Origin: Desulfocurvus sp.
GTDB taxonomy: Bacteria > Desulfobacterota > Desulfovibrionia > Desulfovibrionales > Desulfovibrionaceae
NCBI GenBank assembly: GCA_020692325.1
Contig: JAIMKR010000006.1
Location: forward strand, 67,933-131,932
Direction of reading: 5' to 3'
Length of the DNA stretch: 64,000 nt
In this document: positions 1-64,000 of the stretch, piece by piece
Numbering within the stretch: position 1 is the first letter of the stretch
Layout of the letters: each line of letters starts with the position of its first letter
Notes under the pieces: generated by a model
The model's input: the letters and a program-made list of their open reading frames with translations, nothing else
Told to the model about the DNA's origin: nothing
Database searches by the model: none
Translations under genes and position numbers: made by a program

Positions 1-141
1 GAAACTGCGGGTGATGGGCCGGTCGTGCAGATCGGTGAACGGCGCGCCGTCCTTGAAGATGCGCACGAGCTGTCGGCCGGCGTTGTCGGGATCGGGGGCG
101 ACGACGAAGCGGAATCCGGAGAATTCAAGGGTCTGTTCCAT
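1..141 (-). CDS. 5' part of a hypothetical protein, runs off the window start (MEQTLEFSGFRFVVAPDPDNAGRQLVRIFKDG...)
   Basis: ATG at 141 preceded by GAGG; open frame with GC-type codon usage down to base 1; not in the ORF track because it is truncated. Confidence 0.5.
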   Translation of the reverse strand, partial: MEQTLEFSGFRFVVAPDPDNAGRQLVRIFKDGAPFTDLHDRPITRSF

Positions 142-298
142 GGCGGCCTCCTTTACTTCGCCAGAAAGGTAACCATACTCTGCGGCCAGGCAAGGGATCG
201 GCGTTGCCCGATCGGCCCTTGTCTGGTAGATATCCTCCGGTTCGGAGGAAAATAATCAGGACGCAGCGCCGGCATTTCGGCGTTGAAGGAGGCGCAAC

Positions 299-1048
299 GT
301 GGCCACGTTCAAAATCCATCCCATCGTGATGGGCACGAAAATTTTCGATCATGGCATGATGACCTACCAGCACGCGTATGGCAAGCCGTACACCATTCCC
401 ATCTACAGCTGGTACCTGGAGGGCGGGGACAAGAAGATCCTCGTGGACACGGGCGAGATGAAGCCCATCATCAGCGCCGACCGCGAGGCGGCCATCGGCG
501 GCAAGATCCACACCTTCGAGGAGGGGCTGGCGCAATACGGCCTCAAGCCCGAGGACATCGACATCGTCGTGCACACGCACCTGCACAACGACCACTGCGA
601 GAACGATTACAAGTGCGTGAACGCGCGCATCTACGTGCACGAGGCGGAGCTCAAGCGCATTCACGACCCGCACCCGCTGGATTACCGCTATCTGGAGGAT
701 TACATCACCGACGTGGAGGAGAACGGCCAGGTCGTGGCGCTGAAGGGCGACGCGGAGATCGTTCCCGGCGTGCGCGTGGTGCACACCCCGGCCCACACCG
801 AGGGCGGCATGACCGTGCTCATCGACACGGAGAAGGGGCTCGCGGCCATCACGGGTTTCTGCATCATCATGGAGAACCTCTTCCCGCCCAAGGAAGTGCG
901 CGCCATGGAGATGGAGGTGATTCCCTGCGGCACGGTGGTGAACGCCTACCAGGCCTACGACAACATCCTCAGGGTGAAGAACATGGCGCAGATTCTGCTG
1001 CCGCTGCACGAGCCGCGCTTCGCCAGCACCCCGACCATACCGGAATAG
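299..1048 (+). CDS. Metallo-beta-lactamase-fold hydrolase, N-acyl-homoserine lactonase-like family
   Basis: HTHLHNDH (HxHxDH) motif, DTG, HTPAHT and terminal HEP motifs; GGAGG RBS. Confidence 0.85.
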   Translation: MATFKIHPIVMGTKIFDHGMMTYQHAYGKPYTIPIYSWYLEGGDKKILVDTGEMKPIISADREAAIGGKIHTFEEGLAQYGLKPEDIDIVVHTHLHNDHCENDYKCVNARIYVHEAELKRIHDPHPLDYRYLEDYITDVEENGQVVALKGDAEIVPGVRVVHTPAHTEGGMTVLIDTEKGLAAITGFCIIMENLFPPKEVRAMEMEVIPCGTVVNAYQAYDNILRVKNMAQILLPLHEPRFASTPTIPE

Positions 1049-1066
1049 GCCGCGCGGGCGGCGGAT

Positions 1067-1118
1067 ACGGGAACGGACGGCCGGGCTCTTCCGCACAAAG
1101 AGACCGGCCGTTTCCCGT
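1067..1118 (+). terminator. Stem-loop after the MBL gene
   Basis: acggga..acggccgg pairs with ccggccgtttcccgt. Confidence 0.45.
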
Positions 1119-1124
1119 GATCGG

Positions 1125-1153
1125 TTGACGCATCCGCCCCCAGCCTTTATGCT
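1125..1153 (+). promoter_or_regulatory. sigma70-type promoter for the DUF169 gene
   Basis: TTGACG (1125-1130), 17-nt spacer, TATGCT (1148-1153). Confidence 0.6.
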
Positions 1154-1215
1154 TGACCAAATACATTTGGCTTTCCGCCGGCTCCCGGCCCGGCCGGAAG
1201 CGAAAGGAGACCTCC

Positions 1216-1995
1216 ATGCCCGATTACGCCAAAATGCAGGAAACCCTCATGCGCGAGCTGCGGCTCATGCATTACCCCATCGCCATCAAATACTTTTTCG
1301 ACGAGGCCGAGCTGGCGGACTTCCGCAAGAACCATCCGCACTACGCGCCGGTGAAGCCGCTGACCTTCTGCCAGGCGGAGATCGGCGCGCGCATGGAGGG
1401 GCTGGCCGTGCTGGTGGAGAAAGAGAAGCTCGGCTGCACCAACGCCCAGTTCGTGCTGGGCTGGAAGGGCCTCGACGAGGGTGAGATCAAGAGCCACATG
1501 AAATACTGCAAGGACGCCGACCACGCCAAGCGCGTGCTGGAAGAGAAGCCCCGCCTGCCCGAGGACAAGCTGCTGGCCGTGGCGGTGATGCCGCTGGCCC
1601 AGGCCGAATCCACGCCCGACGTGGTGCATTTCTACTGCGACAACCTGCAGGCCTACCATCTCATCGGCGACTGGATGGCCAGCCAGAACCAGCCGCGCTT
1701 CCGCCCGTCCATGAGCGTGAACTCCGCGGCCTGCGGCGGCAACGTGTTCGTCTTCAACGAGAGGCAGGCCAACCTGTTCCTGGCGTGCAGCGGCAGCTAC
1801 AACTCCGGCAAGACCGAACGTGGCGAGATCAACGTCTCCATCCCCGGCGATCAGATGGAGGGCGTTATGGCGCGCATCGAAAAGCGCGTGGCCGACAAGG
1901 GCGGCGCGGCCATCACCCGTCTGGGCGCGGGCTTCCCCGGCGCGGACATCTGCAAGAACTGCCCGCTCATCGTGTTCAAGAAGGACGGCGAATAG
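1216..1995 (+). CDS. DUF169-family protein (Cys-rich, unknown function)
   Basis: P(I)AIK, FCQA..ARM, GCTNA, SAACG pattern; AAGGAGA RBS before ATG 1216; C-terminal CKNC. Confidence 0.7.
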   Translation: MPDYAKMQETLMRELRLMHYPIAIKYFFDEAELADFRKNHPHYAPVKPLTFCQAEIGARMEGLAVLVEKEKLGCTNAQFVLGWKGLDEGEIKSHMKYCKDADHAKRVLEEKPRLPEDKLLAVAVMPLAQAESTPDVVHFYCDNLQAYHLIGDWMASQNQPRFRPSMSVNSAACGGNVFVFNERQANLFLACSGSYNSGKTERGEINVSIPGDQMEGVMARIEKRVADKGGAAITRLGAGFPGADICKNCPLIVFKKDGE

Positions 1996-2081
1996 CCCGC
2001 TCCTCCACATTCCCACAAACGGAAATCGGCCGGCCTCCGCATGCGTGGGGACCGGCCGTCGTCGTTTCGATGCGCGGAAGG

Positions 2082-2360
2082 TTATTCGCCGGCCGGCGCG
2101 GGCTGATCGGGATGATGCTGATCCTGCGGCGCGTGCTGGCCATCACGCGGGGGGAGCTTGTGCTTGCCGGTCTTGTGCTCGCCCTTGGGGACGCGATGCG
2201 TGCCCGGCTTCATGTGCTCACCCTGCTTCATATGCTCGCCCTGCTTCATGGGCTCGCCCTGCTGGCCGCCGGGTGAACTGTCGGTTCCCTGCGCGAAAGC
2301 GCCGAGCGGCAGCAGCGTAAGCCCCAGCACGATGGTCAGACTCGCTTTGACATGCTTCAT
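2082..2360 (-). CDS. Small secreted His/Met-rich protein with hexapeptide repeats
   Basis: Signal peptide ending AFA; GEPMKQ-GEHMKQ-GEHMKP-GTHRVPK-GEHKTG repeats; GGAGG RBS. Confidence 0.7.
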   Translation of the reverse strand: MKHVKASLTIVLGLTLLPLGAFAQGTDSSPGGQQGEPMKQGEHMKQGEHMKPGTHRVPKGEHKTGKHKLPPRDGQHAPQDQHHPDQPAPAGE

Positions 2361-2524
2361 GGGAATTCCTCCAAGACTGGTTGGATGGTGAATGGTTCCC
2401 GAGAATCCAAATCACGATACCACGAGGAACGCCGCAGAACAAACGCAAGCGGCAAGATGCATGCGACCGGCCGAACCGGACCGCCAGCCTTGACGCGGCG
2501 GGGGAAAGCAGCCAAACAAGGAGC

Positions 2525-5500
2525 ATGATCCGGTGGATTGCGGCACGGTTCGGCGCGCCTGGGCGCACCACGCGCCGGAGCGGTCCGGCGCTTTTCGCCC
2601 ATGCCGCGCGAGGCGTGCGGCTGATCGCTCTCGCGCTGGCGCTGCTGGCGTGCTGCCAGACGCTCGCCCCGGTCCCGGCCCTGGCCGAGAAGCCCCGCAA
2701 AAACATCCTCTTTCTCAATTCCTACCACGACGGGTATGCTTGGTCCGACGAGATTCTGCGGGGCGTGCGCGCCTATTTCGCCGCGTCGCAGTTCGCGGTG
2801 GACCTGCAAATCGAGTACATGGACACCAAGCGCTTCGCCACGCCGGAGCGCGCCGAGGCCCTGTTCCGCTTCTACCGCGAGAAGTACCGGGACGCCCACT
2901 TCGACCTCATCATGGTCTCCGACGATTTCGCCTACAACTTCATCCTCGACCATCAGAACCGGCTGTTCCCGGGCCTGCCCGTGGTTTTCTGCGGCGTCAA
3001 CGACTTCCGGCCCGGGCGGCTTCTCGGCCGCACCAACATCACCGGCCTGGTGGAAAACGTGCACTTCGAGGACACGTTGCGACTGGCCGCGCGCCTGCAC
3101 CCCGGCTACCGGCACATGGTCGTCATCGGCGACCGCTCCGTCACCGGGCTGGCCATTCAGGGCCAGCTGCGCGCGGTGGCCCCGAGGGTGCGCGACGTGC
3201 TGGACCTGGAATTCTGGGACGACCTGCCCCTGACCGAGATTTTGCGCCGGCTGCGCGCGGAGCCGCGCAACACGCTGGTCTTCGTCATCCCCATGTACCT
3301 GGAGTACGAGGGCCAGCTGCTGGCCGCCGACGAGGTGCTGGAGGTGGTCTCGGCCAATGTGGACATTCCCGTGTACAGCTGCTGGCGCTTTCTGCTGGGC
3401 CACGGCTGCGTGGGCGGCCGGCTGCACGGAGGCGAGGAACACGGCCGCATCGCCGCCGGGCTGGCCCTGCGCATCCTGGCCGGGGCGGACCCCAAAACCA
3501 TCCCCGTGGTCCAGGTGTTCGACGACCCCTACGCCTTCGACTACGACGTGCTCAAAAAGCTGGGCATCCCCCTTTCCAGCCTGCCCCCCGGAGCGGAGCT
3601 CATCAACGAGCCCTATCGCTTCTACACCATCGACAAGGGCCTGTTCTGGACCATCATCATCAGCTTCGGCATCCTGGTGTTCATCCTGGTGCTGCTGCTG
3701 GCCAGCAACAGCCAGCGCCGGCGCATTCAGGAGCGCGTGAACGATCAGCTCTCGTTCCTCAAAATCCTGATGGACGCCATTCCCCTGCCGCTCTACACCC
3801 TGACGCGGCGCGGCCTGTTCCAGGACTGCAATCTGGCCTTCGAGCGGCTGTTCGGCGTGGACCGCGAGGCCATGGGCGACATGGGGCCGGAGACCATGGG
3901 CGTGGAGGGCCCCCCCGGCCTGCGCGACGAGGTGGACCACGAGCTGCTCGAAACCGCCGGCGTGCGCGTGTACGAATCGACCCTGCGCCTGCCGGGCGAT
4001 GACGCCCGCGACGTCATGGTCTCCAAGGCCACCTACCTCAATGCCAAGGGCGAAATTCTCGGTCTGGTCGGCGTGCTCAACGACATCACCGGTCTCAAGC
4101 GCGTGCAGGAGGAGCTCAAGCAGGCCGAGGAGAAGTACCGCGGCATTTTCGAGAACTCAGTGCTGGGCATATTCCGCGCCGATCCGTCCGGCGGCCTGCA
4201 CGACGCCAACCGCGCCCTGGTCGACATGCTGGGCTTTCCCGGACGCGACGAGCTGCTGGCCACCGGCTCCGCCTTCCTCACCGGGGCGGAGGCTCCGCCC
4301 TGGCCGCCGGACGCCAGCGGCCCCGGCGACGTGGCCGCCTATCGCCGCCAGTTCGTCCGGCCCGACGGCAGGCGCATCACCACATTCCTGCACATCCGCG
4401 CCGTGGCCGGGGCCGACGGCCGCATCGCCGCCTACGAGGGCGTGGTGGAGGACATCACCCAACGCGAGAACGCCGAGGTCGCCCTATCCAAAAGCGAACG
4501 GATGCTCCAGCTCGTGCTCGACACCATTCCCCAGCTCGTTTCCTGGAAGGACCGCGACCTGCACTACCTGGGCGTGAACCGCTCCTACGTCTCTTTCTTC
4601 GGCCTGGAGGACGCCCACCGGGCCCTGGGCCGCACGGACGAGGAGCTTTTCGGCGACGGCGACCCCACCCGCATGGCCCAGGCCGCCGACCGCGTGGTGC
4701 TGGCCAAGAACCAGCCGCAGTTCCGCGCCACCTGGGCCACGGAGGACGGTTTCGGCCGGCCGGTGCTGCTGGAGGTGAGCCGCGTGCCCCTGCACGACGC
4801 CGACGGTCAGGTGGTGGGCGTGATGTGCGCCGCCGAGGACGTGACCGAGAAGACCAGCCTGGAGCGCCAGCTGCTGCAATCGCAAAAGATGGAGGCCATC
4901 GGCACGCTGGCCGGCGGCATCGCCCACGACTTCAACAACATCCTCACCAGCATCATCAACAGCGCCGAGCTCGCCCTCCTGGACGCGCCCGAGGGCTCGG
5001 AAATCGCCCAGGACCTGCTGCGTGTGCTCCGAGCCGGTCAGCGCGGCAGCCAGCTCGTGCGGCAAATCCTGGCCTTCAGCCGGCCCTCCCAGGCCGGATT
5101 CCAGGCCGTGAACGTGGCCGAGGTGGCCCGCGACACGCTGAGCCTGCTCTCCGCCTCGCTGCCGCGCAACATCACCGTGCACGAGAACATCGCCGTGGAC
5201 CCGGCCATGGCCCAGGCCGACCCCATCCAGCTGCACCAGGTGCTGCTCAACCTGTGCACCAACGCCTTCCAGGCCATGCGCGAATCCGGCGGCGACCTCA
5301 CCGTGGCTCTCGAATCCGAAACCCTGGACGCGCCCGCCGCCGAGGCTCTCAACATCGCCCCGGGCCGCTACCTGCGCCTGTCCATCGCCGACACCGGTCC
5401 CGGCATCGAAATGGACCTGCTGGACAAGATCTTCGATCCCTTCTTCACCACCAAGGGCAAGGCCGAGGGCACCGGCTTGGGGCTGGCCGTGGTGCATGGC

Positions 5501-6004
5501 ATCGTCCAGGCCCACAAGGGCGCGGTGGACGTGGTCAGCGTTCCCTGGGAACGCACGGCCTTCACCATCTACCTGCCGCAGTTCGAACGCCGGGACGACG
5601 CGGAAACCGGATCGCGCGAGCAGGTGCGGCGGGGCCAGGGCCGCTTGCTCTTCGTGGAGGACGACGAGGACCAGCTGGCCACCATCCCCCGCGTGCTGGG
5701 CAAGTTGGGCTACGAGGTCACGGGAATGCCCGGCGCGGCCGAAGCCCTGGCGACCCTCGCCGCCGCCCCGGCCGGCTTCGACGCCGTGCTCACGGACTTC
5801 GACATGCCCGGCATCAACGGCGTGGAGTTCGCCCGGCTGCTGGCCGAGCGCCACCCCGGCCTGCCCGTGGTCATGATCTCCGGCCGGCTGCACACGGGCG
5901 ACATTCCCCCGGACCTGCCTGCCAACATTCTGCGCGTGCTGGCCAAGCCCTACAGTCAGGCCGCCCTCTCCGAAGCCCTGCGCGAGGTGCTGAGCTTCGG
6001 CTAG
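2525..6004 (+). CDS. Hybrid sensor histidine kinase (periplasmic substrate-binding-like domain, TM helix, PAS domains, HisKA, HATPase, receiver)
   Basis: GTLAGGIAHDFNNIL H-box, NLCTNA, DTGPG, FFTTK, GTGLGL; C-terminal EDD..DFDMP..KP receiver. Start uncertain (frame open from 2381). Confidence 0.9.
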   Translation: MIRWIAARFGAPGRTTRRSGPALFAHAARGVRLIALALALLACCQTLAPVPALAEKPRKNILFLNSYHDGYAWSDEILRGVRAYFAASQFAVDLQIEYMDTKRFATPERAEALFRFYREKYRDAHFDLIMVSDDFAYNFILDHQNRLFPGLPVVFCGVNDFRPGRLLGRTNITGLVENVHFEDTLRLAARLHPGYRHMVVIGDRSVTGLAIQGQLRAVAPRVRDVLDLEFWDDLPLTEILRRLRAEPRNTLVFVIPMYLEYEGQLLAADEVLEVVSANVDIPVYSCWRFLLGHGCVGGRLHGGEEHGRIAAGLALRILAGADPKTIPVVQVFDDPYAFDYDVLKKLGIPLSSLPPGAELINEPYRFYTIDKGLFWTIIISFGILVFILVLLLASNSQRRRIQERVNDQLSFLKILMDAIPLPLYTLTRRGLFQDCNLAFERLFGVDREAMGDMGPETMGVEGPPGLRDEVDHELLETAGVRVYESTLRLPGDDARDVMVSKATYLNAKGEILGLVGVLNDITGLKRVQEELKQAEEKYRGIFENSVLGIFRADPSGGLHDANRALVDMLGFPGRDELLATGSAFLTGAEAPPWPPDASGPGDVAAYRRQFVRPDGRRITTFLHIRAVAGADGRIAAYEGVVEDITQRENAEVALSKSERMLQLVLDTIPQLVSWKDRDLHYLGVNRSYVSFFGLEDAHRALGRTDEELFGDGDPTRMAQAADRVVLAKNQPQFRATWATEDGFGRPVLLEVSRVPLHDADGQVVGVMCAAEDVTEKTSLERQLLQSQKMEAIGTLAGGIAHDFNNILTSIINSAELALLDAPEGSEIAQDLLRVLRAGQRGSQLVRQILAFSRPSQAGFQAVNVAEVARDTLSLLSASLPRNITVHENIAVDPAMAQADPIQLHQVLLNLCTNAFQAMRESGGDLTVALESETLDAPAAEALNIAPGRYLRLSIADTGPGIEMDLLDKIFDPFFTTKGKAEGTGLGLAVVHGIVQAHKGAVDVVSVPWERTAFTIYLPQFERRDDAETGSREQVRRGQGRLLFVEDDEDQLATIPRVLGKLGYEVTGMPGAAEALATLAAAPAGFDAVLTDFDMPGINGVEFARLLAERHPGLPVVMISGRLHTGDIPPDLPANILRVLAKPYSQAALSEALREVLSFG

Positions 6005-6109
6005 GATGTCGCCTCCACCATTTGACACCAACGCCGACGGCCGCATATCCCTTGTGACGCGGCCCAGGCGCGCCGTTTCCCGGTCAAACGCCCGCCGCCA
6101 AGGAGTCCG

Positions 6110-6826
6110 ATGTCGCACACCGTCCAGTCTTCCAACGCTCCGTCCGCCGTCCTCGTCAGCGACTTCGACGGCACCATGACCGCCAACGACTTCTACAAGC
6201 TCGTGGCCGAACGCCTGCTGCCACCGGACGCGCTGGCTCCCTGGGCCGAATACCGCGCCGGCCGCAGCACGCACTTCGAGGCCCTGCGCGACATCTTCGC
6301 CCACCTGCGCGCGCCCGAGGCCGAAATTCTCGCCCTAGTGGACGACATGGCCCCGGACCCGCTGCTGGCCGAACGCGTCGGCCGGCTCGCCGCCGCTGGC
6401 TGGTCCGTGGTCGTGGCCTCGGCCGGCTGCGCGTGGTACATCGAACGCATCCTGCGCGGCCTGCGCCTTTCCTCCCGCGTGGAGGTGCACGCCAATCCCG
6501 GCGTCTACGATCCCGCGACCGGCCTGCGCATGAGCCCGCCGCCGGCGGACTCGCCCTTCTTCTGCCGCGAAACCGGCGTGGACAAGGCCGCCATCGTGCG
6601 CTTCCACCTCGCCCGGGGCGCGACCGTGGCCTTCGCGGGCGACGGCTTCGCCGACGAGCCCGCAGCCCTCGCCGCCCCCGTCCGGCTGCGCTTCGCCCGC
6701 GCCGATCTCGCCCAGGCGCTCACCACGCGCGGCGAGTTTTTCCATCCCTTCACGCGCTGGGCCGACGTGGCCGACGCGCTTCTCGCCGAACCCCAACCCA
6801 CGTCACAACGAGGAGGCGCGAAATGA
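6110..6826 (+). CDS. HAD-IB phosphatase, MtnX-like
   Basis: SDFDGTMT motif I, ASAG motif II, DK, GDGFAD motif IV. Confidence 0.8.
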   Translation: MSHTVQSSNAPSAVLVSDFDGTMTANDFYKLVAERLLPPDALAPWAEYRAGRSTHFEALRDIFAHLRAPEAEILALVDDMAPDPLLAERVGRLAAAGWSVVVASAGCAWYIERILRGLRLSSRVEVHANPGVYDPATGLRMSPPPADSPFFCRETGVDKAAIVRFHLARGATVAFAGDGFADEPAALAAPVRLRFARADLAQALTTRGEFFHPFTRWADVADALLAEPQPTSQRGGAK

Positions 6827-7872
6827 ACCAGGTCACGCAAATCGCCGTACCCGGACTGGTGCGCATCAAGCCCGGAGCGCTGGCGCGCCTCGGCGTCTAC
6901 CTCCGGCGCGGCGGGCACGGCCGCGTGCTCGTCCTCGCCAGCACGGGCCTGCCGGAGCCCGTCATCGCCACCGCGCGCCAGGGACTGGCGCAGCAGGACG
7001 TGGAGGCCGCCGACTGGGTCGAGGTCACCGACAACAGCTTCGAGCACGCGGCCAAAACCTTCGCCGCACTGCCCCCGCGCATCTCCGCCGTGGTGGGCCT
7101 GGGCGGCGGCAAGGCCCTGGACATGGCGAAATACCTCGGATTCCTCGCCCGGCTGCCCTACTTCGCCGCGCCCACCTCCCTCTCCAACGACGGCTTCTGC
7201 AGCCCGCAAGCCAGCCTGACCATCGGCGGCCGCCGACGCTCCCTGGCCGCCGCCCTGCCGCAGGGCGTCGTCGTCGATGTGGACGTCTGCCTCTCCGCCC
7301 CGCGCGTCCTCTGGCTCTCCGGCGTGGGCGACCTCGTCTCCAAGCTCTCCGCCGTGTTCGACTGGAAACTCGCCTTCCATCGCCAGGGCGAACCCGTCAA
7401 CGACCTCGCAGCCCTGCTCTCCGACGCCACCGTGCGCCAGTTCCTCGCCCGCCCGGCCTTCGACGCCCAGGGCATGACCATGCTCGGCACCGGGCTCATG
7501 CTCAACGGCATCGCCATGGAGATCTGCGGCTCCTCGCGCCCCGCCAGCGGAAGCGAGCACCTCCTCTCCCACGCGCTCGACGCCACCTCCGCCCGGCCGC
7601 GGCTCCACGGCCTGCAGGTCGGCGTGGCCACCTACCTCATGTGCCGCCTGCAAAAACAGCAGGCCGACGTCGTGGACGCCCTCTTCGCCGCCACCGGCTT
7701 CTGGAACGCCATCCACGCCGAACCGTTCTCCCGCGACGAATGGATCGAGGCCCTGCGCCTCGCCCCCGGCGTCAAGCAGGACTTCTTCACCATCCTCACC
7801 GACCGCGACTGCCTGCCCGAGGCCCGCGAACTGATGGAGTCCGATCCGCGCCTCGCCGGGTGCTTCGCGTGA
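6823..7872 (+). CDS. sn-glycerol-1-phosphate dehydrogenase-like (EgsA/AraM branch of the dehydroquinate synthase/Fe-ADH superfamily)
   Basis: GLGGGKALD, PTSLSNDGFCS, GVGDLVSK, RPASGSEHLLSH, HGLQVG; ATGA overlap with the HAD gene. Confidence 0.8.
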   Translation: MNQVTQIAVPGLVRIKPGALARLGVYLRRGGHGRVLVLASTGLPEPVIATARQGLAQQDVEAADWVEVTDNSFEHAAKTFAALPPRISAVVGLGGGKALDMAKYLGFLARLPYFAAPTSLSNDGFCSPQASLTIGGRRRSLAAALPQGVVVDVDVCLSAPRVLWLSGVGDLVSKLSAVFDWKLAFHRQGEPVNDLAALLSDATVRQFLARPAFDAQGMTMLGTGLMLNGIAMEICGSSRPASGSEHLLSHALDATSARPRLHGLQVGVATYLMCRLQKQQADVVDALFAATGFWNAIHAEPFSRDEWIEALRLAPGVKQDFFTILTDRDCLPEARELMESDPRLAGCFA

Positions 7873-7941
7873 GCGAAGTGTCCTGAATGCCGAACGCACT
7901 TCACGCGAGGCGGCGACCTTTCCGATGAATCCCAAACGAAA

Positions 7942-7974
7942 AGCGGGGCGGAGAGCATCACTCTCCGCCCCGCT
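7942..7974. terminator. Perfect 14-bp hairpin between convergent genes
   Basis: agcggggcggagag-catca-ctctccgccccgct. Confidence 0.7.
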
Positions 7975-7997
7975 CGCACTGCGAAAGAGACTATCGA

Positions 7998-9167
7998 CTA
8001 GATCTTGCAGGCGGTCTTGAGGTCGGCCGCGGCGTCGGTTTTCTCCCAGGTGAACTCGGGCAGTTCACGACCGAAGTGGCCGTAGTTGGTGGTGAGCTTG
8101 TAGATGGGCCGGCGCAGGTCGAGCCGCTTGAGGATGTGGTACGGACGCAGGTCGAAGACCTCGCGAACGGCGCGGGTCAGCACATCGTCGGCGACCTTGC
8201 CGGTGCCGTGGGTGGTGCAGACCACGCTGACGGGCTCGGCCACGCCGATGGCGTAGGCGATCTGGACCTCGGCCACGTCGCCCAGGCCGGCGGCCACGAC
8301 GTTCTTGGCCACGTAGCGCGCCATGTACGCGCCGGAGCGGTCCACCTTGCTGGGGTCCTTGCCGGAGAACGCGCCGCCGCCGTGCGCGCCCGCACCGCCG
8401 TAGGTGTCCTGGATGATCTTGCGGCCGGTGAGGCCACAGTCGCCCACGGGCCCGCCGATGACGAAACGGCCGGTGGGATTCACGTAGATTTTGAGCTTGT
8501 CGTCCAGGAGGTTCCCGGGGAGGGTCTTGAGGATGACCTCCTTCTTGATGGCCTCCACGAGGTCGCCGTGCTCGATGCTCTCGTCGTGCTGGGCGGAGCA
8601 GACCACGTTGTCGATGCGGATGGGCTTGCCGTTCTCGTACTCGATGGCGACCTGGGTCTTGCCGTCGGGCCGCAGGAAGGGCAGCACGCCGTCCTTACGG
8701 ACCTTGGTGAGACGCTGGGAAAGCTGGTGCGCGTAGTAAATGGGCGCGGGCATCAGCGTGGGGGTCTGATTGCAGGCGAAGCCGAACATCATGCCCTGGT
8801 CGCCGGCGCCCTGTTCCTCGGGCTTGCTGCGGTCCACACCCTGGGCGATGTCGGGGCTCTGCTTGTCGATGGAGGAGATGACCGCGCAGGTGGCGTAGTC
8901 ATAGCCCATTGCCGAACTGTTGTAGCCGATTTCCTTGACGGTCTCGCGGACGATACCGGGCAGGTCGGCGTAAGCCTTGGTGGTTATCTCCCCGGCGATG
9001 AAGGCCATGCCGGTGGTGACGAGCGTTTCGCACGCCACGCGCGAGTCGGGGTCCTGGCCAATGAGCGCGTCGAGGACGGCGTCGGAGATGGCGTCGGCGA
9101 CCTTGTCGGGATGTCCTTCGGTCACCGATTCCGAGGTGAACAGATAGCGGCTTTTGGGCGAAATCAT
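7998..9167 (-). CDS. metK: S-adenosylmethionine synthetase
   Basis: [35 protein letters not shown]. Confidence 0.98.
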
Positions 9168-9198
9168 GAATCCTCCGGTATATCAGGTAAGCTATTGT

Positions 9199-9552
9199 TT
9201 AGTGAGCCGCCTCGGGCCTGTTGGCGGCATCCACACGAATGACCCTAGGCTTGTGGCCGGGAATTTCATACGGCTCAAGCTCCAGGAAGGTCACCAATAT
9301 CACGCGCTGACCGGGCTTGCCCTTGTGGGCGGCGGCGCCGTTCAGGCAGATTTCTCCCGGATCGCCGGGGATGGCGTAGGTGGTCAGACGCTCCCCGTTG
9401 TCCAGGTTCAGCACGTCGATCTGTTCGTAGGGCAGGATGCCGGCGGCTTCCATGAGCTTCGCATCGATGGAGATGCTGCCCTCGTATTCCAAATTCAACG
9501 ATGTCAGCGTGGCGCCGTGGATTTTGGCGCTCAAAAACGTGCGTCTGGGCAT
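9199..9552 (-). CDS. panD: Aspartate 1-decarboxylase
   Basis: KIHGAT, YEGSISID self-cleavage site, TYAI, LNGAAA. Confidence 0.95.
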   Translation of the reverse strand: MPRRTFLSAKIHGATLTSLNLEYEGSISIDAKLMEAAGILPYEQIDVLNLDNGERLTTYAIPGDPGEICLNGAAAHKGKPGQRVILVTFLELEPYEIPGHKPRVIRVDAANRPEAAH

Positions 9553-9558
9553 GAGCCC

Positions 9559-10407
9559 TTACACCTCCAGGAGAATATTGTCTATAAGGCGGACCTTTCC
9601 GACGAACACCGCGACGGCGAGGAGCGTTGGCGCGGTGATGTTCGCAACCGGCTCCAGCGACTCTGGGTGCACGAAGGACGCATAGTCCACGCGCGCGGCG
9701 GGCAGCTTTCCGGCCAGATGCTCGGCGAAGATGCGGCCGAGTTCGGCGGTGTCGCGCGTGCCGGCGGCGAGCTCGCGGCGCACCTCCAGCAATCCCCCGT
9801 GGATGGCCGGAGCCTTGGCGCGCTCCTCCGGCGTCAGGTAGACATTGCGCGAACTCATGGCCAGGCCGTCGGCCTCGCGGAAGATGGGCCGGCCGACGAG
9901 CTCCACGTCCAGGTCCAGATCGCGCGCCATACGCCGCAGAATGGCCAGCTGCTGCCAGTCCTTCTCGCCGAAGACGGCCACATCCGGCCGGACGAGGTGC
10001 ATGAGCTTGAGCACCACGGTGCACACGCCGCGGAAGTGGATGGGCCGCGAGGCGCCGCACAGGCGCTTGCCCATCTCCGGCACCTCCACCCAGGTGGAGT
10101 GATCCGGCCGGTACATGGCGGCGGGATCGGGCGCGAAGACGACATCGACCCCATGCTCGCGCGCGATGGCGAGATCGTGGTCCAGATCGCGCGGGTAGCG
10201 GTCCAGGTCCTCGTTCGGGCCGAACTGCGTGGGGTTGATGAACACGCTGACGACGAGCTTGTCGGCGCGCAGCCGGGCGTGGTCGAGCAGGCTCATATGG
10301 CCGTCGTGCAGGTAGCCCATGGTGGGCACCAGCGCGATGGTGCGGCCTTCCTTGGCCCAGACGCGACACTGCGCGCGGAGTTGATCGGGAAGTTTGATGC
10401 AATCCAT
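9559..10407 (-). CDS. panC: Pantoate-beta-alanine ligase
   Basis: VPTMGYLHDGH, FINPTQF, RPIHFRGV, FGEKDWQQ, GLAMSSRN, RLIDN. Confidence 0.97.
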   Translation of the reverse strand: MDCIKLPDQLRAQCRVWAKEGRTIALVPTMGYLHDGHMSLLDHARLRADKLVVSVFINPTQFGPNEDLDRYPRDLDHDLAIAREHGVDVVFAPDPAAMYRPDHSTWVEVPEMGKRLCGASRPIHFRGVCTVVLKLMHLVRPDVAVFGEKDWQQLAILRRMARDLDLDVELVGRPIFREADGLAMSSRNVYLTPEERAKAPAIHGGLLEVRRELAAGTRDTAELGRIFAEHLAGKLPAARVDYASFVHPESLEPVANITAPTLLAVAVFVGKVRLIDNILLEV

Positions 10408-10536
10408 GGGGGGCCCCCCTTGGCTCTGTTTTTCGGAAGGCAAACATGGCACGATTGACAGGACCTGTCCACCCCTAAATCCCCGCCCGCCCCGTGGGCC
10501 TTGTGCAGATTTTGACGGCGGGTTAGAGACCCATCC

Positions 10537-12987
10537 ATGCGACCCGCCGCCGACATCTTCTCGGAAATCCTGGCCGACAACAGCGTCACGCTCACACGGC
10601 AGGATCTCATCAACATGGAGCACAGCCTGAAGGACGCCATCCATTCCTTCGCGCCCTTCACCTCTTACAGCCTGTACTTCCCGCGCGAGGGCGACCGCGC
10701 CGCGATTCTGCGCTACGATCCGGCCGCGCGCGAGCTCATGCTGCCCCTGACGCTCGACGGCCGCTGCCTGGGCGTGTTCGTGGCGCGCGGCGTGCGTTTG
10801 AAGGCCCCCAAGGCCGAGCCGCCGCTGCTGGCCGCGCTGGCCGGGCGCGTGCTGGGGGAACTCCTTCTATATAAACGCTCGGTGACGGACCCGCTCACCG
10901 GTCTCGCCAACCGCGACCACTTCCAGAAGACGCTGACGCAGGAAATCGACCTCATCCGCCACTGCATGGACGCCACCAGCGGCGGGCGCACGGACCCGGA
11001 TGTGCAGTGCTTCAGCGCGGCCCTGGGCGTCATCCTCCTCGACCTGGACTGCTTCCAGTGGATCAACGAGCGCTACGGCTACGCCCTGGGCGACCGCATC
11101 GCCGCCGGGGTGGGACGCGCCATCGCCGAGACCAGCCCCGGCCACGTCACGACCGCGCGCCTGCACAACGACACCTTCGCCATCCTCGCGCCCGACGCCA
11201 GCCCCAAGGCCTCCTTCCAACTGGCGGAACAGGTGCGCCAAGCCATCGGCGCTCTGAGCTTTCAGGACGAGATCACGGGCGACCGCATCGGCGTCACGGC
11301 GTCGCTGGGCTCGGCCAACTATCCGCAAAGTCTGCGCGGTCCCCAGCTGGAGCGCTCCCCGGCGGAGCAGGCGCGCATCCTGTTGCGCGCGGCGCAGAAG
11401 GCCGTGGGCGTCAGCAAGGATCTGGGACGCAACCAGGTTTTCGCCTTCCAGGACATCGCCCGCGCCGGCGGCCGCATCATCGAGGCTCTGCCCATGCAGC
11501 GCTTCTCCGTCACGCTGGGGCGGGGAGTGGGCGCGCAGGAGGGCATGCGCTATCTCGTGTGGTCGCCGAAACTCCAGCGCACCATGCAGGCCCGCCTGTC
11601 CGGCGACGAGCGCCTCACCGGCCGCGCGCCGGAGCTGTACAAGGGCGAGGTGGTGCTCACCGAGGTGCAGCAGGATCTGGCCGTGGCCGAGGTGCTGCAC
11701 GCCGGCGACCCGACCTGGACGCCCGAGCCCGGCGACAGGCTCACGCTCATTTCCGAACGGGACAGCCTCTTCGCCCCCAGCGCCGGCGAGGGCGGGCCGG
11801 CCCAGCGCGACATGCTCACCGGTCTGTACGGCTACCGCGATTTTCTGGCCTTTTTCGGCCGCGCGCGCCTGCGGGAGGAGGCCTTCGCCCTCGTGCTCGC
11901 ACGCGTGGTGCCGCCGGAGGAGGACACCGCCGCGCCGGAGCGCCGGAGCGGAGGCGTCAAGCACATGGACGCCGCCGTGGCCCGGGTGGCGGCGCTGGCC
12001 GAAAGCATCCTGCCGGGACCCGGCGCGGACGGCAAGCGCATGACCGGCGGCCGGGCCGGACTGGGGGGACTGGTGCATTTCCTGCCCGGGCGGCACGGCC
12101 CGGAGCTGGCCGAACGCGCGGCCGAGCTGGTCGCCCGCGCCATGGCCGAACACGGCCTGGAGCTGGCCATCGGGCTCTACGCCCACCCCTTTCTCTCCTT
12201 CGCCAAAGCCGACGCGTTGGACTGCGCGCGCAAGGCGCTGGAGCACGCCATGCTCCTGCCGCCGCCGCACGTGGCGCTGTTCGACTCCGTGTCCCTCAAC
12301 GTCGCCGCCGACAGGCTCTTCGCCGAGGGCGACCTGTACGCGGCGGTGGAGGAGTTCAAGCTCTCCCTCGCGGCCGACGAGAACAACATGCTGGCGCGCA
12401 ATTCGCTGGGCATCTGCTACGCGCAGCTAGGCAAGACGGACCTCGCGCTGATCGAATTCGAGCGTGTGGCCGAGGCCGAGCCGGACAACCTCATGGTCCA
12501 CTACAACATGGGCCGCGCCAGCCAGCGCCTGGGCGACGCCAAACGCGCGCGCCGGGCCTTCGAACGCTGCCTGGAGCTGGATCCGACGCACTGCTTCAGT
12601 CTGCTGGGGCTGGGGGCCCTGGCCGAGGCCGCCGGCGAAATGGATCGGGCGCGCGATTTCTACGAGCGGGCGCGGGCCGTCCCCGGCGGCGAGGCGAGCG
12701 CCCTGCGGCCGCTGGCCCGGGTGGCCCTGGCCTCCGGCAAGCCGGAACGCGCGCGCGAACTGCTGCATCTTGCCCTTTCGGCCAATCACAACGACGCCTA
12801 CGCCATGGGCATGTTGGCGCGGCTGTACCTAGACGCCGGCGAGGATCCGCAGATCGCCGAGGTGCTGGCCAGGCAGGCCGCAGCCCTCATGCCCGAACGC
12901 AAGGAGTCCTGGGACGCGCTGGTCGAGGCGCTGACCAGGCAGGGCCGCCTCGAGGAGGCGCGCGAAGCCGCAGCGCGCCGAGGCTGA
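10537..12987 (+). CDS. Degenerate GGDEF-domain protein with C-terminal TPR repeats
   Basis: DPLTGLANR and DLDCFQWINERYG..GD, but ARLHNDTF where GGDEF is expected; second DMLTGLY half-domain; TPR repeats (NSLGICYAQLG, YNMGRA). Confidence 0.8.
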   Translation: MRPAADIFSEILADNSVTLTRQDLINMEHSLKDAIHSFAPFTSYSLYFPREGDRAAILRYDPAARELMLPLTLDGRCLGVFVARGVRLKAPKAEPPLLAALAGRVLGELLLYKRSVTDPLTGLANRDHFQKTLTQEIDLIRHCMDATSGGRTDPDVQCFSAALGVILLDLDCFQWINERYGYALGDRIAAGVGRAIAETSPGHVTTARLHNDTFAILAPDASPKASFQLAEQVRQAIGALSFQDEITGDRIGVTASLGSANYPQSLRGPQLERSPAEQARILLRAAQKAVGVSKDLGRNQVFAFQDIARAGGRIIEALPMQRFSVTLGRGVGAQEGMRYLVWSPKLQRTMQARLSGDERLTGRAPELYKGEVVLTEVQQDLAVAEVLHAGDPTWTPEPGDRLTLISERDSLFAPSAGEGGPAQRDMLTGLYGYRDFLAFFGRARLREEAFALVLARVVPPEEDTAAPERRSGGVKHMDAAVARVAALAESILPGPGADGKRMTGGRAGLGGLVHFLPGRHGPELAERAAELVARAMAEHGLELAIGLYAHPFLSFAKADALDCARKALEHAMLLPPPHVALFDSVSLNVAADRLFAEGDLYAAVEEFKLSLAADENNMLARNSLGICYAQLGKTDLALIEFERVAEAEPDNLMVHYNMGRASQRLGDAKRARRAFERCLELDPTHCFSLLGLGALAEAAGEMDRARDFYERARAVPGGEASALRPLARVALASGKPERARELLHLALSANHNDAYAMGMLARLYLDAGEDPQIAEVLARQAAALMPERKESWDALVEALTRQGRLEEAREAAARRG

Positions 12988-13038
12988 CCGCATGCATCAC
13001 GAACCACCGCGCAACCGCGCGGCGAAAGGAGGATCCTC

Positions 13039-13425
13039 ATGTCGCCCGATTCCGCCATCGTGGGCGTGCCACTGAGCACGCAACTGCTCGCCTTCGCCGT
13101 GCTCATGCAGGTTTTCGCCGTTCTGGCCGTGCTGTGGCGGCGCATTTTCGGCATGGCGGAGCGGCCGCGTGGTCCGCGCTGGCCTTTCATCCCGCTACTG
13201 CTGGGCACGGGCGCTGGCGTCTGGTACGCCTGGATACAGAGCGACCTCGTATTCGGAGCGGCGCAGGGCGTGGCCCTGTTCGTCTGCACGCTGCTCATCA
13301 TCAACCGGCACGGACGGCCCGTGGGCGAGGCCACCGGACCCGCCCGCACTCCGCGGACGGACAAAAAGGCAAAACGCGCCGCGCGGCGCGCACAAAAGGA
13401 CAAAAAGGATAATGGCGGCAACTAA
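13039..13425 (+). CDS. Small membrane protein resembling the lipid-A-disaccharide synthase N-terminal (LAB_N) domain
   Basis: Three hydrophobic segments; YAWIQSDLVFGAAQ resembles the YA..R.D.VF..GQ pattern. Confidence 0.45.
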   Translation: MSPDSAIVGVPLSTQLLAFAVLMQVFAVLAVLWRRIFGMAERPRGPRWPFIPLLLGTGAGVWYAWIQSDLVFGAAQGVALFVCTLLIINRHGRPVGEATGPARTPRTDKKAKRAARRAQKDKKDNGGN

Positions 13426-14146
13426 GGCACGGGACGTGAAACCCCTGCTCAAGGGGTTGGTCATGCTCGCCGTGCTCGGCGGGCTCGTCCTGGTGGCGAA
13501 ATACTGCGGACTGGAGTCGCGGCTCTCGGGCCAGAGCGAATGGTTCATGGCGCACGTGCAGGGGCACGGCGCGGAGGGCGTGCTGCTCTTCGTGGGAGTG
13601 TCGGGGCTGGCCTCGGCGCTGGGGATGCCCCGTCAGGTGCTCGCGTTCCTGGGCGGCTATGCCTACGGCTGGCTGTGGGGCGGCCTGCTCACCACACTGG
13701 GCACGCTGTCCAGCTGCGCGCTGGACTTCACCCTGGCCCGCACCCTGGGACGCGATCTGGTCATGGGGCGCTTCGGCCACCGCGTGGCCAAATTCGACGC
13801 CTTCCTGCGCGCCGATCCCTTCCGCACCGCGCTGGCCATCCGGCTGTTCCCGGTGGGACACAACCTCTCCACCAGTGTCATCGCCGGAGTCACCAGCATT
13901 CCCGCCGGGGCGTTCCTCCTCGGTACGGCGCTGGGCTACGTGCCCATGAACATCATCTTCGCCCTCTTCGGCGCGGGCATCAATGCGCAGTCGCCCACGG
14001 GCAAACTTCTGTCCATAGGGCTCAGCCTGGTGCTGCTCGTGGCCTCCAGCTGGCTCGGCGTGTCCATCTACCGCTCCTACAAACGCCGGGGCGCCGTGCC
14101 CGTCGCCGAGGACGATTCACCCGACGCGGACGGCCAGGCCAGTTGA
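13412..14146 (+). CDS. TVP38/TMEM64 (VTT/DedA) family membrane protein
   Basis: MPRQVLAFLGGYAYG, IRLFPVG, FLLGTALGYVP. Confidence 0.85.
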   Translation: MAATKARDVKPLLKGLVMLAVLGGLVLVAKYCGLESRLSGQSEWFMAHVQGHGAEGVLLFVGVSGLASALGMPRQVLAFLGGYAYGWLWGGLLTTLGTLSSCALDFTLARTLGRDLVMGRFGHRVAKFDAFLRADPFRTALAIRLFPVGHNLSTSVIAGVTSIPAGAFLLGTALGYVPMNIIFALFGAGINAQSPTGKLLSIGLSLVLLVASSWLGVSIYRSYKRRGAVPVAEDDSPDADGQAS

Positions 14147-14348
14147 CGGCGAAACTCGCGGACGAGCGCAGCCCACGTATATTCGTTCAAATGAAGAGAT
14201 GAGGCTTTCAGGCCTTCACGAGGCACGGGGCGGGGGCCAGCTGCCCCCCAAAAAAGCCGGCGGATCGCTCCACCGGCCTCCTCACTGTGGCCTTCGGAAA
14301 ATAACCAGCCCATGCCGGAAGCATCCCCCCGCGCGGACTTCCCTTCAC

Positions 14349-14984
14349 CTAGCCGCAGCCGGGCGGGACGAGAGAGGGGCGGTACAGATCGTCCGGCCGC
14401 GCCGCGAGCTTCAGGCGCGGAGCCAGCCGCTTCCAAATGAACCAGCACAGCAGCCCCACGCACGCGCCAAGAACCCACCCACCGAGCACATCCACGGGGT
14501 AGTGCTTGCCCAGATACACCCGCGACCAGCCAACCATGACGGGCAACGCCCATACGGCGCGCCGCAGCTTTGGCCAGAACAACGCGCACAACAGCGCGAA
14601 AGCCATGGAATTGGCCGCGTGGGCCGAGGGGAACGAGGTGTCGCGCACGCGGTCGATTTTGTACCCCTCCGGCACACGCTGCCACACGCCGGAGTCGCGG
14701 TAGTACGTGCCCACCACGGAGTGCTGGGGCCGCAGGCGTGGCACTTCATGCTTGACCACGTTGCAACCGAGGTCCGACACTCCCATGGCCAGCGCCAGCA
14801 CGATGAAGTAAGCCGCCTGATCCTTGCCGCGCAAGGTCGAACGCCACACGATGGCGACGGCGATGATCACAAGCAGGGCGATCCGGCTGGAGAACAGCGG
14901 AAGGACCATATCCAGAACAGGTGCGCGCCATTCTTGGTTGAGCAGCAGTTGCAGACTCGCGTCCGCTGACGGGACAGGAAACAT
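14349..14984 (-). CDS. PAP2-family phosphatase
   Basis: K...PRLRP, SFPSAHA, SRVYLGKHYPVD motifs. Confidence 0.9.
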   Translation of the reverse strand: MFPVPSADASLQLLLNQEWRAPVLDMVLPLFSSRIALLVIIAVAIVWRSTLRGKDQAAYFIVLALAMGVSDLGCNVVKHEVPRLRPQHSVVGTYYRDSGVWQRVPEGYKIDRVRDTSFPSAHAANSMAFALLCALFWPKLRRAVWALPVMVGWSRVYLGKHYPVDVLGGWVLGACVGLLCWFIWKRLAPRLKLAARPDDLYRPSLVPPGCG

Positions 14985-15120
14985 GAGGGCCTCCTCGTGG
15001 CGGAAGGAAGCTGGTCCCGCCGTCTGTCCGGCTATGCCAAAGCCCCGCCGGCTTGTCAAAGCCGGAAAATTCGTTCAAAACTGCGCCAGCAATCCCCCCA
15101 ACAAGGAGCCCCGCGCCGCC

Positions 15121-16263
15121 ATGCCGAAAATCGCCATCACCATGTCCAGGCTCGGCCTCTACGGCGGCGCCGAGGGTTTCGGTTGGCGCCTGGCCGAAAC
15201 ACTCGTCGCGGCCGGCCACGACGTGGACTTCCTTTGCGCCCGCGCCGAGGGCGAGCCACCGGCTGGCGTGACTCCCGTGGAGCTGGGCCGTCCCCCCCTG
15301 GGCCGCGCCATCAAGAACCTCTGTTTCGACCGCGCCGTGGAACGCCGTCTGCGCGCGACGGACTACGACGTGGTCATCGGCCTGGGGCGCACGCGCCGGC
15401 AGGACATTCTGCGCGTGGGCGGCGGCCCCATGTCCGTGTTCAACCGCCTCACCCTGCCGGCCTATGGCGAGGGCCTCGCGCGCGCCATCAAGAGCCTGCG
15501 CCGCGCCCTCTCCCCGGCCAACGCCGTCATCGCCCGGCTGGAGGCCACGCAGTTCGAAAACCCGGCCAATCCGCGCCAGCGCATCGTCTGCGTGTCCGAC
15601 CTCGTGCGCGGCTGGCTGCTCGAGGCGCACCCGGCCATCGATCCGGCGAGCGTGCGCGTGATCTACAACAGCCCGGACCTCTCGCGCTTCGCCCCGCCAG
15701 ACCCCACCGTGCGCGCCGTCCTGCGCGCCAAGCGCGGCATCGCCGAAAACGACGTCGTCATCTGCACCGCCGGAACGAATTTCGCTCTCAAGGGACTGGC
15801 CACGCTCATCCACGCCCTGCCGCTGCTGCCGCCGGACTTCCGTCTGGCCGTGGCCGGCGGCCGCCACCCGGACCGCTGGCGCGACCTCGCCCGCCGGCTC
15901 GGCGTGGAGGGACGCGTGAGCTTCGCCGGCCGCGTGGACGACATGCCCGCCTTCTACGCCGCTGCCGATGTCTTCGCCCTGCCCACCCACTACGACGCCT
16001 GCTCCAACGCCGTGTTGGAGGCCCTGGCCTGCGGCCTGCCCGCCGTCACCACCGCGCGCAACGGCAGCGCCGTCTTCCTGCCGCCGGAACTCGTGCTGCC
16101 GGACCCCGCCGACGCCGAGGGCCTCGCCGCGCGCATCCGCCTCGCCCTCGACAACCGCGTCCACGCCGTCCCCTTCGTCTGGCCCGAACATTTTCTACGC
16201 GGCATGACGCCATACCTCGATCTCGTGGACGAGATCATCGCCGAGAAGGGACGCGCCCGGTGA
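15121..16263 (+). CDS. Glycosyltransferase family 4 (RfaG-like)
   Basis: YGGAE, FALKG, LPTHYDACSNAVLEALACGLP. Confidence 0.9.
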   Translation: MPKIAITMSRLGLYGGAEGFGWRLAETLVAAGHDVDFLCARAEGEPPAGVTPVELGRPPLGRAIKNLCFDRAVERRLRATDYDVVIGLGRTRRQDILRVGGGPMSVFNRLTLPAYGEGLARAIKSLRRALSPANAVIARLEATQFENPANPRQRIVCVSDLVRGWLLEAHPAIDPASVRVIYNSPDLSRFAPPDPTVRAVLRAKRGIAENDVVICTAGTNFALKGLATLIHALPLLPPDFRLAVAGGRHPDRWRDLARRLGVEGRVSFAGRVDDMPAFYAAADVFALPTHYDACSNAVLEALACGLPAVTTARNGSAVFLPPELVLPDPADAEGLAARIRLALDNRVHAVPFVWPEHFLRGMTPYLDLVDEIIAEKGRAR

Positions 16264-17261
16264 GCCTGGATCTGCTCTTCCTCACGTCCTCCGGCGCGAC
16301 CTTTCCCAGCGTGCGTTTCCGCGTGCTGCCCTTCGTGGAGCTGGGCCGCGCGCGCGGACTCGCCACGGACTGGCGGCCCGCCCCCACGGCGATCCACAAG
16401 CGTCTGGCCTGCCTGCTCTCCCTGCCGCGCGCCCACGTCGCCGTCATCCAGCGAACGCTCTTCGCTCCCTGGGAGCTCAACCTCATCCGCCGTCGCTGCG
16501 AAAAACTCGTCTACGACGTGGACGACGCCCTTTGGGCCCCCAACCCGGCGAACATCAGCAAGCCCGACGGCGCGGCGAAGGCCGCCAAAATCCGCACGCG
16601 CTTCGCCCGCACCTGCGCAGCCGTGGATCTCGTCATCGCCGGCAACGATCACCTCGCCCGGCACGCCCGGGAATTCCAGAAACACGTCTTCGTCCTGCCC
16701 ACCCCGCTCGACACCGACTTCTACACCCCGCTCCCGCCCGACGCCGCCTGCCCAGGTCCCCTGCGCGTGGGCTGGATGGGCCTCGCCGGCAACCTCCACT
16801 TCCTGCCGGAGGTATTGCGGCAGCTCAACGCCCACCGCGAGCGCATCGAACTGCGCGTCGTCGCCGACGAACCCTACGATGGCGAACTCGCCGACATGAT
16901 CCGCTTCGAACGCTGGAGCCCCACTCTGGAGGCCGACCAGCTGCGCGGCTTCCAGGTCGGCCTCATGCCGCTCACCGACGACGAGTACACGCGCGGCAAG
17001 TGCGGCTTCAAAATCCTCCAGTACATGGCCGTGGGAGCCGTGCCCGTCGCCTCAGCCGTCGGCTGCAACAACGAGATCGTCACCGACGGCCGCGACGGTC
17101 TGCTTGTGCGCGAGCCCTCGGACTGGGTCCGGCACATCCTGCGCCTGGCCGACGACCGCGACGCCCTGGAACGCATGGGCCAAAACGCCCGCGCCGCCGT
17201 CGTCAAACGCTTCGGCCTCGCCGCAATGGCTCCCGAATTCTGGCGCGCTTTGGGGCTGTGA
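16260..17261 (+). CDS. Glycosyltransferase family 4
   Basis: PSVRFRV, YDVDDALW, GKCGFKILQYMAVG; GTGA overlap with the upstream gene. Confidence 0.85.
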   Translation: MSLDLLFLTSSGATFPSVRFRVLPFVELGRARGLATDWRPAPTAIHKRLACLLSLPRAHVAVIQRTLFAPWELNLIRRRCEKLVYDVDDALWAPNPANISKPDGAAKAAKIRTRFARTCAAVDLVIAGNDHLARHAREFQKHVFVLPTPLDTDFYTPLPPDAACPGPLRVGWMGLAGNLHFLPEVLRQLNAHRERIELRVVADEPYDGELADMIRFERWSPTLEADQLRGFQVGLMPLTDDEYTRGKCGFKILQYMAVGAVPVASAVGCNNEIVTDGRDGLLVREPSDWVRHILRLADDRDALERMGQNARAAVVKRFGLAAMAPEFWRALGL

Positions 17262-17410
17262 TCCGCCAGCGCGTCCCCCACGCGCAAACCCCGCGTTTTT
17301 TCGGCAACCTCGCCGCTGACGCCGCTTCCAACCATACGCCCCGCCATGGATTCGCGGACGCACTCACTCGGTCCACCTCGGGGGCTCCGCCCCCCACCCC
17401 GCCGGGACCA

Positions 17411-17756
17411 GCCCCGGACCCCGCCAAAGGGCATACGCCCTTTGGAATCCCATATTCGTTCGGCTTCCCCGATGCGGAGCCATCGGAAAAGCCGAACGAC
17501 CGGTGCGGATTCAAAATGCGTCGGCGATGGCGAAACAGAAAAAAATTTCCCTTGGAGTTCAAAATCACTGGTTAGAATGGCTTTCGACGCCCCGGCCGTT
17601 TAAATAAAACAAAGAGTCACGGGATATTGAACACGCTCGCGCCTGATACCAGGTTTCACGGGTGGCGTTGGAGCCCGGGCCAGCCCGTGTCACCTGTAAA
17701 AGCCTTTGGAAGGGGGCCGGGGGGAGGACCTTTCCAGCGGAAAGGTGTCCCCCCGA
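17411..17756. repeat. Composite REP/MITE-like hairpin element, copy 1
   Basis: Left motif gccccggaccccgcc-aaagggc ATAC gcccttt-ggaatcc; internal hairpin about 17456-17500; right ~90-bp motif 17664-17756 near-identical to 20764-20859. Confidence 0.75.
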
Positions 17757-17883
17757 AAACTCCACGTTTTTCCTGAATATTCACACACCCCGCGTGCGTC
17801 CGCGCCATGCCCCGGACCTTGCGCGGACCGGCCCGACGCGGCATAGGGCATCGCATCGCGACAGCATCACAGGAGGTCGTTTC

Positions 17884-18867
17884 ATGCACTGCATCCTCAA
17901 CACCAGCACCGATCCCGCCTTCAATCTGGCGGCGGAGGAATGGCTGCTGCGCCGCTCGGACGAAGACGCGTTCATGCTCTGGCGCAACGCGCCCTCGGTC
18001 ATCGTGGGCCGCAACCAGAACACCCGGGCGCAGATCAACGAGGACTTCGTGCGCGCGCGCGGCATTCCGGTGGTGCGCAGGCTTTCCGGCGGGGGTGCGG
18101 TGTTCCACGACCTCGGCAACGTGAACTTCACCTTCATCAGTCTGTCCCACGCGGCGGGCTCCGGGCTGGACTTCCAACGCTTCACCCGGCCGATCATCGC
18201 CGCGCTGGGCGGCATGGAGGTGAACTGCGGTTTCGACGGCCGCAACGATCTGACCATCGACGGCCGCAAAATCTCCGGCAACGCCCAGCACGTGAGCGGC
18301 AACCGCGTGCTGCATCACGGCACGCTGCTTTTCTCCTCACGAATGAACGATCTCTCCGAAGCGCTGCGCATCGATTCCGAGAAGTACCGCGACAAGGCGG
18401 TCAAAAGCGTGCGCAGCCGCGTGACGAACATCGCCGAGCATTTACCCCCGCCGGGCATGGGCGTGGAGGAATTCATGGAGCGCCTCATGGCGGGCGTCTC
18501 CGGCGGAAGCGGCGCGGCGGCGCTCACCTTCGCCCCGGAGGAGCGGGAAGGCATCGCCGCGCTGGCCCGCGCGCGCTACGCCACCTGGGAGTGGAACTAC
18601 GGCAAGGCGCCGGACTACGGCTTCACGCGCGCCACGCGCACGGCCGGCGGCATGGTGGAGGCGCATCTGGACGTGCGCGCCGGCGTCATCCACCGCGCGC
18701 GGCTGCTGGGCGATTATTTCGGGGAGCGCGGGATATCCGGTCTGGAGGAGCTGCTGCGCGGCTGCCGGCACGAGCGCGCGGCCCTGGCCGAGCGGCTGGC
18801 GGGCACGGATCTGGACGGCTACCTGCGCGGCGTGAGCCTGGAGGGATTTCTGGACTGCCTGTTCTGA
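17884..18867 (+). CDS. lplA: Lipoate-protein ligase A
   Basis: FNLAAEE, LWRN, VRRLSGGGAVFHDLGN, RNDL, KISGNAQ, HHGTLL, KSVRSRV, TWEWNYG. Confidence 0.93.
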   Translation: MHCILNTSTDPAFNLAAEEWLLRRSDEDAFMLWRNAPSVIVGRNQNTRAQINEDFVRARGIPVVRRLSGGGAVFHDLGNVNFTFISLSHAAGSGLDFQRFTRPIIAALGGMEVNCGFDGRNDLTIDGRKISGNAQHVSGNRVLHHGTLLFSSRMNDLSEALRIDSEKYRDKAVKSVRSRVTNIAEHLPPPGMGVEEFMERLMAGVSGGSGAAALTFAPEEREGIAALARARYATWEWNYGKAPDYGFTRATRTAGGMVEAHLDVRAGVIHRARLLGDYFGERGISGLEELLRGCRHERAALAERLAGTDLDGYLRGVSLEGFLDCLF

Positions 18868-19321
18868 AAATGGCGGGGACCGATCCCCACGGTGGCGAGC
18901 GGTCCCACTGGCCGAGCGATGGGTGCGCCTTCCGCCCAAAAGTGATGAGAGGCGATCGTTCCGGCGATGCCCACGGCGGCCCTTTTGGGGAACAGGCTCC
19001 CGTCATCGGTCATGTCGCTCATAGCGTCCTCCATTTCGAGCCGTCTGGGATGGCTCATCGTCGCCATCCGGGTGGCGTGAGCGTATCCTCCGTGTTTCCT
19101 TCTCCATGCCTCCGGAGGTGGGGCGAATCCTCTCAACTTGTTGCCCGATTCTCCCAAAAACGGCACGATGCGTTGTCCGCGCGCCCCGGGGTTTGCTATG
19201 AAGAGGGGGGTCATCGGAATGGGTCCCGGCCCCGGCGAGTCCGTGGTCCCCGCCCCCGACGCGCCGCGACGCCCCTTTCGCGCCCGGCGGCGAAGCCAAC
19301 ATCCAAGCAAAGGTGGAGAAA

Positions 19322-20455
19322 ATGGACAAGGCGAAAGTGTTTTTCACGGATTTCCACACGGTGGCCTTTGGCGACGGGCTCCCCACCAAGCTAAAAAAGC
19401 TGATAAAGAAGGCAGGCATCGGCGAAATCGACATGGACGGCCGCTTCGTCGCCATCAAAATGCACTTCGGTGAACTGGGCAACATCAGCTATCTGCGCCC
19501 CAACTACGCCAAGGCCGTGGCCGACGTCGTCAAGGCGCTGGGCGGCAAGCCTTTCCTCACCGATTGCAACACCATGTACCCGGGCAGCCGCAAAAACGCG
19601 CTGGAGCATCTGACCTGCGCCTGGGAAAACGGCTTCACCCCCCTGAGCGTCGGCTGCCCCATCCTCATCGGCGACGGCCTCAAAGGCACCGACGACGTCG
19701 CCGTGCCCGTCCGTGGCGGCGAATACGTGAAGGCGGCCAAGATCGGCCGCGCCATAATGGACGCCGACGTGTTCATCAGCCTGACCCATTTCAAGGGCCA
19801 CGAGATGACCGGCTTCGGCGGAACCATCAAAAACATCGGCATGGGCTGCGGCTCGCGCGCGGGCAAGACCGAGCAGCACAGCGACGGCAAGGCGGGCATC
19901 GACGAGGCCAAATGCAAGGGCTGCCGCGCCTGCCTCAAGGAATGCGCCAACAACGCCCTGGAGTTCGACGCCGTCAAAAAGAAGACCCACGTCAACCAGG
20001 ACAACTGCGTGGGCTGCGGCCGCTGCCTGGGCGCCTGCAACTTCGACGCGATCTCCTTCAGCCACGACGCGGCCATCACGTCCCTCAATTGCCGCATGGC
20101 CGAATACACCAAGGCCGTGGTGGACGGACGCCCCAACTTCCACATCTCGCTCATCGTGGACGTCTCCCCCAACTGCGACTGCCACGGCGAAAACGACATG
20201 CCCATTCTGCCCAACCTCGGCATGTTCGCCTCCTTCGATCCCCTGGCGCTGGACCAGGCCTGCGCGGACGCCTGCCTCAAGGCCACACCATTGCCGGGCG
20301 GCCAGCTCGCCAGGAACATGAAGGGAAAAGGATTCATCGACCACCACGACCACTTCACCAACTCCACGCCGGAATCCGAGTGGCGCACCTGCCTGGAGCA
20401 CGCCGAGAAAATCGGCCTGGGCACCAGGGATTACGAGCTGATCGTGATGAAATAA
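19322..20455 (+). CDS. DUF362-domain protein with 2x[4Fe-4S] ferredoxin insert
   Basis: AIKMHFGE, TDCNTMYPGSR, THFKGH, GGTIKNIGMG, two CxxCxxCxxxC motifs, VSPNCDC. Confidence 0.85.
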   Translation: MDKAKVFFTDFHTVAFGDGLPTKLKKLIKKAGIGEIDMDGRFVAIKMHFGELGNISYLRPNYAKAVADVVKALGGKPFLTDCNTMYPGSRKNALEHLTCAWENGFTPLSVGCPILIGDGLKGTDDVAVPVRGGEYVKAAKIGRAIMDADVFISLTHFKGHEMTGFGGTIKNIGMGCGSRAGKTEQHSDGKAGIDEAKCKGCRACLKECANNALEFDAVKKKTHVNQDNCVGCGRCLGACNFDAISFSHDAAITSLNCRMAEYTKAVVDGRPNFHISLIVDVSPNCDCHGENDMPILPNLGMFASFDPLALDQACADACLKATPLPGGQLARNMKGKGFIDHHDHFTNSTPESEWRTCLEHAEKIGLGTRDYELIVMK

Positions 20456-20613
20456 CGCCCCCCCGGCGCGCCGAGCCACCGCGCAACCCCGGCCCCCCAA
20501 GCGGCCCCTCCGTCCATCACGGGGAGGCCGCTTTCACGCCGAGGCGGCGCTTCATTCCTCAAGATTCCCAGAGCCTGACGAGCGGCAAGGTCCGAGGGGA
20601 AAACCGAGGCGCC

Positions 20614-20859
20614 GCCCCGGACCCCGCCGGAGGACATTCGTCCTCTGGACTCCTTATGCCGAGCGCAACGCCCCCGGACGCGGACGCGTCCCGAGACGTT
20701 GCGCTCGGACCAGGGGCTCCATGTCGGAGGTGAAACGGGAATTCAGGCGACAACCCCGACAAGGGCGATGAAGCCGGGGCCATGCCCGTGTCACCTGTAA
20801 AAGCCTTTGGAAGGGGGGGACGGGGGGAGAACCTTTCCAGCGGAAAGGTGTCCCCCCGA
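20614..20859. repeat. Composite REP/MITE-like hairpin element, copy 2
   Basis: gccccggaccccgcc-ggaggac ATTC gtcctct-ggactcc; internal 12-bp stem ccgagcgcaacg/cgttgcgctcgg; right motif 20764-20859. Confidence 0.75.
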
Positions 20860-20963
20860 TCCTCCCTCTTTTCCCCACGTCTTCCCCTCCCGACGCGAAG
20901 AGCCCCGGCACATCGAAATATTCGACGCGCCGGGGCTCTTAAACGCCCGGGACGAAGGACTGG

Positions 20964-22469
20964 CTACAGCCCCTTGGTCAGCGCCTCAACCAACGCGGGG
21001 ATGGTGTAGTCGGCGGGCTGGATGTCCGGCGTGAAGCCGAAACGGCCGAGTGTCTTGGCGGTGACGGGTCCGATACAGGCGATTTTGACCTCGGGGTGCT
21101 GTTTCAACGTCTCGGCGGGCAGCAGGGCGAAGAAATTCTCCACGGTGCTGGAGCTGGTGAAGGTGAGGGCGCGAATCCTGCCCTTTTCCAGCGCTGCGAT
21201 GAGTTCCGAGGGATCCTGCTGGGCGAGCCGCGTCTCGTAGACGGGCAGCACGCGCACCTCGGCCCCGGCCTTGGCGAGCTGCTCGGGCAGCACCTCACGG
21301 GCGACCCTGGCGCGCGGGATGAGTACGCGCTTGCCGGCCACGCCACGCTCCAGCAGGCCGGCGACGACCTCCTCGGCCACATACTTGGCGGGGACAAAAT
21401 CGGGAGCCACGCCGCGCGCTCGCAGCTCGTCGGCGGTGGCGGGACCAATGGCGGCGACGCTGAGGCCGCCGAGGGCCCGGGTATCCAGACCGATCTCAGT
21501 GAGCTGATTCCAAAAGTGCTTAACGCCGTTGACGGAGGTGAACACGAGCCAGTCCACGGTGGCGAGGCCGAGAATGGCCTGCTCGACCTCGGCGTAGTCA
21601 TCCAGCGGCTCCACGCTGATGGTGGGGAACTCGTACACATGCGCGCCGAGGCTCTTGAGGGTGGAGGAAAGGCCACTGGCCTGTTCGCGCGCACGGGTGA
21701 CGACGATGCCCTTGCCGAGCAGCGGCTTCTTCTCGAACCAGGCCAGCTTGTCGTGCAATCCGCACACGCCGCCCACGATGATGATGCTGGGGGCGGCGAA
21801 CTGACGCTTCTCCGCGTCTCCGGCCACGTGCTCCAGAGTGCTGACCATGGACTGCTGCTCGCTGCGGGTCCCCCAGCGCACGAGGGCCACGGGGGTGTTT
21901 TTGTCGCGGCCGCCTTCCATGAGCTTGCCGGCGATCATGGGCAGATTCTTCACACCCATGTAGAACACCAGCGTGCTGTTGCTCTTGGCGTACACTTCCC
22001 AGTTGTGGCCCGATTCCTCCTTGGTGGGATCCTCGTGACCGGTGATGAAGCAAACGGAGGTGGTGAAGTCGCGATGGGTGACGGGGATGCCGGCGTAAGC
22101 GGGCGCGGCCACCCCGGCGGTGACGCCGGGCACGACCTCGAAGGGCACACCGGCGGCCACAAGCTCCTCGGCCTCCTCGCCGCCACGACCAAAGACATAC
22201 GGGTCGCCGCCCTTCAGGCGCGCCACGCTTTTGCCTTCCTTGGCCTTGGAGATGATGAGCTCGTTGATCTTGTCCTGGGGCAGGGTGTGGTCGCCCCCCT
22301 TCTTGCCCACGTAGATGATCTCGGCGTCCTTGCGGGCATAGCCGAGGAAATCCTTGTTGGCGAGGTAGTCGTAGACCACCACGTCCGCGGTCTCGATGAG
22401 CTCCTTGGCCCGGATGGTGAGCAGGCCGGGATCGCCAGGGCCCGCGCCGATAAGGTAGACTGTGGACAT
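20964..22469 (-). CDS. cobA: Fused uroporphyrinogen-III C-methyltransferase / uroporphyrinogen-III synthase (CobA-HemD)
   Basis: VYLIGAGPGDPGLLT, RLKGGDPYVFGRGGEE, then VTRAREQ, FTSVNGV, FTSSSTV, CIGPVT. Confidence 0.95.
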   Translation of the reverse strand: MSTVYLIGAGPGDPGLLTIRAKELIETADVVVYDYLANKDFLGYARKDAEIIYVGKKGGDHTLPQDKINELIISKAKEGKSVARLKGGDPYVFGRGGEEAEELVAAGVPFEVVPGVTAGVAAPAYAGIPVTHRDFTTSVCFITGHEDPTKEESGHNWEVYAKSNSTLVFYMGVKNLPMIAGKLMEGGRDKNTPVALVRWGTRSEQQSMVSTLEHVAGDAEKRQFAAPSIIIVGGVCGLHDKLAWFEKKPLLGKGIVVTRAREQASGLSSTLKSLGAHVYEFPTISVEPLDDYAEVEQAILGLATVDWLVFTSVNGVKHFWNQLTEIGLDTRALGGLSVAAIGPATADELRARGVAPDFVPAKYVAEEVVAGLLERGVAGKRVLIPRARVAREVLPEQLAKAGAEVRVLPVYETRLAQQDPSELIAALEKGRIRALTFTSSSTVENFFALLPAETLKQHPEVKIACIGPVTAKTLGRFGFTPDIQPADYTIPALVEALTKGL

Positions 22470-22480
22470 GGTGCTTTCTC

Positions 22481-22795
22481 CTAGTCGCCGTATTGTTTGG
22501 TGGCCGCGGGCTCGAAGAGCATGACGCGGCATTCCCGCTCGCAGACGGGCATGTGCTCCACGCCGTGCGGGATGATGAAGAACTCGCCGGGGCGAAGGTC
22601 GATGTCCCGGTCGCGCAGGCGGATGGTGAGCGCGCCCTCGAGCACGAGGAACATCTCGTCCTCCACCGTGTGCTTGTGCCACTCGAACTCGCCTTGCAAC
22701 CGCACGAATTTGACAAGCTGGCCGTTGAGCCCGCCCACGGCGCGCGAATTCCCAATGCCCTCGCCGGATGCGGACTTCTGAGCGGCGCCGATCAT
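22481..22795 (-). CDS. Cupin-domain protein, N-terminus atypical
   Basis: LNGQLVK..GEFEWHKH..EDEMF..GEFFIIPHGVEH.P. Confidence 0.75.
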   Translation of the reverse strand: MIGAAQKSASGEGIGNSRAVGGLNGQLVKFVRLQGEFEWHKHTVEDEMFLVLEGALTIRLRDRDIDLRPGEFFIIPHGVEHMPVCERECRVMLFEPAATKQYGD

Positions 22796-22797
22796 TT

Positions 22798-23352
22798 TCA
22801 CGCCCGGTCCCGCAGAAGATTCACGGCGGAGGCGTCGGCCAGCACCACGCTGGTCTCCACCTGCCGCTCGGGAATATCCCAGTAGATGCGCAACAGCGTT
22901 TCCTTCTGCTCGCGCGTGGTCAACGCGAAGCCGTGCTTCTCGTAAAAACGCACGGCCCACGTGGCGTCGGCCCAGGTGCCGATGAGCACCGGCCGCGTCG
23001 TTTGGCCGAGGAGATGCTCCAGCAGCAGGCCGCCGATGCCCTGGCCGCGCCGGTCGGTCTCCACGTAGGCGTGGCGGATGAGCATGGCGTTCCCGATGCC
23101 GTGCGGATCGGCATTGTCCACGTCCTGCCCGCCCATGACGCCCACGAGGCCTTCCGGTCCGGCCGCGTCCTCGGCCCCGATAAACCGTACGCCGGCGGCG
23201 ATCTCGCCGCGCAGCTCGGAAAGCGGCATGTACGGCTCGTGCCAGCGGTCCGCCGGAATCACGCCCTTGTAGGCGCTGGCGGCGTCGTTGACGATGGCGT
23301 CCATGCGCGGCTCGTCGGCCGCGACGCAGGGCCGCAAAACGATCCGCGCCAC
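22798..23352 (-). CDS. GNAT-family N-acetyltransferase
   Basis: YKGVIPADRWHEPYM, LIRHAYV..RRGQGIGG, GTWADA.WAVRFYEKHGF. Confidence 0.88.
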   Translation of the reverse strand: MARIVLRPCVAADEPRMDAIVNDAASAYKGVIPADRWHEPYMPLSELRGEIAAGVRFIGAEDAAGPEGLVGVMGGQDVDNADPHGIGNAMLIRHAYVETDRRGQGIGGLLLEHLLGQTTRPVLIGTWADATWAVRFYEKHGFALTTREQKETLLRIYWDIPERQVETSVVLADASAVNLLRDRA

Positions 23353-23363
23353 GGTTGTTCCCC

Positions 23364-26105
<2,742 letters not shown>

Positions 26106-26208
26106 TGAAACTCCTTCGTGCGCGTTCAAAACGCCGTCGCGCGCCCGGACGGGCCTTGCCAGCGCGGGGTTCGGGCGGCTACTGTGCCGCGAAACCCTGG
26201 GGGCCGTC

Positions 26209-27510
26209 GTGACGCGCGTTTTCGTCTTGTGGGATGACTCGCACCTGTGGGGACTGCTCGTGCTGCGTTATTTGCGCGCGCTGGGCGTTCCCCACGGCGT
26301 TTTGCGTGCAATCGACATAGCCGAGGGCGCGCTCTCTGGCAAGTCCATGGCCCTTGGCCCGTCCCCGAAACACGACGCCCTGCTCATCGCCCCGGGTGGC
26401 TGGGCGCGCGGCAGGGCGCGGCGGCTGGGGCCGGTGGGGCTGGCGGCCGTGCGCGATTTCGTCGCTGGCGGCGGCGCGTACCTGGGATTCTGCGGCGGCG
26501 CGGGGCTGGCGCTTTCCGGCCCGAACCCGGCGGAAGGCCTTGGTCTGTGCCCGTGGGGCCGCATGGGCTTTTCCGGGCGGCTGCAACACCTGCTCTCCGG
26601 CGACGTGCGCCTGCGCGTCGAGGCGGAAAACGCCCCCGGAGGCGGCCGCGATCTGCTGGCGCAAGTGTGGTGGCCCTCGCAGTTCGCCCCGGCGGACGAC
26701 GACTCCGGCGTGGAGGTGCTGGCGCGCTACGACGGCCCGGGTCCGGACTTCTGGGTGGCCGACCTGGCGCTGGCCAGCCTGCCCGAGGAGGCGCTGGCCG
26801 ACTGGCAGAATCTTTACGGCCTCACCGTGCGGCCGGGCTTTCTGGCCGGCCGGCCGGCGGTCATCGCCGGGACATACGGCAAGGGCCGCTACCTGCTCTC
26901 CTACCCACACCTGGAGACGCCGGACTCGCCGGACGGCAACCGCTGGCTGGCGCGCATCGTCGCGGACATGGGCGGCGTGGTCCCGCCGGCCGCGGCGCTC
27001 GGCGCGGATTTCGTCACCCCGCCCTGGCGCGTGGGCGCGGAAGGCGTTCGCTGGGACGACGCGACGCTGCTCAAGGCCAAGGCCGAGCTGGAGGAGGTCG
27101 TCGCGCTGGGGCAGGAGCACCTGCTGCTGTTCTGGCGCAACCCGTGGCTGCTGGGCTGGCGGCGCGGGGTGCCGGGGCCGGGGCTGAACAGCCTGTATGC
27201 GCTGGTGTGCGAGGCGCTTTCGCACCCCCCCGACGAGGCGACGCTCTCCTGGTGGCGCGAGGTGGCCGATGAATTCGCCGGGCTGTCGAAGCTGCTGTGC
27301 AAGGGGCTCTCCGGCCTGCTGCTGGCCGAGCGGCTGGACATGACCGTGCGGCAAACCCCTGGCGTGGACGGCGCGGACGACGTGTTCACGAAAAATCTGC
27401 GCGAAATGCGCGCGGCGCTCTTCGGCCCTCCCCCGGCGGCCGGCGGCGTGTGCGGCCAGCTGCTCCACATGCTTGAGGAGCTGTGCGCGCGGCTGTGGGG
27501 GGGAACCTAA
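26209..27510 (+). CDS. BPL-N (biotin-protein-ligase N-terminal, class I GATase-like) domain protein
   Basis: PGG, GGAYLGFCGGAG nucleophile elbow, SYPHLE; start uncertain. Confidence 0.7.
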   Translation: MTRVFVLWDDSHLWGLLVLRYLRALGVPHGVLRAIDIAEGALSGKSMALGPSPKHDALLIAPGGWARGRARRLGPVGLAAVRDFVAGGGAYLGFCGGAGLALSGPNPAEGLGLCPWGRMGFSGRLQHLLSGDVRLRVEAENAPGGGRDLLAQVWWPSQFAPADDDSGVEVLARYDGPGPDFWVADLALASLPEEALADWQNLYGLTVRPGFLAGRPAVIAGTYGKGRYLLSYPHLETPDSPDGNRWLARIVADMGGVVPPAAALGADFVTPPWRVGAEGVRWDDATLLKAKAELEEVVALGQEHLLLFWRNPWLLGWRRGVPGPGLNSLYALVCEALSHPPDEATLSWWREVADEFAGLSKLLCKGLSGLLLAERLDMTVRQTPGVDGADDVFTKNLREMRAALFGPPPAAGGVCGQLLHMLEELCARLWGGT

Positions 27511-27512
27511 AA

Positions 27513-28241
27513 ATGAATAAGACTATCGAAGAAACGCAAAAAGGAAATAAACAGCTCGAACAATACCTCATCAAAATTTCATCAGACATTGTTATAGCGA
27601 GAAGTGCTCTTCATTACTGCTATTCGACAATGTCACCACAAAACTGTGGCCCATTCAAAAACTGCGTTTCAATGATACGCCATTTCGCAACTACAGCAAT
27701 GGCGATCCATTTATCTAGAGTTTTTGAAGTTCAAGTGGCTCGAAGCAAGAAAAATAGTGTTGACCAACCTTCATTTTCCATTATCAGCTTAGCAGATTTT
27801 TTAGCAAGCGCGAATATTAAAACGATGGTTGACTCTTTCTATAATTTATTAGACTACGTAAATGGCTATGATGACAAGTGCATCACCTGCATTCATGATA
27901 TCCCACATCATATGAGCGAAGACTGCCTATTTTGTTTACCAAGACGACTTGGAAGTATTACAAAGAGAAGATGTGCCGAGGCCAATGAATTAGTAACAAA
28001 GGTAAAAAAATTCAGAAATAAGTGGGTCGCCCACACAGAAATGCCAACCAAAGCCATCCCAACGACATACGCCGATTTTGAATTACTAACGAATCTTGCC
28101 GAAGATCTGCTCTTCCCCTTTTCGCGGTATTTCCCAACAGCCCATTGCTCTTATTATTATGATGTTGTTGAACAGAAACAAGCAACTCAGTTTAGCAAAG
28201 AGCTAGAGAATCTATTTGCCTCGTTAGCTCTGAGTAAATAG
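27513..28241 (+). CDS. AT-rich HEPN-domain protein, AbiU2-like; putative RNase/defence gene
   Basis: KFRNKWVAH (RxxxxH at 28014-28034) in a helical protein; earlier LSRVFE..ISL..L pattern; two 60-nt lines counted by hand are 33% GC, far below the flanking DNA. Confidence 0.7.
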   Translation: MNKTIEETQKGNKQLEQYLIKISSDIVIARSALHYCYSTMSPQNCGPFKNCVSMIRHFATTAMAIHLSRVFEVQVARSKKNSVDQPSFSIISLADFLASANIKTMVDSFYNLLDYVNGYDDKCITCIHDIPHHMSEDCLFCLPRRLGSITKRRCAEANELVTKVKKFRNKWVAHTEMPTKAIPTTYADFELLTNLAEDLLFPFSRYFPTAHCSYYYDVVEQKQATQFSKELENLFASLALSK

Positions 28242-28278
28242 CAACATTTTGACATACCAAGATTTACACCTACCGGCC

Positions 28279-28324
28279 CGGCGGGACGACCCGCCGTCGA
28301 CCCGCCGCAATGGGGACGACCCCG
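28279..28324 (+). ncRNA. Guanidine-II (mini-ykkC) riboswitch
   Basis: Two hairpins with ACGA loops: cggcggg-ACGA-cccgccg (28279-28296) and gggg-ACGA-cccc (28312-28323), directly upstream of an SMR exporter. Confidence 0.9.
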
Positions 28325-28345
28325 CCAGCCTTTTGGAAACACCGC

Positions 28346-28663
28346 ATGTCCTGGATATATCTCTTGGTGGCCGGCCTCTTCGAGGTCGCCTGGGCCGTCG
28401 GCCTCAAGTCCACCCACGGCTTCACCCGCCCGCTGCCCTCACTGTTCTTGGGGGGCGCCATGCTCGCCAGCGTGGGCCTGCTCTCGCTCGCCGTGCGTGA
28501 TCTGCCCATTGGCACGGCCTACGCCGTGTGGACGGGCATTGGCACCCTGGGCGCGGCCGCGTTTGGCATGGTCTTCCTCGGCGAACCAGCCGGGGCGGCG
28601 CGTCTGGGCTGCATCGCCCTCATCGCGGCGGGCATCGCCGGCCTCAAGCTCTTGCCGGCCTAA
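28346..28663 (+). CDS. sugE: SMR-family guanidinium exporter (Gdx/SugE)
   Basis: [33 protein letters not shown], four TM helices; guanidine-II riboswitch upstream. Confidence 0.92.
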
Positions 28664-28691
28664 GCCCGCGCCGCCCGCGCGCGCAAAACAA

Positions 28692-28726
28692 AAGCCCCCG
28701 CATCCGTCGACCGGGAGCGGGGGCTT
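28692..28726. terminator. Hairpin between convergent sugE and RRM genes
   Basis: aagcccccgc...gcgggggctt with an A-run on the left. Confidence 0.65.
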
Positions 28727-28746
28727 CGATTGTTCCGTTGAGGGGC

Positions 28747-29013
28747 TTAGTAGCGGCGGGGCGGGCGGGGAGCGCGCTCCTTGGCTTCGTTGACCCGCAG
28801 CGTGCGGCCTCCGAAGTCTTTGCCGTCCAGGGCCTCGATGGCCTTGGCGGCGCCGGCGTCCTCCATCTCCACGAAACCGAAGCCGCGAAAACGGCCGGTC
28901 TCGCGGTCCATGACGAATTTCACGTTCTGCACCTCGCCGTAAGAGCCGAACGCATCGCGAATTTCATCTTCCTTGGCGCTGAAAGGCAAATTACCGACGT
29001 AGATGGACTTCAT
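28747..29013 (-). CDS. RRM-type RNA-binding protein
   Basis: IYVGNL (RNP2) and RGFGFVEM (RNP1). Confidence 0.95.
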   Translation of the reverse strand: MKSIYVGNLPFSAKEDEIRDAFGSYGEVQNVKFVMDRETGRFRGFGFVEMEDAGAAKAIEALDGKDFGGRTLRVNEAKERAPRPPRRY

Positions 29014-29532
29014 CGCTTCCTACTCTCCTCAAAGTGAAATTCAGAAATCCCGCCTTGATTCGCCCGCCGGCGGCTCACCCAAAGCCGCGTTGAGACGCTC
29101 CAAGCTTGCCTTGACCTATTAGCCGCATTAGCGCAGCGCATCGAAAACAGCAAGGGCCAAAAAGGCCAAAATCGCGCGATGTTGCGAGAAAAATTCAAGC
29201 AAGGCGTATTGCCTTGGCTCATTTTCCCCGAGGAATCTGTTTCAAAATGCAATAGAATCGAAAGGTTAGATTTTCTCTAGCCTCGAAGAGAACGCGACGC
29301 GCCCAATCCGGCTCCACGTGAATTTCCCTGCGGATCTCCGCCGCGACCCCATGCGCGGCCACAAACGATGACGATTCCCACGGGAGGAGGGGACAGGACG
29401 CCGTGTCGAGACGTGAGGACGAACGATCGAAGACACGGGCGCGAGGGGGAAAGCGGGAGGCCGAAGCCGTCGGCCGGAGAGTCCGGCCACGAGGGGCCCC
29501 GCCAGGTAGGTCGAGACGGAAACGCGGTCACC

Positions 29533-30468
29533 TCAGACCGCTCCGCCATTGGACTGACAGGAACAGCCGGAGCCCGTGGCCCCTTCGACCCCGTCGGGGC
29601 CGGGACCGACGTCGCGCGGCTCCACGTCCCCAACGGCGGACAGCGCGGCCACGGGATCGGGCCGCGTCCCTTCCGGGATGGGCATATCCTCGGCATAGAA
29701 CACGCGCTCCAGGCACAAGCCATGCGCCGGAGCCGTAGGCAGGCCGTGGTTGCGGTCGCAGCGCTCCAGTATCGACCGGACCTCCCCGGGCGTGGCCTTG
29801 CCCTTGCCCACGGCCACGAGACAGCCCACGAGGTTGCGCACCATCTGTTTGAGGAAACCGTCGGCCCGGGCGCGCCAGACCGTCTCCCCGGGCAGGGGGT
29901 CGTTCTCGCGCCACAGGGCCGCGAGGGTGCGCACCGTGCCCCTGGGCCCCACCGGCGTGCCCAGGTTGCGGAAGCTGTTGAAGTCGTGCCGGCCCACAAG
30001 GACGGCAGCGGCCGCGTCCATGGCCGCGTCGTCCAGCGGAGGCACGTCCCACACGAAGCGGCGACGCAGGGGGTTCACGCAGGCGCGGTCGCGCCAAAGG
30101 GTATAGGCGTAAATTTTGCCGACGGCCCCGAACTGGGCGTGAAAGCCCGGCGGGGCCACACCGGCCTCCACCACGCGCACGTCGCGCGGGAGGATACTGT
30201 TGAGGGCCGTGCGCCAGGGCACGCGGCGGGCCAGCCTGTCGGGCACGTCCACATGGGCGCACTGTCCAAGGGCGTGCACGCCGGAATCGGTGCGGCCGGC
30301 CCCCTGCACGCGCACGGGGCGGCCCACGATGCGTCCCAACGCCTCCTCCACCTCGGCCTGGACCGTGCGCTGGCGGGGCTGCCGCTGCCAGCCGGCGAAG
30401 TCCGTGCCGTCATAGGCCAGGATGAGCTTGAGGCGCGTGACGCCGTCGTCGCGGGTGGGAATCGTCAT
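29533..30468 (-). CDS. truA: tRNA pseudouridine(38-40) synthase
   Basis: AYDGTDFAGWQ, GAGRTDSGVHA, FHAQF, GFLKQMVR, TAPAHGLCL. Confidence 0.95.
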   Translation of the reverse strand: MTIPTRDDGVTRLKLILAYDGTDFAGWQRQPRQRTVQAEVEEALGRIVGRPVRVQGAGRTDSGVHALGQCAHVDVPDRLARRVPWRTALNSILPRDVRVVEAGVAPPGFHAQFGAVGKIYAYTLWRDRACVNPLRRRFVWDVPPLDDAAMDAAAAVLVGRHDFNSFRNLGTPVGPRGTVRTLAALWRENDPLPGETVWRARADGFLKQMVRNLVGCLVAVGKGKATPGEVRSILERCDRNHGLPTAPAHGLCLERVFYAEDMPIPEGTRPDPVAALSAVGDVEPRDVGPGPDGVEGATGSGCSCQSNGGAV

Positions 30469-30564
30469 GGGCAGGCGCGTAGCACAGGCCCCGGCCGGGC
30501 GTCCACGGGAATTTCCCGCGTCCCGGCCGAAGCCCCGGCTTCCAAAAGAGTGACGGCGGCCGTC

Positions 30565-31317
30565 CTACCGGGCCGGCGGCGTGGGAGCGGCGGTCTGCAC
30601 GCGGGTCATGGCCTCGGTGAGCTTGGCGGCCTTGTCGGTCTGCATGTAGGTCATGATCTCGCCGGAGACCTTGGGCTTCATGCCGGTCAGAATCTTGACG
30701 GCCAGATCCTGATCCATGCTGGAGAGCACCTGCGCGGCCTGCTTGGGCTTCATGGCCTGATACGTGGCCACCTGCCGCTTGATGCGCTCGTCCTTAAGCA
30801 CGTCGGCCTGATCGAGCAGTTTCTTGATGGACGCCTCCACGCGCTTGAGCTCGGCGAGCTTGGCGTCGACGTTGCGTTCCATCTGCTTGAGTGCGGCCTC
30901 GCGCGCGCCCAGCTCGGCCTCGCGGCTGTTGGCGGAGCGCGCGCCCTGGCTCTCGTTCACGCGCGCGGTCGGCACGGTGTTGGAGGCCAGCATGTCGGCC
31001 TCGGTCTGCGTGGCGGCGGCGGCGTCCGCGGCGGAATCCGCCTGGGTGGGATCGGCCACGGCGGGCGCGCCCGGATTTCCCTTCCCGGCGGCGGGCTTGG
31101 CCTTGGCTCCACGCTGAGCGGCCATGGCGTTGGTCAGCGGCGATAAACCTTCGGCGCCAACCTGCCGCAGCAGGTCCACGCCAAGGGCCCCAAGCACGGT
31201 GAGCTTAAGCGCCGCCACCACGGCCAGCGTCGTCAACACGCTAAGGATCTTGAGGTTTATGCCGGATCGTTGCCATTTCGTCGAATTCTTTTTGCTCGTG
31301 CTGATTGGCTTCGACAT
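30565..31317 (-). CDS. MotE/MgtE-N-like flagellar-associated protein
   Basis: TM segment, coiled coil, YQAMKPKQAA and KIL.GMKP..SGEI repeats; next to fliJ. Confidence 0.7.
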   Translation of the reverse strand: MSKPISTSKKNSTKWQRSGINLKILSVLTTLAVVAALKLTVLGALGVDLLRQVGAEGLSPLTNAMAAQRGAKAKPAAGKGNPGAPAVADPTQADSAADAAAATQTEADMLASNTVPTARVNESQGARSANSREAELGAREAALKQMERNVDAKLAELKRVEASIKKLLDQADVLKDERIKRQVATYQAMKPKQAAQVLSSMDQDLAVKILTGMKPKVSGEIMTYMQTDKAAKLTEAMTRVQTAAPTPPAR

Positions 31318-31681
31318 GATGTTTCGCAGCCTGCCTGTCTTTGAGTTTCTCCAGCAATTTTTTTTCCCTGGAGCGGAGAACGGCTTCCTCGCGGCGTTTC
31401 TGCAATACCTGGGCCAAGCGTTCGAGTTCGGCGGTGGCGGCGGTGATATCCATCTCCAGCGCCTCGCGATACTGGTTCCACAACCAGATATCCGCCTGCT
31501 GGGCGCGCTTGCCGAAGCCGCGCTCGTTGTGCGCGGTGAGCCGCATGGTCAGGTCGTTCAGCAAATTCCGCTGGACGTCGTGATCGGCCTTGGCGCGGGC
31601 CAGCGCCATACGCGCCTGATCCTCCAGCTGGCGACGGTATTCCAGCACCTTATCCAGGCGGAAGACGAACGGTTTGGCCAT
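31241..31681 (-). CDS. fliJ: Flagellar export protein FliJ
   Basis: MAKPFVFRLDKVLEYRRQLEDQA...EKKLLEKLK...EQKEFDEMA. Confidence 0.9.
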   Translation of the reverse strand: MAKPFVFRLDKVLEYRRQLEDQARMALARAKADHDVQRNLLNDLTMRLTAHNERGFGKRAQQADIWLWNQYREALEMDITAATAELERLAQVLQKRREEAVLRSREKKLLEKLKDRQAAKHHVEANQHEQKEFDEMATIRHKPQDP

Positions 31682-31834
31682 GCCCGCGTCATGCCACGGC
31701 CAAGCCCCCGCCGCAAGGCCCGCGAGCTTGCGCAGGCCCGGCGGCGGGTGTAAGGATGCCGCGTATCCCAATCCGCTTATCGAGCGGCCCGGCGTCCGGC
31801 GGGACCGGCGTCGCGCGGCCGCGCAAGGAGTTCC

Positions 31835-32515
31835 ATGAGCCTCGCCCGCGCCATCATCTTCGACCTCGACGGCACCCTGCTCAACACCCTCGACGACCTG
31901 GCCGACTCCGGCAACGCCACCCTCGCATCCCTGGGCCTGCCCACCCACGAAATCGACGACTACCGCTACTTCGTTGGACTGGGCATTGAGGAGCTGACCC
32001 GGCGCATGCTGCCGGAGTCCATGCGCGACCCCGCCACCGTGGCCCGCGTCTTCGCCGTCATGGCCGGCGAGTACAAAAAACGCTGGAAGGACAAGACCGC
32101 GCCCTACCCCGGCGTGCCGGAAATGCTCGCGGCGCTCTCCCGGCGCGGGCTGCCCCTGTGCGTGCTTTCCAACAAGCCGCAGTTGTTCACGGGGCTGGCT
32201 GTGGACGCCTTCTTCCCCACGCATCCCTTCCTCCATGCGCGCGGCGCCCGGCCGGAGGTGCCAAGCAAACCGCATCCCGCCGGGGCGCTGGCCCTGGCAG
32301 TAGAAATAGGCGTAGCGCCCGGGTCCATCGTCTTCGTGGGCGACTCGGAAACGGACATGAAAACCGCGCGCGGCGCTGGCATGATGCCCGTGGGCGTGCT
32401 CTGGGGCTTCCGCGACGAGACCGAGCTGCTGGGAGCCGGGGCGCGGCACCTCATCTCCCGCCCGGAGGAGTTGCCCGAACTCCTCGACGGGCTCGCCGGC
32501 GCGCCCGGGGCCTGA
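31835..32515 (+). CDS. HAD-family hydrolase (phosphoglycolate phosphatase-like)
   Basis: FDLDGTLLNT, SNK, KPHP, VGDSETD, WGFR. Confidence 0.88.
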   Translation: MSLARAIIFDLDGTLLNTLDDLADSGNATLASLGLPTHEIDDYRYFVGLGIEELTRRMLPESMRDPATVARVFAVMAGEYKKRWKDKTAPYPGVPEMLAALSRRGLPLCVLSNKPQLFTGLAVDAFFPTHPFLHARGARPEVPSKPHPAGALALAVEIGVAPGSIVFVGDSETDMKTARGAGMMPVGVLWGFRDETELLGAGARHLISRPEELPELLDGLAGAPGA

Positions 32516-33004
32516 CGCCCCCAACCCTGCCCGCGCCCGACGGATTCCCATCCGCAAGGCGATCCGCGCGCGAAACGCGCGGCCGGAAGGTTGCCGCCGC
32601 TCGCTTCCGGGGTGTACACAATCCGGGTCGGCCTCATTCCAGGGCGGTCAAACGCCGCGCGGACGGCAAAACCTCCGCGCCGGCCTCGCCCCCACAGCGG
32701 ACGGAACCCCGGAGCGGTCCGCCCATCGATGAGGAACGACGGCGTCCCGTCGCCATGGCGGCCAAATTTCCCCCGCACAGGGAACGGCAACGCCGGACGT
32801 TTTCTCCGGTGACCGCCCAGATCCCGCCAGGGATGCGCCAGGGTGGGCAGTCGGGACGGCCGGCCCCCGACGATCACGCGATCACCGGTCGGCGGTCGGA
32901 CAGGAAGGACGCCGGACGCGACGACGCTTTTCCATGGTGATTTCCCCAGGCGTAGCGCCGGCGGACCATCACGGACCGAGACCCAAACCCGCGCAGGAGG
33001 CGCC

Positions 33005-33658
33005 ATGTCCCTTCCCCTCACGGCCAACCACCCGACCAGCACCCGGCCCATGGACGGAGTGCTCGACTGGGCGCGGATGCTCTCGGGAGCGGGGCTCATC
33101 ATCTTCATGTGGGCGCACCTGATTCTGGTGGCCAGCGTGAACTTCGGCCCCCAGGCCATGGACACCGTCGCCGGATTCTTCGAGGCCGCGCGGCTGGTGC
33201 GGTTGGGCGGACCGGTCATGTGCGTTCTGTTTCTGGCGCATTTTCTGATCGCCATGCGCCAAATTCCCCTCCGGCCGGAATCCCAGCGGATATTTTTGAC
33301 GCACGCGTGGGCGCTGCGCCATGCCGGCACTTGGTTGTGGGCGGTGCAGGTGGTTTCGGGCGTGGTCATTTTGTGCATGGGGGCCTTCCACATGTGGGTG
33401 GTGCTCGCGGACCCGCCCATCACCGCGATCAAGAGCGCCACGCGCGTGCACAGCGGGGGCTGGCTGTTCTTCTACATGGCGCTGCTGCCCCTGGCCGAAC
33501 TGCACGCGGGCGTCGGCGCATACCGCATCGCGGTGAAGTGGGGCCTGGCAGGCGGGGTCGAACGCCGGGGCCTGGGGCGCACGGGAACCCTGCTCACGCT
33601 TCTGTTCGTGCTCATCGGCGCGCTCACGCTCGCGCGCTTCTGGTTCCTCAAGGGTTAA
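33005..33658 (+). CDS. frdC: Fumarate reductase cytochrome b subunit
   Basis: Five TM helices with heme His ligands (WAH, LAHF, FHM, ELHAGVG). Confidence 0.85.
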   Translation: MSLPLTANHPTSTRPMDGVLDWARMLSGAGLIIFMWAHLILVASVNFGPQAMDTVAGFFEAARLVRLGGPVMCVLFLAHFLIAMRQIPLRPESQRIFLTHAWALRHAGTWLWAVQVVSGVVILCMGAFHMWVVLADPPITAIKSATRVHSGGWLFFYMALLPLAELHAGVGAYRIAVKWGLAGGVERRGLGRTGTLLTLLFVLIGALTLARFWFLKG

Positions 33659-33672
33659 CGGGGGGGCGGCTC

Positions 33673-35544
33673 ATGCAAACGGTCTACACCGACGTCCTCG
33701 TCATCGGAGCCGGTCTGGCGGGCGAACGGGTGGCCATCGAGGCCGCGCAGGCGGGCTTCTCCGCCATCTGCCTGAGTCTGGTGCCGGCCAGGCATTCGCA
33801 CTCCGCCGTCGCCCAGGGCGGAATGCAGGCGGCGCTGGGCAACTGCGCCGGAGGCGAGGGCGACAGCCCCGACGCCCACTTCGCCGACACGGTCCGGGGC
33901 TCAGACTGGGGCTGCGACCAGGAGGTGGCGCAGCTCTTCGCCGAGCGCGCGCCCGTCGAGATCCGCCAGCTGGCCCACTGGGGCGTGCCCTGGAGCCGTG
34001 TGACGCCCGGCGCGCACACGCACTTCCGGGATGGCGCGCCCATCGAGAGGGAGGCGAGACCGGAGAACGCGGGGCTCATCGACGCCAGCGGTTTCGGCGG
34101 CACGGACAAATGGCGCGCCTGCCGCGCTTTCGACGGCACGGGACACGGCGTGCTGTTCACGGTGGACAACGTGTGCGCGAAACTGGGCGTGGAAGTGCAC
34201 GACAAGACCGAGGCCATCGCCCTCATCCAGGACGGCGAGATGTGCTTCGGCTGCGTGGCGCGCTGCCTGCGCACGGGCGAGCTGCGCGTGTACCTCTCCA
34301 AGGCCAGCGTCATCGCCACCGGCGGATTCGGCCGTCTGTTCCTCCACTCCACCAACGCCGTCATCAGCGACGGCGGCGGCCACATCCTGGTCCTCAACAC
34401 CGGGCTTGCGCCCATGGGCAACATGGAGGCCGTGCAGTTCCACCCCACGGCCCTCGTCCCCACGGACATCCTCATCGGCGACGCCTGCCGCGACCACGGC
34501 GGCACGCTCCTCGACGCGAACAAGGAACGCTTTCTGAACATCCGCGAGCCCGGCGACGGCGAGCCGGCCGGCCGCGACGAGGTCTGCCGCCGGATGGTCC
34601 GCCACATGCGCCAGGGCGGAGGCGTCGCCAGCCCCCACGGCGAACACCTCTGGCTGGACATCCGCCATCTGGGCGCGGAACGCATCGCAAGCGAGCTGCC
34701 CGCGGTGCGCGAACTCTGCGCCCGCATCCCCGGCATCGACCCCGCGCGCCAGCTCATTCCCGTGCGGCCCGCGCAGCACTACGGCATGGGCGGCGTGCGC
34801 ACCGGCAAGGACGGCCACGTCCCAGGCCTGAAGGGCCTGTTCGCCGTGGGCGAGGCCGCCTGCTGGGATCTGCACGGCTTCAATCGCCTGGGCGGCAACT
34901 CGCTGGCCGAGGCCGTGGTCGCCGGCGGCATGGTGGGCCGCAAGATCGCCGAATTTCTGCAGGGGGCCGAGGTCACCTTCAACTCCGCCGTCATCGACGA
35001 CGAGGTGAAACGGCAGACGGAGCGCATCGGCGGACTCATCCGCTGCAAGGCCGGCACGGAAAACGTCTACAAGGTGCGGCAAGCCATGCGTCAGGCCCTG
35101 GACGAGGGGGCGAACGTCCTGCGCACCGGGACCGGACTCGCCGCCTGCGTGGCGAGCCTGCGGGAAACCCTCGATCGCGCGCGCAGGGTGGGCCTCAAAA
35201 GCAACGGCCTGGGCGTGAATCCGGAACTCTCGGCCGCGCTCAAGATCGAGGGACAGGTCAAGCTTGCGCTCATGGTGGCCCTCGGCGCGCTCAAACGCAC
35301 GGAAAGCCGCGGCTGCCATCACCGTGAGGATTTCCCCGCGCGCGACGACGGCGCCTGGCTCACCCGCACGCTGGCCACGTGGAAAAATCCCGACGACGAC
35401 CTGCCCACGCTGGAATACGAACCGGCCAGCCCGGCGTATCCGCTGCCGCCGGACGGACGCGGCCACGGCGACGGCCAAACCGGCGCGTCCGGCGCGGCAA
35501 GCGCGCCCGCCACGGCCAGAAACGCCGATGCGGTCAGGGGATAG
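33673..35544 (+). CDS. frdA: Fumarate reductase flavoprotein subunit, divergent
   Basis: GAGLAG, SHS..AQGGMQA, MEAVQFHPT, QHYGMGG, HGFNRLGGNS, ESRG; TEG replaced by GDA. Confidence 0.9.
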   Translation: MQTVYTDVLVIGAGLAGERVAIEAAQAGFSAICLSLVPARHSHSAVAQGGMQAALGNCAGGEGDSPDAHFADTVRGSDWGCDQEVAQLFAERAPVEIRQLAHWGVPWSRVTPGAHTHFRDGAPIEREARPENAGLIDASGFGGTDKWRACRAFDGTGHGVLFTVDNVCAKLGVEVHDKTEAIALIQDGEMCFGCVARCLRTGELRVYLSKASVIATGGFGRLFLHSTNAVISDGGGHILVLNTGLAPMGNMEAVQFHPTALVPTDILIGDACRDHGGTLLDANKERFLNIREPGDGEPAGRDEVCRRMVRHMRQGGGVASPHGEHLWLDIRHLGAERIASELPAVRELCARIPGIDPARQLIPVRPAQHYGMGGVRTGKDGHVPGLKGLFAVGEAACWDLHGFNRLGGNSLAEAVVAGGMVGRKIAEFLQGAEVTFNSAVIDDEVKRQTERIGGLIRCKAGTENVYKVRQAMRQALDEGANVLRTGTGLAACVASLRETLDRARRVGLKSNGLGVNPELSAALKIEGQVKLALMVALGALKRTESRGCHHREDFPARDDGAWLTRTLATWKNPDDDLPTLEYEPASPAYPLPPDGRGHGDGQTGASGAASAPATARNADAVRG

Positions 35545-35550
35545 CGGCAT

Positions 35551-36288
35551 ATGAACAGACAGCTCCTCTTCAACATTTTCCGCTACAATCCACAGGACCC
35601 GGAATCCGCCCCGCACCTGGAGCGCTTCGCCCTCGACGAGTCGGACGCCATGACCCTGCACCTCGCGCTCACGCGCATCCGCGAGGAGCAGGACCCCAGC
35701 CTGCAATTCGACTTCTGTTGCCGGGCGGGCGTCTGCGGCTCCTGCGGCATGGTCATCAACGGCCGCCCGGGGCTGGCCTGCCGCGTCGCGACCCGCGACC
35801 TGCCCGACGAGATCACCTTGCTCCCCCTGCCGGTGTTCCAGCTGGTGGGCGACCTTTCCGTGGACACGGGCAGCTGGTTCCGCGACATGTACGACGCCAC
35901 GGAGTCGTGGATCCACACGAGGGAGTTGTTCGACCCAGCCAAGCCGGAGAAACGCATGGACAACGCCCTGGCCGAGTCGATCCACGAGCTGGACCGCTGC
36001 GTGGAGTGCGGCTGCTGCGTGGCAGCCTGCGCCACCGCGCGCCTGCGGCCGGATTTTCTGGGCGCGGCCGGACTGAACCGCGTGGCGCGCTTCCGGGCCG
36101 ACCCGCGCGACGAGCGCACGGACCGGGACTACTACGAGATCATCGGCAACGACCTGGGCATCTTCGGCTGCATGGGCCTGCTGGCCTGCGAGGACGTGTG
36201 TCCCCAGCACCTCCCCCTGCGGAACCGGCTGGGCTTTCTGCGCCGCAAGATGGGTGTCACCGCCCTCAAACAGTTCTTCGGGAAATAG
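35551..36288 (+). CDS. frdB: Fumarate reductase iron-sulfur subunit
   Basis: CRAGVCGSC..C, CVECGCCVAAC, CMGLLACEDVCP. Confidence 0.92.
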   Translation: MNRQLLFNIFRYNPQDPESAPHLERFALDESDAMTLHLALTRIREEQDPSLQFDFCCRAGVCGSCGMVINGRPGLACRVATRDLPDEITLLPLPVFQLVGDLSVDTGSWFRDMYDATESWIHTRELFDPAKPEKRMDNALAESIHELDRCVECGCCVAACATARLRPDFLGAAGLNRVARFRADPRDERTDRDYYEIIGNDLGIFGCMGLLACEDVCPQHLPLRNRLGFLRRKMGVTALKQFFGK

Positions 36289-36311
36289 CCGTTCAAAGCG
36301 AAGGAGACGTC

Positions 36312-37148
36312 ATGAGAGAGATCGGCGCGGCGGAGGTCTCCGCCGCGGTGGCGCGCATGTGCCGAAGCGCCAACACGAAACTGCCCGACGACGTGCGCCG
36401 CAAGCTGGAAGAGAGCCTTGCCCGCGAGACCTCCGAGGCCGGCCGCGAAATCTTCCGCCAGCTGCTGGAGAACGCGGACCTGGCCTTCAAGACCAAGCTG
36501 CCGCTGTGCCAGGACTGCGGTCTGGCCGTGTTCTACGTGGAGATGGGCGAGGACGTGCGCGTGGCCGGCGGTCTGAACAAGGCCATCATCGAGGGGATGG
36601 TGGCCGGCTACAGGGACGGCTTTCTGCGCAAGAGCTCCTGCGACCCCATGACGCGCCGGAACACCGGCGACAACACCCCGGCCATCATCCACGTGGACCT
36701 GACGCCCGGCGACAAACTCAAGATCAGCTACATGGCCAAGGGCGGCGGCAGCGAGAACATGAGCCGCGTGACCATGCTGGCCCCCAGCCAGGGCTGGAAG
36801 GGCATCAAGGAATTCGTGGTGCGGCGCGTGGCCGAGGCCGGGCCCAACCCCTGCCCGCCGGTCATCCTCGGCGTCGGCATCGGCGGCACCTTCGAGTACG
36901 CGCCCCGGATCGCCAAGAAAGCCCTTCTACGCAAGCTCGACGACACGCACCCCGATCCGAAAATCGCGGCCATGGAGGCCGAGCTGCTGGCCGGGGTGAA
37001 CGCGCTGGGCATCGGTCCCATGGGCCTGGGCGGCGACATCACCTGCCTCGCGGTCAAAATCGCCATGGCCCCCTGCCACATCGCCAGCCTGCCCCTGGCC
37101 GTCAACGTCCAGTGCCACTCCGCCCGGCACGAGGAGGTGGAATTCTGA
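36312..37148 (+). CDS. Class I fumarate hydratase, alpha subunit
   Basis: PLCQDCG, NTGDNTP, KGGGSEN, PCPP, PCHIASLP, CHSARH. Confidence 0.9.
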   Translation: MREIGAAEVSAAVARMCRSANTKLPDDVRRKLEESLARETSEAGREIFRQLLENADLAFKTKLPLCQDCGLAVFYVEMGEDVRVAGGLNKAIIEGMVAGYRDGFLRKSSCDPMTRRNTGDNTPAIIHVDLTPGDKLKISYMAKGGGSENMSRVTMLAPSQGWKGIKEFVVRRVAEAGPNPCPPVILGVGIGGTFEYAPRIAKKALLRKLDDTHPDPKIAAMEAELLAGVNALGIGPMGLGGDITCLAVKIAMAPCHIASLPLAVNVQCHSARHEEVEF

Positions 37149-37693
37149 TGGCCACGCATTCCCTGACCACCCCGCTCACCGACGCGGACATCGAGAAACT
37201 GCGCGCGGGCGACGTGGTGCGGCTCTCGGGCGTCATCTACTCCGGCCGCGACGCCGCGCACAAGAAGCTCGTGGAGCTGCTGGACGCGGGCAAGCCGCTG
37301 CCCTTCGACCCCAGGGGCGCGGTCATCTACTACGTGGGGCCCTCGCCCGCGCCGGCCGGCCGGCCCATCGGTTCCGCCGGGCCCACCACCAGCTACCGCA
37401 TGGACGCCTACGCCCCCCGGCTCATCGCCCTGGGGCTCAAGGCCAGCATCGGCAAGGGCAAACGCAATGACGAGGTGAAAAAGGCCATGCGCGAGCACAA
37501 GGCCGTGTACTTCGGGGCCACGGGCGGGGCCGGCGCGCTATTGTCCATGCGCATCACCGCGAGCAGGGTCATCGCCTTCGAAGAGCTGGGACCCGAGGCC
37601 GTGCGCGAAATGACCGTGCGCGACTTCCCGCTGCTGGTCATCAACGACGCCTTCGGCGGCGAGCTGTACGCCACGCCGAACCTGCCGGACTGA
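37148..37693 (+). CDS. Class I fumarate hydratase, beta subunit
   Basis: GRDAAHK, YVGP, GPTTSYRMD, IGKG, GGAGA, ELGPEA. Confidence 0.9.
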   Translation: MATHSLTTPLTDADIEKLRAGDVVRLSGVIYSGRDAAHKKLVELLDAGKPLPFDPRGAVIYYVGPSPAPAGRPIGSAGPTTSYRMDAYAPRLIALGLKASIGKGKRNDEVKKAMREHKAVYFGATGGAGALLSMRITASRVIAFEELGPEAVREMTVRDFPLLVINDAFGGELYATPNLPD

Positions 37694-37732
37694 CGGGCGT
37701 TCCGACGCGACAGCACGCGGAATCCGCCGGGT

Positions 37733-38128
37733 GCGTCATCCCCGGCTCCCGGCGGGGAAACCACCGGCGCATCCGCCGACGATCACGAGGGGAAGGCGGG
37801 CCTCTCCGCCCCATGAGTGGAAATCGCGCCAGAAAGAGGCGGACACTTTTTCCCGTCAGACGATCGCTCTCCGAGTAGGGGCGAAAACCTTCGGATATGG
37901 CCTTCGACTGTTTGATACCCGATCGGCCCAGCGGGGGGGGGGGAACACCGCCCCCAAGAAACGAGCCCGTTCTTCCGCCAAATCATCCGCCCCACGAGTG
38001 GGCCCCACCACCCGGAACCACTGACACGCTTCCGAGGGGCCCATATCCGTCCCACGAATGGGAAAATCGCGTTTCCAATATGGCCTTCGATTGTTTAATA
38101 CACGATCACGCCGCGCGAGTGGGCAAAC
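37733..38128. CRISPR. Heavily degenerate, orphan type I-E-like repeat-spacer array (about 7 repeats)
   Basis: 26-30-nt related units ending GGG(G)AAAC/GAACAC/GCAAAC at a 60-63-nt period, separated by 31-35-nt sequences; one spacer present twice; no cas genes in the window. Confidence 0.4.
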
Positions 38129-38225
38129 CGCCCTTGCCCTCTTCCCCCCCCCTCTGCTATCGTTTCCAGGAAGGCCGGGATCCCCGCGCACCCGCGCGCC
38201 GGGCCCCACGCCGGAGGAGCCGCCC

Positions 38226-38867
38226 ATGTCAACTCCCATGCGGACCCCGATAGGCCCCATCGACATCGAAGCCGAACGCGACCTCGCCTTCATGGCGGCC
38301 GTGGCCGAGCAAAGCGGCCAGGACCTCAAAAGCTGCTATCAATGCGGCAACTGCACCGCCGGCTGCGATTATTCCCACGACTACGACATCCCCGTGCATC
38401 AGGTCATGCGGCTGGTCCAGCTGGGCCGCCGGGACGAGGCGCTTTCCTGCCGGTCCATCTGGCTGTGCGCCACGTGCCAAGCCTGCACCACGCGCTGTCC
38501 CAACAACATCGAGGTGGCGCGCGTCATGGACGTGCTGCGGCACATGGCCCGGGCCGAGGGCCGCACGCCCGAGCGCCTCGTCAAGACCTTCGCCGACGGC
38601 TTCCTCGCCAGCGTGGCGCGCCACGGCCGCGTCTTCGAGGTCGGTCTGGCCATGGCCTTCGCCATTTTGAGCGGCAAGCCCATGCAGGACGCCGGACTGG
38701 GGCCGGCCATGCTCACGCGCGGCAAGCTGGCCATTCTGCCGCACAAGCCCGGCGGCGAGGGCCAACGCGAGGTGGCCGAAATTTTCCGGCGCTTCCGCGA
38801 GGGACCGCGACACGCGCCGGGCGGAACCAAAACCACCGCCGCGCCGGGCGGGGAGGCCGCCAAATGA
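38226..38867 (+). CDS. hdrC: Heterodisulfide reductase subunit C-like
   Basis: CYQCGNCTAGC and WLCATCQACTTRCP. Confidence 0.88.
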   Translation: MSTPMRTPIGPIDIEAERDLAFMAAVAEQSGQDLKSCYQCGNCTAGCDYSHDYDIPVHQVMRLVQLGRRDEALSCRSIWLCATCQACTTRCPNNIEVARVMDVLRHMARAEGRTPERLVKTFADGFLASVARHGRVFEVGLAMAFAILSGKPMQDAGLGPAMLTRGKLAILPHKPGGEGQREVAEIFRRFREGPRHAPGGTKTTAAPGGEAAK

Positions 38868-39793
38868 CCGCGACCCTGGGCTACTATCCCGGCTGCTCGC
38901 AGACCGGCACCGCAGCCGAATACGACATCTCCACCCGCGCCTGCATGGCCGCACTGGGCATCGAAAGCGCCGACGTGCCCGACTGGACCTGCTGCGGCAG
39001 CACCCCCGCGCACACGGTGGATCACTTTCTCGCCGGCGCGCTGGCCGCGCGCAACCTCACCCAGGCGCGCAAGGCCGGGTTCTCCCGCGTGGCCACGCCC
39101 TGCCCCAGCTGCCTCTCCGCCCTGCGCACGGCCGACGCCCGCCTGGCCGAGCCCGCCTATAAGGCCGAGGTGGAGCGTCTGCTCGGCCACCCCGCGCCGG
39201 AGCACGTGGACGCGGTGAGCACCATGCAGGCGATTTGGGAACAAGCCGGAGCCGAGGGCGTGCGCGCGCACGTGAAAAAGCCCCTCACCGGTCTGCGCGT
39301 GGCCTGCTACTACGGCTGCATTCTGAACCGCCCGCCGGACCTCATGGCCTTCGACGACCCGGAGAACCCGGTGGTCATGGACGAGCTGCTGCGCGCCTGC
39401 GGGGCGGAAATCGTGGACTTTCCCTTCAAGACCGAGTGCTGCGGCGCGGCCTTCGCCATGCCGAAGCTCAACATCATGACGCGGCTTTCCGGCCGCATTC
39501 TGGACATGGCGCGCAAGTGCGGGGCCGACTGCGTGGCCGTGGCCTGCCCCCTGTGCCAGATGAATCTGGACCTGCGGCAGGGGCAGGTGAACGCGGCCAC
39601 GGGGAACGACCTGCGCCTGCCCGTGCCCTACTTCACGCAGCTCATGGCCCTGGCCCTGGGGCTGCCGGACGAATCCGTCCGCCTGGACAAGCTGGTGCGG
39701 CCGCTTGAGCCCGCGCTGGAAGCCGCGCGCGCCAGGGCGTCGAAACCCGCCGCTGGCGGCGTCGCGCCGAAGGAGGCCAAGACATGCGCATAG
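38864..39793 (+). CDS. hdrB: Heterodisulfide reductase subunit B-like (CCG domains)
   Basis: YYPGC, WTCCG, CPSC, YYGC, ECCG, ACPLCQMNLD. Confidence 0.9.
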   Translation: MTATLGYYPGCSQTGTAAEYDISTRACMAALGIESADVPDWTCCGSTPAHTVDHFLAGALAARNLTQARKAGFSRVATPCPSCLSALRTADARLAEPAYKAEVERLLGHPAPEHVDAVSTMQAIWEQAGAEGVRAHVKKPLTGLRVACYYGCILNRPPDLMAFDDPENPVVMDELLRACGAEIVDFPFKTECCGAAFAMPKLNIMTRLSGRILDMARKCGADCVAVACPLCQMNLDLRQGQVNAATGNDLRLPVPYFTQLMALALGLPDESVRLDKLVRPLEPALEAARARASKPAAGGVAPKEAKTCA

Positions 39794-41772
39794 GCGTCAT
39801 GATCTGCCACTGCGGCAACAACATCGCCGCCACCGTGGACGTGGAGGCCGTGGCCGCGGCCGCCCGCGAGTTCCCGGACGTCGTCTTCGCCACGGACCAC
39901 ATGTACGCCTGCTCCGACCCCGGCCAGAAGACCCTGGAGCAGACCATCCGCGACCTCAAACTCGATGGCGTGGTGGTGGCCTCGTGCTCGCCGCGCATGC
40001 ACGAGGTGACCTTCCGCCGCGCCGTGGAGCGCGCGGGCCTGAACCGCTACATGTTCGAGATGGCCAACATCCGCGAGCACGTGGCCTGGATTTCGCTGGA
40101 CCGCAAGCGCAACACGGAAAAGGCCACCGACCTTGTGCGCATGGCCGTGGAGAAACTGCGCCACGACCGGCCGCTGACGCCCAAGAGCTTCGACGTGCAG
40201 AAGCGCGTGCTCATCGTGGGCGGCGGCGTGGCCGGCATCCAGGCCGCGCTGGACTGCGCCGACGGCGGGCTGGACGTGGTGCTGGTGGAGCGCAAAGCCT
40301 CCATCGGCGGGCTCATGAGCCAGTTCGACAAGACCTTCCCCACCATCGACTGCTCCGTGTGCGTGCTGGGGCCCAAGATGGTCGACGCCGGGCAGAACCC
40401 GCGCATCACCCTGCACGCGCTTTCCGAGGTGGACGAGGTCTCCGGCTACGTGGGCAACTTCGAGGTCAAGATCAAGAAGCACGCCACCTACGTGGACTGG
40501 TCCAAATGCACGGGCTGCGGCGCCTGCCAGGAGAAATGCCCCAGCAAAAAGGTGCCCGACGCCTTCAACGAGAACGTGAGTCTGACCACGGCCATCGGCA
40601 TCCCCTTCCCGCAGGCCATTCCCAAGCGCGCCACAATCAACGCCGCGTACTGCCTGAAGCTCACCAAGGGCAAATGCGGCGCGTGCGAGAAGGTCTGCCC
40701 CACCGGGGCCATCGCCTACGACATGACCGACGAGGTGGTGACCGAGAAGGTGGGCGCGATCATCGTGGCCACGGGCATCGATCTCTTCGACCACAGGAAG
40801 TGCGGCGAGTACGGCGCGGGGCGCTACCCGGACGTGGTGACCTCCATCGCCTACGAACGCATGCTCTCGGCCTCCGGCCCCACCGCCGGGCACATCAAAC
40901 GCCCCAGCGACGGCCGCGAGCCCAAAACCGTGGTGTTCATCTCCTGCGTGGGCAGCCGCGACCGGTCGCTGAACCGTCCGTACTGCTCCGGATTCTGCTG
41001 CATGTACACGGCAAAGCAGGCCATTCTGACGCGCGACCACATCCCCGACTCCCGGGCCTACGTGTTCTACATGGACATCCGCGCCAACGGGAAGGGCTAC
41101 GAGGAGTTCGTGCGCCGGGCCCAGGAGGAGTACGGCGTGGAGTACGTGCGCGGCCGCGTGGCGCAGATCCACCCCGACCCGGAAACGGGCAAACTCATCG
41201 TGCGCGGGGCGGACACGCTGCTGGGCCGGCAGGTGGAGGTGGCGGCCGACCTCGTGGTGCTGGCCGTGGGGGCGGAGGCCTCGCACGGCGCGCCGGAGCT
41301 GGCCGAAAAGCTGCGCATTTCCTACGACGCCTACGGATTCTTCATGGAGAGCCACCCCAAGCTGCGGCCGGTGGAGACGAACACGGTCGGCGTGTTCCTG
41401 GCCGGAGCCTGCCAGGGCCCCAAGGACATCCCCGCCAGCGTGGCCCAGGCCAGCGCGGCCGCGGGCAAGGTGCTGGGCCTGCTCTCCAAGGACAAGCTGG
41501 AAAGCGATCCGCAGATCGCGCAGGTGGCGGCCAACCGCTGCATTGGCTGCGGCAAGTGCGAGCGCACCTGCCCCTTCGGGGCCATCCGTATGCGCGAGCT
41601 GCGCGACGGAAGCAAACGCGCCGAGGTGGTGGAGACCGTGTGCCAGGGTTGCGGCATCTGCTCCGTCACCTGCCCGGTGCGGGCCATCCAACTTCAGAAC
41701 TTCACCGATTCGCAGTTGTTGGCGGAGGTCAACGCGCTATGCCGGACGTGGGACGAGACTACAGAATCATAG
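39784..41772 (+). CDS. hdrA: Heterodisulfide reductase subunit A (flavin-based bifurcating subunit)
   Basis: ICHCG.NI, ASCSPRMHE, ANIREH, GGGVAG, FPTIDC, CVGSRD, YCS..CCMY, several ferredoxin motifs. Confidence 0.95.
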   Translation: MRIGVMICHCGNNIAATVDVEAVAAAAREFPDVVFATDHMYACSDPGQKTLEQTIRDLKLDGVVVASCSPRMHEVTFRRAVERAGLNRYMFEMANIREHVAWISLDRKRNTEKATDLVRMAVEKLRHDRPLTPKSFDVQKRVLIVGGGVAGIQAALDCADGGLDVVLVERKASIGGLMSQFDKTFPTIDCSVCVLGPKMVDAGQNPRITLHALSEVDEVSGYVGNFEVKIKKHATYVDWSKCTGCGACQEKCPSKKVPDAFNENVSLTTAIGIPFPQAIPKRATINAAYCLKLTKGKCGACEKVCPTGAIAYDMTDEVVTEKVGAIIVATGIDLFDHRKCGEYGAGRYPDVVTSIAYERMLSASGPTAGHIKRPSDGREPKTVVFISCVGSRDRSLNRPYCSGFCCMYTAKQAILTRDHIPDSRAYVFYMDIRANGKGYEEFVRRAQEEYGVEYVRGRVAQIHPDPETGKLIVRGADTLLGRQVEVAADLVVLAVGAEASHGAPELAEKLRISYDAYGFFMESHPKLRPVETNTVGVFLAGACQGPKDIPASVAQASAAAGKVLGLLSKDKLESDPQIAQVAANRCIGCGKCERTCPFGAIRMRELRDGSKRAEVVETVCQGCGICSVTCPVRAIQLQNFTDSQLLAEVNALCRTWDETTES

Positions 41773-42341
41773 GTTTTCTTTGCAACTGGTGTTCCTACGG
41801 CGGCGCGGACGCGGCGGGCACTGCCCGCTTCTCCCAGCCCACGGACCTGCGCATCATCCGCGTGCCCTGCTCCGGCCGCGTGGATCCCATGTTCGTGGCC
41901 AAGGCGCTGCTTTCGGGAGCCGACGGCGTGCTCGTCTCCGGCTGCCACCCGCGCGACTGCCACTACTCCGAGGGCAACTTCTACGCCCGGCGGCGGCTGG
42001 AGATGCTGCGGCGCTTTCTGCCCATCATCGGCGTGGACGAGGGCCGCTTCGAGTACATCTGGGTCTCCGCCTCCGAGGGCTCGCGCTGGCGCGACATGGT
42101 CACCGCCTTCACCGACAAGATCCACAAGCTCGGGCACATGCCGCGCATGACCGAGCCGGCGCACACCCTGTGCGTTCTGGAGGGGATGCTCGGCCAATCG
42201 CTCGCGCAGCCCGACATGGGGCATTCGCCCGACGGCCATCCGGCCGGCGGCAATCCTGACGCGGCGTCCGAACCGCGGCTACCGGATTGGAGCAAGCCCG
42301 CCGAGGCCGACGCGACGGGAAAGGAGAACGGCAATGGCTGA
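41739..42341 (+). CDS. flxD: FlxD / MvhD-like [2Fe-2S] subunit
   Basis: FLCNWCSYGGAD, RVPCSGR, GCHPRDCHY, WVSASEG; extra ~55-aa low-complexity tail. Confidence 0.85.
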   Translation: MPDVGRDYRIIGFLCNWCSYGGADAAGTARFSQPTDLRIIRVPCSGRVDPMFVAKALLSGADGVLVSGCHPRDCHYSEGNFYARRRLEMLRRFLPIIGVDEGRFEYIWVSASEGSRWRDMVTAFTDKIHKLGHMPRMTEPAHTLCVLEGMLGQSLAQPDMGHSPDGHPAGGNPDAASEPRLPDWSKPAEADATGKENGNG

Positions 42342-43302
42342 AGAGTCCCGCACGGCGCGGCTCATCGAGGCCGTGAAGGCCGAACTGCCCAATCTGGACT
42401 TCGTGCTCGGCTACTCGCGCGGGTTCGACGCCCTGCACGCCACGCCCATCTCGGTGCGCACCGGGGCCGACGCCGACCAACTCGTCTTCGACCCGACATG
42501 CGTGGAGAATCTGGCCACCAGCCTGTACGGCCAGAGCGGCAAACGCATCGGCATCGTGGTCAAGGGCTGCGACTCGCGCTCCATCATCGAGCTGATGCAG
42601 GAGAAGCTCATCGTCCGCGAGAACCTCGTCATTTTCGGAATGCCCTGCCGGGGCGTGCTCGACCTGGCCAAAGTGCGCGTGCGCGCGGACATCACCCAGG
42701 CGCGCGGCGTCGCCTTCGGCGCGGAGGAGGTGCGCCTGCTCCTGCCCGATGGCGAGCGGGTGCTGCCCCGGCGCGACGTGCTGGCCGACAAGTGCCTGCG
42801 CTGCCGCTACCCCAATCCCCTGGTGGCCGACCACATGATCGGCCCGGAGGTGGAGCGCGCCGGCGAGGAGGACTCCTACGCCGACCTGATGGCCTTCGAG
42901 AAGCTCACCGAGCAGGAACGCTTCGACTTCTGGAAACGGCAGATGAGCCGGTGCATCCGCTGCTACGCCTGCCGCAACGCCTGCCCGCTGTGCGTGTGCA
43001 AGCACGTGTGCCTGGCCGACAGCCGCGAGCCCCACTGGCTCTCCGCCGAGGCGAATCTGCAGGAGAAATGGCTGTTCCAGGTGATGCACGCCCTGCACCT
43101 GGCCGGCCGCTGCACCGAATGCGGCGAGTGCCAGCGCTCGTGTCCCATGGGCATTCCCATCCTGCTGCTCAAGCGCAAGATGAACCGCGAGCTCAAGGAG
43201 CTTTTCAACTACGAGGCGGGGGTGGACCCGGAGGCCGTGCCGCCGTTGCACACCTTCCAGATGGAAGAGGAGAAGATCAAGGATCGGGGGCAGCTATGGT
43301 AG
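42334..43302 (+). CDS. flxC: FlxC-like 4Fe-4S protein
   Basis: VKGCDSRS, CIRCYACRNACPLCVC, AGRCTECGECQRSCP. Confidence 0.8.
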   Translation: MAEESRTARLIEAVKAELPNLDFVLGYSRGFDALHATPISVRTGADADQLVFDPTCVENLATSLYGQSGKRIGIVVKGCDSRSIIELMQEKLIVRENLVIFGMPCRGVLDLAKVRVRADITQARGVAFGAEEVRLLLPDGERVLPRRDVLADKCLRCRYPNPLVADHMIGPEVERAGEEDSYADLMAFEKLTEQERFDFWKRQMSRCIRCYACRNACPLCVCKHVCLADSREPHWLSAEANLQEKWLFQVMHALHLAGRCTECGECQRSCPMGIPILLLKRKMNRELKELFNYEAGVDPEAVPPLHTFQMEEEKIKDRGQLW

Positions 43303-44357
43303 CGCGATTTCTGGCGGATGACGCCCTGACCCGGCAGGCCGAGACCTGGGCGCGTGACTATCGCCTGCTGGCCCCCGTGCGCGAGGGGCAGGCGGTGGTC
43401 TATCGCACCTGGGCACCGGACATGCGTCCCTTCCTCGGCCGTCCGCCCACCGCGTCGGCCAAGCAGGCGCTTTTGCCGCAGACCGAAAACCTGCTCACCT
43501 ACACCTATCGCAAGGAACCGACGGACCTGACGCGCACCGAGGTTTTTCTGGCCGAGCCCCTGCCGCCGGAACCCACAGTGGTGCTGGGGGCGCGCCCCTG
43601 CGACGCGCGCGCGGGCAAACTGCTCGACCGCGTGTTCCTGGAACGCGGCGTGAAGGACGAACTCTACGCCCGCCGCCGCGCGGCCACGCTATTCGTCACC
43701 GTGGCCTGCGAAAGCATGGAGAACACCTGCTTCTGCCACTGGACCGGCGGCGGCCCGACCTCCGAGGAGGGCTCGGACGTCATGCTCTTTCCCGTGAGCG
43801 GCGGCTACGTGGCCCGCGCCATCACCGAGGCCGGGGAGAAGCTCCTCGCCGCCCTGCCGGAGGCCCCGGCCGCCACGATGGAGGAGCTGGCCGGCATTCT
43901 GGCGCACCTGCCGGAGCCCGGCCCCGCGCCGGACCTGCGGCAGGCCCCGGAGCGCTTTCTCAAGCTCTTCGACGACATGGACTTCTGGACCGACGAGAGC
44001 GCCCGTTGCCTTTCCTGCGGGGTGTGCACGTACCTGTGCCCCACCTGCTCCTGCTTCAACATCACCGACGAGGACTGGGGGCTGAAGGGCAAGCGCGTAC
44101 GCACCTGGGACACCTGCATGAGCGCCCTGTACACTCTTGAGGGCAGCGGCCACAATCCGCGCTCCGCCCGCGCCCAGCGCCTGCGCAACCGCGTGGGGCA
44201 CAAATTCTGCTACCACCCGCGGGAGTTCCCCGGCGAGACCGGCGGCCAGCCCGAGGTCTCATGCACGGGCTGCGGCCGCTGCATCAAGTCCTGTCCGGTC
44301 AGCGTGGACATCCGCCGCATCGTGCGGGACATTCTGGAAAAGGGGGAGGGAAAGTGA
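43296..44357 (+). CDS. flxB: FlxB-like (AsrA-family) 4Fe-4S protein
   Basis: RPCD, CFC, CLSCGVCTYLCPTCSCF, CTGCGRCIKSCPV. Confidence 0.82.
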   Translation: MVARFLADDALTRQAETWARDYRLLAPVREGQAVVYRTWAPDMRPFLGRPPTASAKQALLPQTENLLTYTYRKEPTDLTRTEVFLAEPLPPEPTVVLGARPCDARAGKLLDRVFLERGVKDELYARRRAATLFVTVACESMENTCFCHWTGGGPTSEEGSDVMLFPVSGGYVARAITEAGEKLLAALPEAPAATMEELAGILAHLPEPGPAPDLRQAPERFLKLFDDMDFWTDESARCLSCGVCTYLCPTCSCFNITDEDWGLKGKRVRTWDTCMSALYTLEGSGHNPRSARAQRLRNRVGHKFCYHPREFPGETGGQPEVSCTGCGRCIKSCPVSVDIRRIVRDILEKGEGK

Positions 44358-45184
44358 CCGGCAATCCCTACATGCCGCAACTGGCGACCATCGTCGAAAC
44401 CTTCGACGAGACGCCGGACATCAAGACCTTCCGCGTGGTCCTGCTGGATCCCGAGGCCATGGCTAAATTCACCTTCCTGCCCGGACAGGTGGCGCAACTT
44501 TCCGCCTTCGGCTCGGGCGAGAGCACCTTCGTCATCAACTCCCCGCCGACGCGCATGGACTCCCTGCAATTCACCGTCATGCGCGTGGGCGAGCTGACGC
44601 ACCGCCTGCACACCCTCAAGGCCGGCGACCCCGTGGGCCTGCGCGGCCCGCTGGGCAACCACTTCGACGTGGAGGGCATGAAGGGCCGCGACATCGTCTT
44701 CATCGGCGGCGGCGTGGGCATGGCCCCGCTGCGCACGCTTTTGCTGTACATGCTGGACAACCGCGCCGACTACGGCGACATCACGCTCATCTACGGCGGC
44801 CGCTCGCCCGAACACCTGTGCTACAAGGCCGAACTGGCCGAATGGACCGCACGCGGCGACATGCGCGTGGAGCTCACCGTGGACAACCCGGACAAGGACT
44901 GGAAAGGCCGCGTGGGCGTGGTGCCCACTGTGCTCACCGAACTGGGCACCAGCGCGAAAAACGCCGTGGCCGTCACCTGCGGGCCGCCCATCATGATCCG
45001 CTTCACCATCCAGGCGCTGGAGAAGCTCGGCTTCACCGACGAGCAGATCGTGACCACATTGGAGCGGCGCATGAAGTGCGGCGTCGGCCTGTGCGGCCGC
45101 TGCAACATCGGCGACAAATTCGTCTGCGTGGACGGCCCCGTGTTCACCCAGGCCCAGCTGCGCGGCCTGCCCCAGGAATTCTAG
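44354..45184 (+). CDS. flxA: FlxA-like (AsrB/PyrK-family) FAD/NAD-binding oxidoreductase
   Basis: RGPLGN, GGGVGMAPL, CGPPIM, LERRMKCGVGLCGRC, VCVDGPVF. Confidence 0.85.
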   Translation: MTGNPYMPQLATIVETFDETPDIKTFRVVLLDPEAMAKFTFLPGQVAQLSAFGSGESTFVINSPPTRMDSLQFTVMRVGELTHRLHTLKAGDPVGLRGPLGNHFDVEGMKGRDIVFIGGGVGMAPLRTLLLYMLDNRADYGDITLIYGGRSPEHLCYKAELAEWTARGDMRVELTVDNPDKDWKGRVGVVPTVLTELGTSAKNAVAVTCGPPIMIRFTIQALEKLGFTDEQIVTTLERRMKCGVGLCGRCNIGDKFVCVDGPVFTQAQLRGLPQEF

Positions 45185-45229
45185 TCGTCGGGGTGTTGAC
45201 ATCCTCGCCCAAAAGCGTAGGTAAGGAAC

Positions 45230-45712
45230 CGTAGACCCTTTCCTTCAACTTGCCAGTGGAGGATACGCCAATGGACCAGTCAGCTTCGTAGCTGGTTGAA
45301 GAACGGCGGCTCTGTCGAAACCGGTCCGGCGCATTCGTCGCCGGGCAAGCCCGCCCGCAAGGGGCGGCGGAGCGCAGCCGAAGCGTTCCTGCCAGTTTCT
45401 CAAAACGCCTCCCGTGGAGTTCGGGAGGCCGCCCGAGCAACCACCAGGCGCCCCCCAACTGGCGCACACCGAAAAAATCGGCTGGGTGGAATCGTCGGCG
45501 TTACCGAAGGCCGAAAACCAGAAGCCGCCCGGACCAGGGCGCAAATGGCCAGGTTCCGCAACACGTCGCGAACCCGGCAGGCGCACTCCGCCTCTCCCGC
45601 CCACCCATGGCGGTCCACAAGGCGATAGGCGCGGCGCGCAAACGCCGCTTGGCGAAAACACCGCACACAAAAAGGCCGCTTCCGGACAACCGGAGGCGGC
45701 CTTCCTTTTTTT
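45230..45712 (+). ncRNA. Candidate structured small RNA / sORF-containing transcript
   Basis: TTGACA at 45196, nested hairpins 45243-45388, GGAGG plus 6-codon ORF MDQSAS, terminator with U-tract at 45672-45712; no known family recognised. Confidence 0.3.
45672..45712. terminator. Rho-independent terminator
   Basis: aaggccgcttccgg-acaa-ccggaggcggcctt, A-run on the left and T-run on the right. Confidence 0.75.
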
Positions 45713-45725
45713 CTCAGCGGGCCGG

Positions 45726-46157
45726 CTAGCGGAAACGCAGCAGCACGAACTCCGAGGGGCTGAGCGACCCGTCGTGGTCGGCGTCGGCTTGCTCGAAGGC
45801 CTCGCGATGCCTGCGCGCGAAGTAACGATCCAGGTCCTCGCGGCTCACATAGCCGTCGCCGGTGATGTCCAAATCGCGCGCGCGCACCGGCCCCAACCTT
45901 TCGAATCCCGTGATGCCGGCGGCCTCGAACTCCTCGGGCGTGATGACGCCGTCGCCGTCGCGGTCCACATCGGCGATGTGGAAGGGCTTGGCCGCCGAGC
46001 TTTTGCCCTTGGCCCAGTCCAACACCTCGCGCAGGCTCACGCGGCCGTCGCCATCGGCGTCGACCCGGCTGAATTCCGGCAGGCCCGGCACCTGCGCCAG
46101 GGCCGGGGCGGCGAGCAACAACGCGACGACGAGGACGGCGGGGACGATGCCACGCAT
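45726..46157 (-). CDS. Secreted EF-hand calcium-binding protein
   Basis: Signal peptide; DADGDGRVSLRE, DVDRDGDGVITPEE, DITGDGYVSRED, DADHDGSLSPSE. Confidence 0.9.
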   Translation of the reverse strand: MRGIVPAVLVVALLLAAPALAQVPGLPEFSRVDADGDGRVSLREVLDWAKGKSSAAKPFHIADVDRDGDGVITPEEFEAAGITGFERLGPVRARDLDITGDGYVSREDLDRYFARRHREAFEQADADHDGSLSPSEFVLLRFR

Positions 46158-46173
46158 GGTGTTCTCCTGGTGG

Positions 46174-46965
46174 TTAAAGAAAGCGCACGGGCGGGTGCTT
46201 GCGCTCGGGCAGACGCTTGAAGCCGTACTTGGGCCGGCCGAGCATGAGCGCGCCATAGATCTTGTGACTCTCGGGAATGCACAGGGCCGAGGAAATGGTC
46301 TTGCTGCGGCCGGCGGCATGGGTGAACAGCCCGGCCCAGCATGTGCCCAGGCCCAGGGAGTGCGCGGCCAGATCGAAGTGCGCCAGGGCCACCACGCAGT
46401 TGGAGGCGTTGTCCATGCCGCCCTTGGGCGCGTGGGCCACGATGAGCTGCGGCGCGTTGCGCAGAATCAGATCAACGCCCTGGTCCCAGGCGTTGAGGTA
46501 GGGCATGAAGTACGGCAGCCGGCGCAGCGACTTGGCGGTCAGATCGACCAGCAGGACCATGAGGTCCGGGTCCTCCACCACGATCCAGTTCACCGGCTGC
46601 GTGTTCACGCCCGAAGGCGCGTAGCGCGCGATGTCGATGCAGCGGCGCACCAGTTCGCGCTCCACGGGCTTGGAACGGAAGCGGCGCACGCTGCGGCGCG
46701 AGCGCAGGAACTGGGCCAGCGCCTCGGGGCTGGCCGCGAGCGCGGGGTCGATGGGGGGCAAGTCCGCCGCGTGCTGGCCGGCCAGGGAAAGCGCCCCGGT
46801 GGGACACACGGCGATGCAGTGTCCGCACAGGATGCAGCGATCGGCGGCGTTTTGGGCCACCACGGGAAATTTGTTCTTGCCGCGCTCCAGCAAAAACGCG
46901 GGGCATTCGGAAATGCACAGACCGTCCTTGTTGCACAGGGAGAGGTCGATTTCGATGTGAGACAC
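46174..46965 (-). CDS. Nitroreductase-family protein with N-terminal ferredoxin domain
   Basis: CNKDGLCISECP, CILCGHCIAVCP, RRSVRRF, APSGVN.QP, GLGTCWAG. Confidence 0.9.
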   Translation of the reverse strand: MSHIEIDLSLCNKDGLCISECPAFLLERGKNKFPVVAQNAADRCILCGHCIAVCPTGALSLAGQHAADLPPIDPALAASPEALAQFLRSRRSVRRFRSKPVERELVRRCIDIARYAPSGVNTQPVNWIVVEDPDLMVLLVDLTAKSLRRLPYFMPYLNAWDQGVDLILRNAPQLIVAHAPKGGMDNASNCVVALAHFDLAAHSLGLGTCWAGLFTHAAGRSKTISSALCIPESHKIYGALMLGRPKYGFKRLPERKHPPVRFL

Positions 46966-46978
46966 GCCGTCCTCCTGG

Positions 46979-48223
46979 TTAGAGCTGGGAAACGACGCCG
47001 ACCACCGCCCCGGTCATGAGGGAGGCGATGACGCCGGCGAAAAGCGCGCGCAGTCCAAGGCCGGTGATCTCGCCGCGACGCTCCGGGCACATGGTGCCCA
47101 GGCCCGCGATGAGGATGCCCACGCTGCCGAAGTTGGCGAAGCTGCACATGGCGTAGGCCAGGATGAGCCGCGCCTGCGGCCCCAGCGCCCCCGGCGGCAG
47201 CGCGGCCATGTCCATGAAGGCCAGGAACTCGTTGAGAATGACCTTGGTGCCGATGAGCGCGCCCGCGGTGTGCGCCTCGGCCCAAGGCACGCCGATGAGC
47301 CAGGCCACGGGAGAAAGCAGCACGCCCAGACCGCGCTCCAGCGTCAGCGGCGAACCGCCCACCGCCGGCAGCGCGCCGAGGCCCAGGTTCACCAGCTTCA
47401 CCACCGCCACGAAGACGATGAGCATGGCCACGATGTTCCAAAAGAGCGTCAGCCCCTCCCATGTGCCCCGGCACAAGGCGTCCACGGAGCCAGACGCCGT
47501 CGATTTGGGCATCGCGCGGCCCAGGGTGGGCTGGTGGTCCTCCGGCAGCAGCACCGAGGCAATCAGCAACGCCGCCGGCGCGTGGATCACACTGGCCGTG
47601 AGGATGTGCCCCAGGGCGTCGGGAATCACCGGCCCCAGCACGGAGGCGTAGAGCATGAGCATGGTGCCGGCAATGCAGCTCATGCCCGTGGCCATGAGGG
47701 CGAACAACTCGCTGCGCGTCATCTCCGCCAGATACGGGCGGATGAGCAGCGGCGATTCGATCATGCCGAGGAAGATGCAACCGGCCGCGCCCACGCCCAG
47801 CGCCCCGCCGATGCCCATGGTCTTCTCCAGCATCAGGGAGAACAGCCGCACCACGCGTTGCATCACGCCCCAGTAAAAGAGCAGCGAGGTGAGCGCCGCG
47901 ATGACGATGACCAGCGGCAGCGACTGGAACGCCAGACTGAAGTTCAGCGTGGGATTGACCGGGGCGTATGGGGTGGGGCCGCCGCCGATAAAGCCGAAGA
48001 CGAAGCTCGTGCCCGCGCGGGTGGCGGTCTCCATGGCCTGCACCACGGAGTTGAGACCCATGAACAGGTCCTTGATCCAGGACACGCGCAGCACCAGCCC
48101 GGCGATGGCGAGCTGCAACCCCAGACCGGCGAGGATCATACGCCAGGGCACGTTGCGGCGGTTTGCGCTGAAACACCAGGCGAGAAACACGAGACAGACG
48201 AGACCGAGGGCGCTGTGCAGCAC
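46979..48223 (-). CDS. NupC/CNT-family nucleoside:cation symporter
   Basis: IFLGMIESPL..RPY, MT(R)SELF, K..LNEFLA, CSFANFGSVGI. Confidence 0.9.
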   Translation of the reverse strand: MLHSALGLVCLVFLAWCFSANRRNVPWRMILAGLGLQLAIAGLVLRVSWIKDLFMGLNSVVQAMETATRAGTSFVFGFIGGGPTPYAPVNPTLNFSLAFQSLPLVIVIAALTSLLFYWGVMQRVVRLFSLMLEKTMGIGGALGVGAAGCIFLGMIESPLLIRPYLAEMTRSELFALMATGMSCIAGTMLMLYASVLGPVIPDALGHILTASVIHAPAALLIASVLLPEDHQPTLGRAMPKSTASGSVDALCRGTWEGLTLFWNIVAMLIVFVAVVKLVNLGLGALPAVGGSPLTLERGLGVLLSPVAWLIGVPWAEAHTAGALIGTKVILNEFLAFMDMAALPPGALGPQARLILAYAMCSFANFGSVGILIAGLGTMCPERRGEITGLGLRALFAGVIASLMTGAVVGVVSQL

Positions 48224-48645
48224 GTTTTGCTCCGAAAATGGATTGGAATGGTTACCATGCGCGATTTCGTGTCGTTTGTGAAGAGGCGCGGCGGCGGGAG
48301 CGAGGTCGTTCGCGCGTGGTCGAGAATGCGTGGTTTATTTTGTGGATACTGAATATATTGCGAATGAATAAATGAGGAACAATCCCTGCAACCTGTGTAA
48401 AGGCAACGTCAGTTGCGCGATGGCGACGCGCCGATCCGCGGCGGAAACGTCGCCCTCACGTTGCCGGCGACTCCCGGGCCGGTGCTCACGCCAGCCGGGC
48501 AGCCCACCAGCCTCAACGCGCAGTAGCCGTCGATGGGGATTCCGCCGGGAATTGTTTTTGCCCGTCGGGTTGACCCCAACCCCTTGCGCGCGTTACGCCT
48601 TTGGAAACCGCATACCGCGCGGACGAACATGGGAAGGAGCGCGCC

Positions 48646-49446
48646 ATGACCCGACAACCCCGCCTGCTCGATCAATGTCTGGGCGGCGCATGGGACGCCC
48701 TGAACACCCATGCCCCGCTGCGGCATTGCGTGCTCGGCACCATCCTCTGCCTCACGCTCCTGTGCGTCACGCTCGCGGCCTTCGGCGTGACGACGCACGT
48801 GGGCAAGGCGACGGAAGTCTATTCGCCACGACTCTTCGGCGTGTTTTTCCTGCCGGCGGAATTCTATATCTACGACCTGTTCCTGGGACACGAGCCACGC
48901 GCCGGCTTGGCCATGTACCGGGACATGCGCATGGCGCGGCTGCTGTGGGTCACGTTCAAACTCACCGTGGCCTGCCTCGCCGCCATGGCCGTCGTCATCC
49001 TGCCGGGCGTCTTCGTGCTGGGCCTGTTCAAGGGCGCGGGCGGATCGGTCCTGCTGGGCGTGGGGCTCGTGGTCGTCATCTGGCTGCTGCTTTTCGTGGC
49101 GCTGCTCGGGTACGTCGTGCGCTTCATCTTCCTGCCCGTGGCCGTGGCCCTGCGCCGCGAGCGGCCCATCGCCGAGCTTTACCACGCCACGGAAGGCAAA
49201 GCCTGGCGGCTCGCCCGCGCGCTCCTGTTCCCTTATGGCGCGCTCGTGGCCGTGGAGATCGGGGTGGAAATCGTCGGCCCGGCGCTGGAACGCAGCCTGG
49301 GCTTCGTGGGGCTGGCCCCGTGGTTCCTGGTCGACGCCTGCCTGACCGGTTTCATCTCCTGCGCCTCGGCGGCGCTGCTGGCCATCGTCTACCGGCGCGA
49401 CATCGAACCCGACGGGCCCGAACTCACAGAAACTCCGGGAATTTGA
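48646..49446 (+). CDS. Hypothetical multi-pass membrane protein
   Basis: AAGGAG RBS, several hydrophobic helices, host-like codon usage. Confidence 0.7.
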   Translation: MTRQPRLLDQCLGGAWDALNTHAPLRHCVLGTILCLTLLCVTLAAFGVTTHVGKATEVYSPRLFGVFFLPAEFYIYDLFLGHEPRAGLAMYRDMRMARLLWVTFKLTVACLAAMAVVILPGVFVLGLFKGAGGSVLLGVGLVVVIWLLLFVALLGYVVRFIFLPVAVALRRERPIAELYHATEGKAWRLARALLFPYGALVAVEIGVEIVGPALERSLGFVGLAPWFLVDACLTGFISCASAALLAIVYRRDIEPDGPELTETPGI

Positions 49447-50002
49447 CCATGCGCGCCTTCTGGTCGATGAACTCGCCGTCGGTGCGGAACGTGCCGTCGC
49501 CGTTGTGGTGCAGCGTTCGCGGCAGCCGACGCGGCACGGCCGTGGACTCCAGCTCCGGCCAGGCCTCGTCGGCCCAGGCGGCCACGCCTTCCAGCACGAA
49601 CAGATCGTAGCGCTCCACCAGCGCGTCGTCGGTCACCCGGCACTCGATGTTGGCCACGCAGCCCTCGATGAGGGGGACGCGCACCTTTGCCGCCTTTCCC
49701 CGCCCGATGCCGAACTCCCTGAATTTGTCGCGATCCGCGCCCGAGCAGTTGCCGATGTCCGTCACCAGCGCGGCCATGTCCGCCGTGGGAATGGCCAGCA
49801 CGCACTCGCGCGTGTCGCGCAGGGCGCGGAAGCTGTAATCGCCCTCGCTGACCACGCAGGCGATACGCGGCGGCATGAAGTCCATCATCATGTGCCAGCT
49901 CATGGTCATGACATTGTCGCGCCCGTTGCGCGAGGTGGCGAGCAGCACCACCGGCCCGGGCTCCAGCAGTTGGAAGACCTTGTCCAGCGGGAATACGCGC
50001 AT
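49424..50002 (-). CDS. Flavin reductase-like (DIM6/NTAB) protein
   Basis: LEPGPVVL, NVMTMSWHMM, IGNCSG..DKF, ANIECRV, TLHHNGDG. Confidence 0.88.
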   Translation of the reverse strand: MRVFPLDKVFQLLEPGPVVLLATSRNGRDNVMTMSWHMMMDFMPPRIACVVSEGDYSFRALRDTRECVLAIPTADMAALVTDIGNCSGADRDKFREFGIGRGKAAKVRVPLIEGCVANIECRVTDDALVERYDLFVLEGVAAWADEAWPELESTAVPRRLPRTLHHNGDGTFRTDGEFIDQKARMVKFPEFL

Positions 50003-50167
50003 GATCCGCCCTCCTTGCCGCGCGACGGCGACGGTTCTCCGGTTCTGGCCTGAGGGTGGCCCGGAGACGCGCGCATGTCAACGCCGGCGCGGGCGCGAAA
50101 AAAGGCCGCCCGGCGGGGGGGACGCCAGGCGGCCGGAACGGGCTGAGGGTTGGTCGTGGCGGGTCTG

Positions 50168-50737
50168 CTACGCCACGCTCACCTCGCCCTGGGCGATCTC
50201 GCGGCGAACGTCCTCGAGGTCGATGACCACGGGGTCGATCATGTTGTGGCCCCCGCGCTCGCCCCAGGAATAGTCATTGGCGAAATGGCCGTCGTAACGC
50301 ACGTCGTCCACGATGTAGAAACCGTTCTGATGCAGCAGGCGGTCCCAACGGTGGACGAAGAAGTCGAACTTCTTCGGGTCGAAGTTCTGCACGTCGATCC
50401 AATGCCAAGTGAGAGAACAGACCTCGTCGTCATACCCCATGAGGGCGAGGAAACGCGCCTTGCTGTCAAGGTACATGCGCCGACGCAGCAGCACGGCGGC
50501 GTCCTTGATGGGCGTGGGATCGAACGGAACCTGCTTGCCGTCCAGGGTCACATCGACAACGGAGTCGTCGCCGAGCTTCATGCCGCAGGTGCAGGTGTTG
50601 CCCTTGCGCCACCACTCCAGGTACTTGGTCTTATAGATCCCCCGCCCTTCCTTGCGGATCTTCTCCGCGGTGGCGGAGGAAACGGGGTGCAGAGCCAGAT
50701 CACAGCAGCGGCCGGTGATGGTGAAGTTGAGATCCAT
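50168..50737 (-). CDS. Hypothetical protein, probably sigma54-controlled
   Basis: GGAGG RBS, strong GC3 bias, CCD and CTC motifs; sigma54 promoter upstream. Confidence 0.75.
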   Translation of the reverse strand: MDLNFTITGRCCDLALHPVSSATAEKIRKEGRGIYKTKYLEWWRKGNTCTCGMKLGDDSVVDVTLDGKQVPFDPTPIKDAAVLLRRRMYLDSKARFLALMGYDDEVCSLTWHWIDVQNFDPKKFDFFVHRWDRLLHQNGFYIVDDVRYDGHFANDYSWGERGGHNMIDPVVIDLEDVRREIAQGEVSVA

Positions 50738-50815
50738 TGCAAGCCTCCAAAAGATTATATGTGCCTGTTCAGGATGACGGGTTGAGCAGACCTTCAACCC
50801 ATTCGCGGGTATAAG

Positions 50816-50831
50816 AGCAACTCCCGGGCCA
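50816..50831 (-). promoter_or_regulatory. sigma54 -24/-12 promoter
   Basis: Minus strand TGGCCCGGGAGTTGCT, GG-N10-GC spacing, about 80 nt upstream of ATG 50737. Confidence 0.7.
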
Positions 50832-50893
50832 AGTCAGTATGGCGTGGATTTTCTTGTGATTATTCTCACAATGCTTTTTCCTCCGCCGCCGGC

Positions 50894-50910
50894 GGACGAA
50901 ATTTGCGTCC
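50894..50910. promoter_or_regulatory. Palindromic 17-bp putative enhancer box
   Basis: GGACGAAATTTGCGTCC; two related copies lie downstream of the regulator. Confidence 0.6.
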
Positions 50911-50987
50911 GTGCCCTTGACCTGATCCCAAAGCGAAGGCAGATTGCGGAAAAGCGGGCGGGAGCCAGGCGACGGGGGGAGATAACA

Positions 50988-52352
50988 GTGCCGCATCAGC
51001 TAGGAAAACCGTTTCCCTGCACATCCCTGTGCTCCTTCATCATGGGGTCCGTGGCCGACGGCATCTTCACCGTGGACCGCGACTGGAACATCATCTTCTT
51101 CAGCAGCAGCGCCGCCGAGATCATCGGCGTGAAGCCGGACGAGGCCGTGGGCCGCAAGTGCTGGGAGGTCTTCCGCACCGAGGACTGCGCCGACCACTGC
51201 GTGCTGCGCCCCTGCATCGCCGAAAACCGCAAGATCAGCGGACGCATCGTGCTGGTGGAGCGCGCCGACGGACTGCGCGTGCCCGTGAGCATCAGCGCCG
51301 CCCCCCTGCGCGACAACGACGGCAATGTCATCGGCGGCGTGGAGAGCTTCCGCGACCTTTCGGCTCCGCCGGGCCAGCGCACCGGCGGAAAAATTCCCAA
51401 GGGCTTCTGCTCACGCGACCCCAACATGGCGGAGATATTGCGCATATTACCGCAAGTCGCCGCCAGCGAGGCCACCGTGCTGCTGCTGGGCGAATCCGGC
51501 ACCGGCAAGGAGTTCTTCGCCCGGGCCATCCATGACCTCTCGGCCCGGCACAAGGGGCCATTCGTGGCCGTGAACTGCGGAGCTCTTCCAGAAAATCTCA
51601 TGGAATCCGAGCTGTTCGGCTACAAGGCCGGAGCCTTCACCGACGCCAAGCGCGACAAGCCCGGACGCTTCCAGCTGGCCGAAGGCGGCACCATCCTCCT
51701 GGACGAGATCGGCGACCTGCCCTTGACCCTGCAAGCCAAGATCCTGCGCGTGCTACAGGAGCGCGAGTACGAGCCGCTCGGCGGCGTCAAGCCGGAATCG
51801 GCCGACGTGCGGGTCATCGCCGCCACCAACCGCGACCTGGAACGCATGGTGGCCGACGGCAGTTTCCGGCAGGACCTCTACTTCCGCCTCAACGTGGTGC
51901 GCATCACCCTGCCGCCCCTGCGCGAGCGCCGCGGTGATATTCCGCTCATCGTGGACAACTGGCTGCGCCACCGCAGAAAGTCCGGCGACCGCGATATCCA
52001 GGGCCTCTCGCCCGAGGCCATGCGCCTGCTCATGGCCCACCCCTTCCCCGGCAACATCCGCGAGCTGGAGAACATCCTCGAATTCGCCAGCATCCTCTGC
52101 CCCGGCGGGCTCATCCAGGTGGAGCATCTGCCGGCGGATGTGCGCGCCTGCGAGCATCTTGGCCCGCCCACGCCCGGCGCCATGACCATGGAGGAGATCC
52201 GCTACCACGCGGCCGTGGAGGCGGTGGAACGCAACGGCGGCAACCGCAACGCCGCCTGCCGTGAGCTGGCCATTTCCAAGGACACGCTGCGGCGCATCCT
52301 CAACAGGCCCGACGAAGCCCCGATGAATGCCGTCGGTCAAACCGCGACGTAA
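50988..52352 (+). CDS. PAS-domain sigma54-dependent activator, OrpR-like
   Basis: PAS with C-X8-C-X3-C (51159-51200), GESGTGKE, GAFTDA, LDEIGD, FPGNIRELEN, C-terminal HTH. Confidence 0.88.
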   Translation: MPHQLGKPFPCTSLCSFIMGSVADGIFTVDRDWNIIFFSSSAAEIIGVKPDEAVGRKCWEVFRTEDCADHCVLRPCIAENRKISGRIVLVERADGLRVPVSISAAPLRDNDGNVIGGVESFRDLSAPPGQRTGGKIPKGFCSRDPNMAEILRILPQVAASEATVLLLGESGTGKEFFARAIHDLSARHKGPFVAVNCGALPENLMESELFGYKAGAFTDAKRDKPGRFQLAEGGTILLDEIGDLPLTLQAKILRVLQEREYEPLGGVKPESADVRVIAATNRDLERMVADGSFRQDLYFRLNVVRITLPPLRERRGDIPLIVDNWLRHRRKSGDRDIQGLSPEAMRLLMAHPFPGNIRELENILEFASILCPGGLIQVEHLPADVRACEHLGPPTPGAMTMEEIRYHAAVEAVERNGGNRNAACRELAISKDTLRRILNRPDEAPMNAVGQTAT

Positions 52353-52391
52353 ATTTCGTCCGCCCGGACACGAAAGAAGCAAATTTCGTCC
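52345..52391. promoter_or_regulatory. Two further 17-bp boxes downstream of the activator
   Basis: Minus strand GGACGAAATTTACGTCG (52345-52361) and GGACGAAATTTGCTTCT (52375-52391). Confidence 0.55.
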
Positions 52392-53123
52392 ACTGTCCGC
52401 GCCCGATGGTTCAAGGGACTTCATCCTCCTGATATCTAGCGGGAAAAAATCTTTCGGCGCATGGTTCCGCCCAGACATGTGTGACATCATGTAAAATAGA
52501 TAGTGCGAGAGATACGCGGCGCATATCGCCATCCATTGGCGCTGCGTTTCACGTTGGTGGCCACGGCCGCGGTATGCCGCCGGTTCTTTCGGCATGACGG
52601 CCGCCATGCCGGCGGGAAACGGCGGTGTCCACGCGGAAAACTGCCAGGACAGGGGATCCCCCGGTTCTCCTTCCCTTACAGGGCGGCAGCGCGACAGCGA
52701 GGGGCCTCCGCCAGCCGAGACTCGGACGGACGTTTCCGAGACGGCCACACTTTCCTTCCCAATTCACTTCCGCCAGGACTGCCTGGATTTCCTCGGCGCC
52801 GCCGCCGGCAAGCCCACCACGAAGCCGCCGACAAGAGGCGGAACAAGGCGGGCGCGGGCGGCTTCCCGCAGGCGTCGAGGCGCGCCACGGTGTATGCCGG
52901 CGCACGTGAGCGTCCGAAGCGCCGACGGAAAAACTTCGCCAATCAGGTATGAAGCGACGGAAGAACGCCGACGCGGTCGGAAGGCAAGCGGGAAGCAGAG
53001 ATCAGACGTGAACGCCCCGGCTCCGTGCCGGAAACATTCGCGGATCGACGCGAGGAACGGGGAACGCCAGGGCGGCCGGGAGACGAGCGAAAAGGCGTGG
53101 GTCGGTGTCCGACCCTTCGCCCC

Positions 53124-54803
53124 TTACGGCAGCGGCGCGGCGGCGAGCGGCATGCGCCAGCCCGAGCCGAAACTGCGCCAGGCGACCTTGATGCCCGGCG
53201 CGGCCTGCCGACGCTTGAACTCCGCGCCCTTGACCAGCCGGCACACGCGGGCCACCACGGCCGGGTCGAAGCCCTGCGCGGCGATCTCGGCGGCCGTCTG
53301 CTGCTTTTCCATGTGCAGGGCCAGGATGGCGTCGAGCACCTCGTAGGGCGGCAGGGAGTCCTCGTCCTTCTGGTCGGGCCGCAGCTCGGCCGACGGGGCC
53401 TTGTCGATGATGGCCTGGGGGATGACGCCGCCACGCAGCAGGTTGATGTGCCGCGCCAGCGCGTAGACCTGGGTCTTGGGCAGGTCGCTGATGACGGCGA
53501 AGCCGCCGGACATGTCGCCGTAGATGGTGCAATAGCCCACGGCCAACTCGCTCTTGTTGCCGGTGGTGAGCAACAGCGCCCCGGTCTTGTTGGACAACGC
53601 CATGAGCAGATTGCCCCGGATGCGCGACTGGATGTTCTCCTCGGTGATGTCCGGCCCGCGCCCCGGCGCGAGTTCGGCGAAGCTGTCGGCCAGCGCGTCC
53701 TCGAACCCGCGCATGAGCGGCCCGATGGAGATGGTGCGCGTTTTGACCCCGAGGTTGCGCGCCAGCTTCAGGGAGTCGTCCACGCTGCCCCGGCTGGACC
53801 ACGGCGAAGGCATGAGCACGCAGCACACGTTCTCCGGTCCGATGGCCTCGGCCGCCACGGCCGCCACCACGGCGGAATCGATGCCGCCGGAGAGTCCCAG
53901 CAAGGCCTTTTTGAAGCCGCATTTGGCGAGGTAGTCGCGCGTGCCCAGCACGAGCGCGCGGAAGGTCTCGGCCGGCGCGGAAAGATCGTCGGCGGGCAAG
54001 GCCTGCGGCTCGTCGCCGAAGAGTTCGGCCACCAGCACGTCCTCGGCGAAGCCCTCGGCCCGGGCCAGCAACGCGCCATTCGCGCCGAACACCGCGCCAC
54101 GGCCGTCAAAAACCAGCTCGTCATTCCCGCCCACTTGGTTGCAGTAGGCCAGCGGAAGCCCGCGTTTCTTGCAGATGGCCGCGAGCATGTCCTGCCGCAG
54201 CGCCTGCTTGCGCAGACTGAAGGGCGAGGCGGAAAGATTGAGCAGGGCGTCCGCGCCGGCGGCGGCCGCCGCTTCGACCGGATCGACGGGATACAGCCGG
54301 TGCGGCCAGTAATCCTTGTCGTTCCAAAGGTCCTCGCAGATGGTGACGCCGAAGCGCCGGCCCCGGTAGTCCACCACGCCGCTTCCCGGCTCGGTCCGGC
54401 CAGGCTCGAAGTAACGCGCCTCGTCGAAGACGTCGTAGGTGGGCAGCAGCGCCTTGCGCACACTCTTGCGCACCAGTCCGTCCTGGCACCACAGGGCTGC
54501 GTTGAACAGGTTCTTGCCCTGGCCGGACGTGTTGGGCTCCGGGCAGCCGACCACCAGCGCCGGCCCCGAGGAATGGCGCTTGAACACACGCAGGGCGAGG
54601 GCGTCGGCCTCGGCGCGGGCGGCGACGGCGAAGCCCGCGTACAGCAACATGTCACGCGGGGGATACCCGGTGAGGGCCAGCTCCGGCGTCAGACACAGCT
54701 CGGCCCCGGCGGCCACGGCCCGGTCGTAGGCTGCCTCCACGCGGGCGGCGTTGCCGGCGATGTCGCCCACCATGGGGTTGATCTGCAGCAGCCCGATGCG
54801 CAT
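53124..54803 (-). CDS. nadE: Glutamine-dependent NAD+ synthetase
   Basis: PELALTGYPPRD, LPTYDVFDE.RYF, ICEDLW, GLSGGIDS, ENIQSRIRG, GNKSE..VGY, PSAELRPDQ.D. Confidence 0.96.
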   Translation of the reverse strand: MRIGLLQINPMVGDIAGNAARVEAAYDRAVAAGAELCLTPELALTGYPPRDMLLYAGFAVAARAEADALALRVFKRHSSGPALVVGCPEPNTSGQGKNLFNAALWCQDGLVRKSVRKALLPTYDVFDEARYFEPGRTEPGSGVVDYRGRRFGVTICEDLWNDKDYWPHRLYPVDPVEAAAAAGADALLNLSASPFSLRKQALRQDMLAAICKKRGLPLAYCNQVGGNDELVFDGRGAVFGANGALLARAEGFAEDVLVAELFGDEPQALPADDLSAPAETFRALVLGTRDYLAKCGFKKALLGLSGGIDSAVVAAVAAEAIGPENVCCVLMPSPWSSRGSVDDSLKLARNLGVKTRTISIGPLMRGFEDALADSFAELAPGRGPDITEENIQSRIRGNLLMALSNKTGALLLTTGNKSELAVGYCTIYGDMSGGFAVISDLPKTQVYALARHINLLRGGVIPQAIIDKAPSAELRPDQKDEDSLPPYEVLDAILALHMEKQQTAAEIAAQGFDPAVVARVCRLVKGAEFKRRQAAPGIKVAWRSFGSGWRMPLAAAPLP

Positions 54804-54823
54804 GAGGCCTCCCGGCGGGAATT

Positions 54824-55906
54824 TCAGGAGCGCCCGGCAGGCGGCTCGGCTGACGGGATGTTGGGCGAAACGCCGGACGAAGCGTCCGAAACCGTGGCCG
54901 GCTCCGGCGCGGCGCAGGCGGGCGTCTTGCGCGTGGTCACGATTTCGCGCACCTTGAACGGCATGACCCCGGCGACGGCGTCGTGGGTGTTCACCAGAAT
55001 CTCCAGAATGAGGCCGCTGCTCATGAACCCGAGGGACGCGAGGTACAGCAGCACGGCCCCGAGGAACGGCGGCCGGGTGCCCATGTGCTCGCCCAGGAAG
55101 ATCTTGCCATAGAGCAGCCAGCACATCACCGCGCTGGCGATGGCGAACAGCCACAGGCTGATGCGGCCGAAAAGATACACCGGCCGCTGCTTGTAGGAGT
55201 TCTGGAACCACAGCAGCACGATGTCGAACAGCACGTCGATGCTGCGACCGATGCCGTAGTGGCTCTTGCCGGCGAAGCGCGGGGGGGCGCTGGTGGGCAC
55301 CTCGCACACCGCGCCGCCCTGGCCATAGACCAGCGCGGGGATGAGCCGGTGCTGCCCCTCGCGCAGATTGAGGCCGCGAGCCACCTCACCCTTGATACAG
55401 GACAGCCCGCCCATGTCGTGGATGTCGCACTTGCTGGTGGCGCGCATGAGATAGTTGGCCACGAGACTCGGGATGCGCCGAAGGATCAGCGATTCCTGAC
55501 GTTTCTGCCGCATTCCCTTCACCAGGTCATAGCCCTCGGCCATTTTCTCGATGAGCTTGGGCACCTCCTCGGGCGGATGCTGCAAATCGCCGTCCATGAT
55601 GACGACGTAGCGGCCGCAGGAGTGCTGGATGCCGGCGTAGATGGCGATGCACTGGCCGCGATTGCGCGCCAGGAACACGCCAACGAGGTTCGGATCGGTC
55701 TGCGAAAGTTCCCGAATGATCTCCGGGGTCGTATCGGTGCTGCCGTCGTTGACGAGGATGATCTCGTGACTGACGCCCATTTGGCGCAGCACGGCGCTCA
55801 TGCGGCGGTGGAATTCGCGCACGCAGAGTTCCTCGTTGTGCATGGGGGTGACGATGCTCACCTCCACGGGAAATTCGCGGCGGGCGGCGGTGGCGGGTAC
55901 GGGCAT
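54824..55906 (-). CDS. Glycosyltransferase family 2 (ArnC/GtrB-like, polyprenyl-phosphate sugar transferase)
   Basis: VTPMHNEE, VNDGSTD, RNRGQ, MDGDLQHPP, C-terminal TM helices. Confidence 0.9.
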   Translation of the reverse strand: MPVPATAARREFPVEVSIVTPMHNEELCVREFHRRMSAVLRQMGVSHEIILVNDGSTDTTPEIIRELSQTDPNLVGVFLARNRGQCIAIYAGIQHSCGRYVVIMDGDLQHPPEEVPKLIEKMAEGYDLVKGMRQKRQESLILRRIPSLVANYLMRATSKCDIHDMGGLSCIKGEVARGLNLREGQHRLIPALVYGQGGAVCEVPTSAPPRFAGKSHYGIGRSIDVLFDIVLLWFQNSYKQRPVYLFGRISLWLFAIASAVMCWLLYGKIFLGEHMGTRPPFLGAVLLYLASLGFMSSGLILEILVNTHDAVAGVMPFKVREIVTTRKTPACAAPEPATVSDASSGVSPNIPSAEPPAGRS

Positions 55907-55929
55907 TGCTTCCTTCCGTATTGAGGCGG

Positions 55930-56823
55930 TCATCGATTTGCGGCCTTGAGACCGCGGGTGGCCGGGTCCAGCTGGCCATAGTGCACAAGCTTGGCTCCGG
56001 CTTCGGCAAAGGCCTCGCGCCACCCGGGGGCGGCCAGGGCGTCGCGCTCGGCGCGCCACTGCCCGGCTATGCGCATGGGGCCATACTCCGGCGGCGGCGC
56101 CTCGTCGGAGCCATCGCCCACGGGCGCGCCGGGATGGCACACCACCTCCAGCACGTCCGGGCGCACACGCTTCATATACTCGGCGAGCCGCTCGGGCAAC
56201 AGGTCCGCGCCCTGGTCGGCTATGCCGAAAACGCAACGCGGGCAGGCCACGCCCCGGCGCGACGCCGGCGGGTGCGCCAGGGCGAAAACATTCAGCACGC
56301 GCGCGCGCAGCGCCCCCTTGTCCCAACGGGAAAACGCCACATGCTCCACCGGGCGGCGCACCCAGCCGATGCCGAAGCGCCGGGCCACACGGCAGGCGGC
56401 CTCGAACAACCCGGGCCAGACGTGGATGTGCTTCTCCGAATCGAGGTGCGTGGGCATGACGCCCATCTCGTGGGCGCGCTCCACCTGCCGCGTCCATTCG
56501 CGCTCAACGTCGGTGGGGGTGAAGGCGCGGGAGACGTAGCGCTTGAACAGGGCCACGTAGTCGCCCAGGAACATGCCATCCGGCCCCACCAGTCCGGGGA
56601 TCTCGCAAGCCGGGCTCTCGGGCTTGCCGCGCAGGATGTTCAGATGCACGCCCACGCCGATGGAGCCCGGTCCAGTGGTGGAGAGCCGGGCGGCGGCGCG
56701 AGCGTCGGGACCGTTGACGAGCAGCGTGGTGGAGCTGACGCGGGAAAGCCCGGCCAAATCCTCCACGGCCCGACGCACGGCGGGCGAGAGACCCAGATCA
56801 TCCACATTCACCACGACAAACAT
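55930..56823 (-). CDS. ChbG/HpnK (YdjC) family deacetylase
   Basis: VNVDDLG, GVHLNI, HLDSEKHIH, EVVCHPG. Confidence 0.85.
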   Translation of the reverse strand: MFVVVNVDDLGLSPAVRRAVEDLAGLSRVSSTTLLVNGPDARAAARLSTTGPGSIGVGVHLNILRGKPESPACEIPGLVGPDGMFLGDYVALFKRYVSRAFTPTDVEREWTRQVERAHEMGVMPTHLDSEKHIHVWPGLFEAACRVARRFGIGWVRRPVEHVAFSRWDKGALRARVLNVFALAHPPASRRGVACPRCVFGIADQGADLLPERLAEYMKRVRPDVLEVVCHPGAPVGDGSDEAPPPEYGPMRIAGQWRAERDALAAPGWREAFAEAGAKLVHYGQLDPATRGLKAANR

Positions 56824-57033
56824 AGCTGATATGCTACCCCGTGGCCGAGCGAAGGTAAAGCGCGCGTCCCCCCGCCTTGCGCGAAGCGCGCCGAACAACC
56901 TTCGGAACGCGGCGGGCACTCGCTTTGCGCCATTTTTCACTGGTAAATTCCGGCGAGTTCCGGTATTCCATATCAAAAATCGCCCCATCGCAGGGCAGGG
57001 CCGCCCCGGGCCGACACCGCTAAGGAGGAAGGC

Positions 57034-57684
57034 ATGCTCATCGAAAACTGGATGTCCAAGGACGTTGTGACCGGCGCGCCGGAAATGTCCATGATGAAGG
57101 CGTCGAAGATCATGAAGGACAAGGGCATCGGCCGCTTGCCCGTGGTGGATGACAAGGGCGTCATCGTCGGCCTCGTGTCCGACCGCGACATCAAGGAGGC
57201 CTCCCCCTCCAAGGCCACCACGCTCGACATGCACGAGCTGTACTATCTGCTCTCGGAGATCAAGCTCAAGGACATCATGACCAAGAAGGTCGTCACCGTG
57301 CGCACCAACGAGACCATCGAGCGCGCGGCTGAGCTGATGCTGGAGCACAACATCGGCGGCATGCCCGTGGTCGATGACGACAACAAGGTCGTCGGCGTCA
57401 TCACGGACTCGGACATCTTCAAGGTGCTGGTGCGCATCACCGGCGTCATGGAGGGCGGGGTGCAGATCGGCGTGAAGCTGTCCAACAGCCCCGGCGGTCT
57501 GGTTCCCGTGCTGGACTACCTGAAGGATCACGGCGCGCGGTTGATGAGCCTGCTCACCTCCTGCGAGCCGGCGGATGAGAACCTGCGCGAGGTGTACATC
57601 CGCATCCGCGACATGGACAAGTCCGCGCTCAACGCCCTGAAGGAAGGCCTGAGCAAGGAATTCCACGTCCTCTACTGGGTGTAA
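57034..57684 (+). CDS. CBS-pair plus ACT-domain protein (AcuB-like)
   Basis: Two CBS domains (LPVVD..VSDRDIK; MPVVD..ITDSDIFK), C-terminal ACT-like domain. Confidence 0.88.
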   Translation: MLIENWMSKDVVTGAPEMSMMKASKIMKDKGIGRLPVVDDKGVIVGLVSDRDIKEASPSKATTLDMHELYYLLSEIKLKDIMTKKVVTVRTNETIERAAELMLEHNIGGMPVVDDDNKVVGVITDSDIFKVLVRITGVMEGGVQIGVKLSNSPGGLVPVLDYLKDHGARLMSLLTSCEPADENLREVYIRIRDMDKSALNALKEGLSKEFHVLYWV

Positions 57685-57746
57685 CCGCGAATTTCACGAC
57701 TTTGGGAAGAGAGGGGTCTTACCCCTGGGGCCGGGGGGTTGCAGCT

Positions 57747-57773
57747 CCCGGCCTTTTTATTTGGGAGGCCGGG
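57747..57773 (+). terminator. Hairpin downstream of the CBS gene
   Basis: cccggcct...aggccggg. Confidence 0.4.
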
Positions 57774-58292
57774 ATTGAACGCGAAAGGGGTACGGCTCAA
57801 CTGTGCGCGGCAGGATGCCACCGGCATCGCGGGCGGAACTCACCACGAGCCGCACGGCCTCATCCACGGTCTCGGAATTCAAAAATGTCGCGCAACATTC
57901 TGATCGAGCAGGACAAAGTCCGTCCCTTCGGCTAGCGTGCGACAGGCTCCGCCGGACCCCGCCGGAAAAAGCATGTTTCCATCAGGGGCCGGGCAGTCAA
58001 TCCTGCTCATACGCTTTTCTCGCGTTGGCGATCGGGCGCATATGGACAATACGGATGACGCCGCTTCGCCCACGAGCCCCCTACCAATAATCTCCGCACA
58101 CTATCCCCGCGCTAGCGTGTCCAATCGCGATGAATCGATCAGCGCCAAGGAAATATCCTTCATCCCCACTGAGACGCGGGAGAAAAATTTCCGAACGCCT
58201 CCGACACCTCGGCAAACTTCATTCCAGGCTTTTTCGGATTCTTCGCACCCGGGGCGGAATCGCATTCAAAAGTCCCCTCAGTCCCCCCTGCC

Positions 58293-59888
58293 TTACTCCG
58301 CCATGATGCCGTAGCCCTTGAGCTTGCGGTAGAGCGAGCTGCGGTCCAGGCCCACGACCTCGGCCAGCCGCGAGACGTTGCCGCCGCACTCGTGCAGCTT
58401 GGCCTCCAGGAATTTGGCCTCAAAGGCCGCGCGCGCTTCCTTGAGGTCCAGCGGTCCGGCGGGGAAGCTCTCGGGGATGAGCGGATCGTCCTCGCAGCCG
58501 CCGGCGGGAGGGGCCGGGACGCCGGGAGATTGCGGCGCGCCCGCCGCGGCGGGTGCGGCCAGTCCAGACGCGGCGTATGCCGGCGCGGAGTAGCCCGCAT
58601 CGGGTGGCAGGCCAGTGGACGGCGGCGCAAACGTTCCGGCCGGCGCGACGGGCACGACCGTTTGCGCGGGACGCGCAGCGGGGGCGAACCCCTCCGCGCT
58701 GACACGGCATTCGGCCAGGATCTCGCGCGGGAGTTTGTCCGGCGTCACGTCGCGGCCGTTCATGATGATGAGCATCCGCTCCACGAAATTCTTGAGTTCC
58801 CGCACGTTGCCGGGCCAGCGATACGCCGCCAGCACGGCCAGCGCCTCGGGCGTGAAGCGCGCGCTCTTGCAGCCGCCGCGCCGGGCCAGCTGCCCGATGA
58901 AGTCCTCGATGAGCAGGGGGATGTCCGCAGCGCGCTCGCGCAGGGGGGGCACCGCCAGCGGGAACACCTTGAGGCGGTAGTACAAGTCCTCGCGGAAGTT
59001 GCCGGCGCGTATCTCGGCCGGAAGGTCCTTGTTGGTGGCGGCAATGACGCGCACGTCCACCTCGATGGTCTTGCGGCCGCCCACGTGCTCAAAACGTTGC
59101 TCCTGCAAAATGCGCAGAATCTTCGCCTGCGTCTTCAGGCTCATGTCGCCGATCTCGTCGAGGAACAGCGTGCCCTTGTCCGCCAGCTCGAACTTGCCCA
59201 TCTGGGCGCGGTCCGCGCCGGTGAAGGCCCCGCGCTCGTGGCCAAAAAGCTCGCTTTCGATGAGCTCCTCGGGGATGGCGGCGCAGTTGACGGCCACCAG
59301 CGGCTGACCGGCGCGGCGGCTTTGGGCGTGCAGCAGCCGCGCGGCGATCTCCTTGCCGGTGCCGTTCTCGCCGGTGATGAGCACCCAGGCGTCGGTGGGG
59401 GCCACCTGCCCGATCTGCTCCTTGAGTTCGCGCATGGCCGGGCTCTCGCCGGTGAGGTGCACCTCGGCCTGGCCGGCCAGGGTCTGCCGCAGGGCCAGAT
59501 TCTCGCGCTTGAGCTGGGCGAACTCCAGGGCCTTTTGCGCGGCCAGCACCACCTTTTCCAGGGAGAGCGGCTTCTCGATGAAGTCGAACGCGCCCTTTTT
59601 GAGCGCCGCCACGGCGGTTTCGATGGTGCCGTGGCCGGAGATCATGACCACGGGCAGGTCCGGCCGCACCTGCTTCATGCGCTCCAGAACGGCCAGCCCA
59701 TCGAGCCCCGGCAGCCAGATGTCCAGGAACACGAGGTCCGCGCTGTCGCCGCCCTCCAGCAGTTCCAGTCCGGCCTCACCGTTGTCCGCCTCGGTCACGG
59801 CGAAGCCCTCATCCTCAAGAATGCCCTTGAGCGAGAACCGGATGCCGTCCTCGTCGTCGATCACCAGAACATTGCCCAGCGCCGTCAT
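58293..59888 (-). CDS. sigma54-dependent response regulator (NtrX/NtrC family)
   Basis: IDDE..DIWLP receiver, GENGTGKE, GAFTGA, WPGNVRELKN, C-terminal HTH. Confidence 0.93.
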   Translation of the reverse strand: MTALGNVLVIDDEDGIRFSLKGILEDEGFAVTEADNGEAGLELLEGGDSADLVFLDIWLPGLDGLAVLERMKQVRPDLPVVMISGHGTIETAVAALKKGAFDFIEKPLSLEKVVLAAQKALEFAQLKRENLALRQTLAGQAEVHLTGESPAMRELKEQIGQVAPTDAWVLITGENGTGKEIAARLLHAQSRRAGQPLVAVNCAAIPEELIESELFGHERGAFTGADRAQMGKFELADKGTLFLDEIGDMSLKTQAKILRILQEQRFEHVGGRKTIEVDVRVIAATNKDLPAEIRAGNFREDLYYRLKVFPLAVPPLRERAADIPLLIEDFIGQLARRGGCKSARFTPEALAVLAAYRWPGNVRELKNFVERMLIIMNGRDVTPDKLPREILAECRVSAEGFAPAARPAQTVVPVAPAGTFAPPSTGLPPDAGYSAPAYAASGLAAPAAAGAPQSPGVPAPPAGGCEDDPLIPESFPAGPLDLKEARAAFEAKFLEAKLHECGGNVSRLAEVVGLDRSSLYRKLKGYGIMAE

Positions 59889-61322
59889 TTCGCCCCTCCC
59901 GCGGCGGATTCCGGTGGACGCGCGCCCCCCGGCTGATCTTCGAAGCGGAACGAACCGCCCGTAATGAGTTCAAGACAGGCGTCCACCACCTGGGCGTCAT
60001 ACAACCGGCCGCGCCCGGCGCGGATCTCGTCGAGGGCGGCGTCCACGCCCAGCGCCGGACGATACGGCCGGTGCGAACTCATGGCCTCCACCACGTCGGC
60101 CACGGCCAGGATGCGCGCCTCGCGGCAGATTTCGCCGTCCTTGAGCCCGGCGGGATAGCCCGAGCCGTCCAGCCGCTCGTGATGCTCCAACACAGCACGG
60201 GCCACGGGCCAGGGGAAATTCACCTCGCGCAGAATCTCGAAACCCACCTCGGGGTGGCTCTTCATGATGGCCATTTCCATGTGCGAAAGGCGCGCCGGCT
60301 TGGAGAGAATCTCCGCCGGAACGTAGATCTTGCCGACATCGTGCAGCACGCCGACCATTTCCAGCCCCTCCTGGGCGTCCTCGGAAAGGCCCATGACCCG
60401 GCCGATGGCCCGGGCGAGCCGCCCCACGCGCTGCTGATGCCCGGCGGTGTAGGGGTCGCGCTTCTCGGCCATGCTGGCCAGCGCCCGCACGGTCTGCCGG
60501 AATGTGGCGCGCAACTCGGCCATGCTCTCGCGCATGGCCGCCTCGGCGCGCTTGCGCTGGGTGGCGTCGCGCAGCACCAGCACGCGGCCCAGCAAGCCAT
60601 CGACCAGCCCCTCGCGTCCGGGCGCGTACAACGGCGACACGGAAATGGAAACCGGCACCTCACGGCCGTCGAAGGTGACCAACAGCATGTCCTCGCAACG
60701 GCCGGGCCGCCGCGGACCGGAGCACAACTCCTCCAGCCCCTGCACAGGCGCGCGGTCCGGCTCGCCGAGGATGAGGCACAGACCGCTCCAGCTCCTGCCC
60801 AGGACGCTGTCCGACTCCAGTCCCAAAAGTCGTGAGCCGGCGGGATTGATATACGTCACCACACCCCGCTGGTCCGTGGTGAGCACAGCCTCGGACAGGC
60901 CGGCCAGGGTGGTGGAGAGCAGGCGCTCGTTGCTTTTGAGACGGCTCTCGGCCTCGTGCTTCACCAGCGCCATCTCGATGACGAGGGAAAGTTCGTGATC
61001 CACGAAGGGCTTGGCCAGGTAGCCGGCCGGATTGGTCCGCTTGGCTCGCTCCAGGGTGGCGTCGTCGCTGGCGGCGGTGAGATAGACCCACGGGGGCGAT
61101 GTGCCGCGCCGCGAACTCCCGCGCGGTCTCAATGCCGTCCATGGGGCCGGTGAGCCGCACGTCCATGAGCACCAGGTCCGGGCGGTGCGATTCGGCCAGG
61201 GCCAGGGCCTGCGGACCGGTGGACGCGCGGCCGGTCACCTCGAAGCCCAGCCGCTCCAGCCGGGCCTGAATGTCCAGCGCCACGACGGCCTCGTCCTCAA
61301 CCACCAAAATGCTGCCCTTCAT
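59885..61322 (-). pseudogene. REC-PAS-HD-GYP protein interrupted by a single-base frameshift
   Basis: Receiver begins in ORF 60660-61322 and continues in ORF 59885-61132; one extra G at about 61087-61089; HQQRV, HDVGK, HHERLDGSGYP retained. Confidence 0.8.
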
Positions 61323-61343
61323 GTGGCTCCTCCTTCCGCGAGG

Positions 61344-62285
61344 CTAGCCCGCAGCGACCGCGGCTTCAAGGGCGGCCGCCACCGTGGGGTAGCGAAATGC
61401 GTATCCCGAGGCGAGCAGGCGCGCGGCGCTGGCGTTGACGCCGGAGAGCAGCACCTCCTCGACCATTTGTCCGAGGGCCAGACGTAGCGCGAACGCCGGC
61501 GCGGGCAGAAACGCCGGCCGTCCCAGCGCCCGACCCAACGCCCGGGCGAACCCGCGAGAGTCGAGGACCTCTGGCGCCACGAGGTTGAATGGGCCGTGCG
61601 CCCCCGGTGAGTCCAGCAGATGCGCGATGGCCCCCACCTCGTCGTCCAAATGGATGCAGGGCGCCTTCTGCGTTCCAGCCCCCAGCGGCCCGCCAAGGCC
61701 CAGACGGAAGGCCGGCAGCATCCGCGCCAGCGCGCCGCCCGGCCCCAGCACCATGCTCGTGCGCAGAATGACCCGCCGCACGCCAAGCGCCTCGGCTCCG
61801 GCGGTGGAGGCCTCCCACGCGGCGGCCACGCGGGCCAGGAACCCTTGCCCCTGGGACTCGTCCTCGCCCACGGACTCGTCGCCGCGCGGGCCGTAGTAGC
61901 CCACGGCCGAGGCCTGCGCCAGCACGGCCGGCAGCTTACCGCGCGCGGCCGCGCGGGTAAGCGCGTCCATGACCGCCGCGCCGGCTGCGACCCGGCTGTT
62001 CTCGATACGCCGCATGACCTGCGGCGACCAGCGGCCGGCGGCGATGTTCTCGCCCGCCAGGTTCACGATGGCGCAGCCCGCCGTGATGAAGTCGGCCCAG
62101 CCGGCACCGGTTCCGCCGTCGAAGGGGGCGGCCAGAACGCGCGAGGCGGCAGGCGAGGCGGAAAAGACGGCGGCGACATTCCCCGGCCGGCGGGAAGGCA
62201 CGACGACCTCGTCCCCGCGCGCGGCCAGCGAGAGGGCCAACGCGCGGCCGATGAACCCCGTACCGCCAAGTATGATGATTCGCAT
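61344..62285 (-). CDS. TIGR01777-family (YfcH-like) NAD-dependent epimerase/oxidoreductase
   Basis: GGTGFIG, NLAGENIA..RW, SAVGYYG, LGGPLG.G.Q, IHLDD. Confidence 0.9.
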   Translation of the reverse strand: MRIIILGGTGFIGRALALSLAARGDEVVVPSRRPGNVAAVFSASPAASRVLAAPFDGGTGAGWADFITAGCAIVNLAGENIAAGRWSPQVMRRIENSRVAAGAAVMDALTRAAARGKLPAVLAQASAVGYYGPRGDESVGEDESQGQGFLARVAAAWEASTAGAEALGVRRVILRTSMVLGPGGALARMLPAFRLGLGGPLGAGTQKAPCIHLDDEVGAIAHLLDSPGAHGPFNLVAPEVLDSRGFARALGRALGRPAFLPAPAFALRLALGQMVEEVLLSGVNASAARLLASGYAFRYPTVAAALEAAVAAG

Positions 62286-62466
62286 GTTCCGAAACTACGC
62301 ACATTCCGAGCCAAGGGCAAGCGCATGCCGCGAGTCCGCTGGAACGCAACGCGCGCCTGCGCATTAGACAGGCGCGGGCAAATGCCGTACAAGGTCTGTC
62401 GCCCGCCAGGACGTTCACGCCTTGCCGGGGCGATCAACCGCCCACCCCGACACGCGGACGAGGACC

Positions 62467-64000
<1,534 letters not shown>

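Follow-up and report, generated by a model that had tools for sequence, protein, structure and literature searches.

In the window, by which we mean the whole 64,000 nt stretch of Desulfocurvus DNA that was analysed, a small AT-rich island holds one gene whose 242 aa product, as judged by sequence comparison, belongs to the HEPN_AbiU2 family as a divergent and clade-specific member. The island lies in a slot between a BPL_N-like gene and a riboswitch-sugE/RRM unit that is a hypervariable hotspot without an integrase, and the gene appears to be a good, if unsurprising, defence candidate and a long-standing resident of that slot. Our data make it fairly probable that the gene encodes a single-gene HEPN RNase, an abortive-infection or toxin effector that is weakly expressed by read-through and whose alleles are exchanged via the flanks. 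Current views are not overturned by this well-supported candidate, but the AbiU2 HEPN family gains a distinct branch bearing a putative metal knuckle.

The island is sharply delimited. Measured in consecutive 200 nt segments, the GC content falls from 0.72 (27300–27499) to 0.36–0.41 (27500–28199) and has returned to 0.68 by 28300, and the island is the sole stretch of at least 400 nt below 50 % GC in the 64 kb window. Its borders were set by blastn breakpoints against loci L015, L017, L018, L019, L020 and L040. In a comparison with seven related loci, the non-homologous segment extends from approximately 27500/27504 to 28270, so that the limits proposed in the initial annotation (27509–28275), together with the GC drop reported there, were nearly exact. 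We place the variable AT-rich segment of the slot at 27504–28270 (unstranded; GC about 0.39–0.40; without flanking repeats); on the left, BPL_N-side homology to the compared relatives stops at 27498–27503. The segment carries the HEPN_AbiU2-family ORF P0001 (242 aa; plus strand, 27513–28241; ATG at 27513, TAG at 28239–28241), which has a GC content of 0.388 (39 %) between flanks of about 70 %. As first described, this single ORF begins 2 nt past the stop codon of the BPL_N-like gene (TAA, 27508–27510), and about 29 nt separate its own stop codon from the point at which homology resumes. The island and its borders lack an integrase, an IS end and any direct or inverted repeats, and an adjacent MNT or antitoxin gene is absent too, in keeping with the initial view of a lone gene.

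The neighbours on both sides are conserved. The BPL_N-like core gene (26179–27510, plus strand; PF09825, E 2e-8) anchors the slot on the left; it has a frame that is open from 26050, so its start is approximate, and it is present in all 25 relatives searched across the order. Downstream of the island is a probable sugE promoter, TTGACA-N16-TACCGG (28249–28276, plus strand), which is inferred from the empty sites, where TTGACA-N17-TACCGC occurs at the same position relative to the riboswitch; a consensus promoter scan made no call at 28249–28276. The guanidine-II (mini-ykkC) riboswitch that had been recognized after the island (28278–28324, plus strand) scored 37.6 bits against Rfam RF01068, above the gathering score of 32. 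It is followed by a gene of the sugE/SMR guanidinium-exporter type (28346–28663, plus strand; PF00893, E 1e-25) and, anchoring the hotspot at its outer right edge, by a gene for an RRM-domain RNA-binding protein (28747–29013, minus strand; PF00076 in related loci) whose product is 91–95 % identical across the genus. Within-strain polymorphism is uninformative, because the four other assemblies that hold the same locus are 99.98–100 % identical to it.

The content of the slot differs between species of this Desulfovibrio-like genus and within near-identical backgrounds. Four genomes, G014, G009, G001 and G016, have an empty slot. At least nine alternative contents were found, including an AbiV gene on the opposite strand (G010; PF18728, E 7.6e-18), a pVip-like (viperin-like radical SAM) gene (G006; PADLOC E 3e-23), a NACHT NTPase gene (G017; E 4e-8), an HSDR_N gene (G012) and, in further genomes, several AT-rich genes of no recognized family. 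The first three of these, which sister species carry at the same position, give the HEPN gene the defence context that had been suggested for it, and the unrecognized genes, whose products include proteins of 174, 206, 412 and 129/142 aa, become defence candidates by association. Slot cargo consists mostly of single promoterless genes of 0.5–2 kb and, AbiV excepted, is co-oriented with BPL_N. As outlined in PMC10250203, the cDHS of Pseudomonas aeruginosa are places where defence genes vary between strains at a fixed core-gene position. The slot resembles what is set out there in its fixed, core-flanked position, its differing defence genes and the lack of an integrase, but differs in being tiny, with mostly single promoterless genes; it defines a compact, integrase-free chromosomal hotspot in environmental sulfate reducers.

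The assignment of the protein to HEPN_AbiU2 depends on the clade more than on the single sequence. PF18734 (HEPN_AbiU2) matched the window protein at 21.0 bits (E 2.6e-4) over residues 137–200 only, and the protein alone falls below the gathering threshold of 26.8 bits. However, PF18734 is the top family for all six clade members (best E 2.5e-8), and in hhalign the clade aligned over 181 columns (Prob 95.1 %, E 3.3e-8) with a canonical AbiU2 profile, the alignment behind which comprised nine proteins of the same class above the PF18734 cut-off. The signature R-[ND]-K-x-x-A-H is also common to the clade and canonical AbiU2, and the AbiU2-like assignment of the initial annotation can be retained. 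By contrast, its proposal of an undescribed defence gene cannot: the family is already described, and the Cys4-bearing clade is a divergent subfamily within it rather than a new kind of defence gene. To our knowledge, the HEPN_AbiU2 family has no solved structure, and a single stand-alone member has been reported to be protective. The family is typified by AbiUii/AbiU2 of Lactococcus lactis, and its definition as a HEPN family goes back to Anantharaman et al. 2013 (PMC3710099). Searches of PADLOC, PHROGs and NCBIfam gave zero matches for the window protein; sequence searches of the PDB had no result with the protein or the clade profile as query, and chance-level matches only with the canonical AbiU2 profile.

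The absence of a family match above threshold for the protein itself, together with its very poor codon adaptation, is what would be seen if the ORF had arisen by chance in an AT-rich spacer or were a remnant in decay. Such an explanation has a negligible probability: at least five lineages have intact full-length orthologues with invariant motifs, AF2 models the protein with confidence (pTM 0.83), and comparison with the 65 %-identical allele P2 gave dN 0.233, dS 1.33 and a dN/dS of about 0.18. These conservation data effectively refute a non-functional ORF: the gene is conserved, protein-coding and subject to purifying selection.

HEPN domains are defined by an Rx4-6H motif in which a polar residue (N/D/H) directly follows the Arg (PMC3710099), and R168-N169-K-W-V-A-H174 of the window protein has this form. 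The predicted RNase motif (28014–28034, plus strand) falls within KFRNKWVAH (residues 166–174); it had been located correctly but written as RxxxxH, whereas the true spacing is R-x5-H, within the Rx4-6H definition. Conservation among homologues, which had been put forward as a check, is strong: the clade shows no variation at F167, R168, W171, V172, A173 or H174 and has either N or D at residue 169. Across 15 aligned AbiU2-type sequences R168 is the only column without any change, and conservation of H174 reaches at least 90 %. A candidate HEPN helix-2 acidic site, R69-V-F-E72 (27717–27728, plus strand), belongs to a conserved [KR]-h-[FY]-[ED] pattern that ends predicted helix 2 and is common to the clade and canonical AbiU2; within the clade R69 and F71 never vary, and E72 is replaced by D in one allele. 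In HEPN proteins helix 2 carries a conserved acidic position, frequently within Ex3[KR]; E72, at the end of predicted helix 2, does not have the Ex3[KR] form.

What sets the clade apart is a pair of CxxC motifs upstream of the predicted RNase motif. The CxxC-x11-CxxC arrangement (C123, C126, C138 and C141; 27879–27935, plus strand), a putative metal knuckle, is invariant in six of six clade members, and C154 is conserved besides. The Cys4 insert first noticed as CITC-x11-CLFC is, therefore, real and invariant, and it is missing from canonical AbiU2: the paired CxxC is absent from all nine canonical proteins, and L071 has a single CxxC at C123/C126. Both the Cys4 and the Rx5H motifs remain invariant down to 27 % protein identity. 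In other respects the protein is like canonical HEPN_AbiU2 members, being of similar size (about 200–280 aa) and all-helical with the same Rx5H and helix-2 signatures, and where canonical members occur in GC-rich hosts, their genes too are AT-rich and stand alone. Unlike the contexts described in PMC3710099, the window gene is not beside an AbiUi-type nuclease, Sel1-repeat or restriction-modification (R-M) genes.

The AF2 model is all-helical (pLDDT 82.6), with a helix at 158–172/173 followed by a loop containing H174. The Rx5H motif is thus predicted at a helix end and in the following loop, a placement also described for HEPN proteins in PMC3710099. In both AF2 models the Cys4 insert sits between helix 42–71 and helix 142–173, which, as modelled, is the variable stretch that separates HEPN helices 2 and 3; the Cys4 region has the lowest AF2 confidence (pLDDT 51–57). 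With the two models as queries, Foldseek reached E values no better than 0.27 and 0.18 in the PDB (TM about 0.2), and a search of BFVD with the first model gave nothing significant either (best E 0.087); HEPN structures were absent from the top 50 matches. Because Foldseek gave no significant match, it is sequence profiles and motif placement alone that argue for the HEPN fold.

The lack of a structural match to HEPN RNases would suit a non-catalytic or regulatory HEPN-like protein, either a modulator of another system or an RNA- or metal-binding accessory of the BPL_N-like protein. A metal-dependent role is suggested by the conserved Cys4 and C154, tight coupling to BPL_N is seen in four of five alleles, and there is a precedent in the founding Lactococcus system, where AbiUi protects alone and the HEPN protein AbiUii dampens AbiUi resistance, lowering protection (PMC13064643). 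As AbiUii reduced protection in Lactococcus, membership of HEPN_AbiU2 does not by itself mean defence. We nevertheless consider a regulatory protein quite unlikely here, because R168, H174 and their neighbours are invariant at 27–30 % identity, the pattern of a catalytic site, and no AbiUi-like nuclease partner is adjacent. The BPL_N-like protein was rejected as a dedicated partner, since BPL_N is universal in the order while the HEPN gene was found in 2 of 22 genus representatives.

The initial annotation had proposed that the gene was recently acquired, and the distribution of alleles does not support this. Five alleles with 30–65 % protein identity (GC 0.39–0.43) share the slot in different species, representing at least five lineages, and synonymous sites are saturated between them, so the HEPN family must be old at the locus; the low dN/dS is against recent acquisition as well. 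Five of the six known alleles are in the slot, and the sixth, P0006, is on a 1.15 kb contig (L044) without BPL_N coding sequence. L001 and L040, along with the scatter of HEPN carriers over the BPL_N tree, point to allele exchange or to ancient alleles: these two loci have 93.4 and 97.0 % nucleotide identity in the flanks, but their HEPN alleles show 35 % protein identity and no nucleotide similarity. The window, P2 and P3 alleles have continuous nucleotide homology through flank and gene (about 73 %), and dN for the HEPN gene (0.23–0.30) is of the same order as that for the BPL_N gene (0.19).

Recent horizontal gain from an AT-rich donor (a phage, a plasmid or another phylum), by independent insertions into one hotspot, would readily explain the composition of the gene. 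Its GC3 is 0.37, compared with 0.89 in both neighbours, with no amelioration at all; carriers are scattered over the BPL_N tree, and the other slot cargo is likewise AT-rich. However, no relative was met outside the slot, the L044 contig apart. A search of 1.84 billion representative proteins gave six matches only, five of them in the family, and the sole match in GTDB genomes was a same-genus MAG; across these proteins, 5.8 billion clusters, JGI metagenome contigs and GTDB, only the same-slot alleles and the L044 allele were found, and IMG/VR viral contigs, phage records and plasmid records contained no relative. The HEPN clade is known almost exclusively from one chromosomal slot of one genus. 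With the continuity of the window, P2 and P3 alleles and a dN close to that of BPL_N, this makes a recent gain very unlikely.

The position of the gene suggests how it may be expressed. In four of five alleles the HEPN start codon lies between a 14 nt overlap and a 2 nt gap relative to the BPL_N stop codon, and co-transcription with the BPL_N gene, raised in the initial annotation, is plausible from these tight or overlapping junctions. The island has no room for a promoter of its own, and transcription is likely to be by read-through from BPL_N. The HEPN gene has a codon adaptation index (CAI) of 0.22, where the reference has a median of 0.67 (range 0.49–0.83), and 29 % of its codons are rare, compared with about 2 % in the reference. 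We favour a model where the transcript is read-through from the BPL_N gene, translation is probably coupled to BPL_N, and the extreme codon mismatch with the host keeps the protein level low. The product would be a metal-independent HEPN endoribonuclease, probably dimeric, which, in the role of abortive-infection or toxin effector, would cut host or phage RNA once infection has triggered it. The Cys4 knuckle probably binds zinc and may aid the binding of RNA or of the trigger, or may merely stabilize the insert, and alleles and alternative cargo would be swapped between species by homologous recombination in the conserved flanks, with no dedicated recombinase involved.

Single-gene HEPN effectors are known from other systems. 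One of similar description is HNPBCG_15845 of Vibrio mimicus MB461, a stand-alone AbiU2-domain integron cassette that is reported to have protected against T4 and T7 (bioRxiv 10.64898/2026.03.17.712381); this, too, is a single, small, partnerless AbiU2-HEPN gene that is promoterless and expressed from upstream, but the window locus has neither attC nor an integron. With about 29 nt 3′ of the stop codon, no border inverted repeat and no integrase, the island does not look like an integron cassette, and recombinase ORFs and border att repeats, as expected of an integrase-mobilized island, are absent. AbiV, AbiD/F and AbiJ are also single-gene HEPN abortive-infection effectors, and AbiV occurs in the same slot (G010), but they belong to other HEPN families and the slot AbiV is on the opposite strand. 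AbiV is reported to be an RNase that probably degrades rRNA (PMC13064643), and it typically lacks the His of Rx4-6H and uses an alternative His (PMC3710099). The locus also does not resemble a HEPN-MNT toxin–antitoxin system (type II/VII), as the island has one ORF and its neighbours are BPL_N and riboswitch-sugE.

A lone HEPN RNase without an antitoxin needs some other restraint, and this counts against our preferred explanation. If the gene were instead a selfish or addictive toxin, or served conflict between bacteria, its restraint could be a small antisense RNA, an antitoxin that is not linked to it, or just a low level of expression. HEPN domains are frequent as the toxins of toxin–antitoxin systems (PMC3710099), the gene stands alone, and promoter-like sites occur on both strands of its AT-rich body, one of them on the minus strand at 27807–27780, although AT-rich DNA is expected to yield such matches. 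The deeply diverged alleles would suit conflict-driven evolution of any kind. We judge a selfish toxin unlikely, as recognized anti-phage genes (AbiV, pVip-like and NACHT) occupy the same slot, the alleles share no conserved antitoxin-like ORF, and the gene is easily lost, with four empty sites and carriage by 2 of 22 genus representatives. A selfish toxin would persist because its loss is costly, or by hitch-hiking with recombination.

The locus is a natural case for how lone HEPN nucleases stay harmless without an antitoxin, and for why defence genes remain AT-rich in GC-rich genomes though they are not recent arrivals. One tentative reading, which we hold as a minority possibility, is that the Cys4-AbiU2 clade comprises slot-bound, ancient and balanced (idiomorph-like) alleles, in which the 39 % GC content and rare codons are themselves selected, codon mismatch and coupling replace an antitoxin, and the knuckle is a trigger sensor. 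Such alleles would have resided for a long time behind a core gene in a genus of approximately 67–70 % GC, and the metal of the knuckle might be Zn or, in an anaerobe, Fe.

The window has an overall GC content of 67% and contains one sharp AT-rich stretch, where GC in 200 nt windows falls from 0.72 to 0.36–0.41 across approximately 27500–28200 and returns to 0.68 by 28300; nowhere else in the 64 kb does GC stay under 50% for 400 nt or longer. Its single ORF, P0001 (27513–28241, plus strand), encodes a 242 aa protein of the HEPN_AbiU2 family. Immediately 5′ of this ORF is a BPL_N-like gene (match to PF09825, E 2e-8), whose TAA stop (27508–27510, plus strand) is separated from the ATG by 2 nt. 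The stretch is followed on the same strand by a guanidine-II riboswitch (28278–28324; 37.6 bits in Rfam, which exceeds the gathering score) and sugE/SMR (28346–28663; PF00893), with a convergent RRM-protein gene 3′ of sugE. Homology between the window and all relatives ends at 27498–27503 and restarts at 28271–28273; neither border repeats nor a recombinase was found at the island. The initial annotation, made from sequence alone, had proposed a recently acquired, lone AbiU2-like HEPN defence or toxin gene. Its island coordinates and the 2 nt gap were correct on recheck, and KFRNKWVAH and CITC-x11-CLFC are both present. The Arg–His spacing is R-x5-H (R168 to H174) and not RxxxxH as first read; R-x5-H falls inside the published Rx4-6H definition (PMC3710099).

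Searched alone, P0001 scored below threshold against PF18734 (HEPN_AbiU2; 21.0 bits, cut-off 26.8, E 2.6e-4, residues 137–200), and had no match in PADLOC, PHROGs, NCBIfam or the PDB sequences. The family has very few members: when 5.8 billion clusters were searched by word index, two relatives came up, and HMMER run exhaustively against 1.84 billion representatives gave six matches, three of which were fragments or a spurious repeat protein. PF18734 was the top family for each of the clade's six distinct alleles (best E 2.5e-8). When these are aligned, the residues invariant in all six comprise the four cysteines of the CxxC-x11-CxxC (Cys4) element (C123, C126, C138 and C141), C154, the motif residues F167, R168, W171, V172, A173 and H174, and H57, T60, A64, R69 and F71. 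For comparison, we drew on 301 genomes of the same class and took nine proteins that exceed the PF18734 cut-off as canonical AbiU2. Eight carry R[ND]Kxx[A]H and the ninth RDKLAH, an Rx4H form; [KR]-h-[FY]-[ED] closes their second long helix, and a CxxC pair is absent from all nine. Profile–profile comparison of the two alignments gave 95.1% probability (E 3.3e-8, 181 columns). At the sequence level, it is thus well supported that P0001 belongs to AbiU2, in a divergent subfamily.

Two AlphaFold2 models of P0001, built on 6-sequence and 15-sequence alignments (pLDDT 76.9 and 82.6; pTM 0.79 and 0.83, respectively), are all-helical. Long N-terminal helices (3–38 and 42–71) precede an insert (72–141) that holds the Cys4 element and is the less confident part of both models, followed by helices 142–156, 158–173 and 186–206 and a C-terminal pair. 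R168 is placed in the last turn of helix 158–173 and H174 in the loop just after it, which agrees with the published description of HEPN domains (PMC3710099). Foldseek returned nothing significant for either model against the PDB (best E 0.18–0.27, TM approximately 0.2) or for the first model against BFVD (best E 0.087); no HEPN chain was among the top 50, no non-HEPN structural match appeared either, and sequence-profile searches of the PDB detected no AbiU2-family structure. As a result, we infer the HEPN fold from profiles and motif placement rather than from structural comparison.

The best reading of P0001 is a predicted single-gene AbiU2-family HEPN RNase, which would act as an effector of abortive infection or as a toxin. 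In Vibrio mimicus, a stand-alone integron cassette with an AbiU2 domain reportedly gave protection from T4 and T7 (bioRxiv 10.64898/2026.03.17.712381). In the founding Lactococcus system AbiUi protects alone, and protection was lowered by the HEPN protein AbiUii (PMC13064643). The Cys4 element, a putative metal knuckle, is an addition specific to the clade and sits in the HEPN domain's known variable insert; it could serve in RNA binding, in trigger sensing or in stability alone. Zinc ribbon–HEPN fusions are listed for another HEPN family (PMC3710099, Table 1). The AbiU2 kind itself is already known; what appears to be new is a subfamily that bears Cys4 and is confined to a single slot, the variable interval between the BPL_N-like core gene and the riboswitch–sugE or RRM genes.

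We surveyed this slot, 3′ of BPL_N, in 22 representative genomes of the genus. BPL_N is followed directly by riboswitch–sugE in G014, G009 and G001 (stop 125–142 bp from sugE, riboswitch between), and the slot of G016 is also empty. The P0001 clade occupies it in two of the 22 (G000 and G021). Elsewhere it holds AbiV on the opposite strand (G010; GC 0.40; PF18728, E 7.6e-18; PADLOC AbiV), a 424 aa viperin-like radical SAM protein (G006, L058 (G006:C117:800-6800) 230–1504; GC 0.41; PADLOC prokaryotic viperin, E 3e-23) extended by approximately 95 aa at its N-terminus and Cys-rich in its C-terminal tail, an HSDR_N-domain protein (G012), or an AT-rich NACHT/STAND NTPase in two adjacent ORFs of 284 and 341 aa, either a split or a frameshifted gene (G017, L062 (G017:C12:35900-41900) 147–2030). 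AT-rich single-gene cargo without Pfam or PADLOC match encodes proteins of 174 aa (G011, L017), 206 aa (G015, L056), 412–433 aa (G007, L057) and 129/142 aa (G008/G004, L028/L064); these are defence candidates by association only. The 412 aa protein of G007 ends in an RSAHFH (Rx4H-like) motif. A GC-rich cytidine/dCMP-deaminase-like protein (PF00383, E 9e-21; MafB19-like deaminase match) is found in G013, G002 and G003 (L022, L023 and L055); it has a signal peptide and, unlike the remaining cargo, a host-like composition. Outside the slot, G010 also has a canonical AbiU2 gene at an unrelated locus (L072, G010:C3:97267-97833; RNKLVAH; GC 0.40 in a 0.59 background).

Several genomes are without the riboswitch–sugE unit, and there the variable region runs to the RRM gene. 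In G020 (L061, G020:C41:12560-18560), sugE adjoins BPL_N and is followed by a diverged duplicate of the final approximately 45 codons of BPL_N (approximately 544–681 of L061; 56% identity to residues 396–441). The cargo after this copy (approximately 700–3000, before the RRM gene) includes approximately 1.8 kb of AT-rich DNA, and its ORFs encode a 432 aa protein with a weak LysM match (GC 0.54) and, in two AT-rich ORFs, proteins of approximately 155 aa without known family. The duplicate resembles an import scar and suggests that the BPL_N 3′ end moves along with the cargo as its homology arm. The exchange is most simply read as homologous recombination via the conserved flanks. Hotspots between core genes are an established concept (PMC10250203).

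The gene order ValRS, BPL_N, HEPN, riboswitch–sugE, RRM is common to the relatives' loci. P0002 is 65% identical to P0001 and lies on a 3 kb contig ending in the riboswitch, where the ValRS-side gene, BPL_N and riboswitch are seen; P0003 (57–59%), the G021 allele (37–41%; MAG Desulfovibrio sp. NC_groundwater_1668) and P0005 (30%) are also in slot context. The most distant, P0006 (28%; 231–944 of L044, a short Logan SRR22388203 contig of 1.15 kb), keeps Cys4 and Rx5H, has GC 0.52 and GC3 0.60, has no BPL_N coding sequence 5′ of it on that contig, and may be the sole member outside the slot. It is unusual for a clade to be known almost only from one slot of one genus (five of six alleles). The five slot alleles have GC 0.39–0.43 and GC3 0.36–0.47, with neighbours at GC 0.70 and GC3 0.80–0.89.

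The most telling allele pair is that of loci L001 and L040, whose left (4.4 kb) and right (1.2 kb) flanks share 93.4% and 97.0% nucleotide identity and whose HEPN proteins are 35% identical, with undetectable nucleotide similarity; such deep divergence within near-identical backgrounds is unusual. By Nei–Gojobori, HEPN synonymous sites are saturated (pS 0.62–0.91), and BPL_N dS across the same genome pairs is 0.16–0.69. The dN/dS of approximately 0.18 for the closest HEPN pair indicates purifying selection. Carriers are scattered on the BPL_N tree: the window clusters with G011, whose slot holds a different cargo gene, and the P0002 host with the empty-slot G014, while the P0003 and P0005 hosts are sisters. 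Thus the alleles either pre-date the host splits or are exchanged among species, and recent acquisition fails either way. Overall, the AT-rich lone gene, its motifs and the AbiU2 assignment stood, but the R/H spacing and the recent arrival did not. No relatives were found on viral contigs or in phage or plasmid records. It is also unusual that the gene stays AT-rich, without GC amelioration, although it is not recent.

The island is a nearly bare ORF, with 2 nt before the ATG and approximately 29 nt from the stop to the restart of homology. A G-rich Shine–Dalgarno-like run lies within the last BPL_N codons, and no terminator-like site was found on the plus strand between the two genes. Overlap with the BPL_N stop is 14 nt for the P0002 ORF and 8 nt for that of P0003, and an in-frame upstream ATG 2 nt past that stop restores the conserved N-terminus of P0005; slot cargo, AbiV excepted, is co-oriented with BPL_N. 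The HEPN gene has a CAI of 0.22 (34 reference ORFs, 0.49–0.83, median 0.67) and 29% rare codons, versus approximately 2%. Low expression, coupled to BPL_N, could make a lone nuclease tolerable. A TTGACA hexamer begins 7 nt 3′ of the HEPN stop, and the TTGACA-N16-TACCGG element (28249–28276, plus strand), which matches the TTGACA-N17-TACCGC of empty sites, is probably still the sugE promoter. Strong sigma-70-like promoter matches inside the HEPN ORF (27817–27845, plus strand, 10/12; 27807–27780, minus strand, 9/12) are probably by-products of AT-rich composition, and an internal or antisense transcript from them is possible.

Follow-up and report, generated by a model that had tools for sequence, protein, structure and literature searches.

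A degenerate 61-nt-period repeat region between fumB and hdrC in Desulfocurvus sp. is probably what remains of a small, eroded CRISPR array of type I-E-like form

Type I-E CRISPR systems are common in the Desulfovibrionaceae, with Cse1 encoded in 40/201 genomes and 29/72 genera of the family, which makes donors of I-E arrays or an ancestral system plausible. The arrays located downstream of cse1 in ten Desulfovibrionaceae genomes (loci L098–L109) serve as the reference for the present study. Their repeat has the form GTGTTCCCCGCnnnnGCGGGGATGAWCCG and recurs with a period of 61 nt. Arrays that depart from this intact form have also been described. Degraded, cas-less CRISPR loci have been known since Haft et al. 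2005 (PMC1282333), and off-target integration that spawns new arrays has been reported for the E. coli I-E system (Nivala et al. 2018, as outlined in bioRxiv 10.1101/148544). In addition, CreA-type mini-arrays, which consist of a degenerate repeat, a pseudo-spacer and a repeat, are described in outline in a recent preprint as guiding Cascade (bioRxiv 10.64898/2026.06.02.729485).

The region considered here is located in a stretch of 64,000 nt from Desulfocurvus sp. (GCA_020692325.1, JAIMKR010000006.1:67933-131932), hereafter the window, and positions are counted from its first letter. An original prediction placed an eroded repeat-spacer array of type I-E-like form at 37733–38128, and the analysis described below suggests that this region probably represents a small, decayed CRISPR array of the I-E-like type, containing seven repeats and six spacers. 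Similar to the intact I-E arrays of the family, the region has a period of about 61 nt and units of about 29 nt in which a 5' GT(G/T)TT is followed by a C-rich/G-rich stem and then by a 3' tail, GATGA(T)C(C)G, with all units on one strand and separated by unique spacers of about 32 nt. In contrast to those arrays, the repeats share only 57–73% identity with the consensus and 59% with each other, the stem-loop is shortened or broken in most of them, and the seven repeats lie between two syntenic metabolic operons with neither a leader nor I-E cas genes in the genome or the genus. The locus resembles the degraded loci of Haft et al., at least as these are characterized in the relevant part of that paper (PMC1282333), in being an array without cas genes whose degenerate repeats keep the expected spacing. 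It differs from them in that its decay is much deeper than that of arrays detectable by CRISPR finders, its subtype is found nowhere in the genus, and there are no cas pseudogenes in its vicinity. The features of the locus are as follows, with each repeat sequence given as read on the minus strand, followed by its profile score, the genome-wide frequency of that score and its identity to the I-E consensus.

37693: stop codon of the fumarase beta-subunit gene (class I, fumB)
37694–37732: stretch of 39 nt from the fumB stop to U7, with no further repeat and no phased profile match
37733–37761, minus strand: U7, fumB-proximal degenerate repeat, GTTTCCCCGCCGGGAGCCGGGGATGACGC (score 13.8, frequency 6.4e-5, 72%)
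37762–37796, minus strand: S6, spacer of 35 nt, without kinship to other spacers
37797–37825, minus strand: U6, degenerate repeat, GATTTCCACTCATGGGGCGGAGAGGCCCG (score 5.9, frequency 8e-3, 63%)
37826–37859, minus strand: S5, spacer of 34 nt, without kinship to other spacers
37860–37888, minus strand: U5, degenerate repeat, GTTTTCGCCCCTACTCGGAGAGCGATCGT (score 6.9, frequency 4.8e-3, 60%)
37889–37919, minus strand: S4, spacer of 31 nt, duplicate of S1 by local alignment and repeat search
37920–37948, minus strand: U4, degenerate repeat, GTGTTCCCCCCCCCCCGCTGGGCCGATCG (score 18.6, frequency 2e-6, 73%)
37949–37979, minus strand: S3, spacer of 31 nt, without kinship to other spacers or to the hdrC promoter segment
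37980–38008, minus strand: U3, degenerate repeat, GTGGGGCCCACTCGTGGGGCGGATGATTT (score 12.6, frequency 1.5e-4, 63%)
38009–38041, minus strand: S2, spacer of 33 nt, without kinship to other spacers
38042–38070, minus strand: U2, degenerate repeat, GCGATTTTCCCATTCGTGGGACGGATATG (score 4.9, frequency 1.3e-2, 57%)
38071–38099, minus strand: S1, AT-rich spacer of 29 nt, duplicate of S4, with the core ATATGGCCTTCGATTGTTTAAT
38100–38128, minus strand: U1, hdrC-proximal degenerate repeat, GTTTGCCCACTCGCGCGGCGTGATCGTGT (score 15.0, frequency 2.8e-5, 71%)
38134–38163, plus strand: hdrC promoter, outside the array, with a -35 box TTGCCC at 38134–38139 and an extended -10 box TGcTATCGT at 38155–38163
38213–38219: RBS of hdrC, GGAGGAG
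38226: ATG start of hdrC

The genome (3.05 Mb in 27 contigs, 65.7% G+C) belongs to the family Desulfovibrionaceae, and the gap between fumB and hdrC measures 532 nt. Upstream of the gap are frdA, frdB and fumA, which together with fumB form frdAB-fumAB, and downstream are hdrB and hdrA of hdrCBA. All open reading frames within the gap have a flat GC3 of 0.63–0.67, compared with 0.87–0.94 in the flanking genes, and none has a Pfam match. The gap is therefore considered non-coding, and a coding region or repeat protein at this position was rejected. An independent metagenome contig (L029) from this species also contains the right-hand part of the locus, from 37918 to 38240, with one SNP, which argues that the right-hand half, at least, did not arise through misassembly.

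The 61-nt period proposed in the original prediction is significant at 60–61 and 183 nt relative to dinucleotide shuffles. Autocorrelation of positions 37694–38226 gives z = 4.1 at lag 183, the strongest peak, 3.9 at lag 60 and 3.3 at lag 244, where the null is a set of 500 dinucleotide shuffles whose per-shuffle maximum has a 99th percentile of 3.9. A repeat search recovers the 18-mer ATCCGCCCCACGAGTGGG at 37804, 37985 and 38045 (83–100% identity, spacing 181 and 60). The same search recovers a 35-mer at 37890–37924 and 38073–38107 with 86% identity at lag 183, which corresponds to the duplicated spacer and repeat start that had been reported previously. The seven related units of about 29 nt were likewise recovered, at profile-scored positions within 1–3 nt of the earlier coordinates. 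The start-to-start spacings of the units are 64, 63, 60, 60, 62 and 58 nt (range 58–64 nt, mean 61.2), and the stretches that separate them measure 35, 34, 31, 31, 33 and 29 nt, so that the separation of the units holds and the earlier length range of 31–35 nt widens to 29–35 nt. Tandem Repeats Finder and Rfam return nothing for the region and a simple k-mer CRISPR scan misses it, in agreement with the earlier statement that it is too degenerate for standard CRISPR finders.

The same periodicity could be read as a non-CRISPR regulatory repeat, in which lineage-specific inverted-repeat boxes and the two AT-rich S1/S4 boxes, all derived from local duplication upstream of the hdrC promoter, would be putative sites for a regulator of hdrCBA-flx. 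The boxes would have the form CCCAC-GA-GTGGG in an ATC...AAA context, the palindromes CCCACGAGTGGG would be the candidate sites for a regulator controlling hdrC, and both the I-E likeness and the 61-nt period would be coincidental. Relative to the conserved hdrC promoter, the boxes span positions from about -43 to about -430, and the cores of U2/U3 (16/18 identical) and S1/S4 (22/24 identical) stand out from divergent surroundings. However, a spacing of 58–64 nt is out of helical phase, and neither the unit motif nor the S1/S4 box occurs elsewhere in the genome at two or fewer mismatches, hence there is no regulon. For the latter reason a dispersed repeat or regulon motif was rejected as well. 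Considering these points together with those from the profile and the relatives below, a regulatory repeat of this type is rather unlikely.

The resemblance to type I-E repeats was probed with a decay-tolerant gapped profile made from ten I-E repeats, with which every genome position was scored on both strands. On the minus strand, each of the seven units forms a local maximum in phase with the others, and four of these maxima have genome-wide frequencies of 2e-6 to 1.5e-4. Matches spaced 61 ± 3 nt were combined by dynamic programming into a chain score for about 10,100 (10,110) blocks of 600 nt, both strands included. The chain at the locus ranks first genome-wide at k = 3, 4, 5 and 7, with a score of 77.6 at k = 7. 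At this k the next unrelated block, which is a genuine I-C array, reaches 47.2, and the 99.9th percentile lies at 35.8. A period scan of the I-E-like matches has a sharp peak at 59–62 nt, outside of which the chain score is at background.

Because the units are mutual copies and hence not independent, the region was kept fixed and the profile was permuted. Column-permuted profiles score 12.5 ± 8.8, and 0/400 reach 77.6. Structure-preserving permutations, which keep stem pairing and composition, score 24.7 ± 12.2 (0/400), and flank-only permutations, in which the 5' and 3' flanks are permuted and the stem-loop is kept, score 32.3 ± 13.4 (1/400). The profile of the genome's own I-C repeat scores 37 on the region. 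These results indicate that the I-E likeness also covers how the flanks are ordered and oriented, and such flank-specific similarity, which is rare by chance, argues against the coincidence that a regulatory repeat would require.

The units are 57–73% identical to the external I-E consensus (mean 66%), compared with 47 ± 6% for random genomic 29-mers, and carry I-E-like flanks, with GT(G/T)TT at the 5' end and GATGA(T)C(C)G at the 3' end. Their mean pairwise identity of 59% is well removed from the near-identical repeats of a maintained, functional array. The units are nearer to the I-E consensus than to each other, a star-like pattern expected of independent decay from an I-E-like ancestor. 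Together with the top-ranking phased chain and the permuted profiles (0/400, 0/400 and 1/400), these identities support the type I-E reading. The template used in the original prediction has the I-E form, but it is the reverse complement of the canonical repeat, and the canonical orientation is thus the minus strand. The plus-strand orientation was rejected, as the canonical I-E PWM and the two-half PWM are all negative and the chain rank is unremarkable on that strand.

U7 and U4 retain a stem of the CCCCG...CGGGG type; the other five units (U1, U2, U3, U5 and U6) have a shortened CCCAC-TC-GTGGG together with an extra CG(G) before the GAT. U4 is the best-scoring unit and holds a G11/C11 homopolymer run, and U7 retains a CCCCG...CGGGGATGA core. 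With a strict I-E covariance model, U4 (10.5 bits, minus strand) and U7 (8.5 bits, minus strand) are the only units that score, and unrelated sites in the window score equally well or better. Single profile matches of 14–17 are also found in 5/19 of the relatives' fumB-hdrC gaps and in an unrelated non-coding leader on contig 3, indicating that single matches are cheap in GC-rich, hairpin-rich DNA. It is the phased set of units that is compelling, not the single matches. A second candidate I-E fossil, at about 98.8 kb on contig 3, gives the second-best chain at k = 3–5 and was rejected, as it is a GC-rich non-coding leader with chance hairpins and without 61-nt periodicity.

The spacers provide a separate view of the region. 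Among the 15 spacer pairs tested, S1/S4 is the only one in which the members are alike (local alignment z = 11.5), and all others are at chance. Plain tandem duplication followed by decay, either of a 61-nt minisatellite or of a 183-nt block copied twice, would produce the period with no link to CRISPR. The alignment of the 183-nt halves (38, compared with -39 ± 10 for shuffles) and the strength of the lag-183 autocorrelation are in line with such an origin. In contrast, S2/S5, S3/S6 and S3 versus the promoter segment are at chance, from which it follows that the 183-nt signal consists of the repeats plus one duplicated spacer and is not a block duplication. Adjacent 61-nt units share only the repeat part of about 29 nt, and the negative result from Tandem Repeats Finder also counts against a minisatellite. 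Duplication of the promoter-upstream region as a 183-nt block was rejected on the same basis: the global alignment is good, but only S1/S4 and the repeats carry it. Plain tandem duplication is already largely refuted by the spacer-pair tests and is highly improbable as the origin of the region. Spacers that are unrelated apart from S1/S4 fit a CRISPR array and do not fit tandem duplication.

The S1/S4 pair had been singled out previously because the repeats appeared to have diverged more than the duplicated spacer, which raised the possibility that the latter is under selection. This difference is seen in a hand-picked window (35 nt, 86% identity), but over the whole spacers S1 and S4 are 72% identical, compared with 57% for the flanking repeat pairs, and the difference is not significant (Fisher p = 0.19). 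Based on these sequence comparisons, selection on S1/S4 need not be invoked, and the absence of a significant excess of conservation over the repeats also removes a point on which a regulatory repeat could have relied. A sigma-54 promoter within the S1/S4 box was rejected, as the GG-N10-GC spacing is not present by eye. Searches for spacer origins gave matches to phages and plasmids at chance level only (E ≥ 0.01), no match in IMG/VR for the S1/S4 core and no spacer matches elsewhere in the organism's own genome. The protospacers sought after the original prediction were therefore not found, which is weak evidence given that decayed spacers are not expected to match.

The machinery that would be expected to accompany an I-E array is missing. 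Cse1 (PF09481) is found in 0/22 genus genomes, this genome included. A tblastn search of the genome with the I-E Cas open reading frames of four relatives revealed no remnants of Cse2, Cas7e, Cas5e, Cas6e, Cas1e or Cas2e, its sole yield being a weak Cas1 cross-match beside an I-C array. The strict I-E covariance model likewise identified no intact I-E array in the 22 genus genomes, and the three real arrays of this genome are of I-C type with a 32-nt repeat. The term orphan, as used in the original prediction, is thus appropriate with respect to both genome and genus, and the comparison array that was suggested, an I-E array elsewhere in the genome, does not exist in intact form. The lack of an I-E system in the genus is also a point in favor of a regulatory repeat. 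There is no AT-rich leader with a promoter ahead of U1; instead, 5 nt separate U1 from the -35 box of the hdrC promoter, which is divergent, and a sigma-70/terminator consensus scan of the region on both strands found nothing.

Comparison with relatives places the region in an otherwise conserved setting. Synteny of fumB and hdrC is observed in 18/19 genus loci, and the hdrC promoter footprint across 19 relatives, CTTGCC(C/T)-N-TGCTAnnnT, is kept here with an 18-nt spacer that contains a C9 run. The gap has no DNA match among 60 relatives, and neither the units nor the S1/S4 box occur in any of the fetched loci from relatives and metagenomes, with the exception of the same-species contig. This absence counts against a regulatory repeat, the motif of which is missing from the hdrC upstream region of every relative. 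Metagenome and genome scans yielded no relatives closer than 80–82% HdrC identity, again with the exception of the same-species contig.

In the relatives, the position of the array is occupied by other features. In most of them a GC-rich hairpin abuts the -35 box, and they also carry a conserved, RNA-like element of about 130 nt with the invariant loops GGCGCTACC and CCCGGAT. This element has 25 predicted pairs, 13 of which show compensatory changes, and has no Rfam match. A covariance model finds a single copy, always located just upstream of hdrC, in 18/22 genus genomes; neither this genome nor any of 66 other genera in the family has one by the same model. The array consequently sits where relatives carry the element and the hairpin, and we infer that the array arrived, and the element was lost, after this lineage had separated from that of the nearest sampled species. 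The region itself was rejected as a structured RNA, with an MFE z-score of -1.0, a negative Rfam result and a score of only 8.8 bits with the model of the relatives' element.

Closer examination of the hdrC-proximal end bears on how the array may have reached this site. When U1 is compared with the 50 nt that precede the -35 box in each of 19 relatives, the best p-value is 0.006 (L013) and most comparisons are at chance. As a GC-rich hairpin arm in the same position, this resemblance would suit a regulatory repeat, but it fails correction for 19 comparisons, and homology between U1 and the relatives' hairpin arm was rejected for this reason. The resemblance is also relevant to a neo-CRISPR array formed in place, in which a transient I-E Cas1-Cas2 would have integrated off-target at the native hairpin upstream of the promoter. 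Each integration would duplicate the pseudo-repeat, giving rise to a cas-distant, leaderless array that later decayed. Such an origin would explain an array that abuts native promoter DNA without a leader, the likeness of U1 to the relatives' native hairpin arm, and the non-canonical shortened stem-loop of most units, which is absent from intact arrays of the family; indeed, no intact array with a shortened-stem repeat that could have been a donor was found in 400 family genomes.

The neo-CRISPR arrays of Nivala, Shipman and Church 2018, as sketched in the preprint (bioRxiv 10.1101/148544), share with this locus the I-E geometry, a chromosomal site far from a cas locus and the lack of a canonical leader. 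In contrast to those arrays, no adaptation machinery is present here, as I-E Cas1-Cas2 is now absent from the genome and the genus, and the derivation of the repeat from native sequence is represented by the weak U1 likeness, the only hint for an in-place route. Furthermore, U4 and U7 look canonical and do not look like copies of U1. The present data do not separate formation in place from an imported array, and formation in place as a distinct account of the locus is doubtful.

Taken together, the region is best explained as the eroded remnant of a type I-E-like array that reads from the hdrC side toward fumB, with seven repeats of about 29 nt and six spacers of about 32 nt. The array would have been produced by a type I-E system that has since been lost from the lineage, or imported from one, and drift would then have brought the repeats to about 59% identity to each other and about 66% to the family consensus. 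Arrival is proposed to have occurred in the lineage of this species after its split from the nearest sampled relative, with the array taking the place of the RNA-like element and the GC-rich hairpin between fumB and the promoter, the core of which would have been kept. Possible routes to the site include import by recombination, loss of a larger locus and in-place off-target integration. No relative carries an array at this locus, which is a point against this explanation. The region would no longer give rise to crRNAs, because Cas6e/Cascade is not encoded and most stem-loops are broken or shortened. Judged from gene content and repeat sequence, the array is probably no longer acting in immunity and is almost certainly dead as a defence system, and its present role would be at most that of spacer DNA upstream of the hdrC promoter.

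A variant of this explanation assigns the fossil array a present function, or a local origin. The array could have been co-opted as an upstream control region of hdrCBA-flx, or it could have been written in place by off-target I-E integration at the native hairpin. With co-option, the AT-rich S1/S4 boxes and the U2/U3 palindromes, which are the two best-preserved parts of the array, would be putative protein-binding sites, or the region might act as an antisense or read-through RNA element, and expression of frd-fum and hdr-flx could be coupled or insulated as a result. CreA-type mini-arrays, as presented in the portion of the preprint that describes them (bioRxiv 10.64898/2026.06.02.729485), offer a parallel in that degenerate CRISPR repeats occupy a regulatory position upstream of a gene. 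They differ in that they need a resident Cascade and are located within or beside cas loci; no effector is present in this genome, and there are seven units compared with two. Co-option or writing in place is an unlikely variant. If an I-E origin of the array is correct, less-decayed copies at the locus are expected to converge on GTGTTCCCC...GGGGATGAWCCG.

The remnant array is a CRISPR relic of a known kind, and it is ordinary in kind since the array is almost certainly dead as defence. Its unusual features are the depth of decay, its position as the sole I-E trace in the genus and the displaced RNA-like element beside an operon of energy metabolism. The locus provides a clear example, backed by statistics, of how far CRISPR arrays can erode, to repeats about 60% identical to each other, and yet stay recognisable, and recognition of such a relic needs subtype-specific, phase-aware scoring in place of standard finders. 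It would be the sole trace of type I-E in the genus, none of whose 22 sampled species has such a system, and as such it bears on the persistence of CRISPR debris in compact genomes and on how arrays reach cas-distant sites. Finally, the relic would have displaced a conserved, undescribed RNA-like element upstream of hdrCBA-flx and left the promoter intact, making this Desulfocurvus species a natural 'knock-out' of the element.

Phylogenetic footprinting gives a clear definition of the hdrC promoter, both in the window and at the equivalent position in the fumB-hdrC loci of the genus relatives (L010-L028). The C9 run in the window lies inside the 18-nt spacer that separates the two promoter boxes; one relative (L014) carries a C8 run in this spacer. 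As slippage in the C9 tract would alter the promoter spacing, this tract is a possible phase-variation site. A second homopolymer run is found inside U4, one of the seven degenerate units of the putative decayed type I-E array.

Homopolymer runs and hdrC promoter elements in the window
37933-37943: G11 run inside array unit U4
38134-38163: hdrC promoter boxes from phylogenetic footprinting, -35 TTGCC(C/T) and extended -10 TGcTAnnnT
38144-38152: C9 run between the -35 and -10 boxes

In most relatives, a GC-rich hairpin of 12-14 bp ends exactly at the -35 box of hdrC and may serve as the terminator of the frd-fum operon. The window lacks this hairpin, and its fumB-hdrC gap has no predicted terminator; consequently, read-through from fumB towards hdrC is possible.

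Both copies of the duplicated spacer of the putative array (37897-37920 and 38080-38103) start ATG GCC TTC GAY TGT TTR ATA (MAFDCLI), and two of the three differences between them are synonymous in this frame. The 118-codon ORF is probably non-coding, as it lacks a Shine-Dalgarno sequence and has a GC3 of 0.63.

Genuine CRISPR arrays are present in this genome outside the window. All three contain 32-nt repeats of the I-C type, which occur as two variants (GTCGCCCTCCCCGCGAGGGCGTGGATTGAAAC and GTCGCCCCCCACGCGGGGGCGTGGATTGAAAC), and a Cas1-like match adjoins the array on contig C21.

I-C-type CRISPR arrays of the genome
C15:84-1238: about 18 repeats
C17:207569-209967: about 36 repeats
C21:335993-338741: about 42 repeats

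The top single match in the whole window to the strict I-E repeat model is GUUUCCUCCGCCACCGCGGAGAAGAUCCG at 50655-50683 on the minus strand (18.2 bits, E=0.016). This match stands alone, without periodicity, and is probably a chance palindrome. Outside the window, a GC-rich non-coding leader at C3:98780-98995 (locus L116), preceded by an AT-rich promoter-like stretch, contains two similar segments with hairpins (GCATGACG...CCCCGC...GCGGGG) that give high I-E profile scores. The leader shows no 61-nt periodicity and has no match in Rfam, and it may be an undescribed structured leader.

The relatives' loci L010-L028 share a conserved GC-rich element of ~130 nt, located directly 5' of hdrC and on the hdrC strand.

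Examples of the conserved ~130-nt element (hdrC strand)
L013: ~2260-2390
L010: ~2170-2300

Its invariant loops are GGCGCTACC and CCCGGAT(C/G)(A/G), and compensatory changes are observed in 13 of the 25 predicted pairs. The element was found neither in the window at 37694-38225 nor anywhere in the window's own genome, nor in 66 further genera of this family; Rfam contains no match. It occurs as one copy in each of 18 of the 22 genus genomes, always with hdrC downstream. It is a candidate for a novel RNA linked to hdrCBA-flx, either a cis-regulatory RNA or an sRNA.
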